This document shows, piece after piece, positions 1 to 64,000 of a DNA stretch of 64,000 bases. Under the pieces are notes generated by a model. The model saw only the letters and a list, made by a program, of their open reading frames with translations. It ran no database searches and had not been told where the DNA came from. This DNA is from Shigella phage ESh25. Both the position numbers and the translations under genes were made by a program. How positions within the stretch are numbered: the first letter of the stretch is position 1; the number at the start of each line of letters is the position of its first letter. Location: sequence record ON528735; one strand, written 5' to 3'.

Positions 1-330
1 AAAATGATATAATGCAATAAACCACAATGGAATATAATTTTCAATTCGTGAATAATCTTTATTCCATTTAGTTTTAATAACATCATTAGCATTTTCAACT
101 AATAACTTATCATCGTGTGGAATAGGAATACTTTCATGGCTTTCATAATTATCGCTATGATGATGAAATGATGATGAATTAATACCACAAAATTTTAACC
201 AAGTTCGAGTTTTCATAGAATCAAATCCACGATAAGGAGTCGATTGGACGCATAACTCTTGCCTAATTTTCATTATACCACTATCATCATTTAATGCGCT
301 AAACGATGATTCAACACGATAAATTTTCAT
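1..330 (-). CDS. hypothetical early protein, N-terminal part only (gene runs past window start)
   Basis: Open frame from ATG at ~330 to position 1 with no stop; early promoter just upstream; not in ORF track because incomplete. Confidence 0.45.
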   Translation of the reverse strand, partial: MKIYRVESSFSALNDDSGIMKIRQELCVQSTPYRGFDSMKTRTWLKFCGINSSSFHHHSDNYESHESIPIPHDDKLLVENANDVIKTKWNKDYSRIENYIPLWFIALYHF

Positions 331-357
331 TTTATTATCCTCAGTAGCTATGGTGTT

Positions 358-387
358 ATAATACCACAACTAACCGAGGAAGTAAAC
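358..387 (-). promoter_or_regulatory. early promoter (-35 GTTTAC, -10 TATTAT on minus strand)
   Basis: Motif pair read on minus strand with ~17 nt spacer, followed by SD and ATG at 330. Confidence 0.5.
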
Positions 388-393
388 AACTTT

Positions 394-1077
394 TTATCGT
401 TTTGTTGGAAGAGATAGAGGATCGCATTCTTCCTCTGACGGAGCATCTTCAAGACCCATAGCATATCGCAAAGCATACTTCATCATCAGAATGTCTTTCG
501 CACAGTCATGAATAGAATCATGCGCAACGAATCCATCTAAAGTTCCCTTTGGAAGAGGACATGTGGTCATATCACGAACAAGCAGAAGTGCTTCAATTCT
601 GGTACGAATATCACGCTGATTCCAAAATTTACATGGTTCTAACTTAAATGTGTCAAGCTCATTCTCAGATACACCATTAAGACGCTGAATATCACGAATG
701 AGATCGACTAAAATTGGAAAATCAAATGACATTCCACGACACCAGCCTTGAGATTTCCAAGGATCGATATTATGTGCATTAATGTAATCATTAAATTTTG
801 CAATACCATCGATAGTGCTTACATCTTCATCGGATGGTGCAATATTTTTTCTAGCTTCAGGAGATTGATTCTTCCACCATTCGATAGTGCTTTTAGTAAA
901 AAGACGATGTCCTTTTTGGCTTTTTAAATCAAATTTGATTTTAATGCCACGTGAAACTAATTCATCAAATGTTTCAACTACTTCTGGGTTAGGGTCAAAA
1001 GCAATTACAGCCAAATCAATAACCGCTGCTTTTTCACCGCTTCCCATTGTTTCAAAATCTATAATAAAATCAAACAT
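394..1077 (-). CDS. dexA: exonuclease A (DexA)
   Basis: 227 aa; sequence recognised as T4 DexA; synteny next to dda. Confidence 0.9.
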   Translation of the reverse strand: MFDFIIDFETMGSGEKAAVIDLAVIAFDPNPEVVETFDELVSRGIKIKFDLKSQKGHRLFTKSTIEWWKNQSPEARKNIAPSDEDVSTIDGIAKFNDYINAHNIDPWKSQGWCRGMSFDFPILVDLIRDIQRLNGVSENELDTFKLEPCKFWNQRDIRTRIEALLLVRDMTTCPLPKGTLDGFVAHDSIHDCAKDILMMKYALRYAMGLEDAPSEEECDPLSLPTKR

Positions 1078-1334
1078 TAAATTTTCCTCGCTAAATCACG
1101 AATTTGACCTACAGTATAGTCTTGAATATAAACTTTATTGATAGGTTCATCAATAAATTTTGCCATAGATTCAATATCTTTTTGCATCTCTTCAAGACTG
1201 TATACTATCTTTAAAGCTTTTTCGCGAATAGTAACATTATCAGGTCCTGAATTTTCTTGAATGACAGCTTTAACATTTGCCATAAGAGATTTAAACTGGT
1301 ACCAACTCAACTCAATCATTAATAATCGCCTCAT
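1077..1334 (-). CDS. hypothetical protein (dexA.1-like position)
   Basis: 85 aa ORF, stop-start overlap with dexA; start unverified. Confidence 0.55.
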   Translation of the reverse strand: MRRLLMIELSWYQFKSLMANVKAVIQENSGPDNVTIREKALKIVYSLEEMQKDIESMAKFIDEPINKVYIQDYTVGQIRDLARKI

Positions 1335-1572
1335 AAAGATAGCTAATTTCGCCTAAAACATAATCACTGATTGTGACAGTTTTCACTTCACCACAAAAGA
1401 ATTCTAACGCAATTAAATCTCGTTCAATTTCTTCTAATTGAAGCATCAACTTACTAGATTCAATTTTTACAGTTTCACGATTTTTACCATGAGCAATTTC
1501 ATAAATTTCGCTAACTTTATCCTGAAGAAGATAAAACTGATCTTTAGTTATTTCCACGAATAGCTTCCTCAA
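1312..1572 (-). CDS. hypothetical protein (dexA.2-like position)
   Basis: 86 aa ORF in same-strand operon; start unverified. Confidence 0.5.
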   Translation of the reverse strand: MRKLFVEITKDQFYLLQDKVSEIYEIAHGKNRETVKIESSKLMLQLEEIERDLIALEFFCGEVKTVTISDYVLGEISYLYEAIIND

Positions 1573-1804
1573 ATTTAATTAGTAATTTACAGACACTTTC
1601 ATCTAGTGTAATTACCGTATCTGTATTACTGTGATATGATTGTTTTTCAATTCGTTTAATTGCTAATATAGTATCACTTATAAGATAAAGCTTGTGAAGG
1701 AGCTCAGCTCCTGTTACCATAACATCGAGATTATCTTGCTTATTAGTATGCTTCCTTATACCATCTATTAGACGATTTAAATATTTTGAATTGATGTTAA
1801 TCAT
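1544..1804 (-). CDS. hypothetical protein
   Basis: 86 aa ORF between dda and dexA. Confidence 0.5.
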   Translation of the reverse strand: MININSKYLNRLIDGIRKHTNKQDNLDVMVTGAELLHKLYLISDTILAIKRIEKQSYHSNTDTVITLDESVCKLLIKFEEAIRGNN

Positions 1805-1810
1805 ATAGCC

Positions 1811-3130
1811 TCACACATAAAACACATCATAACGACCACGGGTAACACCAACATAAAGAAGTTGTTGGGCCAATTCAGCATCTGCATAATGAATACAAGG
1901 CGTATAAATGAAAGCACGGTCTACAGACATACCCTGAGCTTTATGGAATGTTGATGCAGGAAGTGCTTTCACTTTACTAAACTGTGATTTAGCATCCCAA
2001 AAATCACTCCACGGAGCTTTTCCGCCTTTGTTCCAATTTTTATAAGTTTCTGCTGTTTTACCTAAAAACAGGTTAAACTTATATAGCTCTTCATCAGATG
2101 AAATTATTTTAATCTTTTCACGATAATATTCATCATCGCCGTAAGTTTCTACTGTTAAATCCCAATGACGAATTAAGTATTCTCCAGGAACACCACGGGC
2201 TTTAACAAACGTTGATGTATACTCTGCTTCTATAATACGAACTAATTGTCCGTTATTAAAAATAATTTCTGACACAGGCTTTCCATCAATTTTATATGTT
2301 TTAATTAATGGTTCCTGCATTACAATAATTTCACCGACAATAAAATCTTTATCAGTTTCAAAAATCTTTTTACGAATAATGCTATTTAACTTATCAACAG
2401 ATTTATTCGTAAATGCCATCACACGATTTTCAAACAAATCATCTAATGATTTAACAATTGAAAAATAATTTACCATAAAATCGCGTAAAGCGGTATCACC
2501 AGTAAATCCACGTACTCCATGCCCGTCAACAACTTTATCATAAATCCACTTACCGTTACGAACGTCAGTAGCTACATCAATAATAGGAGCATTACTGCGT
2601 TTAACTTCAGTGAGTTCACACTGATAAAAATCTTTATGTGTAAAGAATGGACTGATATAAGCAGTATTTTCTCCTGGGTCAACAGGTCTAATTTGCTTAT
2701 TATCCCCTATTCCAATTATAGTACACCACGGCGGGATAGTTGAAAGCAGAATTTTAAATAGCTTTCTATCATACATTGACACTTCATCGCAGATTAATAC
2801 CCTGCATTTAGCTAAATCTGGTACTTCTTTTTGTTCAAAAAGAACGTTTTCTTCATATGTTACCGGGTTAATTTTAAGAATACTGTGAATAGTACTCGCT
2901 TCTTTCCCCGACAGTTTTGAAAGAATCTTTTTAGCTGCATGAGTAGGAGCTGCTAAAATAATACCAGTTTCACCCGTAGATATTAAAGCTTCAATGATGA
3001 ACTTAGTAAGAGTAGTCTTACCAGTACCAGCAGGTCCATTAATAGTTACATGATGTTTCTTTTCTTTAATAGCCCTCATAACAATGTTAAAGGCATTTTT
3101 CTGGCCTTCGGTCAAATCATCAAATGTCAT
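1811..3130 (-). CDS. dda: Dda DNA helicase (SF1B)
   Basis: 439 aa; Walker A GPAGTGKT; near-identical to T4 Dda as I recall it. Confidence 0.95.
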   Translation of the reverse strand: MTFDDLTEGQKNAFNIVMRAIKEKKHHVTINGPAGTGKTTLTKFIIEALISTGETGIILAAPTHAAKKILSKLSGKEASTIHSILKINPVTYEENVLFEQKEVPDLAKCRVLICDEVSMYDRKLFKILLSTIPPWCTIIGIGDNKQIRPVDPGENTAYISPFFTHKDFYQCELTEVKRSNAPIIDVATDVRNGKWIYDKVVDGHGVRGFTGDTALRDFMVNYFSIVKSLDDLFENRVMAFTNKSVDKLNSIIRKKIFETDKDFIVGEIIVMQEPLIKTYKIDGKPVSEIIFNNGQLVRIIEAEYTSTFVKARGVPGEYLIRHWDLTVETYGDDEYYREKIKIISSDEELYKFNLFLGKTAETYKNWNKGGKAPWSDFWDAKSQFSKVKALPASTFHKAQGMSVDRAFIYTPCIHYADAELAQQLLYVGVTRGRYDVFYV

Positions 3131-3438
3131 CGGAAAGTCCCTGCAATTGGAATACTAACAATACGCCCAGTATCTAAAATTCGCTGATATAATCTTTGTG
3201 TGTCTACGTCAGGCTTAACATGTTTAACTTCTATTTTATTAAACCAAAATTTACGTGGAGTCTCAACTAATCTTGGAATTCCTTTACCTAAAGCTAGTCG
3301 ATACTGCTCTTTAAGAGTGGTAAATACTTTATCAGCAATCTTCCATTCAAAAAATACAGCAGGACGATGTTCATCAAGCGGAACTGGCGCCGTAAATCCG
3401 TCTTTGTCTCGGTAAACTATCGCATATACATAAACCAT
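3127..3438 (-). CDS. hypothetical protein (dda.1 position)
   Basis: 103 aa ORF overlapping dda start by 4 nt. Confidence 0.55.
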   Translation of the reverse strand: MVYVYAIVYRDKDGFTAPVPLDEHRPAVFFEWKIADKVFTTLKEQYRLALGKGIPRLVETPRKFWFNKIEVKHVKPDVDTQRLYQRILDTGRIVSIPIAGTFR

Positions 3439-3439
3439 A

Positions 3440-4186
3440 TTATCCTCGGATAAGTTTAAAAATTGAACAATTTAGCGGGTATCCTCTTTTCAGTTTAAGT
3501 TTATCAATAAAAGACAAGTTTTGATACCGCTCTACACCTTGAATAATTTTATCACACATGTCATATTGCATTTCTGCTTCTGACAACTTTTTCACAGTTT
3601 TCCAATCCGAGCCTTTAAGAAGAACGTTCAATTTAACAACTTCAGCGCCTTCTGCTATGCGAGAACCATCAATACGAGCTTTAAGTGCTATAATCGTTAG
3701 CTTAACGTCAGAAGTTTGTTTTGATTTAGAAAGCTGAGAAATGTGTTCAATTCGATTTTCACGTTTTTTCTGTATAGCTTTAATTTGATTATAAGTCTTT
3801 TTGATTTTAGCCCATTTCTTTTCATCTAAATTTAGTTTATGAACTTTTTTCGCAGATGAACGACCAATTCGCAAAGCAAATAAATCACGCTTTTCAATCA
3901 ACTCTTCTAAAGTATAATCAGAACGAAATGTATTATACTTTTTCTTTACTGCAATAACATTCCCTTTAATGTATCCAACGTTATTATCAAAACGTTCTAA
4001 TGATAATTTCTCTCCTTCAATACGATTATCAAAAGGTTCTCCCGAGTAAGCGCAAACTTTCTGATCTAAAATGTTCTTAATGTAATTGAAGTCTAAGTTA
4101 AAATCTTTAGAACGTCTTTTAGCAGATGCCTGAGTGTGCTCTAAACGACGTTTAATTTTACGAATTTGATTATTAGACAGTTTCAT
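3440..4186 (-). CDS. basic, Lys/Arg-rich protein; possibly Srd-like
   Basis: 248 aa; position between modA and dda where T4 has srd; assignment by synteny only. Confidence 0.45.
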   Translation of the reverse strand: MKLSNNQIRKIKRRLEHTQASAKRRSKDFNLDFNYIKNILDQKVCAYSGEPFDNRIEGEKLSLERFDNNVGYIKGNVIAVKKKYNTFRSDYTLEELIEKRDLFALRIGRSSAKKVHKLNLDEKKWAKIKKTYNQIKAIQKKRENRIEHISQLSKSKQTSDVKLTIIALKARIDGSRIAEGAEVVKLNVLLKGSDWKTVKKLSEAEMQYDMCDKIIQGVERYQNLSFIDKLKLKRGYPLNCSIFKLIRG

Positions 4187-4306
4187 ATTTTTCTCACATC
4201 TTACGGACGATTTAATACTTACTATAACATTTTTACCTTAACTTGTAAACAACTTTATGTAAAATGCTTTAAAAATTTCATGGTATAATGAATCTAAGTC
4301 CTTCCA

Positions 4307-4909
4307 TTATAGATTAAATCCTTCAAAATCAAGAGTATAGATAGTGTATGTTGAATACTTTTTATACTCATATCTATCTGCAATTCTAAATACACTTCCA
4401 GCTGGTATCATTACTTCTTGTTCATCTGAAACTAATTCCATATTACGATAACGATGGCTATCCGGAAACTTAAAGTTTGGATTGTATTCTTTACAGCGTA
4501 GAGCTTTTATAGCATACTCCTGGAAATTGAATACCATAGGAGCTTTGAATTCAAAAATAACTTGTGTGTTATACTCTAAACCGGAAGCAAAATGTAGAGC
4601 TATATTTTTATCATATGAAGCTGATACGACTTTATCAAATGTAATAATATCAATTCCTTGATTTAATACTTGCTTAGTCTCAGCTGGAACACCTCTCCAA
4701 AGAGGTTTATCGTTTGGAACCAAACGAGATTTGATTATTTCATTTAACCAAGTATGGTCATCTGGCTTATTAGTAATACAATGAATTAAAAGTTCAATTT
4801 CAGATAAATTAAACCCTTCAGAAAGCAATTCTTCACGAATAGAAGCACGCACCGATGCATCCATTGATTTTATTTTAAAATCTTTTAGTTGCATTACTGA
4901 GTATTTCAT
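4307..4909 (-). CDS. modA: ADP-ribosyltransferase ModA
   Basis: 200 aa; R...S...E(xE) ART-like motifs (LWRG, SASYD, EQEVMIP); paralog of adjacent ORF; T4 synteny. Confidence 0.75.
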   Translation of the reverse strand: MKYSVMQLKDFKIKSMDASVRASIREELLSEGFNLSEIELLIHCITNKPDDHTWLNEIIKSRLVPNDKPLWRGVPAETKQVLNQGIDIITFDKVVSASYDKNIALHFASGLEYNTQVIFEFKAPMVFNFQEYAIKALRCKEYNPNFKFPDSHRYRNMELVSDEQEVMIPAGSVFRIADRYEYKKYSTYTIYTLDFEGFNL

Positions 4910-5529
4910 TCAACTACCTCAATATCATAAACTTTAAATGTTCCAAATGAATCGTGTAATTTTTCTTTTGAAATAGAAGTTATTCTATACTTTCCAATTG
5001 GAATCATCCATTCTTGTTCATGTACAATCATCATTAAGTTATCAGTTCTTTCTGAATCTAACCCATCAGTATCTTCATACGTGTACTTAAACTCAGTATT
5101 AGGAGAAGAAAGTATAATATCGCTGATATGGTCAGAATAATTAAAAGCTTTATCAGTTTTTAAGCGAAGTACTATTTCAGTGAAATATTCAGCATAAGAA
5201 AAAGAACACGCTGTATGCAAACTAGTAGTAAATGAATCTACCCTGTTCGTTGAAAACACTTCTCCAACTTGCAAATCTTTAATAAGTTCTTTTGTCGATT
5301 TTGATATACCACGATATAATTGATAAGGCGATTTAGTTAAATGCTTTTTAATGATTTTATTCAACTGTCTGTGAAGAGCTTCATTCTTTTTTGCTTCCAT
5401 ACATTGCCAAAGAACAGACTGCTCAAAATCAGTAAATTTTTCACAGACCTTTTTATACATATCATATTGAAAATCAACGCTTTCAGCTTTTATAGATAAC
5501 TGTTCAACATCTGCAGGATTAATAATCAT
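4906..5529 (-). CDS. modB: ADP-ribosyltransferase ModB
   Basis: 207 aa; LYRG, FSTNR, EQEWMIP motifs; ATGA overlap with modA. Confidence 0.75.
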   Translation of the reverse strand: MIINPADVEQLSIKAESVDFQYDMYKKVCEKFTDFEQSVLWQCMEAKKNEALHRQLNKIIKKHLTKSPYQLYRGISKSTKELIKDLQVGEVFSTNRVDSFTTSLHTACSFSYAEYFTEIVLRLKTDKAFNYSDHISDIILSSPNTEFKYTYEDTDGLDSERTDNLMMIVHEQEWMIPIGKYRITSISKEKLHDSFGTFKVYDIEVVE

Positions 5530-5596
5530 GATAGCCTCCGTATACTTCAGAAGCTATCATATCATCGTTAGAAAGGAAAGTAAACAACTTTTTGAA

Positions 5597-5779
5597 TTAT
5601 TTTGCCCAGGGAGCCCAAGGCGGAGGGTCAAGATGGTATGAAGCTAGTTCTTCTAGAAGAGCATCTGGGGCTTCAATTCCATAATTCTGTAATACTATAC
5701 GGTACTCTTTCTTATAATCACTAGAATCATTCTGGATATTCGTAGAATGATTATCTTCTAACATCTCAAATAAATCCAT
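5597..5779 (-). CDS. hypothetical acidic protein
   Basis: 60 aa ORF. Confidence 0.4.
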   Translation of the reverse strand: MDLFEMLEDNHSTNIQNDSSDYKKEYRIVLQNYGIEAPDALLEELASYHLDPPPWAPWAK

Positions 5780-5787
5780 ATTAATTC

Positions 5788-6069
5788 CTAGCGATAAAAA
5801 CCAAATTGACGATTAGCTTCAATAATCTTTCTTTCTTCTTCGGACATTCTCCAGCGTAGTCCAACATCAAAATGAGCCCAGACCATCCTAACAAATGCAT
5901 TTATATCTTTAATATCTTCAATAATGAATGTTTTACTTTTAGAAGGTTGACTCGCTAATTTAACTTTATCGTCTTCAAACATGTCAAAAAGACCATATTC
6001 ATGAGCTCTTTTATAACCTTTAATAGTTAAAGCTTCAGAAGAAGAAAATGGTGAATCTGTATTCTGCAA
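5788..6069 (-). CDS. hypothetical protein
   Basis: 93 aa ORF. Confidence 0.5.
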   Translation of the reverse strand: MQNTDSPFSSSEALTIKGYKRAHEYGLFDMFEDDKVKLASQPSKSKTFIIEDIKDINAFVRMVWAHFDVGLRWRMSEEERKIIEANRQFGFYR

Positions 6070-6410
6070 AATATCTTCAGTATGCTTTATAATTAGAATA
6101 ACATTTTCTGGATATTTTCTTTCTTTTATATCTTTAATTAAAATATCCGGATTTTCTGCTAAAGGAATAATTAACGAGCATTTTTATCAAGTGTATTTAC
6201 TGATTTACCTTCTTTAGACATAAATCCTATTGAATACAGTTTTGCTACTTCAATCATGTGATTTCCTCTTGCCTACTAATGGACCACCAGGAATTTTGTT
6301 TTCCTGGATATATTTCTCATTTTCTTCCATCATTTTACTACCAATTTTAAGAAGCAAATCCATTGCTTCATTTGCTTTTGCTTTGGCCTCTTCTAACGTC
6401 ATATCTTTGC

Positions 6411-6614
6411 TCATGATTTATCACCGTAAATATCTCTCATTAATTTAAGAGCTGAGCGCTCTAATTTCTTTTCTTTCTCAGCACTAATCATTGATTTCAT
6501 CCATTCTTCCGATTCGTTCTGCATTTCTTTATTTGCCTGTTCAACCCAACCATCATCAATATACATTGAGTTTGGTCTATTGAACCATTCAAGCATTTTC
6601 TTCAGAACTTTCAT
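6411..6614 (-). CDS. hypothetical protein
   Basis: 67 aa ORF. Confidence 0.4.
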
Positions 6615-7086
6615 TTGTTTTACCTAAAACAATAGTAGGAGCATCGTCAAATTCATGAATTTTTAGCAATTTTGGATTTAAATTATTCCATACATAATAA
6701 ATAAAGTATGATAAAGCATCTTCACTCGCAATTATAAATTTATTTCCTTCATTTATTTTCCAGTCATATACTGAATCGTACGAATAAAAAGATAAAGGAT
6801 TACCATTATATTGTTCTGCGCTAACATTAATGTATTCGGATTTAGTAAATGCTTCAATTGCTCTAAACGGACTATTTGGCACAGTTTCAATAATTCCGAT
6901 CTTTTTAAGTTTTATTTCAACATCTTCTGGAACTGGCATTGAAACGAAATTTTCTACGAGATACATAGGGTTACAATAACCCTTATCAATCACTACGGCT
7001 ACAGTAATTGGAACATCTTTAGCAAACGACATGCTATTACTGCTAATATACATTTCAAACAAAATCGCTTCCATAATTTTCCTCAA
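6589..7086 (-). CDS. hypothetical protein
   Basis: 165 aa ORF. Confidence 0.5.
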
Positions 7087-7424
7087 TCACAAGATGTAGA
7101 TGAACAACTAGAATCACAAGAACTTCCACATGAATCACCTGCCCATACATGAACAGGAACATTGGTGTCATATGAATCAGAACTAGACTGTGTATTCTGT
7201 GCATTAGATGATATAGTAGGTACTGACCAGTGCCAAGGATTTTTATAATATTCTTGGGCTTCTTCATAAGTCATAGTAACTGCTTCTACTGTTCCATCTC
7301 CCATATAAACATATTCAACTACAGTTAAAGGAAGATAGTCATTTGAAATAGGAACTACACCTTCTCCCGGAGTTGTAGAGAAAAAATCTGTAAAGAAATT
7401 TTTAAACCAATTAAAGATAAACAT
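7083..7424 (-). CDS. hypothetical protein with hydrophobic N-terminus and Cys/Ser-rich C-terminal tail
   Basis: 113 aa; C-terminus [18 protein letters not shown]. Confidence 0.5.
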
Positions 7425-7636
7425 TACAAAAAGCCTCTTTGAAATTCGACTCTTTGAAATCCACCCCAGTCAGTATATCGCATTTCAGCATTGAACTCGA
7501 CTGAACCATCTGCATGCATCATGAATGAATGCGTGACGACATCACAATCCCAGCTTTTCATACCCCATTTATCAGAGATAGCTTTATCAAGAACCTTCTG
7601 AAGGTCTTCATTTGGTTTAATCCAACGATTTAACAT
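7424..7636 (-). CDS. hypothetical protein
   Basis: 70 aa ORF with early promoter upstream. Confidence 0.5.
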   Translation of the reverse strand: MLNRWIKPNEDLQKVLDKAISDKWGMKSWDCDVVTHSFMMHADGSVEFNAEMRYTDWGGFQRVEFQRGFL

Positions 7637-7662
7637 AGTGTTCTCCTCTATAAGATATTTTT

Positions 7663-7692
7663 ATTATACCACACTCATTTTGACATGTAAAC
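7663..7692 (-). promoter_or_regulatory. early promoter (-35 GTTTAC, -10 TATAAT)
   Basis: Consensus-like hexamers on minus strand upstream of ATG at 7636. Confidence 0.5.
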
Positions 7693-7705
7693 CATAAAAT
7701 GAAAA

Positions 7706-7727
7706 AAGGAATCCCGAAGGATTCCTT
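7706..7727 (-). terminator. intrinsic terminator hairpin (tetraloop)
   Basis: aaggaatcccgaaggattcctt inverted repeat just downstream of soc. Confidence 0.5.
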
Positions 7728-7734
7728 AAATTAT

Positions 7735-7992
7735 TTAACCACCTACACCTGGTGTAGGTGTAACAGTCCAAAGACCTTCATTAGCAGTGATCCATTCAGT
7801 ACGCTGATTTTCTTCATATACTGTAGAATATGCTGCTTTTTCAGAAGGGAATGTCTGATAATGAGCACCAGAAATTTTGTGAACATCAGAATAAAGAGGG
7901 AAAGCTACAGAAATTTCTTTACCCTGAATTGTACCACCATCAACTGCTTGGTCAAATGTTTTGATATTAACATAACCGCGAGTACTAGCCAT
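7735..7992 (-). CDS. soc: small outer capsid protein Soc
   Basis: 85 aa; MASTRGYVNIKTF...SVAFPLYSDVHKISGAHYQTFPSEKAAYSTVYEENQRTEW matches T4 Soc with a few substitutions. Confidence 0.9.
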   Translation of the reverse strand: MASTRGYVNIKTFDQAVDGGTIQGKEISVAFPLYSDVHKISGAHYQTFPSEKAAYSTVYEENQRTEWITANEGLWTVTPTPGVGG

Positions 7993-8008
7993 GTAATTCT
8001 CCTTTTAT

Positions 8009-8218
8009 TTAAATTACATGATTATTTATAATAAATTCTCGCGGAACGTTAAAATACCCGATTTTAGTTAATATAACAACATCGCCGTTAATAATTACCG
8101 GAGAATAATCTTCTGGAGCATTAAATTTCCAATGGGCTCTAATATTATATCCATCAGAACCAAATGCTCGCGTAGCTGGTCTCCCAGCTTTTTGCCATGC
8201 GTAGAAATCAAATTTCAT
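8009..8218 (-). CDS. hypothetical protein
   Basis: 69 aa ORF. Confidence 0.45.
   Translation of the reverse strand: MKFDFYAWQKAGRPATRAFGSDGYNIRAHWKFNAPEDYSPVIINGDVVILTKIGYFNVPREFIINNHVI
8023..8030 (-). promoter_or_regulatory. late promoter TATAAATA upstream of soc
   Basis: TATAAATA on minus strand ~30 nt upstream of soc ATG; soc is a late gene in T4. Confidence 0.5.
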
Positions 8219-8409
8219 TTTGAATGCTCTATAATTAATTTTAAAGCTTCTTCACTGACAAAAATTTCGTCAGGACCTTCTATAACTTCAACCATACGAA
8301 GTTGATTAGTTAAGAGCTCACATACGAGCTCCTTGTTATAATCTTTAAATAGCTGGTCAATACGTTTCTTATGGGCTTTCTTGAGCTGACGCTTATTTAA
8401 ACGAGCCAT
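8215..8409 (-). CDS. hypothetical basic protein
   Basis: 64 aa ORF, overlaps neighbours by 4 nt. Confidence 0.45.
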   Translation of the reverse strand: MARLNKRQLKKAHKKRIDQLFKDYNKELVCELLTNQLRMVEVIEGPDEIFVSEEALKLIIEHSK

Positions 8410-8927
8410 TAATAACCTCGGTCTTGACGAGCGAAGTTTTCAGCATTTTTCAGGTAATAAAGTTTAAAGATTTCTTCAGCTGACATTCCAAGAGCAATAA
8501 ATTTATTCATGAAAAAGTGAAATTGGTCAATCAGTTCAAATTTAATTTCAAGCTGATCTTCAGGAGATAAATCTTGAATTTTCTTGGATTGCATTTCAGA
8601 ATAACGTTTCTTCCAAGGTTTCCATACAGCAGAAGCTTCTTTTTCACCATTACTCATACCACCAAGAGAAGTATATAGCTCGCGAGTTTCATCTGCGATA
8701 TAATCGTCTTGGTTTCGCAACCAAGCAAGAACTTCTCCTGCAGTTTCAAGTGAATCAGGATGACGATTTGTTTCTGGTTTATCATTAGCCAAACGAATCT
8801 GTAGATGCCGCTGCATGTCAAGCATAACCTGCAGTGGGTCAATATTGTGCATAATATTCTCAGCATATGCACGATTTGCTTTATCAACACCTTCGATCAA
8901 ATGAGCGCATTCATTAAAGTAAGCCAT
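8409..8927 (-). CDS. 56: dCTPase/dUTPase (gp56)
   Basis: Track ORF (203 aa) trimmed to internal ATG giving 171 aa MAYFNECAHL..., the T4 gp56 length; T4 synteny. Confidence 0.8.
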   Translation of the reverse strand: MAYFNECAHLIEGVDKANRAYAENIMHNIDPLQVMLDMQRHLQIRLANDKPETNRHPDSLETAGEVLAWLRNQDDYIADETRELYTSLGGMSNGEKEASAVWKPWKKRYSEMQSKKIQDLSPEDQLEIKFELIDQFHFFMNKFIALGMSAEEIFKLYYLKNAENFARQDRGY

Positions 8928-8998
8928 TATTTTTCCTTTCAATTCATGGGTTAGTAGATTAATTATACAATAAATATATAAAGCAATAAGGAGGACAT

Positions 8999-9199
8999 AT
9001 GGTACAAAAATTAATGGCACTTGTTAATGCCATAAAAGGTAATAAAAAACGTATAGCTTTTACTATTTCTGCTATGGTAGGAATTTTACTCTGGAATTTT
9101 GTTTTATCACCAATTGCTATTGCTCATGGTGTTAATATTCCAGTAGTTACTCTTGATACATTTGTAGATTTAGCATTTGCTTTAGTTGGGTTGATTTAA
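8999..9199 (+). CDS. small two-helix membrane protein (plus strand)
   Basis: 66 aa; strong SD AAGGAGG 6 nt before ATG; hydrophobic segments; the only convincing plus-strand gene in the window. Confidence 0.5.
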   Translation: MVQKLMALVNAIKGNKKRIAFTISAMVGILLWNFVLSPIAIAHGVNIPVVTLDTFVDLAFALVGLI

Positions 9200-10224
9200 A
9201 TCTTAGCATATTTAGATAGCCGCATTTTAGCCATCAACCCCTGGGCAATATTATTTTTCATATATTCCATAATTTGTTCAGGGGTTGCACCTTCCTTTCT
9301 AATCATATCATTGACATCTTTTGATTTCCAGGGAGATTTATCCCAAAACATAACCCTTTCTCCTGCATCAACTAATTTAGTCATTCGTTTGATAGTGTCA
9401 GGGTGACGAGGTTCATTATCTAAAACCCACACTCGTCTATCTTTAAATGGAACAACTTCTAGGTCTAATTGACCACCTGTAATAGCTATACCATTTTCAA
9501 TAAAAAGTGAATCTATAGGTCCTTCTAGAACATATACATCACCATCTTTAACTCGTTCGACTCCATAGATTTTTGTTGCCTCAGGATAAGCTTTGATGGT
9601 GATATATTTTTGAGGAGCATCTTTCTTTAATGCACGCCCTTGAAAAGACTCAGCTTTTCCATTAGCATTATAAATTGGAATAACAAGACGAGGCTCAGGT
9701 ATTTCCTTTTTATATGTTCCCGGTGCTATGCTATTGACTAATTTAGGCCATTCGGTTGTAAACCAAAGAAATTTCCATTTATCCTTTGGAATACAACGAG
9801 CTTTTACATATTTTATAATTGGATGGTCTTCCGCCAATTTATCTAATCTAACACATGACGGAAGAGATTTAATTATTTTCTTCTCAGGTTGTTTAGGAAG
9901 TTCTTTAGGTTTTTCTACTGGACGACTTTTACCTTTTTCTTTTCTTATTTCAAAGATATACTCACGATATAAATCAGGTTCAAACTCCTTTAAATATATT
10001 CCGATTGGTGCATGATAGTTACAGTTATAACAATGAATATTTCCTTCATTATTATCACCATAATACCATCCACGAGCTTTATTCTGGTCGGTTTTTGAAT
10101 CTCCACAAACAGGGCATCTAAACCGCAATTTAAAAGTTGAACTATTATTTACTTGTGTGAATTTAGGTAAATGAGCTAGCGCACGATATGCAAACTCATT
10201 ATCAATCCAAGGTATTGATGACAT
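9196..10224 (-). CDS. 61: DNA primase (gp61)
   Basis: 342 aa; zinc ribbon CPVCGDSK...CYNC; T4 synteny. Confidence 0.95.
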   Translation of the reverse strand: MSSIPWIDNEFAYRALAHLPKFTQVNNSSTFKLRFRCPVCGDSKTDQNKARGWYYGDNNEGNIHCYNCNYHAPIGIYLKEFEPDLYREYIFEIRKEKGKSRPVEKPKELPKQPEKKIIKSLPSCVRLDKLAEDHPIIKYVKARCIPKDKWKFLWFTTEWPKLVNSIAPGTYKKEIPEPRLVIPIYNANGKAESFQGRALKKDAPQKYITIKAYPEATKIYGVERVKDGDVYVLEGPIDSLFIENGIAITGGQLDLEVVPFKDRRVWVLDNEPRHPDTIKRMTKLVDAGERVMFWDKSPWKSKDVNDMIRKEGATPEQIMEYMKNNIAQGLMAKMRLSKYAKI

Positions 10225-10226
10225 TT

Positions 10227-10391
10227 TTACTCTTCTTTTTCTTTAGATTCCTCTTTTTTCTTTTTAGGAATCTGTTCAGGACCTTTATTTACTACAGCGC
10301 CTGACGTTGTTCCAGTAGAGATATTTTCAGGATTACCACCTGAATCTCCAGCGACCATATCTTCTTTGATAAATTCTTTAAACGTTTTCAT
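10227..10391 (-). CDS. hypothetical small Gly/Lys-rich protein (61.1 position)
   Basis: 54 aa ORF below track threshold, found by manual translation; ATG one nt after upstream stop. Confidence 0.4.
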   Translation of the reverse strand: MKTFKEFIKEDMVAGDSGGNPENISTGTTSGAVVNKGPEQIPKKKKEESKEKEE

Positions 10392-10392
10392 A

Positions 10393-10749
10393 TTAACCTC
10401 TATTCATAAAAGCATTAAAAATTTGGTCATCAATAGATGGAATAGCAACTTTTTCTGCATCATTTAGCAAATCATTAATTTCATCAGATAGCATAACACA
10501 TGTACCTTTATTTCCTGTAATTGTTACTGCGCAATTACGAACGTTTTCTTTATTAAATTTTAGGTTAATATTTTCGTAATGAAAATCCTTTAATGCTGAA
10601 TATATTTTTAAAATAAAATTGTCTTTTACTACAATAAACCCAACCTCACTATTAAAACGTGGTTCATGGAAACTGTAATAAACCTTTTCATCTATAAAAT
10701 CGTATGAAATTTTTTCCATTTTTAAATATGAAAATTCAGAACTATACAT
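10393..10749 (-). CDS. hypothetical protein
   Basis: 118 aa ORF. Confidence 0.5.
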   Translation of the reverse strand: MYSSEFSYLKMEKISYDFIDEKVYYSFHEPRFNSEVGFIVVKDNFILKIYSALKDFHYENINLKFNKENVRNCAVTITGNKGTCVMLSDEINDLLNDAEKVAIPSIDDQIFNAFMNRG

Positions 10750-10761
10750 ATTAACCTCTAA

Positions 10762-11055
10762 TTACTCACCTACCACTTCAGCGATGATATTTTTATTATT
10801 AAAGTTTTTATCGCAATACAGAACATAATTATACTGCATTACACCACCAGACTTAAGCTGTTTTTGCACTTCAGCTTTCATTTCAGGGCGATCGCGCTCA
10901 ACGATATTCATAATATCTGCTTCAATTTGAGTTTCAACCTCGGTTTGATCAGCAGTCATAGACCATTCGCACAAATCTTTATCATAACCTGCCATAGCAG
11001 GCTGAGCAGCACAAGAAGCTAAAGCAAAAATTGTGGCAAAGATAAATTTTTTCAT
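10762..11055 (-). CDS. sp: spackle periplasmic protein (Sp)
   Basis: 97 aa with signal peptide MKKFIFATIFALASCAAQPAMA; T4 synteny between 61 and 41. Confidence 0.75.
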   Translation of the reverse strand: MKKFIFATIFALASCAAQPAMAGYDKDLCEWSMTADQTEVETQIEADIMNIVERDRPEMKAEVQKQLKSGGVMQYNYVLYCDKNFNNKNIIAEVVGE

Positions 11056-11115
11056 GATAATCTCCTCGGTAGTTTATGTTTATATAGTATCTCAATTTCC
11101 AACAAAAGTAAATAG

Positions 11116-11415
11116 TTATTTTAAAACTTCTGCGTAATCACATGTTACAAACTGTTTCTCTAGCTTGACGATTTTACGAAAGTATCTTTTGCATTGGCGA
11201 ATCTGCCTCTTCGTAGGACGTACAGCAAACTTAATAAATTCCACTCGACCAAATGGAGGACTTTCTTCTGCTGGAATATCTAACACCAATTCCCATGTAT
11301 CTGCAATAAGTGCTTTGAATTGCGTATTTTTCCTGACGTTATACGGAGTAGGTTTAAATAAAACAATATGCATATTATCCTCGGCAATCCACTTCACATA
11401 CTTTCTTGTCATCAA
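11116..11415 (-). CDS. hypothetical protein (61.4 position)
   Basis: 99 aa ORF. Confidence 0.5.
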   Translation of the reverse strand: MMTRKYVKWIAEDNMHIVLFKPTPYNVRKNTQFKALIADTWELVLDIPAEESPPFGRVEFIKFAVRPTKRQIRQCKRYFRKIVKLEKQFVTCDYAEVLK

Positions 11416-11557
11416 TGAAAGCTTTAACTAATGCTTTATTAACTTCAGCATACTGAGTAGTAGCCCATTGAACATCATCTTTCATCATTGTGGTTTCTTT
11501 AATAAACATGCTTTCATTCTTAAACCACCCCATAAAAACTACCTTTACCAATTCCAT
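11375..11557 (-). CDS. dmd: Dmd, discriminator of mRNA degradation
   Basis: 60 aa; size and position next to gene 41 as in T4. Confidence 0.7.
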   Translation of the reverse strand: MELVKVVFMGWFKNESMFIKETTMMKDDVQWATTQYAEVNKALVKAFIDDKKVCEVDCRG

Positions 11558-11586
11558 AACAATCTCCTCATTTAACCAACAAGACT

Positions 11587-11616
11587 ACTATACCATAGTC
11601 TTGTCAGCTTGTAAAC
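11587..11616 (-). promoter_or_regulatory. early promoter (-35 GTTTAC, -10 TATAGT) for dmd
   Basis: Hexamers with 17 nt spacer on minus strand, SD GAGGAG before dmd ATG. Confidence 0.5.
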
Positions 11617-13043
11617 TAAAATTTTAATTCATTTGCCAAAGCATCTAACTGAGCTCGAGCGGATTCGTTTCTTTGATAGCGATTCTGTTCAGCCTGAATC
11701 TGCTGTGAACCTGCTACTTCGTTCACTTCAGTTGGAGTAGAATCTTGTTCAATTTCTACCCATTTCTGATTTCCTTTTTGAACACCCATCAAAAACTTAT
11801 TCCATTTATTCTTATCACCGTATCGTGATTTGATTTGCTTAATGAGTTGTTGTTCAGCAGCTGCTAGCTCCTCGGTTTCAATGACCGCAAGCATAAAATC
11901 GGCTGTTGCTGGAAGGCCGGCAGATTCTGCAATATCGCTCATGTTAACATCAGAAGAATCCCAAGCTTGTTTACCAACCTGTGCTGCGGTCCAAAGAACA
12001 GTTTCGGTTTCAACAGCCAGAGCACGCAATTCCTCTGCGATAGCTTTAACAGTTGTGTAACTATTTTCTGAATAAACTCTAATGCGGCAAGATTTACAAA
12101 TACCCAGATAGTCAACAATAATGATTGTTGGAACAAAATTCTTCTTGAGCTTCAATTCATTCAAAAGAGAACGAAATGTATTAGCGTCTGCTCCACCGGT
12201 AGGATATTGTTTAACGATTAAACGGCCGAGAGTAGATTTCTCGCGCCATTTTTCCATTTTTCCTTTATACTCAGCGTAAGAAATATGCCCATCATCAATG
12301 TCATCAAGAGAAACATCAAGCATATTAGCGTCAATACGCTTAGCACAGACTTCTTCTGCCATTTCCATGGAAATGTAAAGAACATTATGTCCGAGCTGCA
12401 AATAATCTGCTGCCAATGAACACAGACCTAATGACTTACCGACGTTAACACCAGCCATTAAAACGTTCAGTGTTCCAGTTTCAGCTCCGCCTTTAGTAAT
12501 TTTATTTAGAATTTTGAGTTTAAATGGAACCTTACGAGCTTTATTCATATAAGATAGCCAACGTGCTTCGTAGTCATCCATCCAATCATGACCAACGTAA
12601 CTATCAAATGAAATTGATAATGCCTGACGCATGATGTCAGGAATAGCACCAACATCCGGCATTTTCTTATTTCGTTTTTCCAGAGGAAGCTCAGCATTAG
12701 TTTGAATTTCGATTATTTTAGACGTAGCATTAAACATCGCCCTTTGCTGAACATATTTTTCTGTTTCTTTTACTAACCAGCTGTGGTCTTCCGGAGAATC
12801 AGCCAGTTTTGAAATAAGTGTTTTTACACCAGAATATTCTGTTTCAGTAAATGAACTATTTTCTAATGCAACATTTAACGCATTAATAGATGGAACGCTA
12901 TGATACTCATTGACATGAGATTTAATTAATTTGAATGTATTTTTAGCTGGACCACTTTCAAAATATTCTGAATCCATATATGGCCAAACTTTTGAAAAAT
13001 AAGCTTGATCAAATATGAGATGAGAAAGAATAATTTCTACCAC
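11616..13043 (-). CDS. 41: replicative DNA helicase (gp41, DnaB-like)
   Basis: 475 aa; Walker A GVNVGKS; T4 synteny. Confidence 0.95.
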   Translation of the reverse strand: MVEIILSHLIFDQAYFSKVWPYMDSEYFESGPAKNTFKLIKSHVNEYHSVPSINALNVALENSSFTETEYSGVKTLISKLADSPEDHSWLVKETEKYVQQRAMFNATSKIIEIQTNAELPLEKRNKKMPDVGAIPDIMRQALSISFDSYVGHDWMDDYEARWLSYMNKARKVPFKLKILNKITKGGAETGTLNVLMAGVNVGKSLGLCSLAADYLQLGHNVLYISMEMAEEVCAKRIDANMLDVSLDDIDDGHISYAEYKGKMEKWREKSTLGRLIVKQYPTGGADANTFRSLLNELKLKKNFVPTIIIVDYLGICKSCRIRVYSENSYTTVKAIAEELRALAVETETVLWTAAQVGKQAWDSSDVNMSDIAESAGLPATADFMLAVIETEELAAAEQQLIKQIKSRYGDKNKWNKFLMGVQKGNQKWVEIEQDSTPTEVNEVAGSQQIQAEQNRYQRNESARAQLDALANELKF

Positions 13044-13052
13044 ACTTACTCC

Positions 13053-13397
13053 TTAAAAGAATTTAAATTTTTTCTTTGACCTTTTATTAAATGCATCTTG
13101 TAGTTGCATTGTAATACATTTTTCTACATGAGGAGCTAACTCAGCTTTTCTTTCTTGGTCAAGAACAGCAAAGTCCATTACAACCTTTCCATCAACCCAA
13201 TCCAGTTTAGTTACATACACTATATGTGTAGAACCATCTTCTAGTTTAATGACAATCTCCTGGATAACATTTTCCATGGCAGATTTAATTATCTTAAGAG
13301 ACTCGTTAAAAAGACGTTCTTTTCTTTCTTCTTCCCCCTCTTCGGAGGGGGATTCGTCGATAATTTCTAGATCTAAATCTAAATCATCTTTATTCAT
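13053..13397 (-). CDS. 40: gp40 head vertex assembly chaperone (probable)
   Basis: Position between uvsX and 41; track start is GTG, trimmed to ATG that overlaps uvsX stop; start uncertain. Confidence 0.6.
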   Translation of the reverse strand: MNKDDLDLDLEIIDESPSEEGEEERKERLFNESLKIIKSAMENVIQEIVIKLEDGSTHIVYVTKLDWVDGKVVMDFAVLDQERKAELAPHVEKCITMQLQDAFNKRSKKKFKFF

Positions 13398-14571
13398 TAA
13401 ATTCTTCCATATCACTTAACTGCTCGAGGTCAGTTTCTAAATCAGCAGCTGATTTACTTTTACTTTCTGGAGATTTAAATTTTTCAACCTTTGAGTTAAT
13501 CAATTCATCAACTTCAGCTTCAACAATTTCATTACTATCAATAGCACCTAATTGATAAGCACGTTTAATAGCATCTCGGAATGGTTGATGCTTAAATAAA
13601 GGACCCCAGAATGTAGTGCAGTTGGTATCTTTTGCACGCCAAGATTTTTCTTCGCGAATCATCTCACCGGTTTCTTCGTCAAGAAATTCACGAGCATACC
13701 AGCCATTTTTAGGTTTTACTACAAATCCTAATTCTAGAGCCATATCTAACAATCCAGAATAAGGATCGATACCACCGTCAAATTTAACATCAATAAAGAA
13801 TTTACTTTTTTCTTTAACGGTACGAGATTTTTCTACATTTAGAACAAATTGATATCCCTGAAGATCAGAACCATCTTTAATCTGACGTTTACCGATAATG
13901 AATACAGTATCAGCCGAATACATTACGCCTGTACCGCCTGTCATCACGGTTTTACTAAACATTTCAATTGTTTCAATTGTATGGTTAACCGCAACACATG
14001 GAATATTTTTAATGCTAAAGTAAGGAGTAACAATACGGAATAATGACTTCAGTGATTTAGCACGAGTCATATCTGCCACAGATTTTTCATTCAAGGCATC
14101 TTCCGTTTCTTTCTTAGAAGCCATATTACCGATTGAGTCGATGAATACAATAACCTTTTCACCACGCTCAATAGCTTCAAGCTGGTTCACCATATCAATT
14201 TTCAGCTGTTCAACTGACTGGATTGGTGTATGAATTACTCGTTCCGGGTCAACTCCCATAGATCGCAAATAAGCTGGAGTGATACCAAATTCGCTATCAT
14301 AGAATAGACAAACCGCGTCAGGATATTTGTTCAAATATGCCGCAACCATAGTCAAAGACATATTTGATTTAAAGTGTTTAGAAGGCCCTGCGAAAATAGT
14401 TAAACCAGACTGCATGCCGCCATCAATCGCACCAGAAATAGCAATATTAAGCATTGGGATTTTTGTACGGATTACATCCTTTTCATTAAAGAATTTAGAT
14501 GTAGTCAGTTCAGCAGTCATTTTAGAAGTTGAAGCTTTAATCAAACGGGATTTTAAATCTGCAATAGACAT
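13390..14571 (-). CDS. uvsX: UvsX recombinase (RecA-like)
   Basis: 393 aa; sequence recognised as T4 UvsX. Confidence 0.95.
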   Translation of the reverse strand: MSIADLKSRLIKASTSKMTAELTTSKFFNEKDVIRTKIPMLNIAISGAIDGGMQSGLTIFAGPSKHFKSNMSLTMVAAYLNKYPDAVCLFYDSEFGITPAYLRSMGVDPERVIHTPIQSVEQLKIDMVNQLEAIERGEKVIVFIDSIGNMASKKETEDALNEKSVADMTRAKSLKSLFRIVTPYFSIKNIPCVAVNHTIETIEMFSKTVMTGGTGVMYSADTVFIIGKRQIKDGSDLQGYQFVLNVEKSRTVKEKSKFFIDVKFDGGIDPYSGLLDMALELGFVVKPKNGWYAREFLDEETGEMIREEKSWRAKDTNCTTFWGPLFKHQPFRDAIKRAYQLGAIDSNEIVEAEVDELINSKVEKFKSPESKSKSAADLETDLEQLSDMEEFNE

Positions 14572-14648
14572 TCATTTTTTCCATAGGCATCATTATATTT
14601 TCCTCACTGGTTAAAGATAGAGTAATTATAACACAATAAATTTAGGCA

Positions 14649-15491
14649 TTAATCAACTGCTATTGGATGAATAGCATTAAACTTATGAAATGCTTCTGAT
14701 TTTTCTTTACGCGAAACACACATGCGAAGAACCTTTAATGGCTCGTCTTCTTCACCCAACGATTTTCGTTTTTCAATATTCGACGTTTTCCAACGAGCTT
14801 GCTCTGGAAACTCTCTATTGATTTGCTCAAGCGCTCTATTATGTTTAGAATTACTACGAATTGAACTACACCCACCAGGAGCTTGCGCTTTACCTGATAC
14901 AACCAGATATTTGAACAAGGCCAAATGCGGATAACCTTGATTAATTAAATTGAGAAATGCATACATATCTTCGCACAAATCAATTTTTCCATACCCAATT
15001 TGTTCTGTCGTAAGTTTTCCAAGGTCATACCATGTATTCGTGAATCCATATGAATTTTCACGATAATTACCCCAAGATGAAGTAATTTTAAAAATAGGTA
15101 GACGAGCATGGCCATGATAATACCCGCAATCCATGGCATCTTCAACGTATTGAATCAATTCATAGAACTGTTCATGAGTCAATTGATTGACTTTATCCAC
15201 ACAACGACGGTCATCTCTTTTTCGCATTGAACTCATACGAATAGTAGTATCATCGTCAATCATCCAGATTCGTTGGCCTGCATACATATCAGTAATTGCT
15301 TTACGAGTACCGGCAATTCCGTTTACATCATCAGGAATAGTTATAATTTTAGCTCTAGACCCATAGGCATCATAATAAGCTTTTTCTTCATGTTCACGCA
15401 CTACAATATGGGGTTCATAATCAGTCGGAAACATATCAAGGGCAGAAACTGCCCCGACCCGCTGATAACTTGGAATTACGAATTGAATCAT
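14649..15491 (-). CDS. DNA-modifying glycosyltransferase (not T4 beta-gt type)
   Basis: ~280 aa; DxD-like MIDDD motif; occupies the beta-gt locus between uvsX and 42 but is not the 351 aa T4 beta-glucosyltransferase; ATGA overlap with gene 42. Confidence 0.6.
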   Translation of the reverse strand: MIQFVIPSYQRVGAVSALDMFPTDYEPHIVVREHEEKAYYDAYGSRAKIITIPDDVNGIAGTRKAITDMYAGQRIWMIDDDTTIRMSSMRKRDDRRCVDKVNQLTHEQFYELIQYVEDAMDCGYYHGHARLPIFKITSSWGNYRENSYGFTNTWYDLGKLTTEQIGYGKIDLCEDMYAFLNLINQGYPHLALFKYLVVSGKAQAPGGCSSIRSNSKHNRALEQINREFPEQARWKTSNIEKRKSLGEEDEPLKVLRMCVSRKEKSEAFHKFNAIHPIAVD

Positions 15492-16228
15492 TTCCACTCA
15501 CCGTTATAATCTTTTTTCACAATATGAGTTTCGCCAGTATTCCACCAATGATCAACCAAGTAAAAATGACGAGAATATACATGAAGACTTCCGACATTCC
15601 ATATAATAGAACCTGCTTTATACTGACGAGATGAATCGCCGGCATTCAAATCAGATACTAATTTATCTAATACGTATTTTTGCCATGCATAATCATTACG
15701 GAATCCGAAGACCACGTCATTTGAGCGCATGCTTACTACTGCATTGACTTTCTTATCACGAATCAGGTACTGTACTGTATTAGTACACATGAAATCTGAC
15801 ATACCATCTTTATTGTAGTCAAATTGCATGGATGGACGAGTATAAATCATGATACCACGTCGAGAATCAGGATTTTGACCAAGTTCAGCTAAACACATAT
15901 CATACTGGGCATAGTTATCTTCTGACCAAATAGCCCAACCATAATTCGAGTTAATTTCGCCTTTAGAAGATGCTACCTGCTGCCAAATCTTTGGTGTTTC
16001 ACCTGGAATATCTTTAACAAACAAGCTCTTAGATTTATACCATTCAAGTTCGCGCTGAATGTATTCATCATTAAGAGCACCAAAAATAAACGGTTCATCT
16101 GCTACAAATGATGCGCCAATAATTTCAATAGTTTTAACACCAGTTTTATCAACTACGAAATCTTTTTCTTTTAATGCAAGCCCCAAATGAAGACGGATTT
16201 CTTCAACTGTCATAGAGTCACTAATCAT
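15488..16228 (-). CDS. 42: dCMP hydroxymethylase (gp42)
   Basis: 246 aa; thymidylate-synthase-like; T4 synteny. Confidence 0.95.
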   Translation of the reverse strand: MISDSMTVEEIRLHLGLALKEKDFVVDKTGVKTIEIIGASFVADEPFIFGALNDEYIQRELEWYKSKSLFVKDIPGETPKIWQQVASSKGEINSNYGWAIWSEDNYAQYDMCLAELGQNPDSRRGIMIYTRPSMQFDYNKDGMSDFMCTNTVQYLIRDKKVNAVVSMRSNDVVFGFRNDYAWQKYVLDKLVSDLNAGDSSRQYKAGSIIWNVGSLHVYSRHFYLVDHWWNTGETHIVKKDYNGEWK

Positions 16229-16381
16229 TTAAACCTCAATTGATACATTCATATTTAACTTGTAACAGTAATAAACCCCAACCTAAAATAATAGTTGGAA
16301 TCATAGCAGGAACTGTTACGCTATAGTATATACTTATTATAACCATCAAGATTAAAAGCAACACTGTTATAATTTTGCTTT

Positions 16382-16633
16382 TCATTCCTTCTCTCTGATG
16401 ATAATTACCTGATTTGGTTGTGCAGACTTTTTAGTTTCACCCGCAATTGACCAAATAAATGTAATAAACCAACCAATAATTGACCAGTTAAACAGTAAAG
16501 ATGTGAAAAAGATTCCTACTGTCGATTTTGACCCACGCATCAAGGCAATGAACCATGGAAGCATGTATATAATAATAGCCAACACACCTGAAACTAAAAC
16601 CATAAAAATTGAACCTGCTACTAAAGTTTCCAT
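16382..16633 (-). CDS. imm: immunity protein Imm
   Basis: 83 aa with two TM helices; T4 synteny. Confidence 0.85.
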   Translation of the reverse strand: METLVAGSIFMVLVSGVLAIIIYMLPWFIALMRGSKSTVGIFFTSLLFNWSIIGWFITFIWSIAGETKKSAQPNQVIIIREKE

Positions 16634-16640
16634 GTTTTCC

Positions 16641-17021
16641 TCACTTAGTCAAATTTTTTACACATGAATTATAAGAATTCACTACATACTCCATCGGAGC
16701 ATTTTTACCAGTACGCCATTGGTAATTATTAGCCCAATTAGCCCAAAGCTCGGCGCAGTAGTTTTCAATTTTTTCTTCGCGTGTAATTACATCAGAATTA
16801 CGATATGCTTGAGCAGATTCATCTGGACGAATAGCTTCGTCAAAATTCGCCTGCATTTGTTCGACTGTTTGATTTGGAGCTTCTTTATAACACTTGACAT
16901 TAGGATTATAAAATTTGCTTGAACAGTTTACAATTTTTCCTACATCAGACTGATTTACTACCGGTCCTTGAGCCACACAACCAGTAAGACCTAATGCAAT
17001 AACCAAAATAGCGATTTTCAT
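16641..17021 (-). CDS. lipoprotein (imm.1 position)
   Basis: Lipobox LTGC after signal peptide; track start is TTG inside the leader, real ATG 12 nt downstream. Confidence 0.55.
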   Translation of the reverse strand: MKIAILVIALGLTGCVAQGPVVNQSDVGKIVNCSSKFYNPNVKCYKEAPNQTVEQMQANFDEAIRPDESAQAYRNSDVITREEKIENYCAELWANWANNYQWRTGKNAPMEYVVNSYNSCVKNLTK

Positions 17022-17033
17022 TTCATTCTCCAA

Positions 17034-17110
17034 ATCCGTATCAGTAGTTGATATTGATATAGTACCATGGAAGAACAGTCTTGTAAACAGTTTTGTGAAA
17101 AATTTTTAGG
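17034..17110 (-). repeat. promoter-leader cassette copy A (early promoter + SD)
   Basis: Near-identical to 45385..45460 and 60146..60230: GTTTACA-17nt-TACTAT...tatcaactactgatac...ttGGAGAAnnAAATG. Confidence 0.6.
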
Positions 17111-17175
17111 GAATCCAAAGGGTCCAGAATCATCTGTTTTTCATAAGTATAGATTTATATTACTTGTGTGAAAAA

Positions 17176-17191
17176 GGGACCCGGAGGTCCC
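17176..17191 (-). terminator. intrinsic terminator hairpin
   Basis: gggacccggaggtccc downstream of gene 43. Confidence 0.5.
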
Positions 17192-17204
17192 TAGATTTAT
17201 TCTA

Positions 17205-19901
17205 TCAGCCAAACAGGAAGTCTAACGAAGCCTTTTCCTCATAGTCCATACCTGCCGATTCACACATACCCGCAAGCGGTTTAACAAACGATTTTTGGAA
17301 CAAAGTTGAGTAGTCAATCCAAGACAGTACGTCAGAACGAATTTCTTTTGGAAGTTCTGTACCCGACGGCCAAGCAATGCATTTGTCACCAAATGGATTT
17401 CCCTCACGTAATGGAAGAACCATTACCTTATTTCCATCCAAAATTGGAGCTACACCTAAACCGTTAACAGCTCGACGATAAGTTAGCACACCGCGAATAT
17501 GAAACGGACATTTAAATCCTGGCCAACCTTTATCATCATATTTCGCTATATCGTTCGCAGTTTTTACTTCAGCAATAACTTTATAGTCAAGTTGACGATA
17601 TTCTTTCTCGAAGTTCTTGTAATATTCTTGGACAGACTCTTCACCTTCCTGAAGAATACGACGAATACTTTCTTCGAGAGCTTCTTGTACTGCTTTTGGT
17701 GTTGAACTCTGCTGAGTTTCCATACCCATGATTTTTAGATGTGGTTCAGCAAATCGCTTATCTTCCATATCATAAACGTTCAGAGCATAACGCTTTTTCG
17801 CTTTCCAAAATCCACCAACGCCCTTTGAACCAAGCGGAGGGCAAGAAATAGCTTCACGGTCCATATGCATCAGATGCTCGCGGTTATTCATATAATCACA
17901 TAACTCACGATATGCAACATCAATCATAGGTTCCATCTTTTTCTTACCGAACTGATTCATGAATTCAACTAAATCGTTCTGCTCTTTGAATCGGTCAAGA
18001 CCAACTTTTTTAATAACTTTATCTACACAAACATATACCGAATCAGTATCACCTGCTGCGATGAAATCTTCATCATTAGTTCCGCATACTTTATTCAGAT
18101 ATTCATTAATTTTACGAGCAATCCACTGAATACCGACTTGACCAAAAATTGTGATAGCAGTAGCATTTCGCAAATCATAGTAACGGAAATGAATGTTACC
18201 AAGAGCACCATAAAGACTATTAATAAGAATTTTACGGTTCAGCTGATTTGTGTTAGCAAGTGTAGCTGCTTTTTCACATTCTTCAATCAAACTATTGAGA
18301 ACAGATTCAGTATAATTCGATAGTTCATTTAAGAAATCATCACTGAACTTAACATATCGTTCAACTTCAGGTTTAGTTGAACAAGACCCTGCGCCTTTCA
18401 TAATAATCTTTTTAATAGCTTCGGCATTCATTTCTTCAGCGAACATTTTCTTTTTCCAATCTTTACGCTGGAAAAATACTTTAGCGATTTCCTTTGGAAT
18501 GATACCTTCTTGATGCTTATCATACATCCATCCATTCGGAGAACAAGAATATTCATCACTCGGTTTAGGAGCTGTTCCTGCGATATATTCATGAATTGGA
18601 TGAACTTTAAATTGTCCACGAATAGTCTCAGGACTAATGTTAACCTGACGAATAATGCTCGGATACAGAGACGTCAAGTCAAAACTCATAATGTATCGAC
18701 GAGCAATTGGTTTAGGTTCAAACACAAATGCACCCGGAAAACTTTGTTTAACGTGCGAACCTTGTTGAGGAATAACCTTGTGTTCACCTTTCAATGAGTT
18801 AAAAATAATAGCATCCCAGGTTTTAATAGGACTCATTACACCAGAAAAAGGCATTTTAGCGTAATAAGACATACTTAAAACTAGATCGATAAACCCGCGA
18901 ATTTTATCAATTGCTTGAACTGATTCTACGTCAATGATGTTATAACTAATGTATCGTTGATGATTAGTCTCACGAAGTTTATTAATAGGACCATCATACG
19001 GTAATTTACCTTTTTTGGTTTCATGCTGAGCAACTGATTCCAAAGAGAATGACGGCAAATTAGTAAATGCGAATTTCTTATACAAATCTAAATAATCAAG
19101 AATAGATACGCCATCAATAGAATAAATTTCTTTGCTACCGTACATATTTTGGATAAGTTTAGATTTTACTCGACCGATTGGAGAGAAGCGTTTCATACTA
19201 CGTTCACCGAGAACCATTTTAACGCGATTCATGATATACGGAACGTCAAATCCCTCAATATTCCAACCAGTAAAAATAGCAGGTCGTTTCTGTTCCCAGA
19301 GATTGATATATTCCATGAGCATATCACGCTCATTATCGAATGGCATATAAATTACTCGGTCAAGAATTTCTTGAGGAACTTCATCACCACCTTCACAGTC
19401 AAGCTTAGCAGCTAACTTTGCATCCCATTTTGATACTGAACCATACATTGAATTCAAAAGGTCGAAAACATAAAAACGATCATCAATTGAATCGTAATGA
19501 GTGATAGCATCAATTTCATATTCAGCTTTCATTGGGTCAGGAAATTTATCACCAGTAACCTCAATGTCACAGTTAGCTACACGAACAAATTTTCGGTCAT
19601 AAACAATTTCTGAACCATATGTATCACTGATATAAGCGAGTTTAAAATCGTTCATACCGAGGGCTTCGAGACCGATGTCTTCCATTCGCTTCATCCAATC
19701 TCGTGCATCTTTCATTGATGGAAATTTTTGAGGAGCGCAGTTTTTACCGTAAATGTCTTTGTATTTTGATTCTTCCTTACAATGTCTAAACATAGTCGGA
19801 AGATATTCTACTTCGCGAGTACGTTCCTTTCCATTTTCGTCAATATAACGTTCAACAATATTATTTCCGACTGTTTCGATAGAGATATAAAATTCTTTCA
19901 T
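17205..19901 (-). CDS. 43: DNA polymerase (gp43, family B)
   Basis: 898 aa; exonuclease and polymerase motifs (DTDS); T4 synteny. Confidence 0.97.
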   Translation of the reverse strand: MKEFYISIETVGNNIVERYIDENGKERTREVEYLPTMFRHCKEESKYKDIYGKNCAPQKFPSMKDARDWMKRMEDIGLEALGMNDFKLAYISDTYGSEIVYDRKFVRVANCDIEVTGDKFPDPMKAEYEIDAITHYDSIDDRFYVFDLLNSMYGSVSKWDAKLAAKLDCEGGDEVPQEILDRVIYMPFDNERDMLMEYINLWEQKRPAIFTGWNIEGFDVPYIMNRVKMVLGERSMKRFSPIGRVKSKLIQNMYGSKEIYSIDGVSILDYLDLYKKFAFTNLPSFSLESVAQHETKKGKLPYDGPINKLRETNHQRYISYNIIDVESVQAIDKIRGFIDLVLSMSYYAKMPFSGVMSPIKTWDAIIFNSLKGEHKVIPQQGSHVKQSFPGAFVFEPKPIARRYIMSFDLTSLYPSIIRQVNISPETIRGQFKVHPIHEYIAGTAPKPSDEYSCSPNGWMYDKHQEGIIPKEIAKVFFQRKDWKKKMFAEEMNAEAIKKIIMKGAGSCSTKPEVERYVKFSDDFLNELSNYTESVLNSLIEECEKAATLANTNQLNRKILINSLYGALGNIHFRYYDLRNATAITIFGQVGIQWIARKINEYLNKVCGTNDEDFIAAGDTDSVYVCVDKVIKKVGLDRFKEQNDLVEFMNQFGKKKMEPMIDVAYRELCDYMNNREHLMHMDREAISCPPLGSKGVGGFWKAKKRYALNVYDMEDKRFAEPHLKIMGMETQQSSTPKAVQEALEESIRRILQEGEESVQEYYKNFEKEYRQLDYKVIAEVKTANDIAKYDDKGWPGFKCPFHIRGVLTYRRAVNGLGVAPILDGNKVMVLPLREGNPFGDKCIAWPSGTELPKEIRSDVLSWIDYSTLFQKSFVKPLAGMCESAGMDYEEKASLDFLFG

Positions 19902-19940
19902 AGATATTCCTTAGTTTATAGCCCGAGTTATTAGGCTCTT
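19902..19940 (-). promoter_or_regulatory. gene 43 translational operator hairpin
   Basis: RNA GAGCC-UAAUAACUC-GGGCU immediately 5' of SD and ATG; matches the classic gp43 autoregulatory operator. Confidence 0.7.
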
Positions 19941-19960
19941 GATATATTATACTCCAAATA

Positions 19961-19976
19961 AGGGGCCGAAGCCCCT
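19961..19976 (-). terminator. intrinsic terminator hairpin (UUCG loop)
   Basis: aggggccgaagcccct. Confidence 0.5.
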
Positions 19977-19979
19977 TGC

Positions 19980-20243
19980 TTAAATTAGTACTATTTGCCG
20001 GGTGAAAATTGTCAATCCATCTGCATTAATTGACTTAACGACTGCAGTAAAATGTTTTTGTTCTGGGTGAACTAGTTTTTGAAATTCTACTTGAAATTTT
20101 AGTTGGAGGTTTTCTGGTAAATCAAAAAGTGTTTCTGTCGCAGAAAGATTATATTTTTCTTTAAGAGACGCCATGTATTCTTGCGGAGTTATAGCAGTCA
20201 TATTAATTACCAATCGTATATTTAGGAACGAGTTTCCATTCAT
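19980..20243 (-). CDS. hypothetical protein between regA and 43
   Basis: 87 aa track ORF; alternative ATG at ~20201 overlapping regA stop gives 73 aa. Confidence 0.35.
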   Translation of the reverse strand: MNGNSFLNIRLVINMTAITPQEYMASLKEKYNLSATETLFDLPENLQLKFQVEFQKLVHPEQKHFTAVVKSINADGLTIFTRQIVLI

Positions 20244-20571
20244 GTTTTTGTTTAAAAGAAATAACTCGGAAGTTATTAGTTAAATCTTTCATAAAAGTTC
20301 TTTGTCCAGGAACGATTTCAATCAGTCCCCAATCTTCTAACAGCCATGCAATCGAATCACGACGAACTTCATCTTCTTCTGTCATTTCAACTTGACGGCC
20401 ATCCATACGAAGCATTTCTTTAAAATGAACGATATAGTATAGTCCTTTTTTCTGAAGAATATGACAGGACTGATACAGAACTTTATCTTTATTATTAGCA
20501 ATTCCCATACGAGTCAAAGTTTCTTTTACTTTCAGAAAATCTTCAGGTTTTTTAAGAGTAATTTCAATCAT
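20203..20571 (-). CDS. regA: translational repressor RegA
   Basis: 122 aa; T4 synteny after gene 62. Confidence 0.85.
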   Translation of the reverse strand: MIEITLKKPEDFLKVKETLTRMGIANNKDKVLYQSCHILQKKGLYYIVHFKEMLRMDGRQVEMTEEDEVRRDSIAWLLEDWGLIEIVPGQRTFMKDLTNNFRVISFKQKHEWKLVPKYTIGN

Positions 20572-20572
20572 T

Positions 20573-21136
20573 TTACCATTCCAATGCTAGTTTTTTGAGT
20601 TGTTTCTGTTCTTTTACGTTCTTAGTCACTTCTTTCAAAAAATCATCCGTGACTAATCCTTTAAGTTCTTTTAATACTAAAGGTAGTTTTCCATTTTTAG
20701 TAAGAATTGATTTATAGTTAATTGCATCATTTGTATTAACTTGATAACGCTTAGCAAGTAACTTAATAATCAATACTTCGGTAGAATCTTCTACCAGTTT
20801 TGCCCATTTACCATATCTTTTACCACGAGGAACTGCAGCCATTAGATAATTAAAATGAGCTTCATCACTTAAACCTGATCCAATTAAATTCATAGCATAT
20901 ACAGCTGGCATGCATTCAGGAAATTGTGATAATGCATTCTCAACCATGTATTTTGAATAATCTTTTTGAGCAATAGAGCATTTAGTTTTATTATTAATAG
21001 CTCCAATTATTTCAAAAAACTCATTTTCAGCTTTTTCTTTAAAAGAATCAGCAGCAGATTGGACAGCTGTCCAATCTTTTGAATACCAAGCAACTTGATG
21101 CTCGTTTAATTGAATATCATCTTCAAATAAGCTCAT
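20573..21136 (-). CDS. 62: clamp loader small subunit (gp62)
   Basis: 187 aa; T4 synteny. Confidence 0.9.
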
Positions 21137-21137
21137 A

Positions 21138-22097
21138 TCACTTCCACTGCATTTCGCATGCTAATTGAATGAAAAGATATGCTAAATGTAATTCCGTATT
21201 AGCCGCAATTCCATGATACTGGTTATTTTCACCAACAATTTCATACATACGAATAATACTTTGCGGAGTTACGCGTGTATAGATTTCTTCGGCAAGTTTA
21301 CCAACGAACCACGAATAATCAGCCGCATATTTTGGTGCTAAAGCTCTGAGTTGTTTAACATCTTTATTTTTGAGAGACTCAAGAACATCATCAATAGCAC
21401 CACGATCGTTAGTAACCAGTGATAAAATACCAGCATCCAAAACACCTTTAGACGAATAACTATCGAGCTCGCCAATAGTTTTACGAAAATCAGGAAAATT
21501 CTTTTTAACCAAAGCTGCTACAACTTTCATATCAGCTATAGCAATTCCTTCATGCTTACAGATTTCAGTCAATCGACGAATCATCTGCTTCATCATTTCA
21601 ATTTTATCTTCATCGGTCGGTTGACCGAACGTAATAACTCGGCAGCGTGACTGAAGTGGTTTAATAATACCATCAATATTATTAGCAGTAATAATAATAC
21701 TACAGTTTGAACTATAAGCTTCCATAAAGGAACGAAGATGTCGCTGAGACTCTGCTAATCCTGAGCGGTCAAATTCATCAATAACGATTACTTTTTGACG
21801 ACCATCAAATGAAGCGGCGCTGGCAAAATTAGTCAAAGGACCACGAACGAAATCAATTTTACAATCTGATCCATTCACAAACATCATATCAGCATTTACA
21901 TCATGACACAGTGCTTTTGCTACAGTTGTTTTACCTGTTCCTGGAGAAGGAGAATGAAGAATAATATGTGGAATCTTACCTTTACTTGTAATAGATTTAA
22001 AGGTTTCTTTATCAAAGGCGGGAAGAATACATTCATCGATAGTAGATGGACGATATTTCTGTTCAAGAATGTGTTCTTTTTCATTTACGGTAATCAT
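21138..22097 (-). CDS. 44: clamp loader ATPase (gp44)
   Basis: Track ORF trimmed to MITVNEKEH giving 319 aa; Walker A GTGKTT. Confidence 0.93.
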
Positions 22098-22131
22098 AAT
22101 TTCCTCATTCAAGTTTTAGTGTAAATTATAA

Positions 22132-22145
22132 AGGGCCGAAGCCCT
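22132..22145 (-). terminator. intrinsic terminator hairpin
   Basis: agggccgaagccct downstream of gene 45. Confidence 0.5.
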
Positions 22146-22148
22146 CTA

Positions 22149-22835
22149 TTAAAAATCGTGGGTAGAATCAGCTTCAAGAGCTACTACATAATTCGCATGT
22201 TCACCTTCAAATTTAGCAGCACCTTGTTTACCTTTTGCCCAGAGCAGAAGTTTATAATTTCCTGGTTGCATTTTCATATTTGCCATATTGATAATGAAAT
22301 TAAATGTATTTTCACCATCATAATCACCAAGAGTCAAAGAATATTTAACACGAGTCAAAGCAGAATCTTCTACTTTATTAAAACCGTTAATTATGATTTT
22401 ACCTTCTTTTACCGTGATAGCAATTGTATCAATTTGCAGACCACGAGATACACGCAGCAGTTGTTGAAGGTCTTCAGCTTTAATTTCAGTAACAACAGAT
22501 GCTACCGGAAATGGAATTGGTTTATTAGGAGCAACTACTGTACTCGGATCGGCTGCTGGCCAAAAAATTGTTGAGCGGGCATCAGCAATTTTAATATTTC
22601 CATCTTCTGACTGGGAAATTTCTGCATCATCATTAACTAAAGACAGAATACCGAGAAAACCGTTCAAATCGTAAATTGCTACATCAAAATCAATAACGTC
22701 AGAAATATTTGCTTCCGCATAAGTTGTACCATTAACTGCGCGAGTCATAATAAATTGACCTGATTTAAGCATAATGCCAGAGTTAATAGTAGCGAAATTT
22801 TTCAAAATATTCAGTGTGTCTTTAGATAATTTCAT
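22149..22835 (-). CDS. 45: sliding clamp (gp45)
   Basis: 228 aa; sequence recognised as T4 gp45. Confidence 0.95.
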   Translation of the reverse strand: MKLSKDTLNILKNFATINSGIMLKSGQFIMTRAVNGTTYAEANISDVIDFDVAIYDLNGFLGILSLVNDDAEISQSEDGNIKIADARSTIFWPAADPSTVVAPNKPIPFPVASVVTEIKAEDLQQLLRVSRGLQIDTIAITVKEGKIIINGFNKVEDSALTRVKYSLTLGDYDGENTFNFIINMANMKMQPGNYKLLLWAKGKQGAAKFEGEHANYVVALEADSTHDF

Positions 22836-23719
22836 TTCAATTTCCTATTTACATAATAGTTAGACCAGGACCGTACAGCACCCTGATAAGATTCGTCGTT
22901 AAACCCATTAGCTACTGCAATTTTACGAAATTTATTATAACTTGGTTTTCCGTAAGCATGCCATAAAGATTTTAATTCATCTTCATGTTCAATCCAAGTT
23001 CCTCTAGCTTTAGATTTTCTAAATTTTGATTTGAATTCCGGTAAATTATTTCTAACAGTTGCTTGAATTGAAGCTCTCTGTCTTCTTTCAGCATTATTCC
23101 ATAATTCTTTTTGAGATTTAGAAATTTTTGATCTTACACTTTCTGAATTCATTATATCACTAAACTTTTTAGCATAACTACAATCAAGATATTTCAATTT
23201 CATCTTATTTGAGAGTTTAAGCTTTTTCTCATCGGTCCAGTGATTCTTCATTGAATTAGATATTTTGTATTTTACTTCAGAACTATGTTTGTAACCTTTA
23301 CGAATACCGACATACTCAGGCGTAATTTCAGATTGCGAAAGCTTTACAATTTTTCCAGTTAAAACATTTTTATATGTTCCATATCCTTTAGCACCAATTA
23401 AAGTATTTTCATCTGCGTATGCTTTATTAAAATATTTTATATTACTTTTTGCTTTAACTTTTAATTGAAAAAATCTCTCCAATTTTCTTGGATCTAATAT
23501 AGTTTCAGCTAAAATTTTGACGGTATATTTAGTGGTTTTAATAAGTTCAAAATATTCATCGCTATAACTCGATGACACGCTTCCAGTATAAATCTTTCCA
23601 GCTGAATCAATTATATTTGTTCCATCGAAAATTGCGTTAATTTTTGAACCTATATAATAACACGGAAAAATATTTTTAGCTTCCCGCTCTGGAAAGCTAA
23701 TAAGATATACTAAATTCAT
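22832..23719 (-). CDS. GIY-YIG homing endonuclease (Seg-like)
   Basis: 295 aa; N-terminal VYLISFPE...CYYIGSK motif; C-terminal repeated basic Ser/Lys motifs (NUMOD-like); inserted between 45 and rpbA. Confidence 0.7.
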
Positions 23720-24105
23720 TTATTAAACTCGGCCACAATTGTTTCCGCAACAATTTGAGCAGCAACAATTAGACGTTCATCTGCATTACCACAATAATCA
23801 TCTTCAAGGCGTTCACCACATGAAGTCATAATAAATTTAGCACCGGCGTTTAGGGATTCTGTAGTATGTTTGCGCATTAGTTCAATCCATTTATTACTTA
23901 CTTCACGATCGATAGCTTCATAATACGCATGACGAGCAGGTGCAGATTTAATTTTGTTCTGAATAACTTCCATTGCGTTATCAGAAAGAGACAAAACCCA
24001 TGCTCGACGAATTTTATTTTGGTTTTGTGGATTTGATTCAGAACGCACGTGTTTTGGCTGAATATCTTTTACATCAACAGTATAATTCACAGTAATTTTA
24101 GTCAT
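23716..24105 (-). CDS. rpbA: RNA polymerase binding protein RpbA (probable)
   Basis: 129 aa; T4 synteny and size. Confidence 0.65.
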
Positions 24106-24114
24106 AATACACCT

Positions 24115-24303
24115 TTAGTCATAATAATCAGTAACAGTCCAAGCTTCATTTCTATTGGACATTATTTTTGTATATTCTGCTTTAAATGCATTCCTAAGCA
24201 TAGATTCAGTAACTATATGCTCTTCATTAGAAAAATTATTTCTCAGAATATATCGTTTTATTTCAGGAAAAGTTAATAGATGCTGTCCAGTTGAATATTC
24301 CAT
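24115..24303 (-). CDS. hypothetical protein (45.2 position)
   Basis: 62 aa ORF. Confidence 0.45.
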   Translation of the reverse strand: MEYSTGQHLLTFPEIKRYILRNNFSNEEHIVTESMLRNAFKAEYTKIMSNRNEAWTVTDYYD

Positions 24304-24358
24304 GTTTTTCCTCCATAGAGATTATACTCTAATAAATTAAAGCATAATCTCTTATAAA

Positions 24359-26041
24359 TTAAACCATTACAGTAAATCGACCAACTTTCTTCATTTGAAG
24401 ATGCTGACCATATTCTTGCGGGTCATGGTCTTTATGCGAAATTATAAAAACATTAGTGTTTTTCATTGAATTTATAATATTAGCTACACCTTTAATGCCT
24501 TCGGCGTCAAATGACCCATCAAACACTTCATCGAGTATTAATGTACTAATACTAACACCAGATACAATAGAAGCAATATCACGCCAAGTAAATAAAAGAG
24601 CAATATCAATTCTTGCCTTTTCACCTTCACTAAATGAAGCATAACTAAAATCTTCACGACCACGAGATTTAATTGTCTCATTAAATTCTTCATCTAATGT
24701 AAACACATAATCCGCTTCCATTATTTTAAGATAATGGTTAATCTGCTTATTAAATAATGGAATGTACTTTTTAATAATAGCACCTTTAATACCAGAATCT
24801 TTGAGCATATCAGTCAAAATTCCTCGGTGGTATTTTTCCATTACTAAATTAGTTTTTGTCTTAACAATTTTATCAAGTTCTTCTTGAAGCAGTGCTATTT
24901 CATCAGCATGGTCAATAAACTCAGAAGATGCTTTTTCTATAGCTGCTTTAACTTTTTTAGCTTTATCTACTGTCGTGATTAGAGATTGCTTTTTATTGCG
25001 AATATCATTTGCCAACGACTGCTGGGTTTTAATATTATCTCGGTATTCATCAACAAGAACTTTTAAATTATCACGATGTGTTGAAAGCTGTTCAAACGAA
25101 TGCGTACATTCAGAAACTTTATCTTTAATTTTAGAAACAACTTTATCACCTGAACTTAATTGTGACAAGCAGGTTGGACATAATCCACCTTCGTGATACA
25201 TATTAATGACTTTATTATACGAGTCAATTTTTGATTTAATTAAAACTGCTTCTTGACCGATTTTATTAAATGCATCAGTCGGGTCTTCATCTAAAACAAT
25301 ATTAACTAATCTTTCGTTAGCTTCTTCTATTTCCGATTTTAACGTTCTAGCTTCTTTTGCCAAATCATCATACATATTTTGCAGACGAGTAAGGTTGTCA
25401 CCCGTTAATTTTTTCTGGCGTTCAACGTTATCATTATATATTTTAATTTGTTGGATAATACTATCTTTTTTAACATCAAGCACTTGGTTCTGCGAATTTA
25501 ATTCACGTATTAGTGCTTTATTAAGCTTATCCATTTCAGCTAATGTTCCTACCTCAAGCAGGTCTTCCACAAGCTTTCTTCGCGCAGGGGTCGACAAACC
25601 CATGAAAGGGGTATACCCTGCTGTACCAAGGACAACAATCTGCTTGAAACTGGCATATGACATTCCGATAAGCTGTTCAAATTCTGCTTGGAAATCTTTA
25701 CTGCTGGCAGATTCATTAAGACGTGTACCGTTAACGGTGATTTCGAAAACGTTCGGTTTTTGTCCTCTTTTGATATAGTACTTTTTCTCATCATATTCCA
25801 TCCACAGTTCAACTAAAAGTTCTTTCTTATTTGTGCTGTTTATTAATTGACCTTTCTTTACATCACGAAATGGCTTACCAAAAAGCCCAAATGTGATGGC
25901 TTCTAACATAGTAGACTTACCACCGCCATTTCGTCCAGTAATAAGAGTTTTTTGAACCTTATCTAATTGAATGTCAATCCCATTTTGACCAACTGACATT
26001 ATATTTTTATATTTTACTCTATTAAGTTTAAAATTCTTCAC
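24359..26041 (-). CDS. 46: recombination nuclease subunit gp46 (Rad50/SbcC-like)
   Basis: 560 aa; Walker A GRNGGGKST, coiled coil, CxxC hook. Confidence 0.95.
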   Translation of the reverse strand: MKNFKLNRVKYKNIMSVGQNGIDIQLDKVQKTLITGRNGGGKSTMLEAITFGLFGKPFRDVKKGQLINSTNKKELLVELWMEYDEKKYYIKRGQKPNVFEITVNGTRLNESASSKDFQAEFEQLIGMSYASFKQIVVLGTAGYTPFMGLSTPARRKLVEDLLEVGTLAEMDKLNKALIRELNSQNQVLDVKKDSIIQQIKIYNDNVERQKKLTGDNLTRLQNMYDDLAKEARTLKSEIEEANERLVNIVLDEDPTDAFNKIGQEAVLIKSKIDSYNKVINMYHEGGLCPTCLSQLSSGDKVVSKIKDKVSECTHSFEQLSTHRDNLKVLVDEYRDNIKTQQSLANDIRNKKQSLITTVDKAKKVKAAIEKASSEFIDHADEIALLQEELDKIVKTKTNLVMEKYHRGILTDMLKDSGIKGAIIKKYIPLFNKQINHYLKIMEADYVFTLDEEFNETIKSRGREDFSYASFSEGEKARIDIALLFTWRDIASIVSGVSISTLILDEVFDGSFDAEGIKGVANIINSMKNTNVFIISHKDHDPQEYGQHLQMKKVGRFTVMV

Positions 26042-26301
26042 AAAAGATTCCTTTTAATGTATCTTTTAGACCATTCTATCATATCATCATAATCTAAAAA
26101 GTATTCATCAAATTCAGCCATGCAAACAACACCTTGTGCTGTTTTTGATGTAATATAAATTATTCCAACATATCTAGAATCTTCTTCGGTATAATCAATG
26201 TTTGCTATGAATTCATCATTAATGTCAAATGTCGAAAACTTCACAGTATGCATCCTTAATACAAGATACAGCCATATCTTGTAATGATTTAGGTGTGTCA
26301 T
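26038..26301 (-). CDS. hypothetical protein
   Basis: 87 aa ORF. Confidence 0.5.
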   Translation of the reverse strand: MTHLNHYKIWLYLVLRMHTVKFSTFDINDEFIANIDYTEEDSRYVGIIYITSKTAQGVVCMAEFDEYFLDYDDMIEWSKRYIKRNLL

Positions 26302-26488
26302 TATCTAAAATGTTGAAGTTAAAAGATACAGCCCAGTCAGTGCAGACCGTGACCTTTTTAATACAATTATCTTCAACTTCTAGTGGTTCAAACCAATATT
26401 CAATAATTTCTTTATGCCCAATATCATCTTTTACTTCGCATTCAAAATGCTGACTCATCATAACATTTTTAAATTCATCAAAAGTCAT
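26225..26488 (-). CDS. hypothetical protein
   Basis: 87 aa ORF. Confidence 0.5.
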   Translation of the reverse strand: MTFDEFKNVMMSQHFECEVKDDIGHKEIIEYWFEPLEVEDNCIKKVTVCTDWAVSFNFNILDNDTPKSLQDMAVSCIKDAYCEVFDI

Positions 26489-27504
26489 TGTGTTGCCTCT
26501 ACATATAGCTGATTTGCATATTGAATAAGTGCTTCACGGTCAGAATCAGTGATGTCTGGAATTGCATTAATGTATTCTTCCATCAATGTCTGAAGCGATT
26601 GAACTTCAACTTCTTCACTGTCATCTGACTCGACAGAGTTATCAATCTTTGACACAACTCGTAATGAATGCACAACTTTTTCTAGTTCAGATTCGAACTT
26701 CGTCAGATTTTTGTCTACTTCAGTTACTATAACACGTACTGATAGATTTGTAAAATCTTTATAGTCAATTTTTCCTTTAAATGGATAATGAATTCTACGA
26801 TGCCAGGTAGTATTGTTTGGAATAAATTCCATTCGTTCTGTTTCTGTATCAAACATCCAGAACCCACGAGGGTCATTCTCGTCACCTGCAGTTAGTGTCC
26901 ATGGTGTCCCAATATATCTGACGTTTGCAGCCTCAGAAATAGTATGGAAGTGACCAGACCACACTTCTTTATAAGTCTTAAGGAAATCAGGTTCAAGACC
27001 ATGAGATTTCATTCCTTTATAAAAATAAAATCCATTCAGTTCCCAGTGACCAACACAAAAAGAAGCAGATGAAGTTTTGATATGCTCAAGAATTTCACCA
27101 GTATTTTCTTCACACATCCAAGGAATTAAATCAATTAAACATCCGTCAAAATCTACTGTAGTAGGCTTATCATATACTTTAACATTAGGATATTTAGCCA
27201 AAAGCTCAGTAGAGGCATTTGGATGCATTACATTTTTATAGTGGAGATCGTGATTTCCTACAATAGTATGTAATGTGATTCCAGCACCATCAAGCATTTG
27301 AACTATTTCACGGGCAAACTCCATAGTTTTATGCGTGATTGCTTTTCGCACATCAAAAATATCACCATATTGAATCCATACAGTAATTCCATTTTTCTTA
27401 GAATATTCTATCGCTTGCTTAATTCCATCAATTTGAATACCGCGAATCCACTCATCATCAGCTTTAACGCCTAAATGCCAATCACCTAAATTTAAAATTT
27501 TCAT
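26485..27504 (-). CDS. 47: recombination nuclease subunit gp47 (Mre11/SbcD-like)
   Basis: 339 aa; phosphoesterase motifs (GDWH, GNHD, GHWE). Confidence 0.95.
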   Translation of the reverse strand: MKILNLGDWHLGVKADDEWIRGIQIDGIKQAIEYSKKNGITVWIQYGDIFDVRKAITHKTMEFAREIVQMLDGAGITLHTIVGNHDLHYKNVMHPNASTELLAKYPNVKVYDKPTTVDFDGCLIDLIPWMCEENTGEILEHIKTSSASFCVGHWELNGFYFYKGMKSHGLEPDFLKTYKEVWSGHFHTISEAANVRYIGTPWTLTAGDENDPRGFWMFDTETERMEFIPNNTTWHRRIHYPFKGKIDYKDFTNLSVRVIVTEVDKNLTKFESELEKVVHSLRVVSKIDNSVESDDSEEVEVQSLQTLMEEYINAIPDITDSDREALIQYANQLYVEATQ

Positions 27505-27641
27505 ATATCAAGAACCGTCATTGAAATGCAAAATAAAATTATTGAAATAAACCCATCTGGTGTGCTAAAGAACCCAATCCAACATGCTCTAGTGAATAGA
27601 TAAAATGCAAGAAAAAGTATCACATATCCAAGAAATATCAT
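27501..27641 (-). CDS. small hydrophobic protein (~46 aa)
   Basis: Manual translation MIFLGYVILFLAFYLF...; SD GGAG; its TGA overlaps the gene 47 ATG. Confidence 0.35.
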   Translation of the reverse strand: MIFLGYVILFLAFYLFTRACWIGFFSTPDGFISIILFCISMTVLDI

Positions 27642-27664
27642 TATATCAAACTCCGTATAAAGCT

Positions 27665-27683
27665 AAAGGGCCGAAGCCCTTTA
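27665..27683 (-). terminator. intrinsic terminator hairpin
   Basis: aaagggccgaagcccttt. Confidence 0.45.
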
Positions 27684-28883
27684 TTTTGTAATAATGTCAA
27701 ACTGTTCTTTAAAGCAGAAGCTTGAATCTTGGTGCTGATACAAAAATTCATATGCTTTTTCTCGCTCACGGTCATAAAGAGCTCGGTCAGATGACAGTTC
27801 TTTAATACGTTCAAATGTTGATTCCATATCATTTTCATCAAACCAAATGATACCGCTATCATGCGAGGTCAAAGGAGTATTATCAACACGGAATTTTAAA
27901 TTTTCGCCAGTAGATTTCCAAAATACCGGAATTGTTCCACATGCACCAAGCTCGAGATGAGTATATTCTAAAGAGCGCTGTAGATATTTTTTATCCAACT
28001 TACTCAACTGATAACCAAAACCGGATTTACTCATACGTTCAAGCATTTCGCTATTTACATAACGGTCAAGAATTTGCGTTGGCAAATTAGGAGCAATTTT
28101 AATTTGGTCTACTTGATGAAGACGATAATACTCGTATGGAATTCCTTTTTCTTTAATAGGAATGAACGCTGGAGAACGTTCCAGACCTTCCATAATAGTA
28201 CTTAGTCCTGCAGGTTTAAGATGTTTTTCGTGAAAATCAAACATCTGATAAAAACCTTTCCATGTAGTCGTACGACCAATCCAACGGTTGATATTCATAT
28301 TAATTTCAGAAACATCTTTCCAATAGGTTGATCGAACTTTCGCAATATCCATAGGAGGCTGAAAGTTATATACGGTCGGTGCTTCTTCAATATCATCAAA
28401 CAGAGAAACTGTTTCAGGATACCATTCTTTCATCAGAACTTTATTAAAATCACCATTATCAGAATGGCTAAAAATAACATCAGCTCGACGAACAGTTTCT
28501 TCTAATCCCAAATTTCGACGCAAAGAAAGAGAAGAATGGTCATGCTGATAAACTACAACACGAACAGAAGGTTTAATGTTATCAATAATTTTTTTATAGT
28601 TATTAATAGTGTCTTCTTCAACCGAAGTAGCAGGAACTGAATTGATAATTAGAATATCACAATCATTTACCAGCTTAAGTGTTTTATCGTATTCTTTTGC
28701 CAATAAAACCGGAATTGAAAATGATTTATAATCATGCGCGCAATTACGAGTAAATGATTTATCTTTAGCATAAACCAAAGTCACTTCATGACCATTTTTA
28801 ATAAACCAATCACGTTGCTCGAGTGAGAATTTTGTTACACCACAACCTTCAAGACCTCGAGCCATAAAAATACATACTTTCAT
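27681..28883 (-). CDS. agt: DNA alpha-glucosyltransferase
   Basis: 400 aa; sequence recognised as T4 alpha-gt. Confidence 0.93.
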   Translation of the reverse strand: MKVCIFMARGLEGCGVTKFSLEQRDWFIKNGHEVTLVYAKDKSFTRNCAHDYKSFSIPVLLAKEYDKTLKLVNDCDILIINSVPATSVEEDTINNYKKIIDNIKPSVRVVVYQHDHSSLSLRRNLGLEETVRRADVIFSHSDNGDFNKVLMKEWYPETVSLFDDIEEAPTVYNFQPPMDIAKVRSTYWKDVSEINMNINRWIGRTTTWKGFYQMFDFHEKHLKPAGLSTIMEGLERSPAFIPIKEKGIPYEYYRLHQVDQIKIAPNLPTQILDRYVNSEMLERMSKSGFGYQLSKLDKKYLQRSLEYTHLELGACGTIPVFWKSTGENLKFRVDNTPLTSHDSGIIWFDENDMESTFERIKELSSDRALYDREREKAYEFLYQHQDSSFCFKEQFDIITK

Positions 28884-28935
28884 TTAATATCCTCATTGTT
28901 TTGGTTTATTTTACCAAAAATTTATAAAGCAATAT

Positions 28936-28951
28936 AGGAGCCGAAGCTCCT
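28936..28951 (-). terminator. intrinsic terminator hairpin
   Basis: aggagccgaagctcct. Confidence 0.45.
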
Positions 28952-29126
28952 ATTCGCATAATACACCGTATAGAGGCTCATTAGAGCTTCTAAATTTTAT
29001 ACGCTTATATGTTATAGTTCCTTCTGCTTTAGCTTTATCATGAGACTCTTTAAAGCGTCTCATCATTTCCTCTTTAGAGGAACGAATTTTATTATAATCT
29101 ATTTCAGAAGTCTGGATGTTCATCTT

Positions 29127-29333
29127 TCATAACTGCCACCATTTTTTGACTTGATAAGAATCAACCCACACTTTCATATTAGGGTCTGCTCTTACAATAG
29201 GAGGATTAACTTCTTTAATTGAACTATCATGGTATTCTTTTTCAGAAATTTTCACACAAAGATGACCATTCAAAGATTCAGTAAATCCTGCATTAATTTT
29301 AAGACGCTTGAATTTTACGTGTGTAAGCATCAA
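29127..29333 (-). CDS. hypothetical protein
   Basis: 68 aa ORF. Confidence 0.45.
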   Translation of the reverse strand: MMLTHVKFKRLKINAGFTESLNGHLCVKISEKEYHDSSIKEVNPPIVRADPNMKVWVDSYQVKKWWQL

Positions 29334-29616
29334 TCATATCCTCAATCTGCGATCTAGTAGTCTTCCAAAGAATACTGATAAGTTCATCGTTATATGGCTG
29401 TTTTAGAATATCCCGACTTTTCTTGATAGCATATTCGTATTGAGCAAAATTATTATTTTCAGCCGCAATCTGAGCATGCTTATAAAGACGATTCAGTTCG
29501 CGTTTGTTTTTAGACAATAACTTATTTGCTTTTCTTTCTGCTTCAAGACGGTTCTTTTCTTCAATAGAAGAAATAAGCTTTTCCACTTCATCATTAATTT
29601 CGGGTTTATCAGTCAT
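29299..29616 (-). CDS. hypothetical protein
   Basis: 105 aa ORF. Confidence 0.5.
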   Translation of the reverse strand: MTDKPEINDEVEKLISSIEEKNRLEAERKANKLLSKNKRELNRLYKHAQIAAENNNFAQYEYAIKKSRDILKQPYNDELISILWKTTRSQIEDMIDAYTRKIQAS

Positions 29617-29617
29617 A

Positions 29618-29836
29618 TTATTTCTCTAATATAAAATAAAAATCATCATCTGTTAAATGATACCGATAGTTTAATTCTACACCATTAGATTTAAAAGCGG
29701 TATCATACGGATTTTCTGGATCAATATCAATGTCAAGAGCTAAAACTTCCCTGAGATACATTTTAAGTAAATAGGGAATAGCTTCAACTTCAGGTATTTC
29801 TTCCAAGAATCCGGAGAGGTTAATCGTTAGCCTCAT
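29618..29836 (-). CDS. hypothetical acidic protein
   Basis: 72 aa ORF. Confidence 0.45.
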
Positions 29837-30377
29837 ATAAAAAATCCAAACTAGGAGAATCGTCTACAACACTTTTCTTTTCAGCCCCCGGTGTTCTATA
29901 GGTTGATTCTTCGTAATGCGTCATTTTATCGTAGATGTCTTGAATAAAAGTTTCATCTACTAACGCAACCATATCGTCGTCACGGCTGTCATAGACATTG
30001 TGAACGAAGTAACTATATTTCTTTGCAACTTCCTTACGTTCTTTTTTAATACGTTGGACGAATGCATTAAAACAAGCTTGAGTTATATATGCATGTGGGT
30101 TTTTATATTTCGTTTCATCAAAATTATGAAGCCCCTTAATAGAAGCTTCTATACCATCTGCAATCATTTCTTGTTTCCAGGACTGGGTGTATCCTGAAAA
30201 GTTGAAACGTTTAGATAAGCCTTCTGCAATAAGCATAATGGCTAATCCGATAGTATCATTCTGACGAACTACTTTATTTGGGTCTTTATTATTTGCTAAT
30301 TCTGTTTTCCAATCAATAATAGCTTGTAAAAGCTCTTTATTGTTTACGTAATTATATTTAGGCTTAGTTTCTGACAT
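29820..30377 (-). CDS. 55: late sigma factor gp55
   Basis: Track ORF trimmed to [11 protein letters not shown] giving 185 aa, the T4 gp55 length. Confidence 0.9.
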
Positions 30378-30455
30378 TTTCACCTCTTAGCTCAATTCAT
30401 AGATCTATTATATCATAATATTTGAAGATCTATCTTAAAGCATAGAGGATATCAG

Positions 30456-30725
30456 TTATCTAAGTAAACAGTATGCTTGGAATACTTTTTCCATCATCTT
30501 TTTAAATTCATGAATATCTATATAATGACTAGTTAGATCAGCATGATATAAAAAGTCTAAAAACTTTTCATGTGTACTAACATATTCACTTTCATTTAAT
30601 TCAGAAACATGGCTTTCCCAATATCCAACACCAGTCTTATTTGGGAAAAATGAAATTTTCATGTATTGGTCAACATAGAAAATGCCATAATTTTCAATAG
30701 TAATAGAAATATTAATAAATTTCAT
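30456..30725 (-). CDS. hypothetical protein
   Basis: 89 aa ORF. Confidence 0.45.
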   Translation of the reverse strand: MKFINISITIENYGIFYVDQYMKISFFPNKTGVGYWESHVSELNESEYVSTHEKFLDFLYHADLTSHYIDIHEFKKMMEKVFQAYCLLR

Positions 30726-30937
30726 ACATTCATCAACTTAGCCGCTTCGAGAGCTGCATCTAGTGAATCAAATTGATCGACATATTCAATCAGTTTGCCG
30801 TAATTAGCGTATAACCACCATTGGCTAAATTCATACTCAAGGATAAATCCATTTCCTTCAATTTGAGTTAAACCAATGCCATTTGTATTTACTTCATACC
30901 CAGCAAGACGTAAATCGTTAATAAGAGCTTCGTTCAT
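30722..30937 (-). CDS. hypothetical protein
   Basis: 71 aa ORF. Confidence 0.45.
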   Translation of the reverse strand: MNEALINDLRLAGYEVNTNGIGLTQIEGNGFILEYEFSQWWLYANYGKLIEYVDQFDSLDAALEAAKLMNV

Positions 30938-30939
30938 AA

Positions 30940-31266
30940 TTATACCTTAGTAATTTTCAGGTCTACAAATTTTTTCTTGCGTTGATTTTTCATACGACGA
31001 ATAGTTTTATCGGAAATTTCATGCTTTTGATAAGCTTTAGATTCTACACCAAAAGCTTTAACATCAAATTCTGACAAGATATATTGAACCAACAATTCAC
31101 GGACAGTATTGCGTCCAATTTTCTGATCATTCTGTTTCATCGTCTGATGAAGCTCTTTTTCCCATTTATCCAAAATTTGAGGAGTTACAATATCGCCTTT
31201 TTCTAGCAAAGAAACTACTTTATCATATGCGTAAGAATTGATGGCGTTTTTAATTTGAATAGTCAT
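30940..31266 (-). CDS. hypothetical protein
   Basis: 108 aa ORF. Confidence 0.5.
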   Translation of the reverse strand: MTIQIKNAINSYAYDKVVSLLEKGDIVTPQILDKWEKELHQTMKQNDQKIGRNTVRELLVQYILSEFDVKAFGVESKAYQKHEISDKTIRRMKNQRKKKFVDLKITKV

Positions 31267-31304
31267 ACATTATCCTCAATTACGTTAAAATTTTATTATC
31301 CAAA

Positions 31305-31320
31305 AAGGGCCGAAGCCCTT
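31305..31320 (-). terminator. intrinsic terminator hairpin
   Basis: aagggccgaagccctt. Confidence 0.45.
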
Positions 31321-31519
31321 AGCTAAACTGTTTGGCACCCTTCCAGCCTTCGTACATCATTGCGACTGACAATGACAAAGCTCCTTCGCATGCTGCATAC
31401 TTATTATTCCAGAACCAATTTAGAAAAACTTCATCCTCAATACCATTGTGTTTCATGTTCTGGAAAAATTTGGCGCGTTCTTCACGAAGCTTTTGCGATA
31501 ACATAGATTCAGGATTCAT
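31319..31519 (-). CDS. hypothetical protein
   Basis: 66 aa ORF. Confidence 0.4.
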   Translation of the reverse strand: MNPESMLSQKLREERAKFFQNMKHNGIEDEVFLNWFWNNKYAACEGALSLSVAMMYEGWKGAKQFS

Positions 31520-31658
31520 TTAAATTTTCCAGTTACCGTTTTCATCAATAAATTTAATCCAGTCATTTACTGACCACTTAGTTGTATCGCCTTTTGGAGT
31601 AACATTTAAAGTATATAGCCCTTGCTTAAAAAGCATTCGTTTGATATTCATATTTTCC

Positions 31659-31991
31659 TCAGCTGTAACGATAGCACTCGTTTGATTTACGCTTAGCAAC
31701 TAGTTGAGAAGTATTATAATCAAAATCATCGTCAATGTAAACTGATTTTTTCAACTTTCTTACTTCACCACGTAATTGGCGATTTAGCTCATCTTTAACT
31801 TCTGAATCAATACCTTTCATTCTACGCCATTTATCTGAGCGAAAAATGTTTTCAACCATATCTTTATGACTTACACCGTCTGGAGCTTTACGCTTTCCAA
31901 AATAGTCATAATCACGCACTTTTAAGTCTTTACGACGATACGTTTTACCCATGGAGTTTAATTTCCTTAGCAACTGAACTAAATGCAGCAC
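31659..31991 (-). CDS. hypothetical basic protein
   Basis: 110 aa ORF. Confidence 0.45.
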   Translation of the reverse strand: MLHLVQLLRKLNSMGKTYRRKDLKVRDYDYFGKRKAPDGVSHKDMVENIFRSDKWRRMKGIDSEVKDELNRQLRGEVRKLKKSVYIDDDFDYNTSQLVAKRKSNECYRYS

Positions 31992-32285
31992 GATCGCAAA
32001 TCATGCGTTTATGTAACTTGAGTATAATATAGCAAACTTCAAAACTATTTACATGAGTAACACGAACAGCATTACCATTAATGAGATAATACTGTCCCTT
32101 TTTAATTTCTTTATCAACCACAACCATATCAAATCCTCAAAGGCAATTCATATGTTAATAATACCACGGTTTGAACTTGTTGTAAACAACTTTGTGAAAA
32201 ATATTTTAGGGAATGACAAGAAGGGAACGATAGCTTAGAATGGTAATATACAGAATGCGAGAAAGAAAGGCCCAGAGGGCCCGTC

Positions 32286-32609
32286 TTAATCTTCTATGAT
32301 ATCTCTATCATATCCAAGTGAAATGAGAGTTTCTTTGAAGTGTTTAATGTTCTTTTGTCTAGAATCATTAATGAAAATGACAGGATACCGAATATTAAGA
32401 GATGTGAATCCGGCGCGTTTGGCAAGAGATACAATCAGTGGACGATCATACTCAATCTTACCATTATTAGTAAGAACTTTATAAAAAGTAAAAGGAGCAT
32501 TGAGCTCCTTTAGAAGTTTTGTAACTGATTGACATCCAGGACAACGACCTACTTCATCTGGAATTCCATAGACTTCAATCTTATTCTTTAAGTTCGAGTT
32601 TTGTTCCAC
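32286..32609 (-). CDS. nrdH: NrdH-like glutaredoxin/thioredoxin-fold protein
   Basis: CPGC redox motif; lies 5' of nrdG/nrdD as nrdH does in T4; 150 aa track ORF starts at GTG with implausible N-terminus, so start placed at an internal GTG; start uncertain. Confidence 0.45.
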   Translation of the reverse strand: MEQNSNLKNKIEVYGIPDEVGRCPGCQSVTKLLKELNAPFTFYKVLTNNGKIEYDRPLIVSLAKRAGFTSLNIRYPVIFINDSRQKNIKHFKETLISLGYDRDIIED

Positions 32610-32892
32610 GAGAAATAATTCCTTGGTAAGCCCAATAAGGAGGATTAACAGAATCCTCACCAGAGTTTTCTTCAGGAAAATAAACCTGGATAACGAAGCC
32701 GGATTCATCAAAGGTAAAATAAACCGTAGGCAGTTCACCTAACAAATCGGCACGAGCGTTGATTTCTTCGAGGTCTTGTTCACGTCCAGTCCAGAAGCTT
32801 GGGTTCAGACTACATTCATAGAAATAATAGTCATTACCGAACATATCAAAACCATTCCAACTCTCTACTACATACCGCTCAAAACTAATCAT
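32581..32892 (-). CDS. hypothetical acidic protein
   Basis: 103 aa ORF. Confidence 0.45.
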   Translation of the reverse strand: MISFERYVVESWNGFDMFGNDYYFYECSLNPSFWTGREQDLEEINARADLLGELPTVYFTFDESGFVIQVYFPEENSGEDSVNPPYWAYQGIISRGTKLELKE

Positions 32893-33226
32893 AATTAATC
32901 CTTTTTATCAAGAACCGCATTCAGCTTGTTAGTAATTTTATCCAGACGCTCATTGAACTCACTAGAAGATAAGCCCTTTTCTGGAGAAATTAAACTAATC
33001 ACGAAAAATATAGCAATAAAAGGAATAAGGAAAATAGCTCTCCAACTGCCATAAACAGAAAGAATGTTACAGTTGTAAGAAAATCAGCTAAACCTTTACG
33101 AAATTTATACATATTTACCCTTAATTAATTAACCAAGCATTGATAAGCACTAAACTATATTGCGAATAAAATTCTGGACCAAAATGAAAAATCATATCAT
33201 TTATAGTATCCATAATGTAATTCAAT

Positions 33227-33697
33227 TTAATCATGTGTCCACACCCCATCGGTATTTGACCAAAGTCGTTGATTATCTGATCCTCGCCACAGCTTTTTGG
33301 TCGGAAGATTTTTCTCATACTTCCCATCAATAATAACATCAACATATTTAAGCATTTCTAGTTGTTTAATATCTTCAAACTTATATCCTGTCCACAACCA
33401 AATGCTTTTATTGGGATAAAGATTTTTAATAGTTTGAACCACAGAGTGAATCACGTCTCTGTTATCAGGATAAAGAGGGTCACCTCCGGTTATAGTTAAT
33501 CCTTCTATATAATCATTATTCAAACATTCAATTAATTGTTCTAATGTTTCACCGGTGAATGGAATACCATTTCTAGCATTCCATGTTGATTTATTATAAC
33601 ACCCTTCGCATTTATGCAAACACCCCGTAACGAAAAGAACTGTCCTGCATCCAGGACCATTAACAAAGCAGCACGGGTATATTCTGTCATAATTCAT
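33227..33697 (-). CDS. nrdG: anaerobic ribonucleotide reductase activase NrdG (radical SAM)
   Basis: 156 aa; cysteine cluster CLHKCEGC; follows nrdD. Confidence 0.9.
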   Translation of the reverse strand: MNYDRIYPCCFVNGPGCRTVLFVTGCLHKCEGCYNKSTWNARNGIPFTGETLEQLIECLNNDYIEGLTITGGDPLYPDNRDVIHSVVQTIKNLYPNKSIWLWTGYKFEDIKQLEMLKYVDVIIDGKYEKNLPTKKLWRGSDNQRLWSNTDGVWTHD

Positions 33698-34526
33698 TTA
33701 TATATTTCCAATTATAGCCTTCAACACTTTTACGTTCGCCATTTAAACATTTTAAAATATTTCCTTTGCTAGAAATATTAAAATATTTTGCTGCGTCTGG
33801 TATATAATTAAATGTTTTTAAAAGAACACCATCTTTATATGCGCCAAATAAATTAAGAGTATATTTTTCTCGAAGACGCTGATGTTTCCTTTTCATAACC
33901 TCAGGATTTGCATACGCCAACTTCAATGAATTTCTGTGTTTTTCTTTTACTTCAGGTTTTTGCATTGCTAACTTAGTTAGCCTGGAAATTTTATTTCTAA
34001 CTTCGTCAGTTTTCATTGCATTTGACAAATTTAATAAAGTTTTATTTCTAACTTCAGGTTTTTGCATTGCTAACTTAGTTAGTTCTCTATGTCTTTTTCT
34101 AAAATCGTCATCCTTCCATATATTTTTCGATAATTTTGACATAGAGCGGTGAAATAATTCCTTTTCACTGGAATACAATTTAAAAATTTCATCCAATTCA
34201 TCCGCATTAAATCTATCGGTATTCGAGTTTATCATTCTATGAAAGGCATAACACATTTTACTATTGCTTGTTTTAGCTAAATAGTAATGAGCTAACGCAT
34301 GGTCATAATATGACAAATTAACAATATTCCATTTATCTGTTTTATATTCAGGAAATATAGATTTGGGAAGCACGTGATGTGCTTCCGTTTTTCCTTTTAT
34401 TTTAGGATTATTATAATTTTTTGTTATCAAATCAACATATGACAATAGTAAATCATTATTTTCTTCAAATATTAAAGCTAATTTATCATTCACAAAATCG
34501 CAAGGATAAAATCTATCATAATTCAT
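33687..34526 (-). CDS. HNH homing endonuclease (Mob-like) fused to a duplicated nrdG 5' end
   Basis: 279 aa; HHVLPKS...N...H motif; first 14 residues MNYDRFYPCDFVND parallel nrdG MNYDRIYPCCFVNG. Confidence 0.7.
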   Translation of the reverse strand: MNYDRFYPCDFVNDKLALIFEENNDLLLSYVDLITKNYNNPKIKGKTEAHHVLPKSIFPEYKTDKWNIVNLSYYDHALAHYYLAKTSNSKMCYAFHRMINSNTDRFNADELDEIFKLYSSEKELFHRSMSKLSKNIWKDDDFRKRHRELTKLAMQKPEVRNKTLLNLSNAMKTDEVRNKISRLTKLAMQKPEVKEKHRNSLKLAYANPEVMKRKHQRLREKYTLNLFGAYKDGVLLKTFNYIPDAAKYFNISSKGNILKCLNGERKSVEGYNWKYINEL

Positions 34527-36340
34527 TGGTGTTTAACCCTATGCATGATTTCTTTATTTTTGCCAAGATTAAATCCGCGCTCGTTCGGATTTCCCAAATA
34601 ACCACATGTTCTTCTTATTGTGTTCATCTTTTTAGGATCAGTTTCTCCACAAATAGAACAAACAAATCCGTTTTCAGTAGGAGTCATTTCATGGGTACTT
34701 CCGCATGTAAAACACTTATCTACTGGCATATTAACACCAAAATAATCTAAATGCTGTGCAGCATAATCCCACACGGCCTCAAGACCTTTTAAGTTATTTT
34801 TCATATCAGGAAGTTCAACATAAGAAATGTGACCACCTGTCGCAATGAAATGATATGGCGCTTCACGAGAAATCTTTTCAAACGGAGTAATATTTTCTTC
34901 TACTGAAACATGGAAACTGTTAGTGTACCAGCCTTTATCAGTAACATCTTTTACGCTTCCATATTTTTCTGTATCGAGTTTACAGAAGCGATAACAAAGG
35001 TTTTCAGCAGGAGTCGAATATAAACTAAAAGCAAACCCAGTTCTTTCAGTCCACTGTTTAAGACGAGCATTCATTTTAGTTAAAATTTCTTGTCCAATAT
35101 CACGACCGACAAGAATATTCAATTCATGAATACCAATGTATCCTAAAGACACTGAACTTCTACCGTTTTTAAATAACTCAATTATGTCGTCATCAGGTTT
35201 AAGACGAACCCCGAATGCACCTTCTTGGTAAAGAATAGGAGCAACAGTCGCTTTAACTCCTTTTAAGGAACTAATTCTACACATCAAAGCTTCAAAACAT
35301 AAATCCATTCGTTCATTGAACAATTCGATAAATTTCTGTTCATTGAACTGTGTTCCAATATAAGAATCTAATGCGATACGAGGAAGATTCAGTGTTACAA
35401 CACCGAGATTATTACGTCCATCAAGAATTTCATTGCCAGTCGAATCTTTCCATACGCTCAAGAAACTACGACAACCCATTGGAGAAACAGGAATAGATGA
35501 GCCAGTGATAGCTTTATTGTTCTTAGCTGAAATAATATCAGGATACATTCTTTTGCTTGCGCACTCTAAAGCAAGTTGCTTAATGTCGTAATTCGGATCG
35601 TCTTTATAAAGATTAACGCCTTCTTCAACGAACATAACAAGCTTAGGGAAAATAGGAGTTATCCCATCACGACCAAGACCTTTAATACGATTTTTCAGAA
35701 TTGCTTTCTGAATCATTCGTTCAGTCCAGTCAGTTCCCGTACCAAATGTAATTGTTACAAAAGGCGTTTGTCCGTTTGAACTAAAGAGAGTGTTTACTTC
35801 ATATTCATAAGCTTGGAATGCATCGTATACATCTTTTTCTGTTTTAGATTGAGCATAATTTAACGCATCAGCGATTTGCCATTTTTCTGCATCCTCAATA
35901 TGTTTTGCATAGGTGCGTTTAACATAAGGAGAAAGTACTTTATCTACATTCGCAAAAGTCGTTCCGCCGTATTGGTGAGAAGCAACCTGTGCAGTAATTT
36001 GTGCCATAATTGCAGTAGCAACGCCAATTGATTTAGGAGTTTCAATCTGTGCATTACCAAGCTTAAATCCGTTCTCAAGCATTCCTTTTAAATCTACTAA
36101 ACAACAATTAGTAAATGGAAGAGCAGGGGAATAATCAATATCATGGAAATGAATAATTCCGCTTTCATGCGCTTTCATAATAAAAGACGGGACCATATTT
36201 TTGGCAATGTGTTTAGACACAATACCAGCCATAAGGTCCCGTTGAGTTGGAAAAACACGAGAATCTTTATTAGCATTCTCGTTTAAAAGGTCTTTATTAG
36301 TTTTATGAATCAATCCTTCAATTTCTTTTTCAATTGTCAT
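34523..36340 (-). CDS. nrdD: anaerobic ribonucleotide reductase NrdD, intron-less
   Basis: 605 aa continuous ORF with glycyl radical region and C-terminal Cys cluster. Confidence 0.95.
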   Translation of the reverse strand: MTIEKEIEGLIHKTNKDLLNENANKDSRVFPTQRDLMAGIVSKHIAKNMVPSFIMKAHESGIIHFHDIDYSPALPFTNCCLVDLKGMLENGFKLGNAQIETPKSIGVATAIMAQITAQVASHQYGGTTFANVDKVLSPYVKRTYAKHIEDAEKWQIADALNYAQSKTEKDVYDAFQAYEYEVNTLFSSNGQTPFVTITFGTGTDWTERMIQKAILKNRIKGLGRDGITPIFPKLVMFVEEGVNLYKDDPNYDIKQLALECASKRMYPDIISAKNNKAITGSSIPVSPMGCRSFLSVWKDSTGNEILDGRNNLGVVTLNLPRIALDSYIGTQFNEQKFIELFNERMDLCFEALMCRISSLKGVKATVAPILYQEGAFGVRLKPDDDIIELFKNGRSSVSLGYIGIHELNILVGRDIGQEILTKMNARLKQWTERTGFAFSLYSTPAENLCYRFCKLDTEKYGSVKDVTDKGWYTNSFHVSVEENITPFEKISREAPYHFIATGGHISYVELPDMKNNLKGLEAVWDYAAQHLDYFGVNMPVDKCFTCGSTHEMTPTENGFVCSICGETDPKKMNTIRRTCGYLGNPNERGFNLGKNKEIMHRVKHQ

Positions 36341-36810
36341 TTTAAACTCTTTCTAAGCTGCTTCTTAAATGAAGCTATTAATTGTGTTTTAGTGTCAGAT
36401 TCATTATATTCAAATCCTCTTTGAAGCATCTCAGCCATCATTTCCTCTTTTCCTAAACGAGAAAATTCCTTTGATTTATCTCCAACAAAGTTAGGGTGAA
36501 TATTATTTTGGGTGTAATCGGATTTTAAATAAGTAAGTAAATTTTCTAACCATTCAAGATAATCAACACCTTGCCCCTTTAAGCCAGAACGATTAAATTT
36601 ATGTTTCATTTGACCTTCTGCGGCATTGCAGAGATTACAAAGCAATCCACGTACCTTTCCTGCTTTTGGTCCATTTAATTCATGGTCATGGTCGAGGTGA
36701 TTAGCTTGAACATCAGGATTTAGTTCTCGTTGGCAAATTAAGCATTTACCGTTTTGTGCATCATAAAATTTCTGTTTTTCTTCTTTGTATAATTTGCCAG
36801 TCAATAGCAT
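36337..36810 (-). CDS. 49: endonuclease VII (gp49)
   Basis: 157 aa; HLDHDHELNGPKAGKVRGLLCNLCN motif. Confidence 0.9.
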   Translation of the reverse strand: MLLTGKLYKEEKQKFYDAQNGKCLICQRELNPDVQANHLDHDHELNGPKAGKVRGLLCNLCNAAEGQMKHKFNRSGLKGQGVDYLEWLENLLTYLKSDYTQNNIHPNFVGDKSKEFSRLGKEEMMAEMLQRGFEYNESDTKTQLIASFKKQLRKSLK

Positions 36811-36851
36811 AATAAACCCTTACCTTAAATAGATAAGGGTATTTATTATTT

Positions 36852-37355
36852 TCAAGTATTGTAAAACATTTGATTCAATCGCTTATATTGCCGAATCTTT
36901 TGGTCAGAAAAAGAAATTTGGGTTTCAAGCCATTCAATATATTCTGCCGCAGCTTGCATCAAATTTCCTTCATAGCCATCGTTATTTTCTTGTGCAGCTA
37001 ATTTAGCTAATGCGTATGAAATACGTTCACCTTGAAAATCAGCTTTAGGCTTCTGAACAACTTGATTAGTTCTATCTACAACTTCTTCAATTTCGCCATT
37101 TTCTACTGATTCAGTATTCCACAAGCACCAATACGTAATTGGCTTATCGTAGATGTTAATAATCTTTCCATCAGAAAGTTCAATTTCAATAATTCCAGTA
37201 TCAGGCTCTATATCATCTTCACATTCTTTTGCAAGTTCACGAACTTTAAAGACAGTACCTGCACTAAGTTCCGGCCAGTAATTACACAGCCCTTTATCAG
37301 CACGATTAATTCTAAACCACTTATCTACTGTAATCATGTCCCATCTCCATATCAA
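36852..37355 (-). CDS. hypothetical protein
   Basis: 167 aa ORF. Confidence 0.5.
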   Translation of the reverse strand: MIWRWDMITVDKWFRINRADKGLCNYWPELSAGTVFKVRELAKECEDDIEPDTGIIEIELSDGKIINIYDKPITYWCLWNTESVENGEIEEVVDRTNQVVQKPKADFQGERISYALAKLAAQENNDGYEGNLMQAAAEYIEWLETQISFSDQKIRQYKRLNQMFYNT

Positions 37356-37460
37356 TTATGTCATTTATTGTAGGTTCATTATATACTGTTTCTTCATCAG
37401 TGTAAACCGGTTCTTCCGGCTCTGGCTCTACTGTTCCCCATCTAGCCGCCCACCAAGGTT

Positions 37461-37781
37461 TTATAGCGTAATCCATTCTCGTATTGTCTGAGTTACTACA
37501 CGTTCACGGGGCTCGACTAGTTCAACAGTCGGAACTGCATAATACCAGTCAGAATGGTAAGAACCTGAGCGAGATTCATTTACAGACACATGTACGTTAT
37601 GTTTTGGACTAAAATAAACGCACTGCCGATATTGGCATTTGCCATCTTGTACCCAATCTTCTATTTCGACAGGTTTAAGATAATCCGAAAAATCGAAATC
37701 ATAATTTTCTGAAAATGCATCATGGTCTTCGATGATTTCGCTCAGAACTGCATCAACATCTAATTTATTTTCAATATTCAT
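37461..37781 (-). CDS. hypothetical acidic protein
   Basis: 106 aa ORF. Confidence 0.5.
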   Translation of the reverse strand: MNIENKLDVDAVLSEIIEDHDAFSENYDFDFSDYLKPVEIEDWVQDGKCQYRQCVYFSPKHNVHVSVNESRSGSYHSDWYYAVPTVELVEPRERVVTQTIREWITL

Positions 37782-37791
37782 TTTTCACCAA

Positions 37792-38001
37792 TTAATTTCG
37801 CAATTTATTAAGTTCTTCATCATCAATCCAGGATTCTAGTCCTGATGGCAGGTCACATTCAATTTCCCAAAGAAGTTCTTCAATTTTCTGAAGACGATCT
37901 AATTCTTCGGCTGGAATAGTAACCATTGACGGAGTTCTTGATACACTAATATCGTAAATCATATTTACCCCAGTTTGACCATGCAATCGCCATATTTCCA
38001 T
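37792..38001 (-). CDS. hypothetical protein
   Basis: 69 aa ORF. Confidence 0.45.
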   Translation of the reverse strand: MEIWRLHGQTGVNMIYDISVSRTPSMVTIPAEELDRLQKIEELLWEIECDLPSGLESWIDDEELNKLRN

Positions 38002-38180
38002 TTAGAAATAGACTTTTCACCGTTAGAATAATAAACTTCGAGTTTAGCACGATTATTTTTAATTTGAATAACCTTTGCTGTCATCAAAGTTCCATACCCG
38101 TAATAAACTGCAACCTCATCACCTACATATACCGCGCTTCCGCGGTAGTCATGGATATAATCAGTTCCTTCGAGCATCAT
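37965..38180 (-). CDS. hypothetical protein
   Basis: 71 aa ORF. Confidence 0.45.
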   Translation of the reverse strand: MMLEGTDYIHDYRGSAVYVGDEVAVYYGYGTLMTAKVIQIKNNRAKLEVYYSNGEKSISKWKYGDCMVKLG

Positions 38181-38440
38181 TTAAAGTATTCCCGCAATTG
38201 GTCAAATCCACCAATATGACTTCCATCAGGAGCAAATACCTGGGGCATTGTTAAGCCGATTTGAGTATCACGACCTAGTTTAGTCAGAAGCTCAGCGATT
38301 TTCTCATCATCAAAAACACCTTTTTCCGGCATAATGTTGATAAATTCAAACGGCTGTTTCTTCACGGTCAAAAGACGTTTTGCATTATCGCAATACACGC
38401 ATTTATGAATGTTGCTATCATAACCATATACTTTAAACAT
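38177..38440 (-). CDS. nrdC: glutaredoxin/thioredoxin NrdC
   Basis: 87 aa; CVYC active site. Confidence 0.85.
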   Translation of the reverse strand: MFKVYGYDSNIHKCVYCDNAKRLLTVKKQPFEFINIMPEKGVFDDEKIAELLTKLGRDTQIGLTMPQVFAPDGSHIGGFDQLREYFK

Positions 38441-38441
38441 A

Positions 38442-38699
38442 TTATTCCTTAATTCCTAGTACTTGTTTAAAAGTCTCGTCGTAATCAAGACTTTGGCCCG
38501 TTTGTTCTTTATGTTTGTATATAATATCACTTACTTCTGATAGCATATTTTTATATGAACGAGTTAAAGCAGATTTAAGCACGCTGTATCTATCAGGAAA
38601 TTTACCATGTTCATTATAATAAGCTATTGCTAATTCACGGACTGCTTTTTCAGCAGCCTCCATATATTCTTTACGCTTGGTCATTTTCTTCTCGGTCAA
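38442..38699 (-). CDS. hypothetical protein
   Basis: 85 aa ORF. Confidence 0.45.
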
Positions 38700-38988
38700 A
38701 TCGGTGTTTACAATGGCGACATTTATAACGAAGATTACTAGTCTGCCAATGAACTAATTGTACCTGTTCAGTACCGCATTCAGGACATTTAGGAACGTTT
38801 TTAGAAGCCCTTTCGCGACGTTCAACCATAACCATAATGGCATCCCAAGCAGGAGGTTTAAAGTCTAAATCGTCACAACCATGAATCTTTCCACGCATTT
38901 CTAGATCGTCTTCTTCACCAGCCATAATAATTTTAATTAAACTGGAATTACTTGAAGCTGCAATGTCTTCTAATAGACGCTTTTTCAT
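38671..38988 (-). CDS. zinc-ribbon protein
   Basis: 105 aa; CPECG...CRHCKH. Confidence 0.5.
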
Positions 38989-39914
38989 TTCAATACCTCA
39001 ATAGCATTACGTAAACCATTTGCTTTTGCATTAAGAGCTTTTAACAATTTGGTGTGTTCGGCAATATGGGCTTCAACTTCAATCAAACGAGCATTGAGAT
39101 ATTCGCGTTCTTCGCTCAGATTATCAACCTTTTCTACTTTAGGCTCTTTTACAACTGTCTTATATGTATTAGGGTTCTTCAGTTTAATTAGAATGCGTGA
39201 ACTATATAACATTGAACCGTTATCTTCGGTTTCGTCATACATTTCTACTACGTCCATGATTTTTAACATCATGCGAAGTTTATAAGACAACGAACGAATA
39301 GTTTTGTTGTGCTTATTAATTTCTTTAGCTGTCATGGTGCCGAGATTACGTGAGTAATAATAAGGAACCTGGATATTAATTAATACTGATGAACCACCTG
39401 GCTTGTGTGTTACTTCATCAGCAATAACCCAGTCCTTAACGTGAACTGTATTTGTACGGTCATCGCCCGCGGTAAATAGTTTGCGAGCATGCTTAAAAAG
39501 CATATTCACTTGGTCATTGAATTGACAAGCAAATTTATCAGCAAATTTAGTTTCAGGAATGGTAGATAACCAATCAGCCAAATGGGTCTTTTTAACATCG
39601 TTAACAACAGTAAATTCAACCAAATCGGTTATAGATGTCTCAGATTTAATGAAGCTTGGCTTCATAAAGTTTTTAATGTTATCACGAGCTACAGTAGAAG
39701 ATAACATACGAGAACGTTTAAACCATTCAAGCAAATTACCTGACGAATGAGAATAAGCGTTTTGAGTATCTTTACAGATATGATTTTCCTGACCAACATA
39801 TTGAAGGAAATCACGAAGAATATTATTGATTACTGCTCTGTGTCCGATCTGATAATTACGGTGTTTAGTAATAAGACTGTCAAAATAATCAATATAATGT
39901 TTACGAGTTTTCAT
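38985..39914 (-). CDS. coiled-coil tail protein, family member 1
   Basis: 309 aa; N-terminus MKTR...; C-terminal ~50 aa heptad-rich. Confidence 0.55.
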   Translation of the reverse strand: MKTRKHYIDYFDSLITKHRNYQIGHRAVINNILRDFLQYVGQENHICKDTQNAYSHSSGNLLEWFKRSRMLSSTVARDNIKNFMKPSFIKSETSITDLVEFTVVNDVKKTHLADWLSTIPETKFADKFACQFNDQVNMLFKHARKLFTAGDDRTNTVHVKDWVIADEVTHKPGGSSVLINIQVPYYYSRNLGTMTAKEINKHNKTIRSLSYKLRMMLKIMDVVEMYDETEDNGSMLYSSRILIKLKNPNTYKTVVKEPKVEKVDNLSEEREYLNARLIEVEAHIAEHTKLLKALNAKANGLRNAIEVLK

Positions 39915-39966
39915 GTTCTTCTCACTTGGTTAATGATTTATACTCCGAGCCATCCTTGGCTTTAAA

Positions 39967-40968
39967 TTACTTAATTAACTGTAAAGCTTGTTCAAGACGA
40001 TCAAGACGATTAACAGATTCTTCCCAAATCCTTTTAGCCTGCTCATATTCTTTCTGCGCTTTATTAGAAATTTCTAGAACTTCTTTATAAGCTTTTTCTA
40101 ATGCAATAACTTCTGGACGAATTTCTACCGGTTCAGGTGAATCGTCAAGATTATCCATTAGTTCCTCAAGGGTAGTTTCTTCTTTAGGAGTATTCACAAT
40201 TTCATCACATTTTTGCTGGTAAATTTCTTTATCAGTCGGTGAGCACGCACACTTTACTTCACGAAGGCTAATTATAATTTTATATCCTTCCCAACCACAC
40301 ATATTTTTGAAAGGATATGTATGAATACTTTTTACAGTTTCCATACAGCCCAAAACCGCCTCTAATTGATAAGTTATAGTGCTAGCAATTGAGAAAAATT
40401 TATTAATATTCTTTTGGTTAGCGTTTGGTGTAAAAAATCCATAATTCACAAAAATAGCTACTTTATTTTCATCAAGCTCATATTCTTTTACGATAATCAT
40501 ATCAGAAGCCAAAGGATGAATTTGACGATAATCGCCATAACATAATTTAGAAGCTGATTTTAGAATTTGTCCTTTGAAAAGTCTGAAATTACTAATCCAA
40601 CGACGAGTAAAAATATTCTTAGGGTCTTCTTTGGTATTAAGATGATAAGAATTAACATCACCGAACCAATTGTATCCTATTACACCTTTAGTTCGTTTAA
40701 TTTCTTTCCCAAAATTACCAAGAATATCCCGATTAACCAAATATGAAAGAAGACGAGACCCTTTAAAGATTATCTTAATATCATCTTTATCTACACGGCT
40801 AGAAATTTCACGAACTTCATGAATAAATTTACTGGAAGAAACAATACTTGCATCAATACTGCTGAGCCATTGATTGATAATAGAAAGAACAGCGTTCTGA
40901 CTAGACATGGGTTTAACTTTATCATCAATAACGCTATTGAATGATTTGATATATTCGTTACGAGTCAT
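39967..40968 (-). CDS. coiled-coil tail protein, family member 2
   Basis: Track ORF trimmed to ATG (MTRNEY...) preceded by GAGGAG SD and early promoter; C-terminal coiled coil. Confidence 0.55.
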   Translation of the reverse strand: MTRNEYIKSFNSVIDDKVKPMSSQNAVLSIINQWLSSIDASIVSSSKFIHEVREISSRVDKDDIKIIFKGSRLLSYLVNRDILGNFGKEIKRTKGVIGYNWFGDVNSYHLNTKEDPKNIFTRRWISNFRLFKGQILKSASKLCYGDYRQIHPLASDMIIVKEYELDENKVAIFVNYGFFTPNANQKNINKFFSIASTITYQLEAVLGCMETVKSIHTYPFKNMCGWEGYKIIISLREVKCACSPTDKEIYQQKCDEIVNTPKEETTLEELMDNLDDSPEPVEIRPEVIALEKAYKEVLEISNKAQKEYEQAKRIWEESVNRLDRLEQALQLIK

Positions 40969-41025
40969 ATTAATCTCCTCAGTAGAAAGTAAGAACATTA
41001 TACCACATCCTTGTGGTAAAGTAAA

Positions 41026-42045
41026 CTAGTTTAGTGCATTTAGTGCGTTGTTCAGTTTAGAACGTTGCTTCGTGAGATTTTTGACTTTTTCTTGTGCTTT
41101 TTCTAGCATCTTTTCAGCTTCTAACACTTCATTGGTCGCTTTAACGAGTTCATCATCTACTGCCTTAAGGGACTTCTCAATCGCATCCGCGTGCCATTTT
41201 TCAACAGGTTTAAGACTCGGATTTTCAATAGGAAGAAAATTCACTTTATTAAATTTCCATGCATCTTTATTACCTGAGCTATACATCCAAAATTTAGGAT
41301 CGTTTGATAAGCAATTAGATAAATTTAAGTTATCTTGCACTTCCTGCTTTTTCTCTTGCGGGACTTCGTCCTTTCTCAAAAAATCATATTTAAATGAAAC
41401 AACCATATCAAGTTCATATGTTGTTGTGTCTAATTTAAATCGTTCAAAACGAGGTAAAATCTTAGATTGAACAGCAGCAACAACATCCATATACTTAAAT
41501 GCTTCTGTCAGCTGTGATTTAAGGCATTCACAAATTGAAAGAGAATTTTTTGTATTAGGTTTAAAGCTAATTCGTGCAGTTCTATTATTTTCTTTTAACG
41601 GTCTTACTTCCATCTGAAGAGTATAACCATCAAATTTCAGGTTCTTTAAGTTAATGTCAGAACCTTTTAATCGACTAGCCGTCGACAAAATTTGCTTTAA
41701 TTGTTTACGGAATAGAGCAATAAATCTCCATTCAAGACGGTAATGATTTGGATTAAAAAATCCTGTTGATAAATCAACCTTACTCTGACCAACGCCTTGA
41801 ACAAATAGAGGATTTTTATAATCAATAGTTTTACAGAAATCGGTGAGCTGTTCGCGAGCAGTCATTTGCGTAATATATCCAGCTTTATCAAAATGTCGCA
41901 GCCATTCACTGCTATTCATATACTTAAAGTGAATGGAACTATTAACTCTATCAGGGTCTAAATTATTTTGGCACAAAAATGTCATAACATCACGAGTATA
42001 GCTGGCATTACGAACCATATCTTCAATTTGAGAACGAGTTTTCAT
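41026..42045 (-). CDS. coiled-coil tail protein, family member 3
   Basis: 339 aa; MKTRSQ...; C-terminal coiled coil. Confidence 0.55.
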   Translation of the reverse strand: MKTRSQIEDMVRNASYTRDVMTFLCQNNLDPDRVNSSIHFKYMNSSEWLRHFDKAGYITQMTAREQLTDFCKTIDYKNPLFVQGVGQSKVDLSTGFFNPNHYRLEWRFIALFRKQLKQILSTASRLKGSDINLKNLKFDGYTLQMEVRPLKENNRTARISFKPNTKNSLSICECLKSQLTEAFKYMDVVAAVQSKILPRFERFKLDTTTYELDMVVSFKYDFLRKDEVPQEKKQEVQDNLNLSNCLSNDPKFWMYSSGNKDAWKFNKVNFLPIENPSLKPVEKWHADAIEKSLKAVDDELVKATNEVLEAEKMLEKAQEKVKNLTKQRSKLNNALNALN

Positions 42046-42053
42046 GGTGTTCC

Positions 42054-42941
42054 TTAAGATTTAAGTAAATCAACAATTTTAATTAATTTTTCACGTTCAG
42101 ATTTAGCTTTACTACTCAATCCAGATAGTCTGAATATTTCATCATCATATTGTTGAATAGAAATATTTAGCTCTTCAATTTGCTTATTAAAATAATCAAT
42201 TTGTTCAGAATGTTTTTCGTTACTACGAACTGGTACAGGTTTTGTAGGTAATTTAGATGAACTGGATTCATCCGGGCGATAAATTAAAATACAACTTGAA
42301 CCAATTGGACATTTTGCACCAGATGAATATTCTAATGTTCCGGCTTCTTTTAAAACTTCAAAAGCTAAACAGAGATGATGCCCCATATTAACATAATCTG
42401 TAGAGCGAGCTCTGACGTAATAATCATCTCCACGAGTGCTAAATTTAAAGCATTTAAGGTCTTCTGTATTATTGGTCTTAAAAATCATTTGTTTATCTAG
42501 ACCTTTAGCTAATCGAGCGCCTAATGCTAATAATCGTCGTTGATTTTCCCACAAATCCTCAATCATTTGATCGAATGATAATTTTGGCATTAGTCGACCA
42601 TAAAGGTCATATCCTTTATTATAATTGCGAAGAATTTCACTTGCATTAATACGAGACAATGCTCCAATTTTATTAAGGGCTTTCATAATGCGATTAGATA
42701 AACCCATTCCAGACCCGTTTGTTCGCTGTAAATGTTTTTCTAATCCAAATCCAATATCAACTTTAAATTTATCTAAAATTTCAGCATGAACATCTCTGTC
42801 AATAACATTCAAATCCAAAGTTGGGTTAAATCTATGAAAAAATTTATCTGGCTCTCCACGACGAAGTACAGTCCATTCATTCAATTTTTTATTAACTAAA
42901 GATTTAATTACTGCATTGACATTATTAATTACTACTGACAT
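42054..42941 (-). CDS. coiled-coil tail protein, family member 4
   Basis: Track ORF (TTG start) trimmed to ATG with GAGGA SD; C-terminal coiled coil. Confidence 0.55.
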   Translation of the reverse strand: MSVVINNVNAVIKSLVNKKLNEWTVLRRGEPDKFFHRFNPTLDLNVIDRDVHAEILDKFKVDIGFGLEKHLQRTNGSGMGLSNRIMKALNKIGALSRINASEILRNYNKGYDLYGRLMPKLSFDQMIEDLWENQRRLLALGARLAKGLDKQMIFKTNNTEDLKCFKFSTRGDDYYVRARSTDYVNMGHHLCLAFEVLKEAGTLEYSSGAKCPIGSSCILIYRPDESSSSKLPTKPVPVRSNEKHSEQIDYFNKQIEELNISIQQYDDEIFRLSGLSSKAKSEREKLIKIVDLLKS

Positions 42942-42948
42942 ATTTTCC

Positions 42949-43356
42949 TCACTCAATTTCAATTTTACTAAATATACAGAATAAGATGGAACAGACTATA
43001 TAAGCACCACACACAGATTGAACTAATACCATTCCAAAGAACCAAACGATATTATCAAACAATGTCTGTTTTACGTCGAAAGGACGTAAACTTACAGTAA
43101 TATTATCACCTTTTTCTATTGATGAATACATCTCTGGGGAAATATATTCACTAAATCTATAACCGTCTTTGAGTTCATATACGGCAATAAACGATAAACT
43201 AGACCCCTTTCCTTGAGTTCCTGTAAGGGTATTAACTACAGTAACATCATAATCTTTATAATGCATATAATCATTAATTGCGTAATAACCATATGCAATT
43301 ACTACGCATAAACAACATATCAATAAATTCAATCTTTTAATTATCAACTGTTTCAT
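42949..43356 (-). CDS. membrane protein
   Basis: 135 aa with N- and C-terminal hydrophobic helices. Confidence 0.5.
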   Translation of the reverse strand: MKQLIIKRLNLLICCLCVVIAYGYYAINDYMHYKDYDVTVVNTLTGTQGKGSSLSFIAVYELKDGYRFSEYISPEMYSSIEKGDNITVSLRPFDVKQTLFDNIVWFFGMVLVQSVCGAYIVCSILFCIFSKIEIE

Positions 43357-43411
43357 AATAATCTCAATTAAAAGGGCTTAGAACCATTATACCATCCTTG
43401 GTATAAAGCGG

Positions 43412-43939
43412 TTATGCGAGTACCGTCTTTAACCGTTCTTCAAACTTCCGAAGAGTATTTTGGCGTTCAGCTCTTTGCTTTTTGTAAGTTTCAATACGCT
43501 CTGAAATGAGAGTATATCGTTCATTTACTGATTCTTTCATAAAATCAGGAATTTCACGAGAAGCTTTAATCTCGTCAAATTTATCAATAACAACTTGCTC
43601 TTCAGCAATTAAGTTATCATACATCAAAATATCTTTCTTGATGAACTCAATATCTTCTTGAGTTACACGAGATAATTTAGATGCTTTATCCTTTTTGTAC
43701 TGTTCGTTAGTATCACGAGACCAGTGTAATGTACGATTTTTATTCGTATTCTTGTAAATTTCTACAATACCAATCTCATCGATAATAACGATCCAATTCC
43801 AACGGGATTTGTAAATTTGTCCTCCATCAACAGTGATTTCACCTCCGATTGAGATGTCATTAAAGAACTTGCTTTGTGCTTCTGATTTAAATTTACCATC
43901 GTTGTAATTTACCAGGTTGAAAATATCTTTAGCATTCAT
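43412..43939 (-). CDS. hypothetical protein
   Basis: Track ORF trimmed to MNAKDIF...; the first 20 track codons lie inside a promoter cassette. Confidence 0.55.
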   Translation of the reverse strand: MNAKDIFNLVNYNDGKFKSEAQSKFFNDISIGGEITVDGGQIYKSRWNWIVIIDEIGIVEIYKNTNKNRTLHWSRDTNEQYKKDKASKLSRVTQEDIEFIKKDILMYDNLIAEEQVVIDKFDEIKASREIPDFMKESVNERYTLISERIETYKKQRAERQNTLRKFEERLKTVLA

Positions 43940-44010
43940 TTTCTGTTCCTCCGTAGTTGATAGTTGTATAGTACCACAGAGGAACGGTCTTGTAAACAAC
44001 TAAAAGAAAC
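43940..44010 (-). repeat. promoter-leader cassette (second type)
   Basis: Shares ...tatcaactacGGAGGA... leader with 63597..63660 and the cassette in 63925..64000. Confidence 0.5.
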
Positions 44011-44314
44011 TTCTTTCACAATTTTTTCCACTGAACCAAGCGCTCACTGCTTTCTTAGTCTCAGGAGCAGTGTTATCCATAAACCATTCAAAGGCAGCCT
44101 TTTTATGATTCTGGAGGGCTTCTCGGGCTTTAATCTGCTCACGGTCTATTAACACTAACATATGAGCCTTTCTTGTCACCATGGGCTTCTTATGATTTTT
44201 TGAATACTCCCAATCATTTGTCCATCGCATCGTTGTTGCGAACTGAAATACTGCTTCTTTAATTTTAGTTTCATAAATTTCACGAGCCTTTGAGTATAAC
44301 ATCATTACCTCCAT
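44000..44314 (-). CDS. hypothetical basic protein
   Basis: 104 aa ORF. Confidence 0.45.
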   Translation of the reverse strand: MEVMMLYSKAREIYETKIKEAVFQFATTMRWTNDWEYSKNHKKPMVTRKAHMLVLIDREQIKAREALQNHKKAAFEWFMDNTAPETKKAVSAWFSGKNCERSFF

Positions 44315-44403
44315 TTACCAGTTTAATTCTAGTCATCTTTTTGATGGCAGTCCATATAATCTATTTCTGAACTGCCTTTTTGTCATAGAAGACCTCTTAT
44401 GAA

Positions 44404-45372
44404 TTATTTCAGAAGAGTAACCTCAGCGATTTCTTCCCAACCGTTTTTGTCGGTCATAATAAAGTCAGCAAGATAAAGAGCAGTACGCAGTGAAACATTG
44501 CGTAAACGATTAACATTGACTTTCATCCATGATAATGCTTTATAAGTTTCTTCATCAGAAAGACCGCGCTTTTGCATCATGTCAGTTGAAAGAATAACAT
44601 CTTCAACCCTGACCATAATTTCTTCATTAGCGTGAACACCCAAATCCAAATAAACTGAGCGGGACACTAATGCTTGTAAATGTGGAGCAAGTTTAGTACC
44701 ACGGTCTAATTCGCGGTCAATGTCAACGTTTGTGATAAAAACAATCGTTCCTTTAAATTCAAACTCACGCTCAATGCCTTTTTCTTCTAAATAAGAAGAT
44801 GCAGTGCTCCAGCAGACTTTACGGGTCTCTCCAGTGTCCAGAGCAGCTTTTAGAAGATTAAGAATGTCCATATCAGAGAAAACATCCACATCATCAATCA
44901 AAAGGACAGAATTCGCTTCACGATTATTCCAAAGCTGCTCATAAAGACCAATACCAGAGATTTTACCGTTAATGCTTTTATATTCAATGTATCCATTATC
45001 ATTTGCTTTATTTAAAGCTTTATCTAAAGAATACGTTTTACCAATACCTGCTGCACCAGAGATAATTAATGAACGAATGTTTCCGTTAATAATACCATTC
45101 GTCATCATTCCCATAACATTAAATCTTTTATTAATGCGGGTTTTCATATCTTCATATGATTCTTTAACTTCTTCAACTTTTACACCATCATATGAAATGT
45201 CTGATTTGTAAACCCAAACACCGCGACGTTTACCGTCAATTTCAACAAAAACTTTACCATCTCCTTGTGCATCTACCGGAGCATTATCAGGGAACCACTC
45301 ACCTAAGAGTTCAAAAGTTCCAGAGATTTCTTTACCGAAGTAGATACCCTTATTAATAGTTACAGTTTTCAT
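44404..45372 (-). CDS. AAA+/P-loop ATPase
   Basis: Walker A GAAGIGKT and Walker B LLIDDVD; track TTG start trimmed to ATG. Confidence 0.65.
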   Translation of the reverse strand: MKTVTINKGIYFGKEISGTFELLGEWFPDNAPVDAQGDGKVFVEIDGKRRGVWVYKSDISYDGVKVEEVKESYEDMKTRINKRFNVMGMMTNGIINGNIRSLIISGAAGIGKTYSLDKALNKANDNGYIEYKSINGKISGIGLYEQLWNNREANSVLLIDDVDVFSDMDILNLLKAALDTGETRKVCWSTASSYLEEKGIEREFEFKGTIVFITNVDIDRELDRGTKLAPHLQALVSRSVYLDLGVHANEEIMVRVEDVILSTDMMQKRGLSDEETYKALSWMKVNVNRLRNVSLRTALYLADFIMTDKNGWEEIAEVTLLK

Positions 45373-45384
45373 TTTATTCTCCAA

Positions 45385-45460
45385 ATCCGTATCAGTTGAT
45401 AGTTGTATAGTACTATAAAGCTTTATGCTTGTAAACCGTTTTGTGAAAAATTTTTGAAAT
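45385..45460 (-). repeat. promoter-leader cassette copy B
   Basis: See 17034..17110. Confidence 0.6.
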
Positions 45461-45466
45461 AAAAAA

Positions 45467-45484
45467 GGGAGCCCGAAGGCTCCC
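45467..45484 (-). terminator. intrinsic terminator hairpin
   Basis: gggagcccgaaggctccc. Confidence 0.5.
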
Positions 45485-45486
45485 TA

Positions 45487-46500
45487 TCATTTATAATAAC
45501 TTCGGTGGTTTTCAAGATAGACCTTCTCAAGGAAGTCATCCCAGAAACTCATGTCTACTTTTTGCTGCATACCGTTCTTAGAAGCTTCAGTAGATGCTGC
45601 TTCTACTTGATCGACCACATCTTCCAAAAACTCTTGAACTGTTTTAAATGGATGTTTACCCAACTTCACGTCGAGAATAAATGGAGCATCTTTGAGTGGA
45701 TAAACCAAGTCACCAGTTTTGTAAATTTCCAATAGTTGGAGTCCACCACGGCAAGCATGACTCAGAGCTTTCCAGTCAATACCTTCATTGGCTTCGGCCT
45801 TACGAGCACGTTCACCATATTCAGCATCTAATTTGTTCAGTGACTGCTTAAGCTCAATAAGAGAAAGCGTTGTCTGATATTTACGACCCAACACAGTGTA
45901 GAACGTTTGTGGGCCTGTTTTCTCATGATTATGGAACACCCATTCACAGAATTCGTTTTCTGGAAGACGATGCTTAATATCTTCAACTTTATTTCGACGC
46001 TGCTTAATGGAACCGTCTTCTTGGTAATCAACCCATTGCTCAGGGATTTGATTAACTACTTTCAATACATCACGTAATGCAGCCAAACGAGAACCCTTGA
46101 CACCGTATTTAGAAGCTTGCTTGCGGACATATCCTAAATAGGATTTCATGTTAGTCGTATAAAAACGAGAACGGTTGTCTTGGATAAATTTCCATACATC
46201 AGGCAAATCAGATTTAACCACTAGTTCAGGCGGAGTGTGAAGCATATCCAATGCTACAGTTTCACCATCTGCTGCTAATTTAAAGAAATACTTAAGACTG
46301 TATAGTTCATGGTCAATATCATCTTTAGTGTTTTTAGATGATGTGTTGTTAGTGTTTTTACTCATGTGCTCTTTGACATTTCCGATAAGAATATCGCGAG
46401 CAGGAGGAACAAAGATTTCTTTAAAATCTACATCAGATTCTGGGGTAGAAGTTCCATAAAGATGACTACCAAAATAGCTTTTCATTACTGTTTTCATCAT
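45487..46500 (-). CDS. nucleotidyltransferase-fold protein (pol-beta superfamily-like)
   Basis: 337 aa; N-terminal GSHLYGTSTPESDVDF matches G[SG]...D.D NTase signature. Confidence 0.55.
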   Translation of the reverse strand: MMKTVMKSYFGSHLYGTSTPESDVDFKEIFVPPARDILIGNVKEHMSKNTNNTSSKNTKDDIDHELYSLKYFFKLAADGETVALDMLHTPPELVVKSDLPDVWKFIQDNRSRFYTTNMKSYLGYVRKQASKYGVKGSRLAALRDVLKVVNQIPEQWVDYQEDGSIKQRRNKVEDIKHRLPENEFCEWVFHNHEKTGPQTFYTVLGRKYQTTLSLIELKQSLNKLDAEYGERARKAEANEGIDWKALSHACRGGLQLLEIYKTGDLVYPLKDAPFILDVKLGKHPFKTVQEFLEDVVDQVEAASTEASKNGMQQKVDMSFWDDFLEKVYLENHRSYYK

Positions 46501-46970
46501 TCAGCCTTATATTCAATAACAGGACATACTTTAGCTTTACGAGCTTTTAAAAATTCAACGATAACCGATTTCTTGGGTTGAATAGGAGGTAAACCTTTAT
46601 ACGCCCTATCAATATTTTCTACGTGTAAAGCATAATCCTTTTTCCATTTATAATCTTTATATTTTTCACGCAAATGTGCAGGAATAACAAATGAACCGAT
46701 AATAAGTAAAACAACCAAAAGCGCAAGTATAAATGCTGATGGAAGAAGAGTCCATAAACTACCGAAAATAAGCCAACGTTGTAGGCTTTCTGCACAAATA
46801 ATTGTTAGACCTGCGAGTATAGTACATCCGAAAAAAGAAACGAAAAATGTAGGGATAACAATAGACCAAAAGTATGCACACAGTGTCTTAGGTCGTTTCC
46901 ATTCGTCGTTAAACAGTTTGAATAATTTATAGTGCCAAGAGTTTTCATTAATAATCATAATTATAATCAT
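46497..46970 (-). CDS. membrane protein (multi-pass)
   Basis: 157 aa with several hydrophobic helices; ATGA coupling to the nucleotidyltransferase gene. Confidence 0.5.
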   Translation of the reverse strand: MIIIMIINENSWHYKLFKLFNDEWKRPKTLCAYFWSIVIPTFFVSFFGCTILAGLTIICAESLQRWLIFGSLWTLLPSAFILALLVVLLIIGSFVIPAHLREKYKDYKWKKDYALHVENIDRAYKGLPPIQPKKSVIVEFLKARKAKVCPVIEYKAE

Positions 46971-47488
46971 CCTTTCATTGAAGGTGTAACAGTTGTTAAA
47001 TACTTAATCATAGCCTCAGCTTCTGATTTTGATAATGAAATTTCTCCATTGTTTTGACGAATAGAAATAAAATCCGGATGACGGTCACCACCAGCTTTTA
47101 AAACACACATATAAGTATCAGTTTCATCTTCAATATTTGAAATGATTGAAGCAGTTCCACATGAATGCGGTTTTTGATAAATCAATACAGCTTTTCTTCC
47201 GCCATTTGACTGTTCATAAACTTTTAATACATCAAACAAATCACTTCTTTTATCAATAGCTAAAATGTTATTTTCATCTTCAACGTTAAATCCTTCGGAT
47301 ACTTCATAAAGTGTTACCCATAAATCGCCAATATCAATAACAGCGTTCACTTTTCCATGACTTTCAAGAGCATGACAAATTTTCTTGATTTCGTCATAAC
47401 TCATTTTAATAATATCATCTCCTTGAATAAGAAAGATGTCATTTTTAAATTCAACACGAATTAAACCACTTCCACTTGAAATAAACAT
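46967..47488 (-). CDS. hypothetical protein, paralog pair member
   Basis: 173 aa; C-terminus ...SKSEAEAMIKYLTTVTPSM similar to next ORF. Confidence 0.5.
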   Translation of the reverse strand: MFISSGSGLIRVEFKNDIFLIQGDDIIKMSYDEIKKICHALESHGKVNAVIDIGDLWVTLYEVSEGFNVEDENNILAIDKRSDLFDVLKVYEQSNGGRKAVLIYQKPHSCGTASIISNIEDETDTYMCVLKAGGDRHPDFISIRQNNGEISLSKSEAEAMIKYLTTVTPSMKG

Positions 47489-47494
47489 ATTTCC

Positions 47495-48049
47495 TCACTT
47501 TGAAATCATAGTTGGAATGACAGAATCAAGATAATTCTTTAGCGCAATAGCTTCGTCTTTGGTAAATGTGACAATATGTGCTCGAGAATCATCATTTTGG
47601 CGAACAAGTACGACATCGCCATCTTCATAAGAAGTCTTGACATCCAAAGTCGTAGTATAGTTTGCAGCTACTGGATTAATAATGCTAGCACCGCGATCTT
47701 TAGCCCATTGAAGTTTAACCTTTTCGGGTGTTTCGACTGTTTCAGATTCCAAGAATTCTTTCACCTTGGCAACGAATGTTGCCCAATTGTTGATAGAAAG
47801 ACACATAAATTCAGTTTCAATATTACCGCCGTAAAGGCCACGATAAAAACGAACTTGGAGGTCGCCTGTAATATTAGTTACACCGGTAACTCCTGAGGGA
47901 GCATAAGATAAAATCGCAGCCAGTTCCATAGGAAGAATAGTAATACTATCGTCTTCCTGCGTCAGAACGTATACATTATCACGTTTTTCGATAACCAGGT
48001 CACCGAACAAATCAGTTGTTTCAATTACAGCTTTCATATTATTTACCAA
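47495..48049 (-). CDS. hypothetical protein, paralog pair member
   Basis: 184 aa; C-terminus ...TKDEAIALKNYLDSVIPTM. Confidence 0.5.
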   Translation of the reverse strand: MVNNMKAVIETTDLFGDLVIEKRDNVYVLTQEDDSITILPMELAAILSYAPSGVTGVTNITGDLQVRFYRGLYGGNIETEFMCLSINNWATFVAKVKEFLESETVETPEKVKLQWAKDRGASIINPVAANYTTTLDVKTSYEDGDVVLVRQNDDSRAHIVTFTKDEAIALKNYLDSVIPTMISK

Positions 48050-48224
48050 TTAAAGTTTCAATATAAGAATCAAGATTTACTTTAGCTTCTTCCATAAGAA
48101 TTTTGTATTTAATCTTGTTAGCATGTCCGGAGAAAGCTGATTCATCAATAATTGTTGATGTATGAACAGCTCTACTATACGTCTCAATTAATTCTCTTAA
48201 TTTAAAAGCCTGCTCACTTGTCAT
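48039..48224 (-). CDS. small helical protein, family member
   Basis: 61 aa; MTSEQAFKLRELIE... Confidence 0.45.
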   Translation of the reverse strand: MTSEQAFKLRELIETYSRAVHTSTIIDESAFSGHANKIKYKILMEEAKVNLDSYIETLIGK

Positions 48225-48387
48225 TACATACTCCTTTGAACCATATCAATAATGTTATTCACCAGATTATAAGTAAACATTGGGTAATTATATTGAATCA
48301 TCACATACACAACAAACAAAACTTTCATTCTCTTCTCCTTGGCAGTTGACAAGATTACTATACCATAACCTTGCCAACTTGTAAACC

Positions 48388-48561
48388 ATTAAATGGCGTT
48401 TTCAATAAAATTCTGAAGCTTTGTGTGAGCATCAACCATGATTTTCATTTCTTCTTTGGCGAAAGCTGTACCTCTTTCCCGAGAAGAACATTCATAGTCA
48501 GAAACTGCATTAGCATATTCTTCAATTAGTTTCATTAAAAACATCTGCTTTTCAGTTTTCA
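48388..48561 (-). CDS. small helical protein, family member
   Basis: 57 aa by manual translation (MKTEKQMFLMKLIEEY...); below track threshold. Confidence 0.4.
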
Positions 48562-48746
48562 TTATTCCACCTAATCATTTCAAGATATTGAACTAACTTA
48601 GCTTTAGATTTATCCAAATCCTTTTTAGCTGTTGCTATACCGTCGTATGAATATCCTTCACAATGCTCAACTGCTAATTGGTATGAATCTATTTCAATAT
48701 CACGTGCTAATTTAATGATTTTTTCAAACTGTTCACGTGTTAGCAT
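48552..48746 (-). CDS. small helical protein, family member
   Basis: 64 aa; MLTREQFEKIIKLARD... Confidence 0.45.
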   Translation of the reverse strand: MLTREQFEKIIKLARDIEIDSYQLAVEHCEGYSYDGIATAKKDLDKSKAKLVQYLEMIRWNNEN

Positions 48747-48748
48747 AC

Positions 48749-48952
48749 TTAAGCTCTCGTATTATGATCAATAATTTCATCAAGAAACATATCTAACGCT
48801 TCTATAGCATTATCCACTTTAGTTTCAAAGTCTTTAATGCCTTTATTCGAAATACCCGATGAATACCAAGCAAAGTCAATCAGCTCTTCATCTGCTTTAC
48901 GAATTGAAGCCACTAATTCCTTGATTTTATCTGCTTGCTCTATACTAATCAT
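48749..48952 (-). CDS. small helical protein, family member
   Basis: Track ORF trimmed to [14 protein letters not shown]... Confidence 0.45.
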   Translation of the reverse strand: MISIEQADKIKELVASIRKADEELIDFAWYSSGISNKGIKDFETKVDNAIEALDMFLDEIIDHNTRA

Positions 48953-49140
48953 TATTCCACCACATATGACAGAGAGAATATTGCACACGCCATGTGAGTT
49001 GCAACTTCATCACACATATTATAACGTTTCTTAAGAAGTTCTACAAGTTCTTCACTAGTAACTTCATCCATGTCGACGAAAAAATCACCATTAATGATGA
49101 CGTAGATATTTCCTTCTTGATTAAGTGCTTCAATTTTCAT
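48952..49140 (-). CDS. hypothetical acidic protein
   Basis: Track ORF trimmed to MKIEALNQ... after SD AAAGAGGAG; upstream track codons lie in promoter/leader. Confidence 0.45.
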
Positions 49141-49214
49141 GATGTTCTCCTCTTTATCTAATAGTTGTATAGTATCACGGCTCAAACGAAAAGTAAACCG
49201 GTAAAATGAAAAAA

Positions 49215-49230
49215 GTCTCCCGAAGGAGAC
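49215..49230 (-). terminator. intrinsic terminator hairpin
   Basis: gtctcccgaaggagac. Confidence 0.45.
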
Positions 49231-49235
49231 TAATG

Positions 49236-49622
49236 CTATTCGAGGGAAAGAAGATATTTACTTTGGTAAAACATTCCAGTAATATCATCTATCGTGCTTT
49301 GGATGGCTGGAGGCATTTCTTTATAAATGCTGTTAGATTGGTCTAGTATGCGATCAATCATTTTAATTGTGTCGGTAGGAAGTTTACTGGCATCTGGAAT
49401 TGAAGGCGTGTATTTTCTACCAGAATACCCCAAATATTGCTCACCAAATTTATCAATCAAATCTGGCAACTCGGAGAAAATAAAATCGTATGCTTTGTGT
49501 CTAGCATAACTTTTAGTTTCAAAATGTGCAGAATGAAAATAAGCTTGTGCAGCCATTAATAAACCTAAGTATTCATCTGCCTTTGAAGGTTTTCCACTTT
49601 GTGAAAAGTCGCTGAATTTCAT
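49236..49622 (-). CDS. hypothetical protein (rI.-1 position)
   Basis: 128 aa ORF. Confidence 0.5.
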
Positions 49623-49912
49623 TCAGTCTCCAATTTAATGTTCATAATTCTAGCGTATGATTGTGCCATCTCCGCGCCTCGTTCTATACATTCAAAATCA
49701 GAAGAGCACGGGTCATTTTTATAGGTCGTTCTCATAAAACTATAGAACTGTTCAGATGATTCTACGCTTTTATTTTCAAAAAGCATATAAACATGTCTAA
49801 TACCAGATTCCATAAATTTATCAAAATGAGGATCGACATTCGCTTCAATTGGTGGAGATAAAGCAAATGACAATCCTAGCATGGCAAAAAGTGCCGTTGC
49901 TTTTAAGGCCAT
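49619..49912 (-). CDS. rI: lysis inhibition regulator RI
   Basis: 97 aa; signal-anchor MALKATALFAMLGLSFALSPPIEA; recognised as T4 RI. Confidence 0.85.
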   Translation of the reverse strand: MALKATALFAMLGLSFALSPPIEANVDPHFDKFMESGIRHVYMLFENKSVESSEQFYSFMRTTYKNDPCSSDFECIERGAEMAQSYARIMNIKLETE

Positions 49913-49924
49913 AAAGGCCTCCTA

Positions 49925-50137
49925 TCATTTTTGTCCTGTATTTACTTTATGCCGATGCACGGCCTTAACTTTATCAAGGTATTTTTCAAAATTTCGCAAT
50001 CTAGTATAGTCTGCCGGAGATTGGTTGAGTGATACTTCTCGACGCAAAGCTGAAATGATATTTCCAACTTCCCTACGAATTTCATCTAATTGAAGCACAG
50101 TAAGATTGCGAAGTTGCTTTTCAGTTAATTGTAGCAT
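49925..50137 (-). CDS. hypothetical protein (rI.1 position)
   Basis: 70 aa ORF. Confidence 0.45.
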
Positions 50138-50179
50138 ATATACCCCTTTAGTTAGATAAACCTATTTATAACTTTTGCA

Positions 50180-50761
50180 CTAACCGAGCTTTTTAGTTAA
50201 TTCATTCCAATGTTTTCTGCACAAAGAAACATAAATTTCATCACCAATACAGATTTGATTACCTTCTTTAACCGGTGTTCCATCTTCCATTAATCGAGCT
50301 GTCATAATAGCCTTTTTACCACAATGACAAACTGCCTTTAGTTCAATAAGTTTATCTGCAATCGCCAAAAGTTCTTTAGAACCTTCAAATAATTTTCCAG
50401 CGAAATCAGTCCTTAGCCCATAAGCCATAACAGGAACATTATATGTATCAACAATTCGACTTAATTGATGCACCTGTTCAGTTTTTAAAAACTGAGCTTC
50501 ATCTACAAATACACAATGAATATCTTTTTGTGCTTCAGCCCATTTATAGAACTCGAAAATATCCATATCATCTGTAATAATATTCGCTTCCTGTTTAATT
50601 CCAATGCGAGAAACGACTTCACAGACAGAATCACGAGTATCAATAGCAGGCTTAAGAACTAATACACCCATTCCGCGTTCTTTATAATTATGTGCAGCAG
50701 TCAAAAGAGAAGCAGATTTTCCAGCATTCATTGCTGCGTAAGTAAAAATTAAACTCGCCAT
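50180..50761 (-). CDS. tk: thymidine kinase
   Basis: 193 aa; P-loop AMNAGKS, C-terminal Zn ribbon CHCG...C. Confidence 0.9.
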   Translation of the reverse strand: MASLIFTYAAMNAGKSASLLTAAHNYKERGMGVLVLKPAIDTRDSVCEVVSRIGIKQEANIITDDMDIFEFYKWAEAQKDIHCVFVDEAQFLKTEQVHQLSRIVDTYNVPVMAYGLRTDFAGKLFEGSKELLAIADKLIELKAVCHCGKKAIMTARLMEDGTPVKEGNQICIGDEIYVSLCRKHWNELTKKLG

Positions 50762-50770
50762 ATCACCTTC

Positions 50771-50956
50771 TTAAAGCGTATTCACATAAGCTATTAATTC
50801 GTTTTCTTTCTTATCAAACCGATCAGCAAATTCTTCTTGCTGATCGGGAGATAGCGGGCCGTATTCATCATAAAAGGTGTTTGCTTCTGTATGCTCATCT
50901 AGAAGTTCATGGATAAGCTCAAACAATTTATCTTTTTGTTCTTTACTCAGACTCAT
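50771..50956 (-). CDS. hypothetical acidic protein
   Basis: 61 aa ORF. Confidence 0.45.
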   Translation of the reverse strand: MSLSKEQKDKLFELIHELLDEHTEANTFYDEYGPLSPDQQEEFADRFDKKENELIAYVNTL

Positions 50957-51122
50957 ATATTAATTTCCAGGAGTTTTAAAATAATTCGCTTTTGCTTAAA
51001 TATTTCCATAGTTAAATGACCAGTATCTTTTTGACCGATTCCAATGGCAAAACCTTTATTGACAGCGAGTTCAATTAAATTATCAAGCTCACGTAACACT
51101 TCATATTGTAACTCAAAACTAT

Positions 51123-51350
51123 TCATTTCGGTTTACCTTCTTTAACGAAATCAGGATAAGGATAAAATCCTGAATAAAATCCTTCACCTTTATGATTGAT
51201 GCATCCTTTATTAGAACAATAGCACCAATAATCGAAATCACAAGCCATTTCATCATTACATAAAGCAAAAACAACTGGCCATTCACACTTTTCGCAGTGG
51301 GCATTTTTAAGAATACTAGTTTGGCTCATAACCATGTAACCTTTAAACAA
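51123..51350 (-). CDS. Cys-rich small protein
   Basis: 75 aa; HCEKCEW...C...CYC...C; start unverified. Confidence 0.45.
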   Translation of the reverse strand: MFKGYMVMSQTSILKNAHCEKCEWPVVFALCNDEMACDFDYWCYCSNKGCINHKGEGFYSGFYPYPDFVKEGKPK

Positions 51351-51538
51351 TATTCTTCTACATGTTGTTTACGACCTTTCCTATCAATAAAGGTATATTC
51401 AACGAATGTTCCAATATAGTCTTTATCTACATCATGTGGACTATTAATTGGGCATTTAGTACGGCAAATGCGTTCCCATTGACGAATAATTTCCACTTTG
51501 TTTTTAGGATCAAACGGATGCGGGTAATGTACTTTCAT
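51326..51538 (-). CDS. hypothetical protein
   Basis: 70 aa ORF. Confidence 0.45.
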   Translation of the reverse strand: MKVHYPHPFDPKNKVEIIRQWERICRTKCPINSPHDVDKDYIGTFVEYTFIDRKGRKQHVEEYCLKVTWL

Positions 51539-51989
51539 AATCCACCACTATTAAATCAATATCAGGAGTAAACATGTCGATTAATTTAGAAACCTTATCC
51601 CAATCGCCGCCAGCAATACCGCAACCTATGCGTGGAATGTAAATTACTGGTTTAAACAAAAGGGTTTCTGCCTGTAGATTTAATTCTATCATGCAGTTTA
51701 CTAAAGCACCATAATCAAGATTAGGACCCGGTTCGTATTGTGTATACAGGTTATAGCATATACCAAATCCCGTAGGACTATGTTTAAAAACAATAGACAT
51801 ATCGCCTAATTTATCACGAGAACCGTACTCGGTAGTGGTTTTATCTATTTCTAAAATTTTGGGATAGGCTCTTGCTAATTGACCCGCTACGCCAGAGCCC
51901 ATTGTGTGGAAGCAATTGCACCCGTGCGCAATAATATTACCTTGAAGAAATAGGGCGACAATATCGCCCTTGATATATTTTACAATCAT
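51510..51989 (-). CDS. macro-domain protein (ADP-ribose binding/processing)
   Basis: 159 aa; GCNCFHTMGSGVAGQL motif typical of macro domains. Confidence 0.6.
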   Translation of the reverse strand: MIVKYIKGDIVALFLQGNIIAHGCNCFHTMGSGVAGQLARAYPKILEIDKTTTEYGSRDKLGDMSIVFKHSPTGFGICYNLYTQYEPGPNLDYGALVNCMIELNLQAETLLFKPVIYIPRIGCGIAGGDWDKVSKLIDMFTPDIDLIVVDYESTLPASV

Positions 51990-52327
51990 CTAGTACTCAA
52001 TCCTCGATTATAAGAATCTACTAAACGGTCAACCATTGAATGACAAGCGGCTTTATCTTTCTCCTCCGCAACTGAACATTCTAAAGTATTCCACTTTTTA
52101 GCATATCGTTTTAACAATGTATCATTTTTATATCTGCTTGATTTATCTCTTTCTCCGTCTTTATATGCATATATTAATTTCTGCGCAAATTCAGCTTGGC
52201 ATGCTTTATTTTTCCCACAATAATCCGCGGCAGTACGGTTTACATACTCTCTAATTTCAGTATATGATGTATCTGCTAACACAGAAAATGAAATTAATCC
52301 TATACATAAAACCAAAATTTTAGTCAT
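51986..52327 (-). CDS. secreted protein (vs-region)
   Basis: 113 aa with signal peptide. Confidence 0.5.
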   Translation of the reverse strand: MTKILVLCIGLISFSVLADTSYTEIREYVNRTAADYCGKNKACQAEFAQKLIYAYKDGERDKSSRYKNDTLLKRYAKKWNTLECSVAEEKDKAACHSMVDRLVDSYNRGLSTR

Positions 52328-52865
52328 TTACTATTTCCAAAAGTTTATTATTTTTAAGGTAATTAGCCTTTTCTAGGACTTCAGAAGCATATTTAGAACC
52401 TGCTTTAACATTCCATCCCGAATTATAAGAGGATATTGCTTTTCTTATATCGCCCTTATGTATATTTAACCAATAAGAAAGTTCAATGTACGCCCAGGAA
52501 GCTGAATTGGACCGTTTATTCAACATTCTTTTTATTTCAGCATCGGTCATATTATAACCAAGTTCCTTAACTCTTGCTCGCATAGTAGGCAAATAATTTT
52601 GGAACATTCCATAAGCGTGATGCTTTGGTTTAGATTTTAAATTAACTCCGCCAGAGCTTTCTTGCCATAAAATAGCAGCCATTATATGACCTAATCCGCT
52701 CTTGTGGATATTTTTGTGTGTTTTATATTTTCCATCCTTAGAAAATTGTTCCCCGAATTGATACGCGTAACGCATGTTATCGAGTTGGACATTACTGAAA
52801 GTATGCTCGGAGCTATGTGCCATCATTGAAATGGCCAATAGACCAGCGAGTAGTGCTTTTCTCAT
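52320..52865 (-). CDS. secreted lytic transglycosylase-like protein
   Basis: 181 aa; signal peptide; QESSGG motif. Confidence 0.5.
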   Translation of the reverse strand: MRKALLAGLLAISMMAHSSEHTFSNVQLDNMRYAYQFGEQFSKDGKYKTHKNIHKSGLGHIMAAILWQESSGGVNLKSKPKHHAYGMFQNYLPTMRARVKELGYNMTDAEIKRMLNKRSNSASWAYIELSYWLNIHKGDIRKAISSYNSGWNVKAGSKYASEVLEKANYLKNNKLLEIVND

Positions 52866-52872
52866 GCTTACC

Positions 52873-53334
52873 TCATTGAGTTTTAATTACTGCTTTAGAA
52901 GCCTTTCCTGGTAAACGACGACTGTTGATAATTGCCATCCTACATTGAAGTGACGGGTTTTTGAACTTCTCATTAGGTTTACAAACCGTAAATCCAAGCC
53001 AAAGATTTCCATCTGTAATTTCCAAACGCCCAGGACGATATTCAACCCCATCAATAAAATCCTCGTCAATGTCAGGACGTGGAGGCATACTCAGGAATTC
53101 ATTAACTTCTAAAACATGGTCTTTTATTTTATGGAATAATTCAAAAACGTATGTCTCATCAATCTCCCGTTGAATTGCGCGATCAAGAAGATGTTGAGAA
53201 TATTTTAGATGAAACGATGAGACCCCTGCTGCTTTTGATGCCTCACGAATCTCATTGTTAATTTGACGAAACTCCGACTCAAAGTGACGACGGAGCTTAT
53301 TTCGACGGATAAAAACTTCTGTGTTGATAGTCAT
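52873..53334 (-). CDS. regB: endoribonuclease RegB
   Basis: 153 aa; T4 synteny and size. Confidence 0.8.
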   Translation of the reverse strand: MTINTEVFIRRNKLRRHFESEFRQINNEIREASKAAGVSSFHLKYSQHLLDRAIQREIDETYVFELFHKIKDHVLEVNEFLSMPPRPDIDEDFIDGVEYRPGRLEITDGNLWLGFTVCKPNEKFKNPSLQCRMAIINSRRLPGKASKAVIKTQ

Positions 53335-53361
53335 GTTATTCTCCTCTTAACTGATAGAAAA

Positions 53362-53391
53362 ATTATACCACAGTCAAGAGGAAAAGTAAAC
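53362..53391 (-). promoter_or_regulatory. early promoter (-35 GTTTAC, -10 TATAAT) for regB
   Basis: Consensus hexamers, then SD GAGGAG and regB ATG. Confidence 0.55.
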
Positions 53392-53393
53392 AG

Positions 53394-53672
53394 TTATTCT
53401 TTAAATCTAATCAATTTATTCATAGACTTTGAAACTTCTGCACGAACCTCATGTAAGTTTTTAAGCTGTTCAAGACGCTGCTCATAGTAAGCAATTTCAT
53501 CTTCTTCGAGACAGTCCTGTGAATCTTCTTTAAGATAACGTGCATAGTCCTGAAAAGCTTTACGGACTACTTCCTGGAAGTCATCAAGACTTTGAATTTT
53601 CTTAGGAGCGGCAGATACACGACGAGGTGCAGTATAATACTCATAACCAAACCCTGCACTTAATTGAGCCAT
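53394..53672 (-). CDS. hypothetical protein
   Basis: Track ORF trimmed to MAQLSAG... (TAATG overlap with upstream gene). Confidence 0.45.
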
Positions 53673-53935
53673 TAGTATTTTTCCTCTGGTTGGAACACTG
53701 CACGACAAGCCCACATACTGGCTTCTTTGAGTTTCGTTTTAGCAATAGTTAACTGATCGAGGCTTTCAGCATAATTCTTCGCGAGTTCATCATCTTCACA
53801 ATTATCTAGTGCTTCCCAGAATTCATCGTATAAAGCGTCAAAGATAAGTCCTAAACGAACTTCAGCGTCTTTAATAGCATTTACTTTACCGATTTTTTTC
53901 GTCGGTATGTGGCTTATAACCTTTAATATCTTCAA
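53672..53935 (-). CDS. hypothetical protein
   Basis: 87 aa ORF. Confidence 0.45.
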
Positions 53936-54153
53936 TCATATTTGACTTCCTCACCAGTACATAAATCATATTCAACTAAACGAATAGGTTCATGAATGCC
54001 ATATCCTTGAACAGAAATTTCTGTCGTAGGATAAATTCCATTAATATCACCCATATTCCAGGCTTCATTAAATTGCTGTTCGCCTGAATTACTAAACCAC
54101 TCGGCGAAAGCATTTAGCACATCTTTAGAACCTTCAATAATTATCTTTGCCAT
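53932..54153 (-). CDS. hypothetical protein
   Basis: 73 aa ORF. Confidence 0.45.
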   Translation of the reverse strand: MAKIIIEGSKDVLNAFAEWFSNSGEQQFNEAWNMGDINGIYPTTEISVQGYGIHEPIRLVEYDLCTGEEVKYD

Positions 54154-54515
54154 TACAAACTCTCAGTAAAGGTACGAGCAATAACGTCGCGCTGCTGTTC
54201 CGGAGTCAGAGAGTTAAAGCGAACTGCATAACCGGATACACGGATGGTCAGCTGCGGATATTTTTCCGGATGCTTAACTGCATCTTCCAGAGTTTCGCGA
54301 CGCAGAACGTTAACGTTCAGGTGTTGACCACCTTCAATTTTAACTGTAGGCTGTTGCTCAATTTCAATTTCACGGGCATGCAAACCATAGAAAATTTCTG
54401 GGTCTACAAAAGAGTCCTCTTTAAAGGTTTTAGAGACAATAATTCGTGCTTGAATACCATCTTCAAAATAAATAGTACCTTTATGTGTGCCTTCAAGAAT
54501 TTGATATGCTTTCAT
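54153..54515 (-). CDS. autonomous glycyl-radical cofactor-like protein (GrcA/YfiD-like)
   Basis: 120 aa; C-terminal [25 protein letters not shown] glycyl radical signature. Confidence 0.65.
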
Positions 54516-54522
54516 ATAAACC

Positions 54523-54903
54523 TCAATTAGAAAATAAATTTATCCAAGATTGTTCTTTAATTAAAAATGGCTCAGAATCATATGCCATTAAACTTTGGGT
54601 GATTAGTCCTTTAAAAGGCCCATCAATAAATTCCATGGTAAAATATGGAATTTTATTCATTAGCCGTGCATTAGGAGCAGTACACAAAACTCTGCATCCT
54701 TTGAATACGCCTTTTTGTAATTTGTATTGCTTGGGATAAAATTCGCTCAAAATGTTATTATTTGCTAAAATTTCAAAATGATTCACCAATTTATTTTTAA
54801 TAGTTTTTGGCGAAAAATAAAGATATTCGAAAAGCTGAGTGTCTGTCATCATTGCATTCCGATTACGAAAAACTGTGGACGAGTAATACCACCAATGCAA
54901 CAT
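54523..54903 (-). CDS. hypothetical protein
   Basis: 126 aa track ORF; start probably internal. Confidence 0.45.
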
Positions 54904-55436
54904 TTAATATTACAGCAGCAGTGTACAGTGTCAATATGGACACTATAAATCTTATCCATATCAGGAGATTTGACAGGCTCATCAATTATATACAAAATTC
55001 GCGAAAGCGATAAACCTCTGAACTTGCTTCCTTTATTACCAATAAAACTGCGCACAGAATCAGTAAATAAACGAAAACGTATATCATCATTAGAATAACG
55101 CGAAAATTCCTTTTTAATATTATCTGCGGAAATTTTAGCGTAAGCTGAAGTATTAGAAAGAACAATAACTGTTCCACCGTCATACAACCAATTAGCGGCA
55201 AAATTAGTTACTGCAGTTGATTTACCAGATTGGCGTCCACCATCTAGTCGAAGTGTACAATATTGTTTAAGCAAGTCTTCAAATGGTGGGATATAATCGT
55301 TTTTACAAATTTCTTCTACTCTAGCATCAGAATGGTGTGTAAAAGCATTCATCAGGGATAGATAAGGACCAGTTAAAAATGTTCTCATTTTATTCTCTCT
55401 AAATTTGGGCCATTCCATGGCGCATGAATTGTCCAT
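54849..55436 (-). CDS. P-loop protein
   Basis: GGRQSGKST Walker A; start probably internal (MRTFLTG...). Confidence 0.45.
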   Translation of the reverse strand: MDNSCAMEWPKFRENKMRTFLTGPYLSLMNAFTHHSDARVEEICKNDYIPPFEDLLKQYCTLRLDGGRQSGKSTAVTNFAANWLYDGGTVIVLSNTSAYAKISADNIKKEFSRYSNDDIRFRLFTDSVRSFIGNKGSKFRGLSLSRILYIIDEPVKSPDMDKIYSVHIDTVHCCCNIKCCIGGITRPQFFVIGMQ

Positions 55437-55533
55437 TTCTGTATTTACCCATTACCGCACTTGGGCTCGACCTTATTACAGGTTGGCGGGAATCCCTCAC
55501 AGAATCATGAGGTCCAGGTTATTCCCATGTTAT

Positions 55534-55950
55534 TTAAATGTAAATATTTTTGCCGTAATACTTATACCAGTGTGGCTTCATTAAAATTTTTTCATCGAGT
55601 CGTTGTTGACTCAACTTAATAGCTGATTTGCATGGATTATAATCATTTTTCCATTCTACTGGAATATCGCTGATGTCAGGAACTTCAGTATCTTTTATAC
55701 TGAACCCGCGTTTTAAGCATTCCGTTATAATGTCCGATTGACGCTTTCGCAAAAATTCTAACTTATCGTAAAAGAAAGTAACATGACCAGAACCTAAAAT
55801 AAATTTAGAAGATATTTTAAAATCTTTAACGCGCTTACCGTTTGCCACATGCTTACGAACTATACCAAAAACACGCGGCAATTCACGGTATTCTGCGATT
55901 AAATGTTGATCAGCAAGTTCAGATACTAAAGTCAAATTAATACGAGTCAT
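55534..55950 (-). CDS. denV: endonuclease V (pyrimidine dimer glycosylase)
   Basis: 138 aa; recognised as T4 DenV. Confidence 0.9.
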
Positions 55951-55975
55951 TTTATCCCTCCAAGTAACTGTGAAT

Positions 55976-56005
55976 ATACTATCACAATTCTAGGAGAAAG
56001 TAAAC
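55976..56005 (-). promoter_or_regulatory. early promoter for denV
   Basis: GTTTAC -35 and TAGTAT -10, then SD GGAGGG. Confidence 0.5.
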
Positions 56006-56009
56006 AACT

Positions 56010-56540
<531 letters not shown>

Positions 56541-56996
56541 TTAAAAGAGGCTGTTCATTATTCGGTAAAGTGAAGGACCCATCACATATTGCCACTGAGT
56601 ACGAGGAATAAGAGCAAAAGCATCCATCTCTGGAATCATAACACCATCTTTATTTTCAAAATAAGACTCGCAATGGCAATTTCTAAACATCTCATGCTCT
56701 ACTGGAATCGTATAATAAAACAGCTGTAAGTCTTTATTACTAGAATATTTAAATACACCTAGGTCTTCTAGAAGGTCTGGATTATAATTGCTAAAACCGG
56801 TCTCTTCTAAGCATTCTCTTCGTGCTGCATCTAGTGCGCTCAAATCAGAATTTTCTACACGGCCTTTTGGAATATCCCAGCGATGTGCCATCATTCCAGG
56901 CTTACGAGAACCAGTAACCCGTCCCATGAATAAATCTTTATCTTCTGTCATAAAGATAATACCAGCTGATAATGTTTTCATTTTAATTTCCTGCAT
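56541..56996 (-). CDS. nudE: Nudix hydrolase NudE
   Basis: 151 aa; Nudix box GRVENSDLSALDAARRECLEETGF. Confidence 0.8.
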   Translation of the reverse strand: MQEIKMKTLSAGIIFMTEDKDLFMGRVTGSRKPGMMAHRWDIPKGRVENSDLSALDAARRECLEETGFSNYNPDLLEDLGVFKYSSNKDLQLFYYTIPVEHEMFRNCHCESYFENKDGVMIPEMDAFALIPRTQWQYVMGPSLYRIMNSLF

Positions 56997-57376
56997 TCGG
57001 TGATAAAATTATTTAAATTTTGAGTATATTTCTTTTCATCAAAAATCTTTTGCTGCCTACGTAAACGCCATGGCATTTCAATGAACGTGTACCATATCCC
57101 AGATAATATTGCTGCTGTAAAAATATTAACAAGTATGGTTAAAATAATCCAATCTCCCGTTCTGTCTACTGGACTTTCTCCAAAGAAGCAAAATACAAAT
57201 GATGTCACAGGAAAACTAATAATATACCACAGAATCATAATCTTATCTGTGAACCAATCAGTGTTCGTTAATTTAGCGCGACCATTATGAATACACACGA
57301 ATTTATCATCTGTTGCAGTAGATGGCTTAACTGGTTGATATCCCATTCTAAACTCCCTAATCAGCAAATTTTTCAT
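56978..57376 (-). CDS. membrane protein
   Basis: 132 aa with TM helices. Confidence 0.5.
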   Translation of the reverse strand: MKNLLIREFRMGYQPVKPSTATDDKFVCIHNGRAKLTNTDWFTDKIMILWYIISFPVTSFVFCFFGESPVDRTGDWIILTILVNIFTAAILSGIWYTFIEMPWRLRRQQKIFDEKKYTQNLNNFITECRKLK

Positions 57377-57462
57377 ATCTTCGGAACAGCCATTCTAGTC
57401 AACTCTATCAACTGAAATGCCATCATCCCCATCATCTAAATCATACCAGCGAGTTTTTAAAA

Positions 57463-57837
57463 TCATTTGATTTTCCTACAATCATTCACGAATTCTTTCA
57501 TTGATTCATTTTCAATATAAGACATGTAGTTATTATATTCTTTTAATTGTATTTTGTAATCCTTTTTTCTTTGCCAATTTATTTTAAAATTATCATAATG
57601 AAAATATAAAATAATACCAAAGAATGAAAATAATGAAATCGCTATAGTATAATGAAGTTCACTCCAAACTTCTATTATATCTACTATACCGCTGACATTA
57701 CTGCGGATGTTTAAAATAATACAGTCAATCATTAATCCAATAAGACTACCAGCAAGAGCTGCAGCCAACGCCACAGCAAAAATTAAAAATGACTCAGAAA
57801 AAGAATATTTGACTTTATTTAGTTTTGGCTTTTGCAT
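57463..57837 (-). CDS. membrane protein
   Basis: 124 aa with TM helices. Confidence 0.5.
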   Translation of the reverse strand: MQKPKLNKVKYSFSESFLIFAVALAAALAGSLIGLMIDCIILNIRSNVSGIVDIIEVWSELHYTIAISLFSFFGIILYFHYDNFKINWQRKKDYKIQLKEYNNYMSYIENESMKEFVNDCRKIK

Positions 57838-58232
57838 CGTGATTCCTTAACAAATTTCATAATTTCGTTAAATTCATGCATATCTAATTTAAGCTGGTGT
57901 TCCTTTTTAATCTTTTTACACTGAGCTTTCCATTCACGTACACGTTTACGATAATGCCTTCCTTGATACCAATATCCTACCCAATTTACAGGTACCAATA
58001 AAAATGGAACTACTAATGGAAGAATTAATACTAACAAAAATATTACGCCAGATTCAATATCAGTCATAAAGTCTATAACCATTCCAACAACCAATAGAAT
58101 TACAAATGATATAGCTGTCACAGGACCTATTAATACATCAGTAGGAATTAGCTGACGCTTTAGTTCATACTTCACAGGTTTACTTGGAAGGTATAGTGAT
58201 GGCTTTGACATATTCTCTACATTCCTTAACAA
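57819..58232 (-). CDS. membrane protein
   Basis: 137 aa with TM helices. Confidence 0.5.
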   Translation of the reverse strand: MLRNVENMSKPSLYLPSKPVKYELKRQLIPTDVLIGPVTAISFVILLVVGMVIDFMTDIESGVIFLLVLILPLVVPFLLVPVNWVGYWYQGRHYRKRVREWKAQCKKIKKEHQLKLDMHEFNEIMKFVKESRCKSQN

Positions 58233-58785
58233 ATTTTTCTAATAATAAATCGCTTTCAAAATTAGGATTTTCCACGAATTTATCAAAAAGATCATCAACG
58301 ATAGTTAAGATATTCTTTTTATTAAGAATACGCTTATTTTCATATTTTGTTTCAGAGTCAACTATAAGAGTAAAGAAATATTTCTTTCCCTGAAATTTTA
58401 CCGTAGTATCAATATAGAACAAATTTGACTTTTGTAAATTACGTTTAAACCATGCGTCACTTAAACTGTAAACGCCAAGATAATCATAATCGTCGTTTAA
58501 ATAACATACTGTCCATTCAGGAGAAATGAAATCAGTAAATTCAACATCAAAATCACATGTTAATGAATGAATTGATTCAATACTGTTAATAAGTATTCCA
58601 GGACGTATTAAAGACTTTTTACCTTTATAAAATCCAGAAAGACTTTCATCAGTTTCATATGAAGAACCCCAATAATAATTACGTCCTTCTGCCATACGTT
58701 TAAGAGCATTTAATAATTGGTCTGGAACATCAACTTGTCTTTGGAATTCTTCAAACATTGAATTGAAATCACTTTGCATTTTCAT
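58180..58785 (-). CDS. hypothetical protein
   Basis: 201 aa ORF. Confidence 0.5.
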   Translation of the reverse strand: MKMQSDFNSMFEEFQRQVDVPDQLLNALKRMAEGRNYYWGSSYETDESLSGFYKGKKSLIRPGILINSIESIHSLTCDFDVEFTDFISPEWTVCYLNDDYDYLGVYSLSDAWFKRNLQKSNLFYIDTTVKFQGKKYFFTLIVDSETKYENKRILNKKNILTIVDDLFDKFVENPNFESDLLLEKFVKECREYVKAITIPSK

Positions 58786-58806
58786 TCCTATTTACTCCAA
58801 GTAATA

Positions 58807-58820
58807 GGGGCCGAAGCCCC
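58807..58820 (-). terminator. intrinsic terminator hairpin
   Basis: ggggccgaagcccc. Confidence 0.5.
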
Positions 58821-58827
58821 TTTATCA

Positions 58828-59421
58828 TTATTTCAGAGAATTAATGTATTCCTGAACATCAGCAGAGGTAGTTTCAACCCCAGAAATATTGCCATTAAAG
58901 GTTTCAACTCGGGCAAGAGTATCTTCAATATCAACCTTAGTCAGCGCTGCAATTTCAACTACATCATCAGCAGTACTAATTCCGAGGGCATTAGCGGCGC
59001 GAGTTTCACGGATATATTCCAATTTAACTGCAAGTTCTTGGCGAGCATCATCTAACTCAACTACTTTCTTGGCGATTTCAATTCGCATTTCAGCATAACC
59101 ATCAGCTTTAGTAGTCAACTGCTCAGCTGTTCGACGATATAGTAAACCGAGTTTAGCATGCATTGTTACATCTTGACCTTCCGAAAGAAGCTTGCGAATT
59201 TCACGCTCTTTTGATTCGGCCTGCTTATTCTTTTCGACAATAAGTTCACGAATACGCTTTTCTTCATTAATAGATTTAACAGAAGCAGTTTTTAGATCTT
59301 TAATCTTATCAAGTAGTTTTGCTGCTGCAGCAGTATACTGTTCTTCAACAGATAGATTTTTAGCCATAGCAGAACCAAGTTTAGTGCGAATAAACTCAAC
59401 AATTTTCTTCAGTGTGTTCAT
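58828..59421 (-). CDS. coiled-coil protein
   Basis: 197 aa; long heptad-rich helices. Confidence 0.45.
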
Positions 59422-59477
59422 AGTATTTCCTTAGGTTGGTATAATTAGATAATATCACGTTTTAATAGATTGTAAAC

Positions 59478-59813
59478 TTATTCTTCGTCTAGCTCATCGA
59501 TAAAGACGTTGATGGCCTCGATAACGGCATCATTGATAGCCAATAAAATAAAATCATCGTCAGTACCTTTAGAAGATTCTAAAGCATTGATATATGCTTG
59601 GTTGGCGAGTTCCCAAGCCTTTTTAAAATAAGGAGCTTCATCATCGGGGCCAACGAAACGTACGCCTTCAAAGATACGTTTGGCATAATCTAACACCCAT
59701 TGTACAGGCATGTTTTGAGAACGTTCGTTAAACTCTTTAAAGTCCTTAGATTCAAAAAGCTCTTCAGGATAATTATTTCTATTACAAAAAGCTTTACTAA
59801 AGTTACGTTTCAT
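59478..59813 (-). CDS. hypothetical protein
   Basis: 111 aa ORF. Confidence 0.45.
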   Translation of the reverse strand: MKRNFSKAFCNRNNYPEELFESKDFKEFNERSQNMPVQWVLDYAKRIFEGVRFVGPDDEAPYFKKAWELANQAYINALESSKGTDDDFILLAINDAVIEAINVFIDELDEE

Positions 59814-59869
59814 AATGTTTTCCTCATTTGTATAGGCTCATAATATCTCAATCATGAGCCTATGTAAAC

Positions 59870-60133
59870 TTATTTCATATTATTGAAATATTCTTCTGCG
59901 ATTTCGTCGTTATCATGGTAAACTTTAGAAGACAGTTTAACATAACTTTCAGCAGTGAACATGTTAATCACAACCTTTACAGTATACCACTGACCGTCTT
60001 CATTGCCCATTACCGCATAAGTTTCAAACATCGGATGATCAGGACCGATAACTTTAATATCATTCACTGTACGACCGAAATCTTCTGAAACACATTTCAT
60101 AAAGAAGTTGAACAGTTCGCCGTAATTATCCAT
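59870..60133 (-). CDS. hypothetical protein
   Basis: Track TTG start trimmed to ATG (MDNYGELF...). Confidence 0.45.
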   Translation of the reverse strand: MDNYGELFNFFMKCVSEDFGRTVNDIKVIGPDHPMFETYAVMGNEDGQWYTVKVVINMFTAESYVKLSSKVYHDNDEIAEEYFNNMK

Positions 60134-60145
60134 TTCGTTCTCCAA

Positions 60146-60230
60146 GTTGTTTTCTGTATCAGTAGTTGATAGTTGTATAGTACCATGGAAGAACAGGGAT
60201 GTAAACAGTTTTGTGAAAAAATTTTTAAAA
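60146..60230 (-). repeat. promoter-leader cassette copy C
   Basis: See 17034..17110. Confidence 0.6.
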
Positions 60231-60343
60231 AGTTTTAGGGAATTCTAGGGTCAGGAGGGGCAATTAAAAGATAGGATAATATATTATAAAGGGTAGAAAC
60301 TAAATGATGCCTAGAGAGGCCCGGAAAGGCCTAGATACCAAAA

Positions 60344-60367
60344 AGCCCCAACCTTTTGGTCGGGGCT
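60344..60367 (-). terminator. intrinsic terminator hairpin (8 bp stem)
   Basis: agccccaaccttttggtcggggct. Confidence 0.55.
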
Positions 60368-60374
60368 AAGAATG

Positions 60375-60848
60375 TTATTTGATTTGTTTAGCAGACCAAA
60401 TGTGGTCTTTAATAATTTTTTGGATGTCTTCAACATACTCTAGGTCATGAGCATGTGGGTTATCTTTGAAACTATAAGCACGAGCTAGCTTTTGGCCTTC
60501 AGTTTTGATTACTAAAAGCTCTTTAAGGATAGCTTCATATTTAGAGATAATTCCTTTAACAATATTTTTTTCTTGTGTAGTTTTAGGGTCTGCTTTAGGA
60601 GCAGGTTTACCCGAAGCCTTTGCAAAAGCAGCGCCAGTAGCAACCAAACTTTTCCAGGCCATACTAACTGCATTCCCTGTAAATCCTTCGGCTTTCATAT
60701 CACGAGCAAATTGGAATCGTGATTCATCGGAAGCATCTTTATAGGAATATTTACCCGCGGCAATGGCTGCTTTTGCGACAGCTTGAATTTCGGTGCTAGA
60801 TGCTTCATTTAACACCGCTTCATTTAAAAATTGAGCATATGATTTCAT
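60375..60848 (-). CDS. protein with capsid-targeting-like N-terminus (candidate internal protein)
   Basis: 157 aa; N-terminus MKSYAQFLNE resembles the T4 internal-protein targeting sequence MKTYQEFIAE; Ala/Lys-rich. Confidence 0.5.
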   Translation of the reverse strand: MKSYAQFLNEAVLNEASSTEIQAVAKAAIAAGKYSYKDASDESRFQFARDMKAEGFTGNAVSMAWKSLVATGAAFAKASGKPAPKADPKTTQEKNIVKGIISKYEAILKELLVIKTEGQKLARAYSFKDNPHAHDLEYVEDIQKIIKDHIWSAKQIK

Positions 60849-60898
60849 CTTATTTCCTGTTTTAATTCGTGGTTTTAATATACTTATTTATACCAAAA

Positions 60899-60922
60899 AG
60901 CCCCAACCTTTCGGTCGGGGCT
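60899..60922 (-). terminator. intrinsic terminator hairpin at end of tRNA operon
   Basis: agccccaacctttcggtcggggct, near-duplicate of hairpin at 60344. Confidence 0.55.
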
Positions 60923-60969
60923 AAGCCTTGCGGCAACCTTGTCGGGGTTCCACCTGCTAAGGCAAGTGT

Positions 60970-61066
60970 TTGTACGAAACGCCGGGATTCGAACCCGGTT
61001 ATTAAGCAGTTGACGCTACTTAATATTTTTAAAAGGCCATATCTCGACCATATCCGAACGTTCCGT
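60970..61066 (-). ncRNA. tRNA-like stable RNA (acceptor stem + T-arm, enlarged interior, no encoded CCA)
   Basis: ACGGAAC...GTTTCGT acceptor pairing and CCGGG-TTCGAAT-CCCGG T-arm; reminiscent of T4 small stable RNAs. Confidence 0.35.
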
Positions 61067-61238
61067 CAAAAACGCTACTCGGCTTACGGCAAAGATATTT
61101 CCTCGAATCGATAATTCGGTGCGCCGTTTCTGCTGTGATATAAGGGGACATTAACAAAACATAAAGATTTATTAATGCCAGTCCTTAAACAGGGAACATC
61201 AGTCCGACGACTTACCGGTAGCGACCCGGCTTCTTGTT

Positions 61239-61314
61239 TGGTCGAGGCAGTAGGAATCGAACCTACGACCTAGGACTTAGAAGGTCCTTGCTCTTCCTTC
61301 TGAGCTATGCCTCG
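61239..61314 (-). tRNA. tRNA-Arg (anticodon UCU)
   Basis: Manual fold: 7 bp acceptor, D and T arms, loop CTTCTAA, encoded CCA. Confidence 0.75.
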
Positions 61315-61318
61315 GATT

Positions 61319-61393
61319 TGGCGGACGTGATAGGATTCGAACCTATAACCAATCGCTTAACAGGCGATCGCTCTGCCATTGAGCTACACATCC
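61319..61393 (-). tRNA. tRNA-Asn (anticodon GUU)
   Basis: Manual fold: loop CTGTTAA, GGTTCGAAT T-loop, encoded CCA. Confidence 0.7.
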
Positions 61394-61397
61394 AAAT

Positions 61398-61484
61398 TGG
61401 TGGGGAGTGGTGGAGTCGAACCACCCGAGTCGCAATGACAATGGATTTACAGTCCACACCGCTACCTCTACGGGATAACTCCCC
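61398..61484 (-). tRNA. type II tRNA-like, possibly tRNA-Tyr (GUA)
   Basis: 87 nt; acceptor GGGGAGT/ACTCCCC, T-arm GGTGG-TTCGACT-CCACC, long variable arm, candidate loop CTGTAAA; D-arm irregular. Confidence 0.45.
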
Positions 61485-61493
61485 AAATTAATT

Positions 61494-61568
61494 TGGTGGC
61501 CCTGGGTGGAATTGAACCACCATCTGGCGATTATGAGTCGCTTGCTTGAACCTTCCAGCTACAGGGCC
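61494..61568 (-). tRNA. tRNA-Ile/Met type (anticodon CAU)
   Basis: Manual fold: loop CTCATAA, encoded CCA. Confidence 0.75.
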
Positions 61569-61569
61569 T

Positions 61570-61645
61570 TGGTGCTGATTGACGGAATCGAACCGCCGAC
61601 CTTCTCATTACAAGTGAGTTGCTCTACCTACTGAGCTAAATCAGC
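61570..61645 (-). tRNA. tRNA-Thr (anticodon UGU)
   Basis: Manual fold: loop CTTGTAA, encoded CCA. Confidence 0.75.
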
Positions 61646-61650
61646 AAAAC

Positions 61651-61740
61651 TGGCGGAGGCGATAGGATTTGAACCTATGAGTCGCCGGAGCGACTGCCGG
61701 TTTTCAAGACCGGTGCATTAAACCACTCTGCCACGCCTCC
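61651..61740 (-). tRNA. tRNA-Ser (anticodon UGA), type II
   Basis: Manual fold: long variable arm, loop CTTGAAA, encoded CCA. Confidence 0.75.
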
Positions 61741-61743
61741 AAA

Positions 61744-61751
61744 TATTTATA
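61744..61751 (-). promoter_or_regulatory. possible late promoter TATAAATA at segB 3' end
   Basis: Exact 8-mer on minus strand overlapping last segB codons, a few nt 5' of tRNA-Ser; could be chance in AT-rich DNA. Confidence 0.3.
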
Positions 61752-62355
61752 TATTGTTAATTTGATTTAGAATTCTTTTTGCTTGAGTATGACTTACGCC
61801 AATATGCTTAGCATATTTAGATAATTCACCCCGCTTAGAAAAATCATATAATTTAGAAATTTCTATTCTTCTTTTTCTTTCATCCGCAGAAACTTTTGCT
61901 TCGTTTGCTTTTGCTATTTTACGTTTAGCTTCTTGAGAATGAGTTTTACCAGCAAAGCCATTTTTCATTAATCCATTTGAAGACCATCCTTTTAATTTTC
62001 CGTTAGAATGTGCCTTTTTAACACCCAATGAAATTAATTCGCGTTGCTGATCTGTCATAGGATAATTATTTATATGATCCCATCCACCTTCACCTCCAAG
62101 TTTTAAATTATACACATCTGGTCTATTTAAAAACTCTTCTGTGACAATATTTTTCTCGGCTTCAAGCATAGATTCTTTATCATCAAAATACTCTAATATT
62201 TCTTTAGAAAAATTTTCTATGCCATATTTATCTTGGGCTCTTTTTAATAATTTACCAGAACCCATATATCCATCATCTAAATTTTCGGTAGAATGCACAC
62301 CAATATAAATTTTATTATTAATTTTATTTGTTATTTTATAAAGATAAAAATGCAT
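61747..62355 (-). CDS. segB: GIY-YIG homing endonuclease SegB
   Basis: FYLYKITNK...IYIGV motif; embedded in the tRNA cluster as in T4; track ORF starts at ATG 62397 (216 aa), I prefer ATG 62355 next to the motif. Confidence 0.8.
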   Translation of the reverse strand: MHFYLYKITNKINNKIYIGVHSTENLDDGYMGSGKLLKRAQDKYGIENFSKEILEYFDDKESMLEAEKNIVTEEFLNRPDVYNLKLGGEGGWDHINNYPMTDQQRELISLGVKKAHSNGKLKGWSSNGLMKNGFAGKTHSQEAKRKIAKANEAKVSADERKRRIEISKLYDFSKRGELSKYAKHIGVSHTQAKRILNQINNI

Positions 62356-62401
62356 ATCAGTCCCTAATAAAGAACTGAGCGTCTCACGACGAGTCATAAA
62401 T

Positions 62402-62475
<74 letters not shown>

Positions 62476-62480
62476 AAATT

Positions 62481-62567
62481 TGGTGCGAGAAGTGGGACTC
62501 GAACCCACAAGGAAATCATTCCGCAGCATTTTAAGTGCTGTGCCTTTACCAATTTGACCATTCTCGC
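62481..62567 (-). tRNA. tRNA-Leu (anticodon UAA), type II
   Basis: Manual fold: long variable arm, loop CTTAAAA, encoded CCA. Confidence 0.75.
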
Positions 62568-62568
62568 G

Positions 62569-62641
62569 CTGGGAATAAAGGACTCGAACCTTTGCATCTA
62601 GCAGTCAAAGTGCTATGCCTTACCAACTTGGCTAATTCCCA
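62569..62641 (-). tRNA. tRNA-Gln (anticodon UUG), no encoded CCA
   Basis: Manual fold: loop CTTTGAC; abuts tRNA-Leu (dimeric precursor arrangement). Confidence 0.7.
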
Positions 62642-62738
62642 ATTATTAACAAAGGCTCTCAAACAAGAACCCTTGATGATAGAGGGTATTAATCAGTGCG
62701 GTATGAGTTAATAATAACAAATAGTTCTTAAAGCATAT

Positions 62739-63026
62739 TTAACATTTATGATAATACATATTTACGATGCATTCAAGACCCAAAGGATTCTTGAAAATAT
62801 CATATTCAAGAAGACCTTTTTCTGTTTCAATAAAGAAATCAAAATTTACTGTATTAAATTTACGGTCTTCCTTCACTAATTTAACTTGAGAAGATGAACG
62901 GTCAATGTAAACTTTTTCAACTTCAAAACATGTTAAAATGCCATAATCATCAATCAAGGCTTTAGCTGCTTCTTGATCATATTTATATCCATTTTCAATG
63001 GATGATACTTTTGCATAAAAAATCAT
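62739..63026 (-). CDS. hypothetical protein
   Basis: 95 aa ORF. Confidence 0.45.
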   Translation of the reverse strand: MIFYAKVSSIENGYKYDQEAAKALIDDYGILTCFEVEKVYIDRSSSQVKLVKEDRKFNTVNFDFFIETEKGLLEYDIFKNPLGLECIVNMYYHKC

Positions 63027-63028
63027 TA

Positions 63029-63418
63029 TCAGCCTTCATCAACAATAGTATGAGTGTGGGCATTTACAATTTGCCACCAATCAAAGCGATTAGAACCATA
63101 CATTGGTTTGTTCTCATTTTCTTTGATAATGTCACGGAGTTCATCTTCGGTAGCGGCTTTCGCGATTAAATCAGCATATCCACCGCGAGGATAATAATTA
63201 TCACCTGCAAAAAGTAAAAAGTTTGGTTTAATGTTATTGAACTCTTCAAGAGTAATAACTGTTCCACCAGGTTGAACAATATCTACATAACTATATCCTA
63301 ATTTTTGAGCAGCATCTACTGCTTCAAGCAAGGTATCATGAGCCCATCCAATTTGGCAATCTGGCTTTTCAGATGGATTAGCCTGATAATCTGCATATAC
63401 TTTATACATTTTACTCAC
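63029..63418 (-). CDS. hypothetical protein
   Basis: 129 aa ORF. Confidence 0.5.
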   Translation of the reverse strand: MSKMYKVYADYQANPSEKPDCQIGWAHDTLLEAVDAAQKLGYSYVDIVQPGGTVITLEEFNNIKPNFLLFAGDNYYPRGGYADLIAKAATEDELRDIIKENENKPMYGSNRFDWWQIVNAHTHTIVDEG

Positions 63419-63596
63419 CTTTAGAAATTTTATCCATAACGATAGCGATTAAACCAATTAAAAATGCTACTACAAGCGAAAACACATTTTCTGCTGTAGT
63501 TAATAATCCGCATATAAATCCAACAAACATTGAAAAACTAAAAGCAGAAGCAGAAATTGCAATAGCAACATTTCGAATTAATTCACAGCGTTTCAT
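63411..63596 (-). CDS. small membrane protein
   Basis: Track ORF trimmed to MKRCELIRNV...; two hydrophobic helices. Confidence 0.45.
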   Translation of the reverse strand: MKRCELIRNVAIAISASAFSFSMFVGFICGLLTTAENVFSLVVAFLIGLIAIVMDKISKGE

Positions 63597-63660
63597 TTTA
63601 TTCTCCTCAGTAGTTGATAGGGTAATAGTATCACTACTAAAACCCCGTGTAAACAACTTT
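63597..63660 (-). repeat. promoter-leader cassette (second type)
   Basis: GTTTACA-17nt-TACTAT...tatcaactactGAGGAGAAtaaaATG; partner of the cassette in 63925..64000 and related to 43940..44010. Confidence 0.5.
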
Positions 63661-63666
63661 GTGAAA

Positions 63667-63924
63667 TTATTTTAAATCTTCTAATCGTTTCTTCATCTTA
63701 GAACCATTTTTAGCGATTTCTCCTGCGTCAGAGCATAATGCTAAAAGTGCTTTAACTTTAGTTTGGTCTCCTTTAAAAGACGAAGGATCGACTGCAGCAG
63801 CAAGTTCTTTAATACGAGAGAAAAGACGCTCAGCTTCAGCTAAAGCCATTCCAAGCTTTACTTCCATACCATGAGAAGATTCAGTGATAATAGTTTCTGT
63901 AGCAAACTCTTTATAAGTTTTCAT
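63667..63924 (-). CDS. candidate internal protein with capsid-targeting-like N-terminus (IPI-locus position)
   Basis: 85 aa; N-terminus MKTYKEFATE resembles MKTYQEFIAE; sits just past the tRNA cluster where T4 has ipI. Confidence 0.5.
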   Translation of the reverse strand: MKTYKEFATETIITESSHGMEVKLGMALAEAERLFSRIKELAAAVDPSSFKGDQTKVKALLALCSDAGEIAKNGSKMKKRLEDLK

Positions 63925-64000
63925 TTTTATTTTCCTAATTAATTTTGATGAGGTAATAGTATCACTACCTCATCAGTGTGTAAACAACTTTGTGAAATTA
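63925..64000 (-). promoter_or_regulatory. early promoter plus leader for the IP-like gene
   Basis: GTTTACA...TACTAT hexamers and SD before ATG 63924. Confidence 0.5.

Follow-up and report, generated by a model that had tools for sequence, protein, structure and literature searches.

Described systems compared with Mrh.1

Flexible low-complexity stretches in which thiols are paired with carboxylates are found in cysteine-rich metal-binding peptides such as metallothioneins, phytochelatins and the metal-binding C-terminal tail of SlyD, as in the tail of the phage protein Mrh.1. In Mrh.1, however, the cysteines are far sparser (two to four), and the T4 group has neither C-x-C nor C-C clusters. 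Another point of comparison is provided by lambda CIII and SpoVM, small amphipathic-helix inhibitors of FtsH, the former of which stabilises sigma-32 (PMC1838920). By analogy, Mrh.1 may be likened to CIII and Bacillus SpoVM, small proteins in which an amphipathic helix is the active element, and it adjoins genes that carry a sigma-32 modulator annotation; it differs in having no sequence relationship to either of them, and a Cys tail is absent from CIII.

Among lytic phages T4 is the reference, yet about half of its genes, mrh.1 included, have no function. The gene is not new; it has long been annotated in T4, and no function has been assigned to any member of its family. Nothing on mrh.1, DUF7206, PF23836, P20706 or T4p027 was found in the main texts of the literature, and the data came from supplements alone. 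According to these data, T4 mrh.1 RNA belongs to the early class. In T4 time-course proteomics the protein was left unclassified, although it yields tryptic peptides that lend themselves poorly to detection. In the CRISPRi-ART knockdown entries for these genes, T4 mrh.1 is rated 'Semi-Fit' with a score of 0.79 (p=0.069), a weak fitness signal, and mrh.2 and mrh are rated 'Not Fit' (PMC11879866).

Identification of the ORF as mrh.1

The window, a stretch of 64,000 nucleotides from Shigella phage ESh25 (ON528735), was found by ORF listing and translation to contain a 113-aa ORF at positions 7083..7424 of the minus strand (342 nt, of which 7083-7085 are the TGA stop). All features given below also lie on the minus strand. 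In a Pfam scan, the encoded protein matched PF23836 (DUF7206) with 101.4 bits (E=5.4e-29), exceeding the gathering threshold of 25.6 bits, and positions 1-107 of the 107-position model were aligned end to end with residues 3-113. The protein also matched phrog_2031 (E=1.4e-33), a family of the PHROG category 'unknown function'. The hallmarks of DUF7206, the YMGDG core and the SCD end, were both present; among the homolog clusters, a Y.GDG core was found in 113 of 115 and a C[DN] end in every one.

The window DNA showed 99.8% identity to Tequatrovirus phages, and the protein was 95% identical to T4 Mrh.1 (P20706, AAD42613.1; PF23836, phrog_2031). The T4 protein likewise has 113 aa and is encoded between mrh.2 and mrh, its tail is identical, and the window protein departs from it by a few substitutions only, e.g., S9N, R65H and T68V. 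With near certainty, the ORF is the Tequatrovirus ortholog of T4 mrh.1 and codes for an accessory protein of small size, transcribed early as part of the host-takeover block soc-mrh.2-mrh.1-mrh-srh-modB-modA. No match beyond DUF7206 was obtained in a PDB sequence-profile search, NCBIfam, PADLOC or Pfam (E up to 1). With regard to known defence and anti-defence proteins, the window protein had neither a PADLOC match nor a match to an annotated anti-defence family.

Organization of the locus

The gene order in the window, soc-mrh.2-mrh.1-mrh-srh-modB/A, was the same as in T4, RB32 and GiZh. The early-block order with mrh.1 (soc, mrh.2, mrh/srh and the Mod ADP-ribosyltransferases) was also found in JS98-type, PEi20 and Karamvirus-like genomes, and in the JS98-type phages mrh was absent beside mrh.1.

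An intrinsic terminator after soc (7706..7727), at which the GiZh annotation also has a terminator, parts soc from the mrh.2-mrh.1 unit. Upstream of this unit, a near-consensus sigma-70 promoter of the T4 early type was found at 7663..7691 (TTTACA-17-TATAAT with an extended -10 TG), with 11 of 12 positions matching. The upstream gene mrh.2 (7424..7636), recognized by ORF listing, PHROG and neighbour comparison, encodes a 70-aa protein of phrog_1873, for which the function is unknown. The mrh.1 ATG and the mrh.2 TAA share 1 nt at 7424, and the JS98-type loci overlap likewise; from this start/stop overlap, we infer that translation of the two genes is coupled. A ribosome-binding site, AAAGAGG, was read from the sequence within the end of mrh.2 (7434..7440), with its GAGG 10-13 nt upstream of mrh.1. 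The downstream gene mrh (6589..7074; 161 aa), assigned by Pfam (PF24070, T4_MRH), PHROG and its neighbours, starts 8 nt past the mrh.1 stop.

Architecture of the Mrh.1 protein

Both an aromatic N-terminus and a Cys/Ser-rich C-terminal tail, which a preliminary description of the ORF had pointed out, were present in the protein. Seven Phe and one Trp were counted within 15 N-terminal residues, and 15 Ser were found in the last 48 residues versus 2 in the first 65. The N-terminal aromatic amphipathic helix (residues 1-16; 7377..7424) was placed by AF2 at residues 3-15 and has the family consensus MxxW[LI]KxLF. Its hydrophobic moment was 0.42, as compared with 0.5-0.63 for other members of the family, and K8 and F11 were at least 90% conserved. 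A resemblance of the N-terminal FTDFF to gp45 clamp-binding motifs was considered and dropped, since most members have neither the Asp nor the second Phe pair.

Alignments revealed a conserved PGEGVVPI motif at residues 19-26 (7347..7370). The best-conserved part of the protein, the core at residues 34-61 (7242..7325), was assigned from alignment and AF2 as a β-hairpin followed by a short helix, with predicted strands at 34-40 and 46-52, a predicted helix at 53-61 and pLDDT values of 77-88. Among 56 diverse sequences, Y40, G42, D43, G44 and E47 of the core were invariant. The core is followed by a variable linker rich in Ser, Thr, Asn and Gln (residues 62-93; 7146..7241), which is predicted to be disordered (pLDDT below 50 from residue 70). 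In other genera, as in the mosaic protein P0003, segments that are unrelated or of greater length take the place of this linker. A likeness of the T4-type linker to the C-terminal region of Hfq was set aside as a low-complexity coincidence, the linker being unconserved outside the T4 group. The conserved C-terminal tail (residues 94-113; 7086..7145), which ends in Cys-Asp-COOH, was delimited by alignment, the statistics of 115 clusters and the synonymous changes.

In the AF2 models, a globular fold was absent (pTM 0.20-0.28) and the tail was disordered. A Foldseek search against BFVD for structural relatives gave family members alone, with poor TM-scores. By alignment and prediction, Mrh.1 consists of three short conserved modules, the N-terminal helix, the EYVYMGDG hairpin with its helix and the C-terminal tail, carried on variable disordered linkers.

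Conservation of the C-terminal tail

All cysteines of the window protein (C99, C103, C107 and C112; spacing 3, 3, 4) are in the tail. At the Cys frequency of the window ORFs, at least four Cys in a given 15-aa stretch have a probability of approximately 8e-5, and mrh.1 was the sole window ORF of at least 60 aa with four Cys in its last 20 residues. No DNA tandem repeat was detected beneath the tail by Tandem Repeats Finder.

Homologs were searched for in three ways: a word-index search returned near-identical Tequatrovirus clusters only, phmmer returned two distant members, and a profile search returned 153 clusters. As a result that would refute it, the preliminary description had named a tail absent or frame-shifted in all homologs. 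This did not hold: each of the 115 full-length homolog clusters was found to carry the tail, in frame, in the form …YDSG(S)SCDS[SG]x3-8C[DN]-COOH, with CD as the final residues in 113 of them and CN in 2. Exactly two Cys were located within the last 25 residues in 110 of the 115 clusters, and 107 had no Cys elsewhere. These two tail cysteines were near-invariant (C112 was invariant), each was followed by Asp, and the SCDS unit and D113 were at least 90% conserved. Four tail Cys were found in the T4 group alone, and P0053 and P0087 have three; the extra Cys were gained several times, within the tail only, at positions aligned with Tyr of other members. The even spacing of the cysteines, as first described, nearly holds for the window protein and is not a conserved property, since most homologs have two Cys at a distance of 5-10 residues.

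Across the clusters, the last 20 residues consisted of S (45%), D (17%), G (15%), C (10%) and Y (8%), K, R, E and H were absent, and the net charge was negative. The pN of the tail was 0.13 versus a pS of 0.61, which was much like the core, and the constraint is stronger than this pN/pS of 0.2 because the Nei-Gojobori nonsynonymous count of the tail is inflated by switches between TCN and AGY Ser codons. The Ser codons at fixed tail positions alternated between these two classes, and synonymous changes dominated. The tail was also retained through recombination in P0003, and it was conserved, yet the column identity of the family averages 27% across genera.

Judged from these alignments, the tail is under purifying selection and is not a spurious extension, above all because it is conserved in homologs. 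The earlier view that the tail is unusual for a phage early protein, real and probably functional was borne out. The tail probably does something, and its likeliest task is to hold a metal ion or a protein of the host.

Occurrence of the tail in other phage proteins

Proteins of rV5-like phages (Vequintavirinae/Seunavirus), namely PVP-SE1 gp35 and GAP31_237 (phrog_17348), share with Mrh.1 an FFKWLxxxF helix at the N-terminus, a GPNAKPLKAEELKRAV helix in the centre and a C-terminal tail ...SYSSCDSSSSYSGSCD-COOH. The comparison of phrog_17348 with DUF7206 by hhalign gave a probability of 97.7% (E=2e-12), and by this profile alignment the rV5-like tail proteins are homologous to DUF7206. They differ from Mrh.1 in that the EYVYMGDG hairpin is absent, the length is greater (134-190 aa), the N-terminus is more hydrophobic and the genome context is another one.

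A likeness confined to the protein end (...SGWDAxGxDSSSSCxSGSSxCCD-COOH versus ...SSWTGDSS..DSGSCDSSSSSCD-COOH) was found for the SSU5-like phage-plasmid proteins SSU5_091 and WP_032734169.1 (phrog_10411). A tail-only hhalign comparison with phrog_10411 gave a probability of 66% (E=5.5e-5). Outside the tail these proteins are unrelated to Mrh.1: their N-terminal half is coiled-coil-like, a His-rich run with extra Cys comes just ahead of the tail, and no Pfam family was matched by them. The resemblance, limited to the tail, may have arisen by convergence or by the shuffling of a module.

With a profile built from the last 42 residues, only two matches were obtained, both at E of approximately 7, which is not significant alone; both end in the motif, and they led to the SSU5-like family and a mini-protein. 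The tail is also found on mini-proteins of 38-57 aa, which resemble Mrh.1 in the tail only, and on a protein of 116 aa that has a CxxC at its N-terminus. A scan of cellular genomes with a degenerate DNA pattern, which is little guide to the frequency of the tail in bacteria, gave, among the matches listed, nearly all chance short ORFs, save one 38-aa ORF of Bacillus.

It is conceivable, if rather unlikely, that the last 20-40 or so residues (a hydrophobic/aromatic strand, a Ser/Asp/Gly/Tyr run and SCDS-x(3-8)-C-D-COOH) constitute an undescribed portable functional module, which phages would join to the differing N-terminal parts of Mrh.1, phrog_17348, phrog_10411, the mini-proteins and the 116-aa protein. 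Such a module could be a new thiol/carboxylate metal clasp or a covalent hook to a conserved bacterial target, perhaps the catalytic zinc of an FtsH-like membrane protease.

Possible functions of the tail

Metal chelation was chosen, tentatively, as the favoured mechanism: Mrh.1 may be a protein of the cytoplasm that interacts with the host and chelates a metal by means of its thiol/carboxylate tail. The protein would remain in the cytoplasm, and its role would be binding rather than catalysis, because the AF2 models have no globular fold and no matches were found in PDB, NCBIfam or PADLOC. The tail would act as a flexible chelator that captures, e.g., Zn2+ or Fe with its two Cys-Asp pairs and the carboxylate that is free at the C-terminus. 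In two-Cys members, the metal would probably be shared by two chains or with a partner protein, whereas in the four-Cys T4 group one chain could suffice. The metal-bound clasp, together with the amphipathic helix, would anchor Mrh.1 to a host target or membrane, and the outcome for the phage would be a small growth advantage.

Chelation is favoured because Cys has been kept in a Ser-rich stretch where a swap between Cys and Ser is one base change, and because the loose Cys-Cys spacing fits a flexible loop better than a fixed docking motif. It is further suggested by the pairing of the near-invariant Cys with Asp, by the gain of extra Cys only inside the tail, and by the His-rich run and extra Cys before the tail of the SSU5-like proteins. 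Against it stand the conservation of only two Cys, which are too few for a classical single-chain site, the disorder of the modelled tail, the lack of a match to any metal-binding family or motif, the missing class of the protein in T4 time-course proteomics, the weakness of the knockdown signal and the possibility that an acidic tail rich in Ser, Asp and Tyr serves equally as a non-metal docking or decoy motif.

A classical zinc-finger, zinc-ribbon or Fe-S signature was not found in the window protein, which has no CxxC or CxxH knuckles and matched only DUF7206 in Pfam and NCBIfam. Metal binding of some other kind would be compatible with this result.

The closest rival, a possible though doubtful reading, is that the tail works without metal as a short linear motif or a nucleic-acid or phospho-protein mimic that plugs into a host protein, maybe with a reversible disulfide; the helix would be a second contact, and Mrh.1 would be an adaptor or inhibitor. 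The predicted disorder, the lack of K, R, E and H with the net negative charge, and the position of mrh.1 among host-takeover genes are consistent with this. So is the fact that several families of phages have the tail on N-terminal parts that are unrelated to one another, which would be expected of a portable binding module. However, the gap of 5-10 residues between the SCD units and the varying Cys number are odd for a motif that fits a fixed groove, and the strictness of the Cys in a Ser-rich background hints at thiol chemistry.

That Mrh.1 inhibits a zinc protease of the membrane, for which FtsH is the candidate, was considered improbable. Thiol and carboxylate groups are good zinc ligands, and in a lambda CIII-like manner the predicted N-terminal amphipathic helix might direct Mrh.1 to the membrane or protease, where the Cys/Asp tail would cap the catalytic zinc as a cysteine switch and stabilise sigma-32 or other substrates. 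A sigma-32 modulator annotation is given to the flanking genes mrh and srh, but the sigma-32 link comes from these neighbour-gene names only, and JS98-type phages lack mrh next to mrh.1. The proposal is a pure analogy, since similarity to CIII was not found and Pfam, searched up to E of 1, returned DUF7206 alone.

Export or membrane insertion, with the tail cysteines forming a periplasmic disulfide loop, is very unlikely. A Cys-x(5-10)-Cys pair would be able to close a loop, and in the rV5-like homologs the N-terminus, FFKWLLGLFSTTTVVSIG, is longer and more hydrophobic. In the T4-type proteins, however, the N-terminal hydrophobic run of 7-9 residues is broken by K, N and D, is followed by PGEG and is far too short to be a signal peptide or transmembrane helix, and AF2 predicts just a short amphipathic helix of 6-13 residues. 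By inspection, no unbroken hydrophobic core, which in a signal peptide spans 10-15 residues after a charged n-region, was found in the window protein or its relatives (MINWLKNLFKTKPGEG). The disulfide-rich secretion proposed in the preliminary description finds no support: there is a short amphipathic helix at the N-terminus and neither a signal peptide nor a transmembrane segment.

That the tail is a functionless extension kept by mutation bias is highly improbable. It is a low-complexity stretch and is masked by the BLAST filter, but its conservation in so divergent a family, a pN far under pS and the terminal CD of 113 of the 115 clusters argue against this reading, as do the absence of a DNA repeat, the retention of the tail after recombination and its recurrence on other protein families.

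The modified peptide-like tail that had also been suggested, i.e., a RiPP precursor with thiazole/oxazole, lanthionine or thioether groups made from the Ser/Cys tail, is scarcely credible: microcin B17-type precursors have Ser/Cys/Gly-rich core peptides of a composition similar to that of the Mrh.1 C-terminus, but the conserved mrh.1 neighbourhoods examined hold only Soc, small ORFs, T4_MRH, Y01E, Mod ADP-ribosyltransferases and Dda, with no cyclodehydratase, radical-SAM enzyme, lanthionine synthetase, protease or exporter, and a lytic phage would express the precursor early in a cell that it will kill. Of the three meanings originally given to the tail, metal binding alone stays plausible, as a candidate.

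Significance

With the invariant C-terminal Cys-Asp tail, mrh.1 gains a defined, testable element, which was shown to recur on other phage proteins. Together with the published weak knockdown phenotype, the tail makes a focused experiment easy to plan. If the tail is not a portable clasp or hook, mrh.1 would be another conserved yet dispensable accessory gene. If it is one, either clasping a metal or targeting the host, annotations would follow together for several PHROG families of 'unknown function', and the tail may represent a new route by which phages engage a host factor.

Identity, locus and expression of the gene

The ORF is located at 7083..7424 on the minus strand and, including its TGA stop, comprises 342 nt encoding 113 aa. 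Translation confirmed the Cys/Ser-rich tail and the aromatic N-terminus reported in the preliminary description, in which the strand was missing: residues 1-15 include seven Phe and one Trp, and C99, C103, C107 and C112 all lie in the tail (residues 94-113), with no Cys elsewhere in the protein. At the Cys frequency of the window's ORFs, a given stretch of 15 residues would contain four Cys with P ~8e-5, and of the window ORFs of at least 60 aa, this is the only one with four Cys among the 20 C-terminal residues. No DNA repeat was detected beneath the tail by Tandem Repeats Finder.

The Pfam family PF23836 (DUF7206) matched the protein end to end with 101 bits, phrog_2031 (PHROG category 'unknown function') also matched it, and T4 Mrh.1 was 95% identical to it, with an identical tail. 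HMM score, synteny and hallmark motifs all assigned the ORF to DUF7206 / T4 Mrh.1. The gene is already known: it has figured in T4 annotation for decades and is present in Pfam, PHROGs and UniProt (P20706); the literature search found no paper treating the Mrh.1 protein itself.

The 1.6 kb around mrh.1 shared 99.8% identity with Tequatrovirus phages ES12/ES26 and 99.6% with GiZh. The minus-strand gene order, 61, 56, two small ORFs, soc, mrh.2, mrh.1, mrh, srh, modA.4, modA.3, modA.2, modB, modA, is that of T4, RB32 and GiZh. On the same strand, a terminator (7727-7706) lies 3' of soc, and mrh.1 stands behind a near-consensus early-type promoter (7691-7663; TTTACA-17-TATAAT with extended -10 TG) located 5' of mrh.2. 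GAGG is present 10-13 nt 5' of the mrh.1 ATG, which shares one base with the TAA of the upstream ORF.

In a time-resolved omics study of T4, mrh.1 RNA belongs to the early class; Mrh and Mrh.2 were found at the protein level, and the class entry for the Mrh.1 protein is 'NA' (PMC9697503). This non-detection is weak evidence because the tryptic peptides predicted from the sequence have 8, 53, 4 and 48 residues. A genome-wide dCas13d knockdown screen of T4 indicates a weak fitness effect: mrh.1 was 'Semi-Fit' (score 0.79, p=0.069), as one of five such genes of purely unknown function, and its neighbours mrh.2 and mrh scored 'Not Fit' (PMC11879866).

Several other features of the locus were observed. 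Between soc and gene 56, a pair of overlapping small ORFs (69 and 64 aa; 8009-8409, minus strand) occupies the site of the homing endonuclease gene segF in T4 and is unannotated in the near-identical GiZh record. Between genes 56 and 61, where T4 has dam, a hydrophobic 66-aa ORF lies on the opposite strand (8999-9199, plus) and is annotated in GiZh/RB32 as similar to RB32ORF030w/RB69ORF029w. The mechanically called ORF of gene 56 (dCTPase; 8409-9020, minus) has a GTG start and 203 aa; in related phages the gene is annotated as shorter, ~172 aa, starting at MAYFNECAH (~8927). Alternative-frame ORFs overlapping mrh.1 (7055-7267, minus, 70 aa) and soc (7699-8031, plus, 110 aa) are Cys- or Leu-rich putative artefacts of AT-rich sequence.

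Gene neighbourhood in related phages

The order Soc, small ORF(s), DUF7206, T4_MRH or srh, Y01E, Mod ADP-ribosyltransferase and, further on, Dda was retained in JS98-type, PEi20, Karamvirus-like and other genomes. JS98-type loci likewise retained the overlap of the DUF7206 start codon with the stop of the preceding mrh.2-like gene, as ATGA. In related records, modA.3 (5788-6069, minus) and mrh (6589-7074, minus) both match phrog_1234 / T4_MRH; therefore, modA.3 is an mrh paralog, and the block contains two Mrh-family genes. JS98-type phages have only the modA.3-type copy, and srh directly follows mrh.1. A Karamvirus-like contig (ERR11525766_1718, L017:1224-2738) encodes a 504-aa protein with a Soc domain and a GDSL lipase/esterase domain, directly 3' of a normal soc and 5' of the mrh.2/mrh.1 homologs; this protein may be an enzyme-bearing capsid-decoration protein.

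Conservation of the tail

A profile search for homologs yielded 153 clusters, with PF23836 in every one among the matches listed, ranging over T4-, RB69/JS98-, Karamvirus-, PEi20- and Serratia PS2-type phages. Of these, 122 were retrieved and 115 were full length, the latter being the basis of the tail counts; six of the other seven were fragments at contig ends or carried a frameshift, and P0005 was an N-terminally truncated protein with the tail kept. The tail was neither absent nor frame-shifted: every full-length cluster ended in C[DN], with Cys-Asp in 113 and Cys-Asn in two. Exactly two Cys within the last 25 residues were found in 110/115, Cys was confined to the tail in 107/115, and 105/115 matched CDS-x(2-8)-C[DN]$. 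The last 20 residues of the 115 clusters consisted of Ser (45%), Asp (17%), Gly (15%), Cys (10%) and Tyr (8%); Lys, Arg, Glu and His were absent.

In a 56-sequence alignment with a mean column identity of only 27%, C112 was invariant, and S102, C103, D104, S105 and D113 were at least 90% conserved, which equals the conservation of core residues Y40, G42, D43, G44 and E47. Synonymous changes (TGT/TGC, GAT/GAC, and Ser codons TCN to AGY and back) build up in the tail DNA. For the last 12 codons, pN was 0.13 vs a pS of 0.61, the nonsynonymous count being artificially raised by switches between Ser codon classes; the core gave 0.09 vs 0.71. Purifying selection thus acts on the tail.

The cysteines had been described as evenly spaced. 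This holds roughly for the window protein (spacings 3, 3, 4) and not for the family, in which the conserved feature is a pair of SCD units separated by 5-10 residues, the second unit forming the C-terminal end. Only the T4 group has the four-Cys tail, its additional Cys aligning with Tyr residues elsewhere in the family; three Cys each are present in ESCO47 (P0053) and cluster P0087. The 164-aa protein of cluster P0003 (phages 235Ecol030PP and fPS-90; BFVD A0A449C3E1) has a T4-type front followed by a JS98/RB69-type middle (MEEIIRQPEKAGNVG...LNSKKLKEHLD...AVSSW) and a T4-type four-Cys tail. Therefore, recombination has occurred within mrh.1 between genera.

Predicted structure

AlphaFold2 was run on two alignments, one of the window protein and one of a JS98-type member. 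The first model (mean pLDDT 58.6, pTM 0.28) contained two helices, 3-15 and 53-61, with a β-hairpin (34-40/46-52) between them and, from ~62 to the end, low-confidence coil with pLDDT <50 at 70-106. The JS98-type model (pTM 0.20) had two more helices, in the linker, and a likewise unstructured tail. The N-terminal helix is amphipathic, with a hydrophobic moment of 0.42 in the window protein and 0.5-0.63 in relatives. Foldseek against BFVD returned only family members, and profile searches of PDB sequences, NCBIfam and PADLOC gave no match. The models and these searches thus suggest that Mrh.1 is built of three short conserved modules connected by flexible linkers rather than of an enzyme-like domain.

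Occurrence of the tail on other phage proteins

Other tail-bearing proteins were reached through weak tail-only matches and by scanning viral contigs twice with degenerate DNA patterns. The rV5-like proteins of phrog_17348, namely PVP-SE1 gp35 (Salmonella phage, L033:5175-5693), GAP31_237 (Cronobacter phage, L039:1201-1773) and those of further Seunavirus loci (L060/L070/L076/L077/L080), start with MxKFFKWLxxxF and end in ...SYSSCDSSSSYSGSCD, with the SCDS...SCD tail of Mrh.1. They align with DUF7206 through a common GPNAKPLKAEELKRAV helix (hhalign probability 97.7%) and lack its EYVYMGDG hairpin. The alignment shows them to be remote DUF7206 homologs outside current Pfam coverage.

The SSU5-like phage-plasmid proteins of phrog_10411 (164-179 aa, no Pfam) include WP_032734169.1, SSU5_091 and Cyrano_83; the loci are L021:2643-3182 (E. 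coli plasmid pKP389-3), L022:1501-1995 (SSU5 091) and L023:1501-1995 (Cyrano 83). Their bodies are unrelated to Mrh.1 and carry a His-rich run just before an end close to the Mrh.1 tail, ...SC[HL]SGWDAxGxDSSSSCxSGSSxCCD-COOH; alignment with DUF7206 covered the tail alone (hhalign probability 66%, E=5.5e-5). In Klebsiella/E. coli plasmids and Cyrano, the gene lies just 5' of TerB/TciA-like and DUF3927/TciB-like genes.

Predicted mini-proteins of 38-57 aa consist of a basic segment and a tail ending ...SCDSxxxSCD (P0123 at L020:2436-2603; L071:4783-4956; L034:12110-12226). P0123 adjoins an Acb2/Tad1-hairpin gene (anti-CBASS/Thoeris sponge-like), and the L034 mini-protein is identical to a Bacillus gaemokensis ORF (L098), apart from which the matches listed in the cellular-genome pattern scan were noise. 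A 116-aa protein with an N-terminal CxxC (L042:1669-2019) has the same end. The non-homologous cases are individually not statistically secure; jointly, they suggest that the tail may be a portable module.

Possible function of the tail

Metal binding, one of the functions initially proposed, is plausible from the residue pattern, and a flexible thiol/carboxylate chelator would be the best, if tentative, fit. The near-invariant thiols persist in a Ser-rich stretch where one base change swaps Cys and Ser; Asp, never Glu, follows each thiol, with a free terminal carboxylate nearby; loop length is loose, and extra Cys were gained repeatedly within the tail only; and a His-rich run adjoins the like tail of the phage-plasmid proteins. 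In two-Cys members, a second chain or partner protein would probably complete the metal site. Mrh.1 showed no catalytic domain and, on every criterion that could be tested, did not belong to the zinc-finger, metallothionein, signal-peptide, RiPP, CIII or defence-related groups.

The main rival, a docking or decoy tail operating without metal, is also possible, if slightly doubtful. It is more specific, more speculative and improbable that Mrh.1 inhibits a membrane zinc protease such as FtsH; this would rest on the parallel with lambda CIII and SpoVM, two inhibitors that have an amphipathic helix (PMC1838920), and on the sigma-32-related names of neighbouring genes. Disulfide-rich secretion, also raised initially, found no support, a signal peptide being absent from Mrh.1, and a periplasmic disulfide loop formed by two tail Cys is slightly more improbable. 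Set beside the selection on the tail, a neutral low-complexity extension is hardly credible. The earlier suggestion of a modified peptide-like tail was unsupported, no modifying enzyme being encoded nearby, and a RiPP precursor is the least credible of all; in the neighbourhoods examined, no modifying enzyme, exporter or protease adjoined the DUF7206 gene. The residual probability falls to something else.

In this known accessory gene of T4, the tail is a genuine and conserved feature that is as yet uncharacterised. The tail as defined across the family (...SCDS-x(3-8)-C-D-COOH), the inclusion of rV5-like phage proteins in the family and the reappearance of the tail on phage proteins unrelated to Mrh.1 appear undescribed, no description of them having been found in the available literature. 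A role of the tail as a portable metal clasp or as a hook for a host target is unlikely, albeit conceivable; if this were true, the feature would gain in importance.

What the first reader, a model, noticed from the sequence alone, without database searches (positions are those of the whole stretch)
8928..9199. Locus between gene 56 and gene 61 holds a plus-strand small membrane ORF instead of dam
As I recall, T4 carries the dam DNA adenine methylase between 56 and 61. Here the interval is ~270 bp and holds the only convincing plus-strand gene in the window: a 66 aa protein with two hydrophobic helices and a near-perfect SD (AAGGAGG, 6 nt spacing). If that recollection is right, this genome lacks Dam methylation at this site; segF is likewise absent between soc and 56.
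Basis: partly seen in the sequence, partly recalled or inferred. Interest (0 to 1): 0.5.

Follow-up and report, generated by a model that had tools for sequence, protein, structure and literature searches.

The report
Conserved small T-even membrane gene beside primase
The 66-codon plus-strand ORF is a real, conserved small membrane-protein gene that T4 also carries next to its dam gene, so it does not replace dam; this phage simply has the common dam-less form of the locus, which is ordinary.

Summary
The window is a Tequatrovirus (T4-like) early region. The ORF at 8999-9199 (+) exists, has the SD AAGGAGG (4-nt spacer here, not 6), and is protein-coding: dN/dS is about 0.1-0.2 and it keeps the same place between genes 56 and 61 in Tequatro-, Mosig- and Gapriverviruses (692 phage records; phrog_2024, function unknown).

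But T4 also has this ORF, between dam and 61. It is missing from the curated T4 records and is called by automatic pipelines. So the ORF is a resident gene, not a substitute for dam.

About two thirds of Tequatrovirus records lack dam. A close complete relative with the same layout has no Dam homologue anywhere. segF is also absent.

A variant T4 late promoter (AATAAATA, 22 nt before the ATG) is conserved in 8 of 9 contexts, and the core motif is three-fold depleted in the window. The most likely reading is a late-expressed, single-pass inner-membrane protein whose physiological role is unknown.

Side finding: in most dam-carrying relatives, dam travels with a PD-(D/E)XK, DpnII-like nuclease gene. 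T4 keeps only a 28-codon relic of it.

The parts
8999..9199 (+). 66-codon ORF for a small membrane protein (phrog_2024; RB32 ORF030w / VR7ORF033w type). Its TAA stop (9197-9199) overlaps the stop codon of gene 61 within the palindrome TTAA.
   Evidence: phrog_2024, E 2.3e-31; dN/dS; 692 phage records; model
8988..8994 (+). Shine-Dalgarno AAGGAGG, 4 nt before the ATG. An AAGGAG(G/A) core is conserved in all homologues examined.
8969..8976 (+). AATAAATA, a variant T4 late-promoter element (consensus TATAAATA, with A at -13), 22 nt upstream of the ATG.
   Evidence: ATAAATA present 16-22 nt upstream in 8 of 9 contexts; one of only 3 plus-strand occurrences in 64 kb; motif depleted, 13 seen against 41.6 expected; same geometry at soc, e and gene 49; PMC2988020
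8979..8987 (-). MotA box ATTGCTTTA of the middle promoter of gene 56 (the promoter of the oriA primer transcript in T4). It sits immediately next to the ORF's SD on the other strand.
   Evidence: Read directly from the sequence. Fits the consensus (a/t)(a/t)(a/t)TGCTTtA placed 12+/-1 bp from the -10 element (PMC2988021). Annotators of phage fPS-2 mark a 'predicted middle promoter' on the near-identical sequence.
8962..8967 (-). -10 element TATAAT of the gene 56 middle promoter. The 11-bp spacer to the MotA box contains the plus-strand late-promoter element.
9014..9033 (-). Weak terminator-like hairpin followed by TAATTTTTGT on the minus strand, 165 nt downstream of gene 61 and inside codons 6-12 of the ORF. 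It is conserved only within Tequatrovirus.
   Evidence: (dG -8.9 kcal/mol; not found at this position in Mosig- or Gapriverviruses); annotated as a terminator in fPS-2
8409..8927 (-). Gene 56, dCTP pyrophosphatase. The true start is at 8927. The 203-codon GTG-started ORF that runs to 9020 is an artefact of ORF listing.
9196..10224 (-). Gene 61, DNA primase, convergent with the ORF.
8009..8409 (-). Two small genes (8009-8218, DUF7422 / phrog_5773; 8215-8409, phrog_5782) that occupy the place of T4 segF between soc and 56.

Best explanation
The interval is the cassette-free ('empty-site') form of the T-even 56-61 locus. Its one resident gene is a conserved 66-residue membrane protein.

**Expression (inferred).** All T4 early and middle transcription runs on the other strand, and a variant late promoter (AATAAATA) lies 22 nt before the start codon. 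The gene is therefore most likely transcribed late by gp55-RNA polymerase from a start near 8983, and translated from a strong ribosome-binding site.

**Protein (inferred).** A basic N-terminal amphipathic helix stays in the cytoplasm. Residues about 19-42 cross the inner membrane once. A short helix with a conserved acidic face (DTFVD) lies on the periplasmic side.

**Role (guess).** I rank an accessory, envelope-directed late function first. It might tune lysis or lysis inhibition, block superinfection, or bind a host membrane protein. This step has no direct support.

**Transcript end (inferred).** No plus-strand terminator-like site was found between the ORF and 10400, so the late transcript probably runs on antisense to the primase gene.

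**dam.** It is missing because the optional cassette found in T4 and T2 (a nuclease-like gene plus dam, transcribed on the minus strand and inserted between the gene 56 MotA box and this ORF) is not present here.

**Shown:** the gene is real, under purifying selection, syntenic across three genera, and present in T4 beside dam.
**Inferred:** late timing, membrane topology and physiological role.
For: **The gene is coding and conserved**
- dN/dS is 0.10-0.22, and changes sit mostly at third codon positions.
- Length and motifs (AIKGNK, LWNF, DTFVD) hold down to 46-56% identity.
- It matches phrog_2024 over its full length.
- The position is fixed: 56 | ORF(+) | 61 in Tequatrovirus, Mosigvirus, Gaprivervirus and metagenomic relatives.
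- T4 has both dam and the ORF.

**Late promoter**
- ATAAATA lies 16-22 nt upstream of the ATG in 8 of 9 contexts, although the flanking bases differ.
- The motif is depleted in the window, 13 seen against 41.6 +/- 6.0 expected, with only 3 on the plus strand.
- Most other copies sit 13-36 nt before the start codons of soc, e, gene 49 and others. Gene 49 uses the same AATAAATA variant.
- A at -13 is the commonest variant, at 9 of 50 listed T4 late promoters. All early and middle transcripts share the other polarity (PMC2988020).
- Annotators of phage Lutter marked GATAAATA as a promoter at the same place.

**Membrane protein**
- Hydropathy is above 1.5 over residues 17-29 with a 19-residue window.
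- The model has helices at 2-12, 16-42 and 52-63.

**dam absence**
- No Dam in the window or in the whole SHBML-50-1 genome.
- dam DNA is found in 184 phage records, against about 500 Tequatrovirus records that carry the ORF.
Against: - There is no direct evidence of transcription, translation or phenotype for this ORF in any phage. Literature searches found nothing.
- The promoter element departs from the consensus at its first base in every lineage examined (A, G or C in place of T). One relative, L007, lacks it.
- There is no Pfam, NCBIfam, PADLOC or informative PDB match.
- The only significant structural neighbour is another member of the same family. The next two hits are 63-residue phage proteins without a functional name.
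- The structural model is only moderately confident (pLDDT 74, pTM 0.43) and rests on 6 sequences. Topology was not computed with a dedicated predictor.
- The whole genome of this phage was not available, so a dam gene outside the window cannot be strictly excluded.
Confidence: 0.62

Rival explanations
1. One reading: the small membrane ORF took the place of dam, as a gene replacement at this locus.
For: In this window the 56-61 interval holds the ORF and no dam. T4 does have dam in that interval.
Against: - T4, T2-type and Lutter-type phages carry both dam and the ORF side by side.
- The ORF is found in 692 records and dam DNA in only 184.
- Genera without dam at this site still have the ORF.
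Confidence: 0.02
2. The ORF is not translated. The stretch is conserved because it serves the minus strand as the 3' untranslated region and terminator of gene 61, and as an insulator in front of the gene 56 / oriA middle promoter.
For: - A terminator-like hairpin with a T-run lies on the minus strand at 9033-9014, inside the ORF. fPS-2 annotators mark a terminator there.
- The MotA box directly abuts the SD.
- The curated T4 records never listed the ORF.
Against: - The substitution pattern is that of a coding sequence in this frame.
- ORF length, start, SD and amino-acid motifs persist where the nucleotide sequence has diverged to saturation.
- The hairpin is weak (-8.9 kcal/mol) and is not conserved outside Tequatrovirus.
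Confidence: 0.05
3. The protein is a holin, antiholin or other lysis-timing factor that acts late at the inner membrane.
For: - It is a small protein with a hydrophobic helix and a predicted late promoter.
- UniRef labels one member 'Holin'.
Against: - The 'Holin' label is unsupported by any holin family match.
- The protein ends in hydrophobic residues, without the charged C-terminal tail typical of holins (established knowledge).
- It is not near lysis genes. These phages already encode holin T, RI, RIII and spanins.
- Only one helix is long enough to span the membrane.
Confidence: 0.12
4. The main function is RNA-level. A late plus-strand transcript reads on, antisense, into the convergent primase gene 61 and helps to shut off primase mRNA late. 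The peptide is secondary.
For: - The two genes are convergent with overlapping stop codons.
- No plus-strand terminator-like site was found from the ORF to 10400.
- Both T4 strands are known to be transcribed at different times at several sites (PMC2988020).
Against: Purifying selection on the amino-acid sequence shows that the peptide itself matters. Antisense read-through was not observed, only not excluded. In VR7 and RZ the ORF is 180-200 bp or a whole gene away from gene 61.
Confidence: 0.1

Closest known systems
phrog_2024 / 'RB32 ORF030w', 'VR7ORF033w' hypothetical proteins of T-even phages
   Same: Full-length match (E 2.3e-31). Same length, strand and position next to the primase gene in hundreds of deposited genomes.
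   Different: Nothing relevant differs; this ORF is simply another member. The family has no assigned function and no experimental record that I could find.
T4 56-dam-61 locus (NC_000866 16270-18963)
   Same: Genes 56 and 61, the small plus-strand ORF, the MotA-type middle promoter of gene 56 and the overlapping stop codons are all shared. The ORF-to-gene-61 block is 95% identical in nucleotides.
   Different: T4 has about 880 bp more between the MotA box and the ORF's late-promoter element. That extra stretch holds dam plus an 84-bp relic of a nuclease-like gene. T4 also has segF where this phage has two small genes.
Small membrane proteins of T4 that act at the envelope (Imm, Sp, RI, Ac)
   Same: Small size, membrane or envelope location, and restriction to a narrow group of coliphages (established knowledge of T4; Imm, spackle, acridine-resistance and lysis-inhibition genes are annotated in the relative).
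   Different: There is no sequence similarity to any of them. Imm and Sp are early genes on the other strand, while this ORF is on the late-only strand. Function was not tested.

Membership tests
phrog_2024 (T-even small hypothetical protein) | Full-length profile match | tested here: met
   E 2.3e-31, residues 2-66 against profile positions 1-65 of 65
phrog_2024 (T-even small hypothetical protein) | Conserved position: plus strand, between gene 56 (or a cassette) and primase gene 61 | tested here: met
T4 late gene | TATAAATA-type element at -10, a short distance upstream of the start codon | tested here: met
   AATAAATA at 8969-8976. This is a one-base variant, the commonest kind according to PMC2988020. 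It is conserved and is one of only 3 plus-strand copies in 64 kb.
T4 late gene | Transcription that depends on gp55, gp33 and gp45 and appears after DNA replication starts | not testable with these tools
   No transcript data were available, and no paper was found
Holins | Match to a holin family profile | tested here: not met
   No Pfam or NCBIfam hit. The only 'Holin' neighbour in BFVD is another member of this same family carrying an automatic name.
Holins | Charged, hydrophilic C-terminal tail, and linkage to endolysin or spanin genes | tested here: not met
   The protein ends ...AFALVGLI. Its neighbours are the dCTPase and primase genes. The lysis genes lie elsewhere in the relative's genome.
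Dam (GATC N6-adenine methyltransferase) at the 56-61 locus | A Dam homologue encoded between 56 and 61, or elsewhere | tested here: not met
   tblastn best E is 0.53 in the window and 1.0 in the full genome of the relative SHBML-50-1. The positive control on T4 gave E 6e-176.
SegF homing endonuclease between soc and 56 | A GIY-YIG SegF homologue at that site | tested here: not met
   No hit at 7993-8408. The only weak hit is at 62346-62041, E 9e-5. Two small unrelated genes occupy the site.
MotA-dependent middle promoter (gene 56 / oriA promoter) | MotA box (a/t)(a/t)(a/t)TGCTTtA placed 12+/-1 bp upstream of a TAtaaT -10 element | tested here: met
   ATTGCTTTA, then 11 bp, then TATAAT on the minus strand at 8987-8962. 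Consensus taken from PMC2988021. Promoter activity was not tested.
Type I toxin-antitoxin (small hydrophobic toxin plus antisense RNA) | A cis-encoded antisense sRNA, and toxicity of the peptide | not tested
   No minus-strand promoter-like site stands out inside the ORF beyond chance level (9 sites found, 8.3 expected). Toxicity cannot be tested here.

The most novel reading that the evidence does not exclude
Two linked readings remain open.

1. A genuine late gene for a small inner-membrane protein has been missing from the curated T4 reference annotation. It is conserved across the hydroxymethylcytosine T-even coliphages. It could be an unrecognised player in a classic T4 envelope phenotype such as lysis inhibition, late superinfection exclusion or membrane integrity.

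2. T4 Dam may be the orphan survivor of a two-gene, restriction-modification-like cassette (a DpnII-like PD-(D/E)XK nuclease plus Dam). That cassette is still intact in T2 and about 160 other phages, and this phage shows the empty site.
Probability: 0.3. Interest if true: 0.45.

Novelty: already known. Interest (0 to 1): 0.2.

Why it matters
As written, the finding matters little. Presence or absence of dam and segF is a common polymorphism among T-even phages, and the ORF is already deposited as a hypothetical protein in hundreds of genomes.

Three modest points come out of the check.
- The curated T4 reference records (NC_000866, AF158101) omit a gene that is clearly under purifying selection and probably expressed late. 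Studies that rely on that annotation, such as proteomics databases, CRISPRi libraries or expression arrays, will have missed it.
- The locus shows a compact overlap. A late promoter for one strand sits inside the spacer of a MotA-dependent middle promoter for the other strand, which in T4 is the oriA primer promoter.
- The 'dam' insertion is usually a two-gene module with a putative GATC-family nuclease. This changes how T4 Dam might be viewed.

Tried and rejected
- **Family searches for the ORF.** Pfam, NCBIfam, PADLOC and PDB sequence searches gave nothing usable. The single PDB hit, NqrE at E 0.088, is hydrophobic-composition noise.
- **Profile search.** A profile search of 1.84 billion representative proteins found only 6 hits, all T-even-type, so no distant annotated relative exists at the sequence level.
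- **Structural search.** Foldseek against viral models gave only another member of the same family as a significant hit. The next two were weak, unannotated 63-residue phage proteins, one from an Enterobacter phage.
- **Literature.** Searches for T4 ribosome profiling or unannotated ORFs, for 'ORF030w', for the peptide string and for T4 transcription-start maps found nothing on this ORF. Miller et al. 2003 (PMC150520) is not held, so I could not check whether its late-promoter list has a site at about T4 17.72 kb.
- **Minus-strand hairpin as the conserved feature.** Rejected, because it is absent outside Tequatrovirus.
- **Simple deletion of the T4 cassette between promoter-like repeats.** A 13/14 match (ATTAATTATACAAT) suggested that the window form arose this way. 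Rejected: in T4 that match lies inside the relic coding sequence, and the junctions do not fit.
- **GATC depletion as a consequence of lacking dam.** Rejected: the depletion is the same (observed/expected 0.34-0.35) in the T4 segment that carries dam.

Full report
**What the window is.** The region is the early-gene arm of a Tequatrovirus (T4-like phage), in the same orientation as the T4 reference. Megablast of 8400-10300 finds 545 phage records, the best at 98.6% identity. The first 25 kb is 97-98% identical to Shigella phage SHBML-50-1 and phage GiZh. The local gene order on the minus strand is:
- soc, 7735-7992
- two small genes, 8009-8218 and 8215-8409
- gene 56 (dCTPase), 8409-8927
- gene 61 (primase), 9196-10224
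- 61.1, a shortened 61.2, sp, 61.4, dmd and gene 41

**The observation.** The 268-bp interval 8928-9195 holds a plus-strand ORF of 66 codons at 8999-9199. AAGGAGG lies at 8988-8994, and a 4-nt spacer precedes the ATG.

The ORF's stop codon and that of gene 61 overlap within the palindrome TTAA at 9196-9199.

ORF length alone proves nothing here. The same list contains spurious plus-strand ORFs of up to 110 codons. Three other lines show that the ORF is a gene.
- *Substitution pattern.* Against T4, ECML-134 and UFV-AREG1, dN/dS is 0.10-0.22. Against two metagenomic homologues of 54% and 70% identity, synonymous sites are saturated (pS 0.72-0.83) while pN is 0.24-0.33. Differences by codon position are 25/8/41 and 28/15/39.
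- *Conservation.* Length, start, ribosome-binding site and the motifs AIKGNK, LWNF and DTFVD persist down to 46-56% identity.
- *Family.* It matches phrog_2024 end to end at E 2.3e-31.

A greedy ORF model leaves only three plus-strand ORFs in 64 kb, and only this one has a ribosome-binding site. In the RefSeq annotation of SHBML-50-1, its orthologue is the only plus-strand CDS before the baseplate genes.

**The interpretation.** The recollection of T4 is correct. In NC_000866, dam (16846-17625) lies between 56 and 61, and segF lies between soc and 56.

The phrase 'instead of dam' is wrong. T4 itself has the same 66-codon ORF, with 3 amino-acid differences, at 17738-17938 between dam and 61. 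It is absent from NC_000866, AF158101 and the original K03113 entry. Pyrodigal/Pharokka calls it in a re-sequenced T4, with the phrog 2024 label. It is annotated as a hypothetical protein in hundreds of relatives, named after 'RB32 ORF030w'.

tblastn finds the ORF in 692 phage records. About 500 are Tequatrovirus at 89% identity or more. About 190 are below 60% identity; the sampled ones that I checked are Mosigvirus and Gaprivervirus. In the loci I examined it lies between gene 56 and gene 61, on the plus strand. In VR7 and RZ a spacer or a homing-endonuclease gene separates it from gene 61.

A profile search of 1.84 billion representative proteins returns only 6 hits. The family is confined to this group of phages.

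**dam and segF.**
- dam DNA occurs in 184 phage records, and Dam protein at 90% identity or more in 182. About a third of Tequatrovirus genomes carry it and two thirds do not.
- The window has no Dam homologue (best E 0.53).
- I assembled the whole SHBML-50-1 genome (166,634 bp, same locus layout). It has none either: best E is 1.0, against 6e-176 for the T4 positive control.
- Mosigvirus, Gaprivervirus and two metagenomic relatives all show 56-ORF-61 without dam. By parsimony, the dam-less form is ancestral at this site.
- SegF is absent at soc-56. Two small genes take its place: DUF7422/phrog_5773 and phrog_5782.

However, the rest of this phage's genome was not seen.

**Anatomy of the intergenic 71 bp.** On the minus strand, ATTGCTTTA (8987-8979) is followed by 11 bp and then TATAAT (8967-8962). 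This fits the MotA-box consensus and spacing (PMC2988021). It is the middle promoter of gene 56, which in T4 makes the oriA primer transcript (annotation). fPS-2 annotators mark the same element.

On the plus strand, AATAAATA (8969-8976) lies inside that promoter's spacer, 22 nt before the ORF's ATG.

**Expression timing.** The evidence is indirect, but several lines agree.
- The same paper says the late promoter is TATAAATA. Of 50 listed sites, 32 are perfect and 9 carry A at -13, which is the variant seen here.
- The core ATAAATA is present 16-22 nt before the ATG in 8 of 9 contexts examined. These are the window, T4, Lutter, fPS-2, a metagenomic phage, a Mosigvirus and two Gapriverviruses. 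The surrounding bases differ, and in T4 and Lutter the upstream DNA is the dam cassette.
- The core is strongly avoided in the window: 13 copies on both strands against 41.6 +/- 6.0 in shuffles, and only 3 on the plus strand.
- Most of the other copies sit 13-36 nt before start codons of soc, lysozyme e (two copies), gene 49 (also AATAAATA) and others.

With only three plus-strand copies in 64 kb, one would land within 30 nt of this start codon by chance about once in 700 trials.

No sigma-70-type site precedes the ORF on the plus strand, and no plus-strand terminator-like site follows it up to 10400. A late transcript may therefore continue antisense to gene 61.

**The protein.** The N-terminus is basic (K4, K13, K16, K17, R18). 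Residues 19-42 are strongly hydrophobic. A short loop (HGVNIP) follows. The C-terminal 18 residues are hydrophobic but carry two conserved acidic residues four positions apart (D53, D57; E at position 53 in Gapriverviruses).

AlphaFold on a 6-sequence alignment gives helices at 2-12, 16-42 and 52-63, with mean pLDDT 74. The last helix is too short to span a bilayer. By the positive-inside rule, I infer an N-in, single-pass protein with a periplasmic or interfacial acidic helix.

No family or structural search gives a function. The UniRef name 'Holin' on one member has no support.

**Most likely mechanism.** The protein is an accessory, late-made inner-membrane protein that acts at the envelope. 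Gene reality is near-certain, membrane location is likely, late timing is probable, and the physiological role is a guess.

**Rivals.**
- A purely minus-strand role for the stretch, as terminator or insulator, fails on the codon-level evidence. The hairpin at 9033-9014 is weak and specific to Tequatrovirus.
- A holin role fails the family tests.
- An antisense role against primase mRNA is possible as an addition, but it does not explain selection on the peptide.

**Side finding about the missing cassette.** The flanks of the ORF are a hot spot for insertions.
- Between 56 and the ORF: nothing (here), dam (T4), dam plus a 186-residue gene (Lutter, T2 and others), or an HNH/NUMOD3 homing endonuclease (fPS-2).
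- Between the ORF and gene 61: a homing endonuclease in RZ.

The 186-residue gene accompanies dam in 164 records, including T2. Its features point to a nuclease:
- an invariant D...ExK motif, FDIVI...IEIKHQ
- a Pfam DpnII match in 4 of 6 family members, best E 8.3e-5 but below the curated cut-off, plus RE_BanI matches
- a predicted fold (pLDDT 81) whose PDB neighbours are mostly PD-(D/E)XK nucleases such as McrC, Bax1, Card1/Can2, the R2 endonuclease domain and N.BspD6I

T4 keeps only a frameshifted relic of its last 28 codons, next to a deletion of about 540 bp.

The optional module therefore looks like a nuclease-plus-Dam pair, T4 Dam looks like its orphan, and this window shows the unoccupied site. 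I did not find this described in the literature, but the search was shallow and the specificity of the nuclease is unknown.

**Verdict.** The sequence observation is correct. The comparison with T4 is half right. The locus is an ordinary, already-catalogued variant. Interest is low, at about 0.2.

Noticed in passing
L003 5739-5939 (T4 NC_000866 17738-17938, + strand): T4 itself encodes the 66-residue protein between dam and gene 61. The CDS is missing from NC_000866, AF158101 and K03113, but an automatic pipeline calls it in the re-sequenced T4 record OZ209057.
   Followed up: yes
L011 1980-2540 (phage Lutter, minus strand); relic in T4 at L003 5629-5711: In 164 phage records, including T2, dam is preceded by a 186-residue gene (phrog_8706). 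It has an invariant D...ExK motif, sub-threshold Pfam DpnII and BanI matches, and a predicted PD-(D/E)XK nuclease fold. T4 retains only a frameshifted 28-codon relic. Together with dam this looks like a restriction-modification-like cassette. The window has neither gene.
   Followed up: partly
window, whole; L012-L015; L003: GATC is the most depleted 4-bp palindrome (observed/expected 0.34-0.35) in the window, in the dam-less relative SHBML-50-1 and in the T4 segment that carries dam. The avoidance is therefore independent of carrying dam.
   Followed up: partly
window, whole (13 sites listed): The late-promoter core ATAAATA is about three-fold under-represented (13 copies against 41.6 +/- 6 expected). 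Most copies lie 13-36 nt upstream of start codons of soc (8029), lysozyme e (56537, 56524), gene 49 (36846) and others. This suggests selection against stray late promoters.
   Followed up: partly
L010 780-1430 (fPS-2); L021 1872-2621 (RZ); L019 233-904 (VR7 segF): HNH/NUMOD3 homing-endonuclease genes are inserted on one side or the other of the small ORF in some relatives, and VR7 has segF. The flanks of genes 56 and 61 are a hot spot for mobile genes.
   Followed up: partly
window 62041-62346 (- strand): Weak tblastn match to T4 SegF (28% identity over 106 residues, E 9e-5). It is probably another GIY-YIG seg-type homing endonuclease near the tRNA region.
   Followed up: no
window 8931-8947 (- strand), and the equivalent sites in T4, L004, L007, L018 and L019: The leader just upstream of the gene 56 start, (A/C)TGAATTGAAAGGAAAA, is almost invariant across genera. 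In several phages it begins with a mini-ORF, ATG-AAT-TGA. It lies between the middle promoter and the gene 56 start, next to T4 oriA.
   Followed up: no
window 54467-54474 (+ strand): A second plus-strand AATAAATA is followed 31 nt later by a 77-codon ORF ([11 protein letters not shown]...). That ORF has no ribosome-binding site and lies antisense to the start of a minus-strand gene. It is probably spurious.
   Followed up: no
window 10393-10749 (- strand): The gene at the position of T4 61.2 has 118 codons here, against 208 in T4. SHBML-50-1 has two genes there (357 and 633 bp). This is another variable spot in the 61-41 interval.
   Followed up: no

What the first reader, a model, noticed from the sequence alone, without database searches (positions are those of the whole stretch)
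14649..15491. The beta-glucosyltransferase locus is occupied by a different glycosyltransferase
Between uvsX and gene 42, where T4 encodes the 351 aa beta-gt, this phage has a ~280 aa protein with a DxD-type motif (MIDDD) and no resemblance to T4 beta-gt. alpha-gt is conserved at 27681..28883. This predicts a T2/T6-like hydroxymethylcytosine glycosylation pattern (a second sugar added to alpha-glucosyl-HMC) rather than T4-type beta-glucosylation, which changes sensitivity to modification-dependent restriction.
Basis: partly seen in the sequence, partly recalled or inferred. Interest (0 to 1): 0.5.

Follow-up and report, generated by a model that had tools for sequence, protein, structure and literature searches.

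The report
Known T2/T6 second-sugar DNA glucosyltransferase
The gene between uvsX and gene 42 is the well-known T2/T6-type enzyme that adds a second glucose to already glucosylated phage DNA; this is the usual arrangement in T4-like coliphages, and T4 itself is the exception.

Summary
Window 14649..15491 (minus strand) is an intact 280-aa ORF whose ATG overlaps the stop of gene 42. It carries M77-I78-D79-D80-D81 and shows no similarity to T4 beta-gt. The protein is 98.9% identical to the beta-glucosyl-HMC-alpha-glucosyltransferases (ba-gt, ggt, "TAGT") of T2 and T6. It matches PHROG 842 at 6e-89 and Pfam PF20691 above its cutoff, and its model has a GT-A/GT2-like fold. At least 462 deposited phage genomes carry the same gene in the same place. 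alpha-gt, gene 42 and dCTPase are present; no beta-gt homologue is found in the window. Published work states that alpha-GT plus TAGT is the norm in Tequatrovirus, and that alpha-GT plus beta-GT (T4) occurs in only 6 of 753 genomes. One refinement: both transferases are one residue away from those of phage EH2, whose DNA was measured at about two-thirds gentiobiosyl-hmC. T2 (about 5% gentiobiosyl) carries His at Arg11, which is invariant across the family; this window has Arg11. I therefore predict a T6/EH2-like, gentiobiosyl-rich genome. Novelty: already known. Interest: low.

The parts
14649..15491 (-). ba-gt (ggt / TAGT): beta-glucosyl-HMC-alpha-glucosyltransferase, 280 aa, GT-A fold
15249..15257 (-). 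Codons for D79-D80-D81, the DxD metal / UDP-sugar-binding motif, directly after predicted strand 74-77
   Evidence: Sequence read directly. D79 is found in 151/153, D80 in 153/153 and D81 in 146/153 family representatives. Strand position taken from the model.
15459..15461 (-). Codon for Arg11 (CGG) in the N-terminal IPSYQR motif. It is invariant in the family, and both T2 genome records have His here
   Evidence: R11 is found in 151 of 151 ungapped representatives. T2 records AP018813 and MH751506 have H11; both T6 records, EL, EH2 and the window have R11.
15488..16228 (-). Gene 42, dCMP hydroxymethylase. It makes the hmC precursor, and its stop codon overlaps the ba-gt start (ATGA)
   Evidence: Pfam Thymidylat_synt. 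96.7% identical to T4 gp42. Overlap read from the sequence.
27681..28883 (-). alpha-gt, DNA alpha-glucosyltransferase. It makes alpha-glucosyl-hmC, the acceptor for ba-gt. This is the T2/EH2-type allele
   Evidence: Pfam AGT 1.8e-237. 398/400 identical to T2, 399/400 to EH2, and about 92% to T4, T6 and EL.
8412..8927 (-). Gene 56, dCTPase/dUTPase. It removes dCTP from the pool so that hmC replaces C
   Evidence: tblastn with T6 gp56: 98.3% identity over 172/172 aa.
13390..14571 (-). uvsX recombinase, the downstream flank of the locus. T4's segA homing-endonuclease gene is absent between uvsX and the transferase
   Evidence: Pfam T4_UVSX_C and RecA. T4 gene map. The only segA-like matches in the window are elsewhere, at 61903..62346 and 22886..23308.
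14572..14648 (-). 77-nt spacer between ba-gt and uvsX, identical in T2 and T6. It contains TGCCTAA, 11 nt, then TATAAT preceded by TGT. This resembles a T4 middle promoter (MotA box plus extended -10) for uvsX (inference only)
   Evidence: Sequence read directly. Identical in T2 and T6 over the aligned stretch 14600..14648. The generic sigma-70 scan found nothing above chance here.

Best explanation
The ORF is the orthologue of the T2/T6 beta-glucosyl-HMC-alpha-glucosyltransferase (ba-gt, ggt, TAGT). The pathway runs as follows. gp56 and gp42 replace dCTP with hm-dCTP. After replication, alpha-gt transfers glucose from UDP-glucose onto hmC in alpha linkage. This GT-A-fold enzyme then uses its DDD motif (79-81) to bind metal and UDP-glucose, and adds a second glucose in beta-1,6 linkage to the first. 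The product is gentiobiosyl-hmC. No beta-glucosyl-hmC is made because there is no beta-gt. Shown here: orthology, fold class, conservation of the family-invariant residues, synteny, and presence of the upstream pathway genes. Taken from the literature: the chemistry, and the consequence for defence. Gentiobiosyl-hmC escapes the alpha-glucosyl-hmC glycosylase Brig1 and the deglucosylating BapA, but GmrSD-type enzymes still recognise it. Inferred: the extent of modification. Both transferases are within one residue of those of phage EH2, which was measured at about 2/3 gentiobiosyl, about 1/3 bare hmC and a trace of monoglucosyl. The enzyme also keeps Arg11, which T2 has lost. I therefore expect a T6/EH2-like, gentiobiosyl-rich genome rather than a T2-like one (about 0.65 for this sub-claim).
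Against: No biochemical data exist for this phage. The structural model is only moderate (mean pLDDT 70; residues 126-151 fall below 50). No solved structure of any close relative exists. The ratio of mono- to di-glucosylation cannot be read from sequence with confidence. T2 and EH2 have nearly identical enzymes yet reportedly differ between about 5% and about 67% gentiobiosyl. Phage EL, with 8 substitutions relative to the window, is intermediate. Only 64 kb of the genome is visible, so a beta-gt elsewhere is not strictly excluded, although none is known outside this locus.
Confidence: 0.93

Rival explanations
1. The gene is the same, but the outcome is T2-like. The enzyme works poorly in vivo, so the DNA is mostly alpha-monoglucosyl-hmC with only a few percent gentiobiosyl, and the phage stays fully exposed to alpha-glucosyl-hmC-specific defences such as Brig1.
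For: The alpha-gt allele is the T2 type (398/400 identical). T2, with a 98.9% identical ba-gt, reportedly has only about 5% gentiobiosyl. What sets the ratio is not established.
Against: The window lacks both T2-specific substitutions (R11H, P251S), and R11 is invariant in 151/151 family representatives. EH2 has the same T2-type alpha-gt (399/400) and a ba-gt one residue different, and was measured at about 2/3 gentiobiosyl. The alpha-gt allele type does not track the ratio across T2, T6, EL and EH2.
Confidence: 0.25
2. A TAGT-family enzyme with a different specificity. It might use a different sugar donor, or glycosylate bare hmC directly, and so give a modification not seen in T2 or T6.
For: The TAGT family is large and functionally diverse: 2143 representatives at 50% clustering. 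Many phages carry a solitary TAGT without alpha- or beta-GT (PMC13216743).
Against: At about 99% identity to the T2, T6 and EH2 enzymes, with no change at conserved positions, a switch of specificity is very unlikely. The three residues differing from T2 and the three differing from T6 are positions where other phages with measured gentiobiosyl-hmC agree with the window.
Confidence: 0.03
3. Not a functional sugar transferase: a decaying or repurposed ORF whose DxD-like motif is a coincidence.
For: None beyond the lack of direct assay. One deposited T6 genome (MH550421) does carry an amber codon at position 10, so null alleles circulate in laboratory stocks.
Against: The 280-codon frame is intact, its start is translationally coupled to gene 42, all family-invariant residues are retained, and it passes the Pfam gathering threshold.
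Confidence: 0.01

Closest known systems
beta-glucosyl-HMC-alpha-glucosyltransferase of phages T2 and T6 (ba-gt / ggt; cloned by Winkler & Rueger, Nucleic Acids Res 1993, cited)
   Same: Same length (280 aa) and same position between uvsX and gene 42. Same ATGA overlap with gene 42. 277/280 identical to each.
   Different: Three substitutions relative to each. The window has Arg11 and Pro251 where T2 has His and Ser, and Tyr40 and Asp55 where T6 has Asn and Gly. The T6 record MH550421 additionally has an amber codon at position 10.
TAGT of Escherichia phage vB_Eco_EH2 (OZ034684.1), Durham collection
   Same: ba-gt 279/280 identical and alpha-gt 399/400 identical. Neither has a dam gene between genes 56 and 61 in the regions examined. 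EH2 DNA was measured at about 2/3 alpha-gentiobiosyl-mdC and about 1/3 5-hmdC.
   Different: H106 in the window versus R106 in EH2. The genomes are about 96.6% identical over the first 25 kb of the window. The window phage carries a homing endonuclease next to gene 45 that EH2 lacks.
Pfam PF20691 TET-associated glycosyltransferase (TAGT) family; GT-A fold, GT2-like
   Same: Passes the gathering threshold over the whole domain (residues 3-207 against profile positions 2-205 of 205). Has the invariant DDD, R11, R63, D175, GG206-207 and R212. The fold matches GT2 enzymes.
   Different: Most family members sit in other contexts (TET/JBP-linked or solitary) and have unknown acceptors. This subgroup acts on alpha-glucosyl-hmC made by a GT-B alpha-gt.
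T4 beta-glucosyltransferase (b-gt; Pfam PF09198, GT-B fold)
   Same: Occupies the same genomic slot downstream of gene 42. Also uses UDP-glucose and forms a beta linkage on phage DNA.
   Different: No sequence similarity. Different fold class, GT-B versus GT-A. The acceptor is bare hmC rather than alpha-glucosyl-hmC. In T4 the slot also holds segA.

Membership tests
T2/T6 ba-gt (beta-glucosyl-HMC-alpha-glucosyltransferase; PHROG 842) | Full-length, high sequence identity to the characterised T2 and T6 enzymes | tested here: met
   277/280 identical to T2 and 277/280 to T6. PHROG 842 at 6e-89, covering residues 1-275.
T2/T6 ba-gt (beta-glucosyl-HMC-alpha-glucosyltransferase; PHROG 842) | Located between uvsX and gene 42 in a Tequatrovirus genome | tested here: met
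   The same layout occurs in at least 462 records.
T2/T6 ba-gt (beta-glucosyl-HMC-alpha-glucosyltransferase; PHROG 842) | Co-occurs with the enzymes that make its acceptor: gp42 hydroxymethylase, gp56 dCTPase and alpha-gt | tested here: met
   Pfam AGT 1.8e-237. gp42 96.7% and gp56 98.3% identical.
T2/T6 ba-gt (beta-glucosyl-HMC-alpha-glucosyltransferase; PHROG 842) | Transfers glucose from UDP-glucose in beta-1,6 linkage onto alpha-glucosyl-hmC in DNA | not testable with these tools
   Needs an enzyme assay or nucleoside LC-MS. Supported only by orthology and published data on T6 delta-ba-gt and on EH2.
Pfam PF20691 TAGT / GT-A glycosyltransferases | Score above the Pfam gathering threshold | tested here: met
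   39.1 bits against 27.5; E 9.7e-10.
Pfam PF20691 TAGT / GT-A glycosyltransferases | GT-A (single Rossmann-like domain) fold | tested here: met
Pfam PF20691 TAGT / GT-A glycosyltransferases | DxD motif after the fourth strand, plus the family-invariant residues | tested here: met
   D79-D80-D81 follow strand 74-77. Conservation is 98-100% among 153 representatives. R11, R63, D175, G186, G206, G207 and R212 are all present.
T4 beta-gt (Pfam PF09198, GT-B) | Detectable sequence similarity to T4 b-gt, or a Pfam PF09198 match | tested here: not met
   BLASTP best E 0.28. No PF09198 match at E up to 0.1. tblastn of T4 b-gt against the whole window gives best E 2.4.

The most novel reading that the evidence does not exclude
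The long-known difference between T2 (about 5% gentiobiosyl-hmC) and T6 or EH2-like phages (about 70%) may come from a hypomorphic ba-gt in T2. T2 has His in place of Arg11, a residue invariant in 151/151 TAGT family representatives. This window carries the fully active Arg11 allele and would therefore make a gentiobiosyl-rich genome. T2 and EH2 otherwise differ by only P251S in ba-gt (a non-conserved site) and E327D in alpha-gt. I found no statement of this idea in the papers searched, but the original 1993 cloning paper could not be read.
Probability: 0.4. Interest if true: 0.3.

Novelty: already known. Interest (0 to 1): 0.08.

Why it matters
The second glucose changes which host defences can act on the phage DNA. 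Gentiobiosyl-hmC resists the alpha-glucosyl-hmC glycosylase Brig1 and the deglucosylating enzyme BapA, while GmrSD/BrxU-type restriction still recognises it. Knowing that this phage has alpha-gt plus ba-gt, and probably the active, T6/EH2-like version, helps predict its host range and its suitability for therapy. It adds nothing new to biology. The gene, its position and its function have been known since the 1960s to 1990s, and recent surveys show it is the default arrangement in the genus.

Tried and rejected
A sequence search of the PDB found only chance matches (E above 1), so there is no solved close relative.

NCBIfam has no model for either transferase.

The generic promoter and terminator scan around the gene gave counts at the level of shuffled controls (11 against 10.1 promoter-like; 1 against 1.2 terminator-like). 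Nothing is claimed from it.

I tested whether the alpha-gt allele type predicts the mono- to di-glucosyl ratio. It does not. T2 (5%) and EH2 (about 67%) share one allele; T6 (72%) and EL (about 40%) share the other.

I considered the presence of dam as a correlate. T2 and EL have it between genes 56 and 61, and T6 and the window do not in the stretches searched; EH2's 56-61 interval was not in the piece I fetched. Dam acts only at GATC, so it cannot explain a genome-wide shift. I treat the pattern as shared ancestry.

The Winkler & Rueger 1993 paper is not in the held library. I therefore could not check whether the original T2 clone also had His11, or whether the authors compared activities.

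I looked for long homopolymer runs ('contingency loci') of the kind reported for T2 agt. There are none of 6 or more bases in ba-gt, and only T6 and T7 runs in alpha-gt. I did not pursue this.

Full report
**Observation**

The minus strand of the window carries an open reading frame at 14649..15497 if read from a GTG. From the ATG at 15491 it encodes 280 aa. That ATG overlaps the TGA of the upstream gene (ATGA). The upstream gene, 15488..16228, is gene 42, the dCMP hydroxymethylase (Pfam Thymidylat_synt; 96.7% identical to T4 gp42). Downstream, after a 77-nt spacer, lies uvsX at 13390..14571 (Pfam T4_UVSX_C 4.7e-39). The protein contains W76-M-I-D-D-D81. In T4 the same interval holds segA and the 351-aa b-gt. 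BLASTP of the window protein against T4 b-gt finds nothing (best E 0.28 over ten residues).

**What it is**

A megablast of 14400..15700 against 50,697 phage records finds 592 records. In 462 of them the match covers at least 80% of the query. Many annotate the gene under the match as 'beta-glucosyl-HMC-alpha-glucosyl-transferase', flanked by dCMP hydroxymethylase and uvsX.

I fetched the corresponding regions of T2 (AP018813, MH751506) and T6 (MH550421, AP018814). The window protein is 277/280 identical to the T2 protein and 277/280 to the T6 protein. It matches PHROG 842 (named the same) at 6e-89. It matches Pfam PF20691, 'TET-associated glycosyltransferase' (TAGT), at 39.1 bits against a cutoff of 27.5, across the whole domain.

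**Family conservation**

A profile search of 1.84 billion cluster representatives finds 2143 members at E up to 1e-3. I aligned the window protein with 152 full-length representatives. Only about ten positions are essentially invariant: R11 (151 of 151 ungapped), R63, D79, D80, D81, D175, G186, G206, G207 and R212. The window protein has all of them.

**How it works**

Shown here:
- The pathway genes are present: gp56 dCTPase (8412..8927, 98.3% identical to T6), gp42 and alpha-gt.
- No beta-gt homologue is found anywhere in the 64 kb (best tblastn E 2.4).

From established knowledge and the papers read:
- hmC replaces C during replication.
- alpha-gt adds glucose in alpha linkage.
- ba-gt then adds a second glucose, beta-1,6-linked to the first, giving gentiobiosyl-hmC.
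- A GT2-like inverting mechanism fits the formation of a beta linkage from UDP-alpha-glucose (inference).
- Deleting ba-gt in T6 leaves only alpha-glucosyl-hmC and raises sensitivity to the Brig1 glycosylase (PMC11078745).
- BapA cannot remove glucose from gentiobiosyl-hmC unless the gene is deleted (bioRxiv 10.64898/2026.02.25.707755).
- GmrSD still targets gentiobiosyl-hmC.

**Is it unusual?**

It is not. A 2026 survey reports that the great majority of GT-encoding phages carry alpha-GT or beta-GT together with a TAGT. Only 6 of 753 genomes, T4 and close relatives, carry alpha-GT plus beta-GT (PMC13216743). The window itself comes from an ordinary Tequatrovirus, about 97-98% identical over 25 kb to phages SHBML-50-1, GiZh and others.

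**A refinement: T2-like or T6-like?**

'T2/T6-like' hides a large difference, about 5% gentiobiosyl in T2 against about 72% in T6. I compared both transferases across five phages of known composition.

| Phage | Reported gentiobiosyl share | ba-gt identity to window | alpha-gt identity to window | alpha-gt allele |
|---|---|---|---|---|
| T2 | ~5% | 277/280 | 398/400 | T2 type |
| T6 | ~72% | 277/280 | 367/400 | T4 type |
| EL | ~40% | 272/280 | 368/400 | T4 type |
| EH2 | ~67% | 279/280 | 399/400 | T2 type |
| T4 | none (has beta-gt instead) | no ba-gt | 366/400 | T4 type |

The alpha-gt alleles fall into two types about 92% identical to each other, and the type does not track the ratio. The window's enzymes are closest to EH2.

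T2's ba-gt differs from EH2's at only two positions, R11H and P251S, in both T2 genome records. Its alpha-gt differs from EH2's at one position (E327D). Arg11 is invariant in the family and Pro251 is not conserved. A hypomorphic R11H enzyme would explain T2's low gentiobiosyl content. This is an inference and remains untested. Differences in expression or in other genes are not excluded, and EL's intermediate value shows that other substitutions also matter. Because the window has Arg11 and is nearly identical to EH2, I predict a gentiobiosyl-rich, T6/EH2-like genome, with a probability of about 0.65 for this sub-claim.

**Verdict**

The feature is the textbook T2/T6 ba-gt in its usual place: already known, and of low interest. 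The only mildly new point is the Arg11/His11 contrast. It concerns T2 rather than this window and needs an experiment.

**Dead ends**

These are listed under 'tried and rejected'. They cover the PDB sequence search, NCBIfam, the promoter scan, alpha-gt allele type and dam presence as predictors of the ratio, the unavailable 1993 paper, and homopolymer tracts.

Noticed in passing
L001 (T6 record MH550421) 7951..7953, codon 10 of ggt; compare L008 (T6 record AP018814): The MH550421 T6 genome has TAG (amber) at codon 10 of ba-gt, where AP018814 T6, T2, EL, EH2 and the window have CAG. Its CDS is therefore annotated from Met20 (261 aa), which lacks the first strand and Arg11. This is either a null or suppressible mutation in that T6 stock, or a sequencing error. 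It is relevant to anyone using that record as the T6 reference.
   Followed up: partly
L002 and L009 (T2 records AP018813, MH751506), codon 11 of ba-gt: Both T2 genome records encode His at position 11, where 151 of 151 TAGT family representatives have Arg. This is a possible cause of T2's low (about 5%) gentiobiosyl-hmC content.
   Followed up: partly
window 22832..23719 (-): A 295-aa ORF overlaps the start of gene 45 by 4 nt and is inserted between gene 45 and rpbA. It matches PHROG 655 homing endonuclease (4e-33) and is weakly SegA-like (tblastn E 0.001). Only 24 of 504 related phage records cover at least 80% of the 22700..23900 query that spans the insert; it is absent from the T4, T6, EL and EH2 regions examined. 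It is a sporadic free-standing homing endonuclease.
   Followed up: partly
window 33687..34526 (-): A 279-aa homing-endonuclease-like ORF (PHROG 655 at 7e-37; NUMOD-type C-terminal DNA-binding motif) sits between the 33227..33697 ORF and the 605-aa ORF at 34523..36340. By gene order those two flanking ORFs are probably nrdG and nrdD, but neither was checked.
   Followed up: no
window 61747..62397 (-): A 216-aa ORF is 45% identical to T4 SegA over 150 aa (tblastn 3.5e-29). This is a Seg-type GIY-YIG homing endonuclease at a different site, while T4's segA position next to uvsX is empty here.
   Followed up: no
window 16236..16385 (-): A 49-aa hydrophobic ORF lies between gene 42 and imm and overlaps the imm stop. 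It matches PHROG 3610 (2.6e-26, unknown function). It is annotated in phages EL and EH2 but not in the T4, T2 or T6 records, which show a 153-nt gap there.
   Followed up: no
window 8928..9195 (between genes 56 and 61): There is no dam methyltransferase gene between gene 56 and gene 61. T2 and EL carry dam plus a neighbouring ORF of about 180 aa there. T6 and the window lack both in the stretches searched (EH2's 56-61 interval was not fetched). Among T2, EL and T6, presence of dam coincides with a lower gentiobiosyl fraction. This is probably shared ancestry rather than cause.
   Followed up: partly
window 4307..4909 and 4906..5529 (-): Two adjacent paralogous ORFs (200 and 207 aa) match the ADP-ribosyltransferase PHROG 832. 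This is the modA/modB pair as in T4. It is ordinary and noted only for completeness.
   Followed up: no
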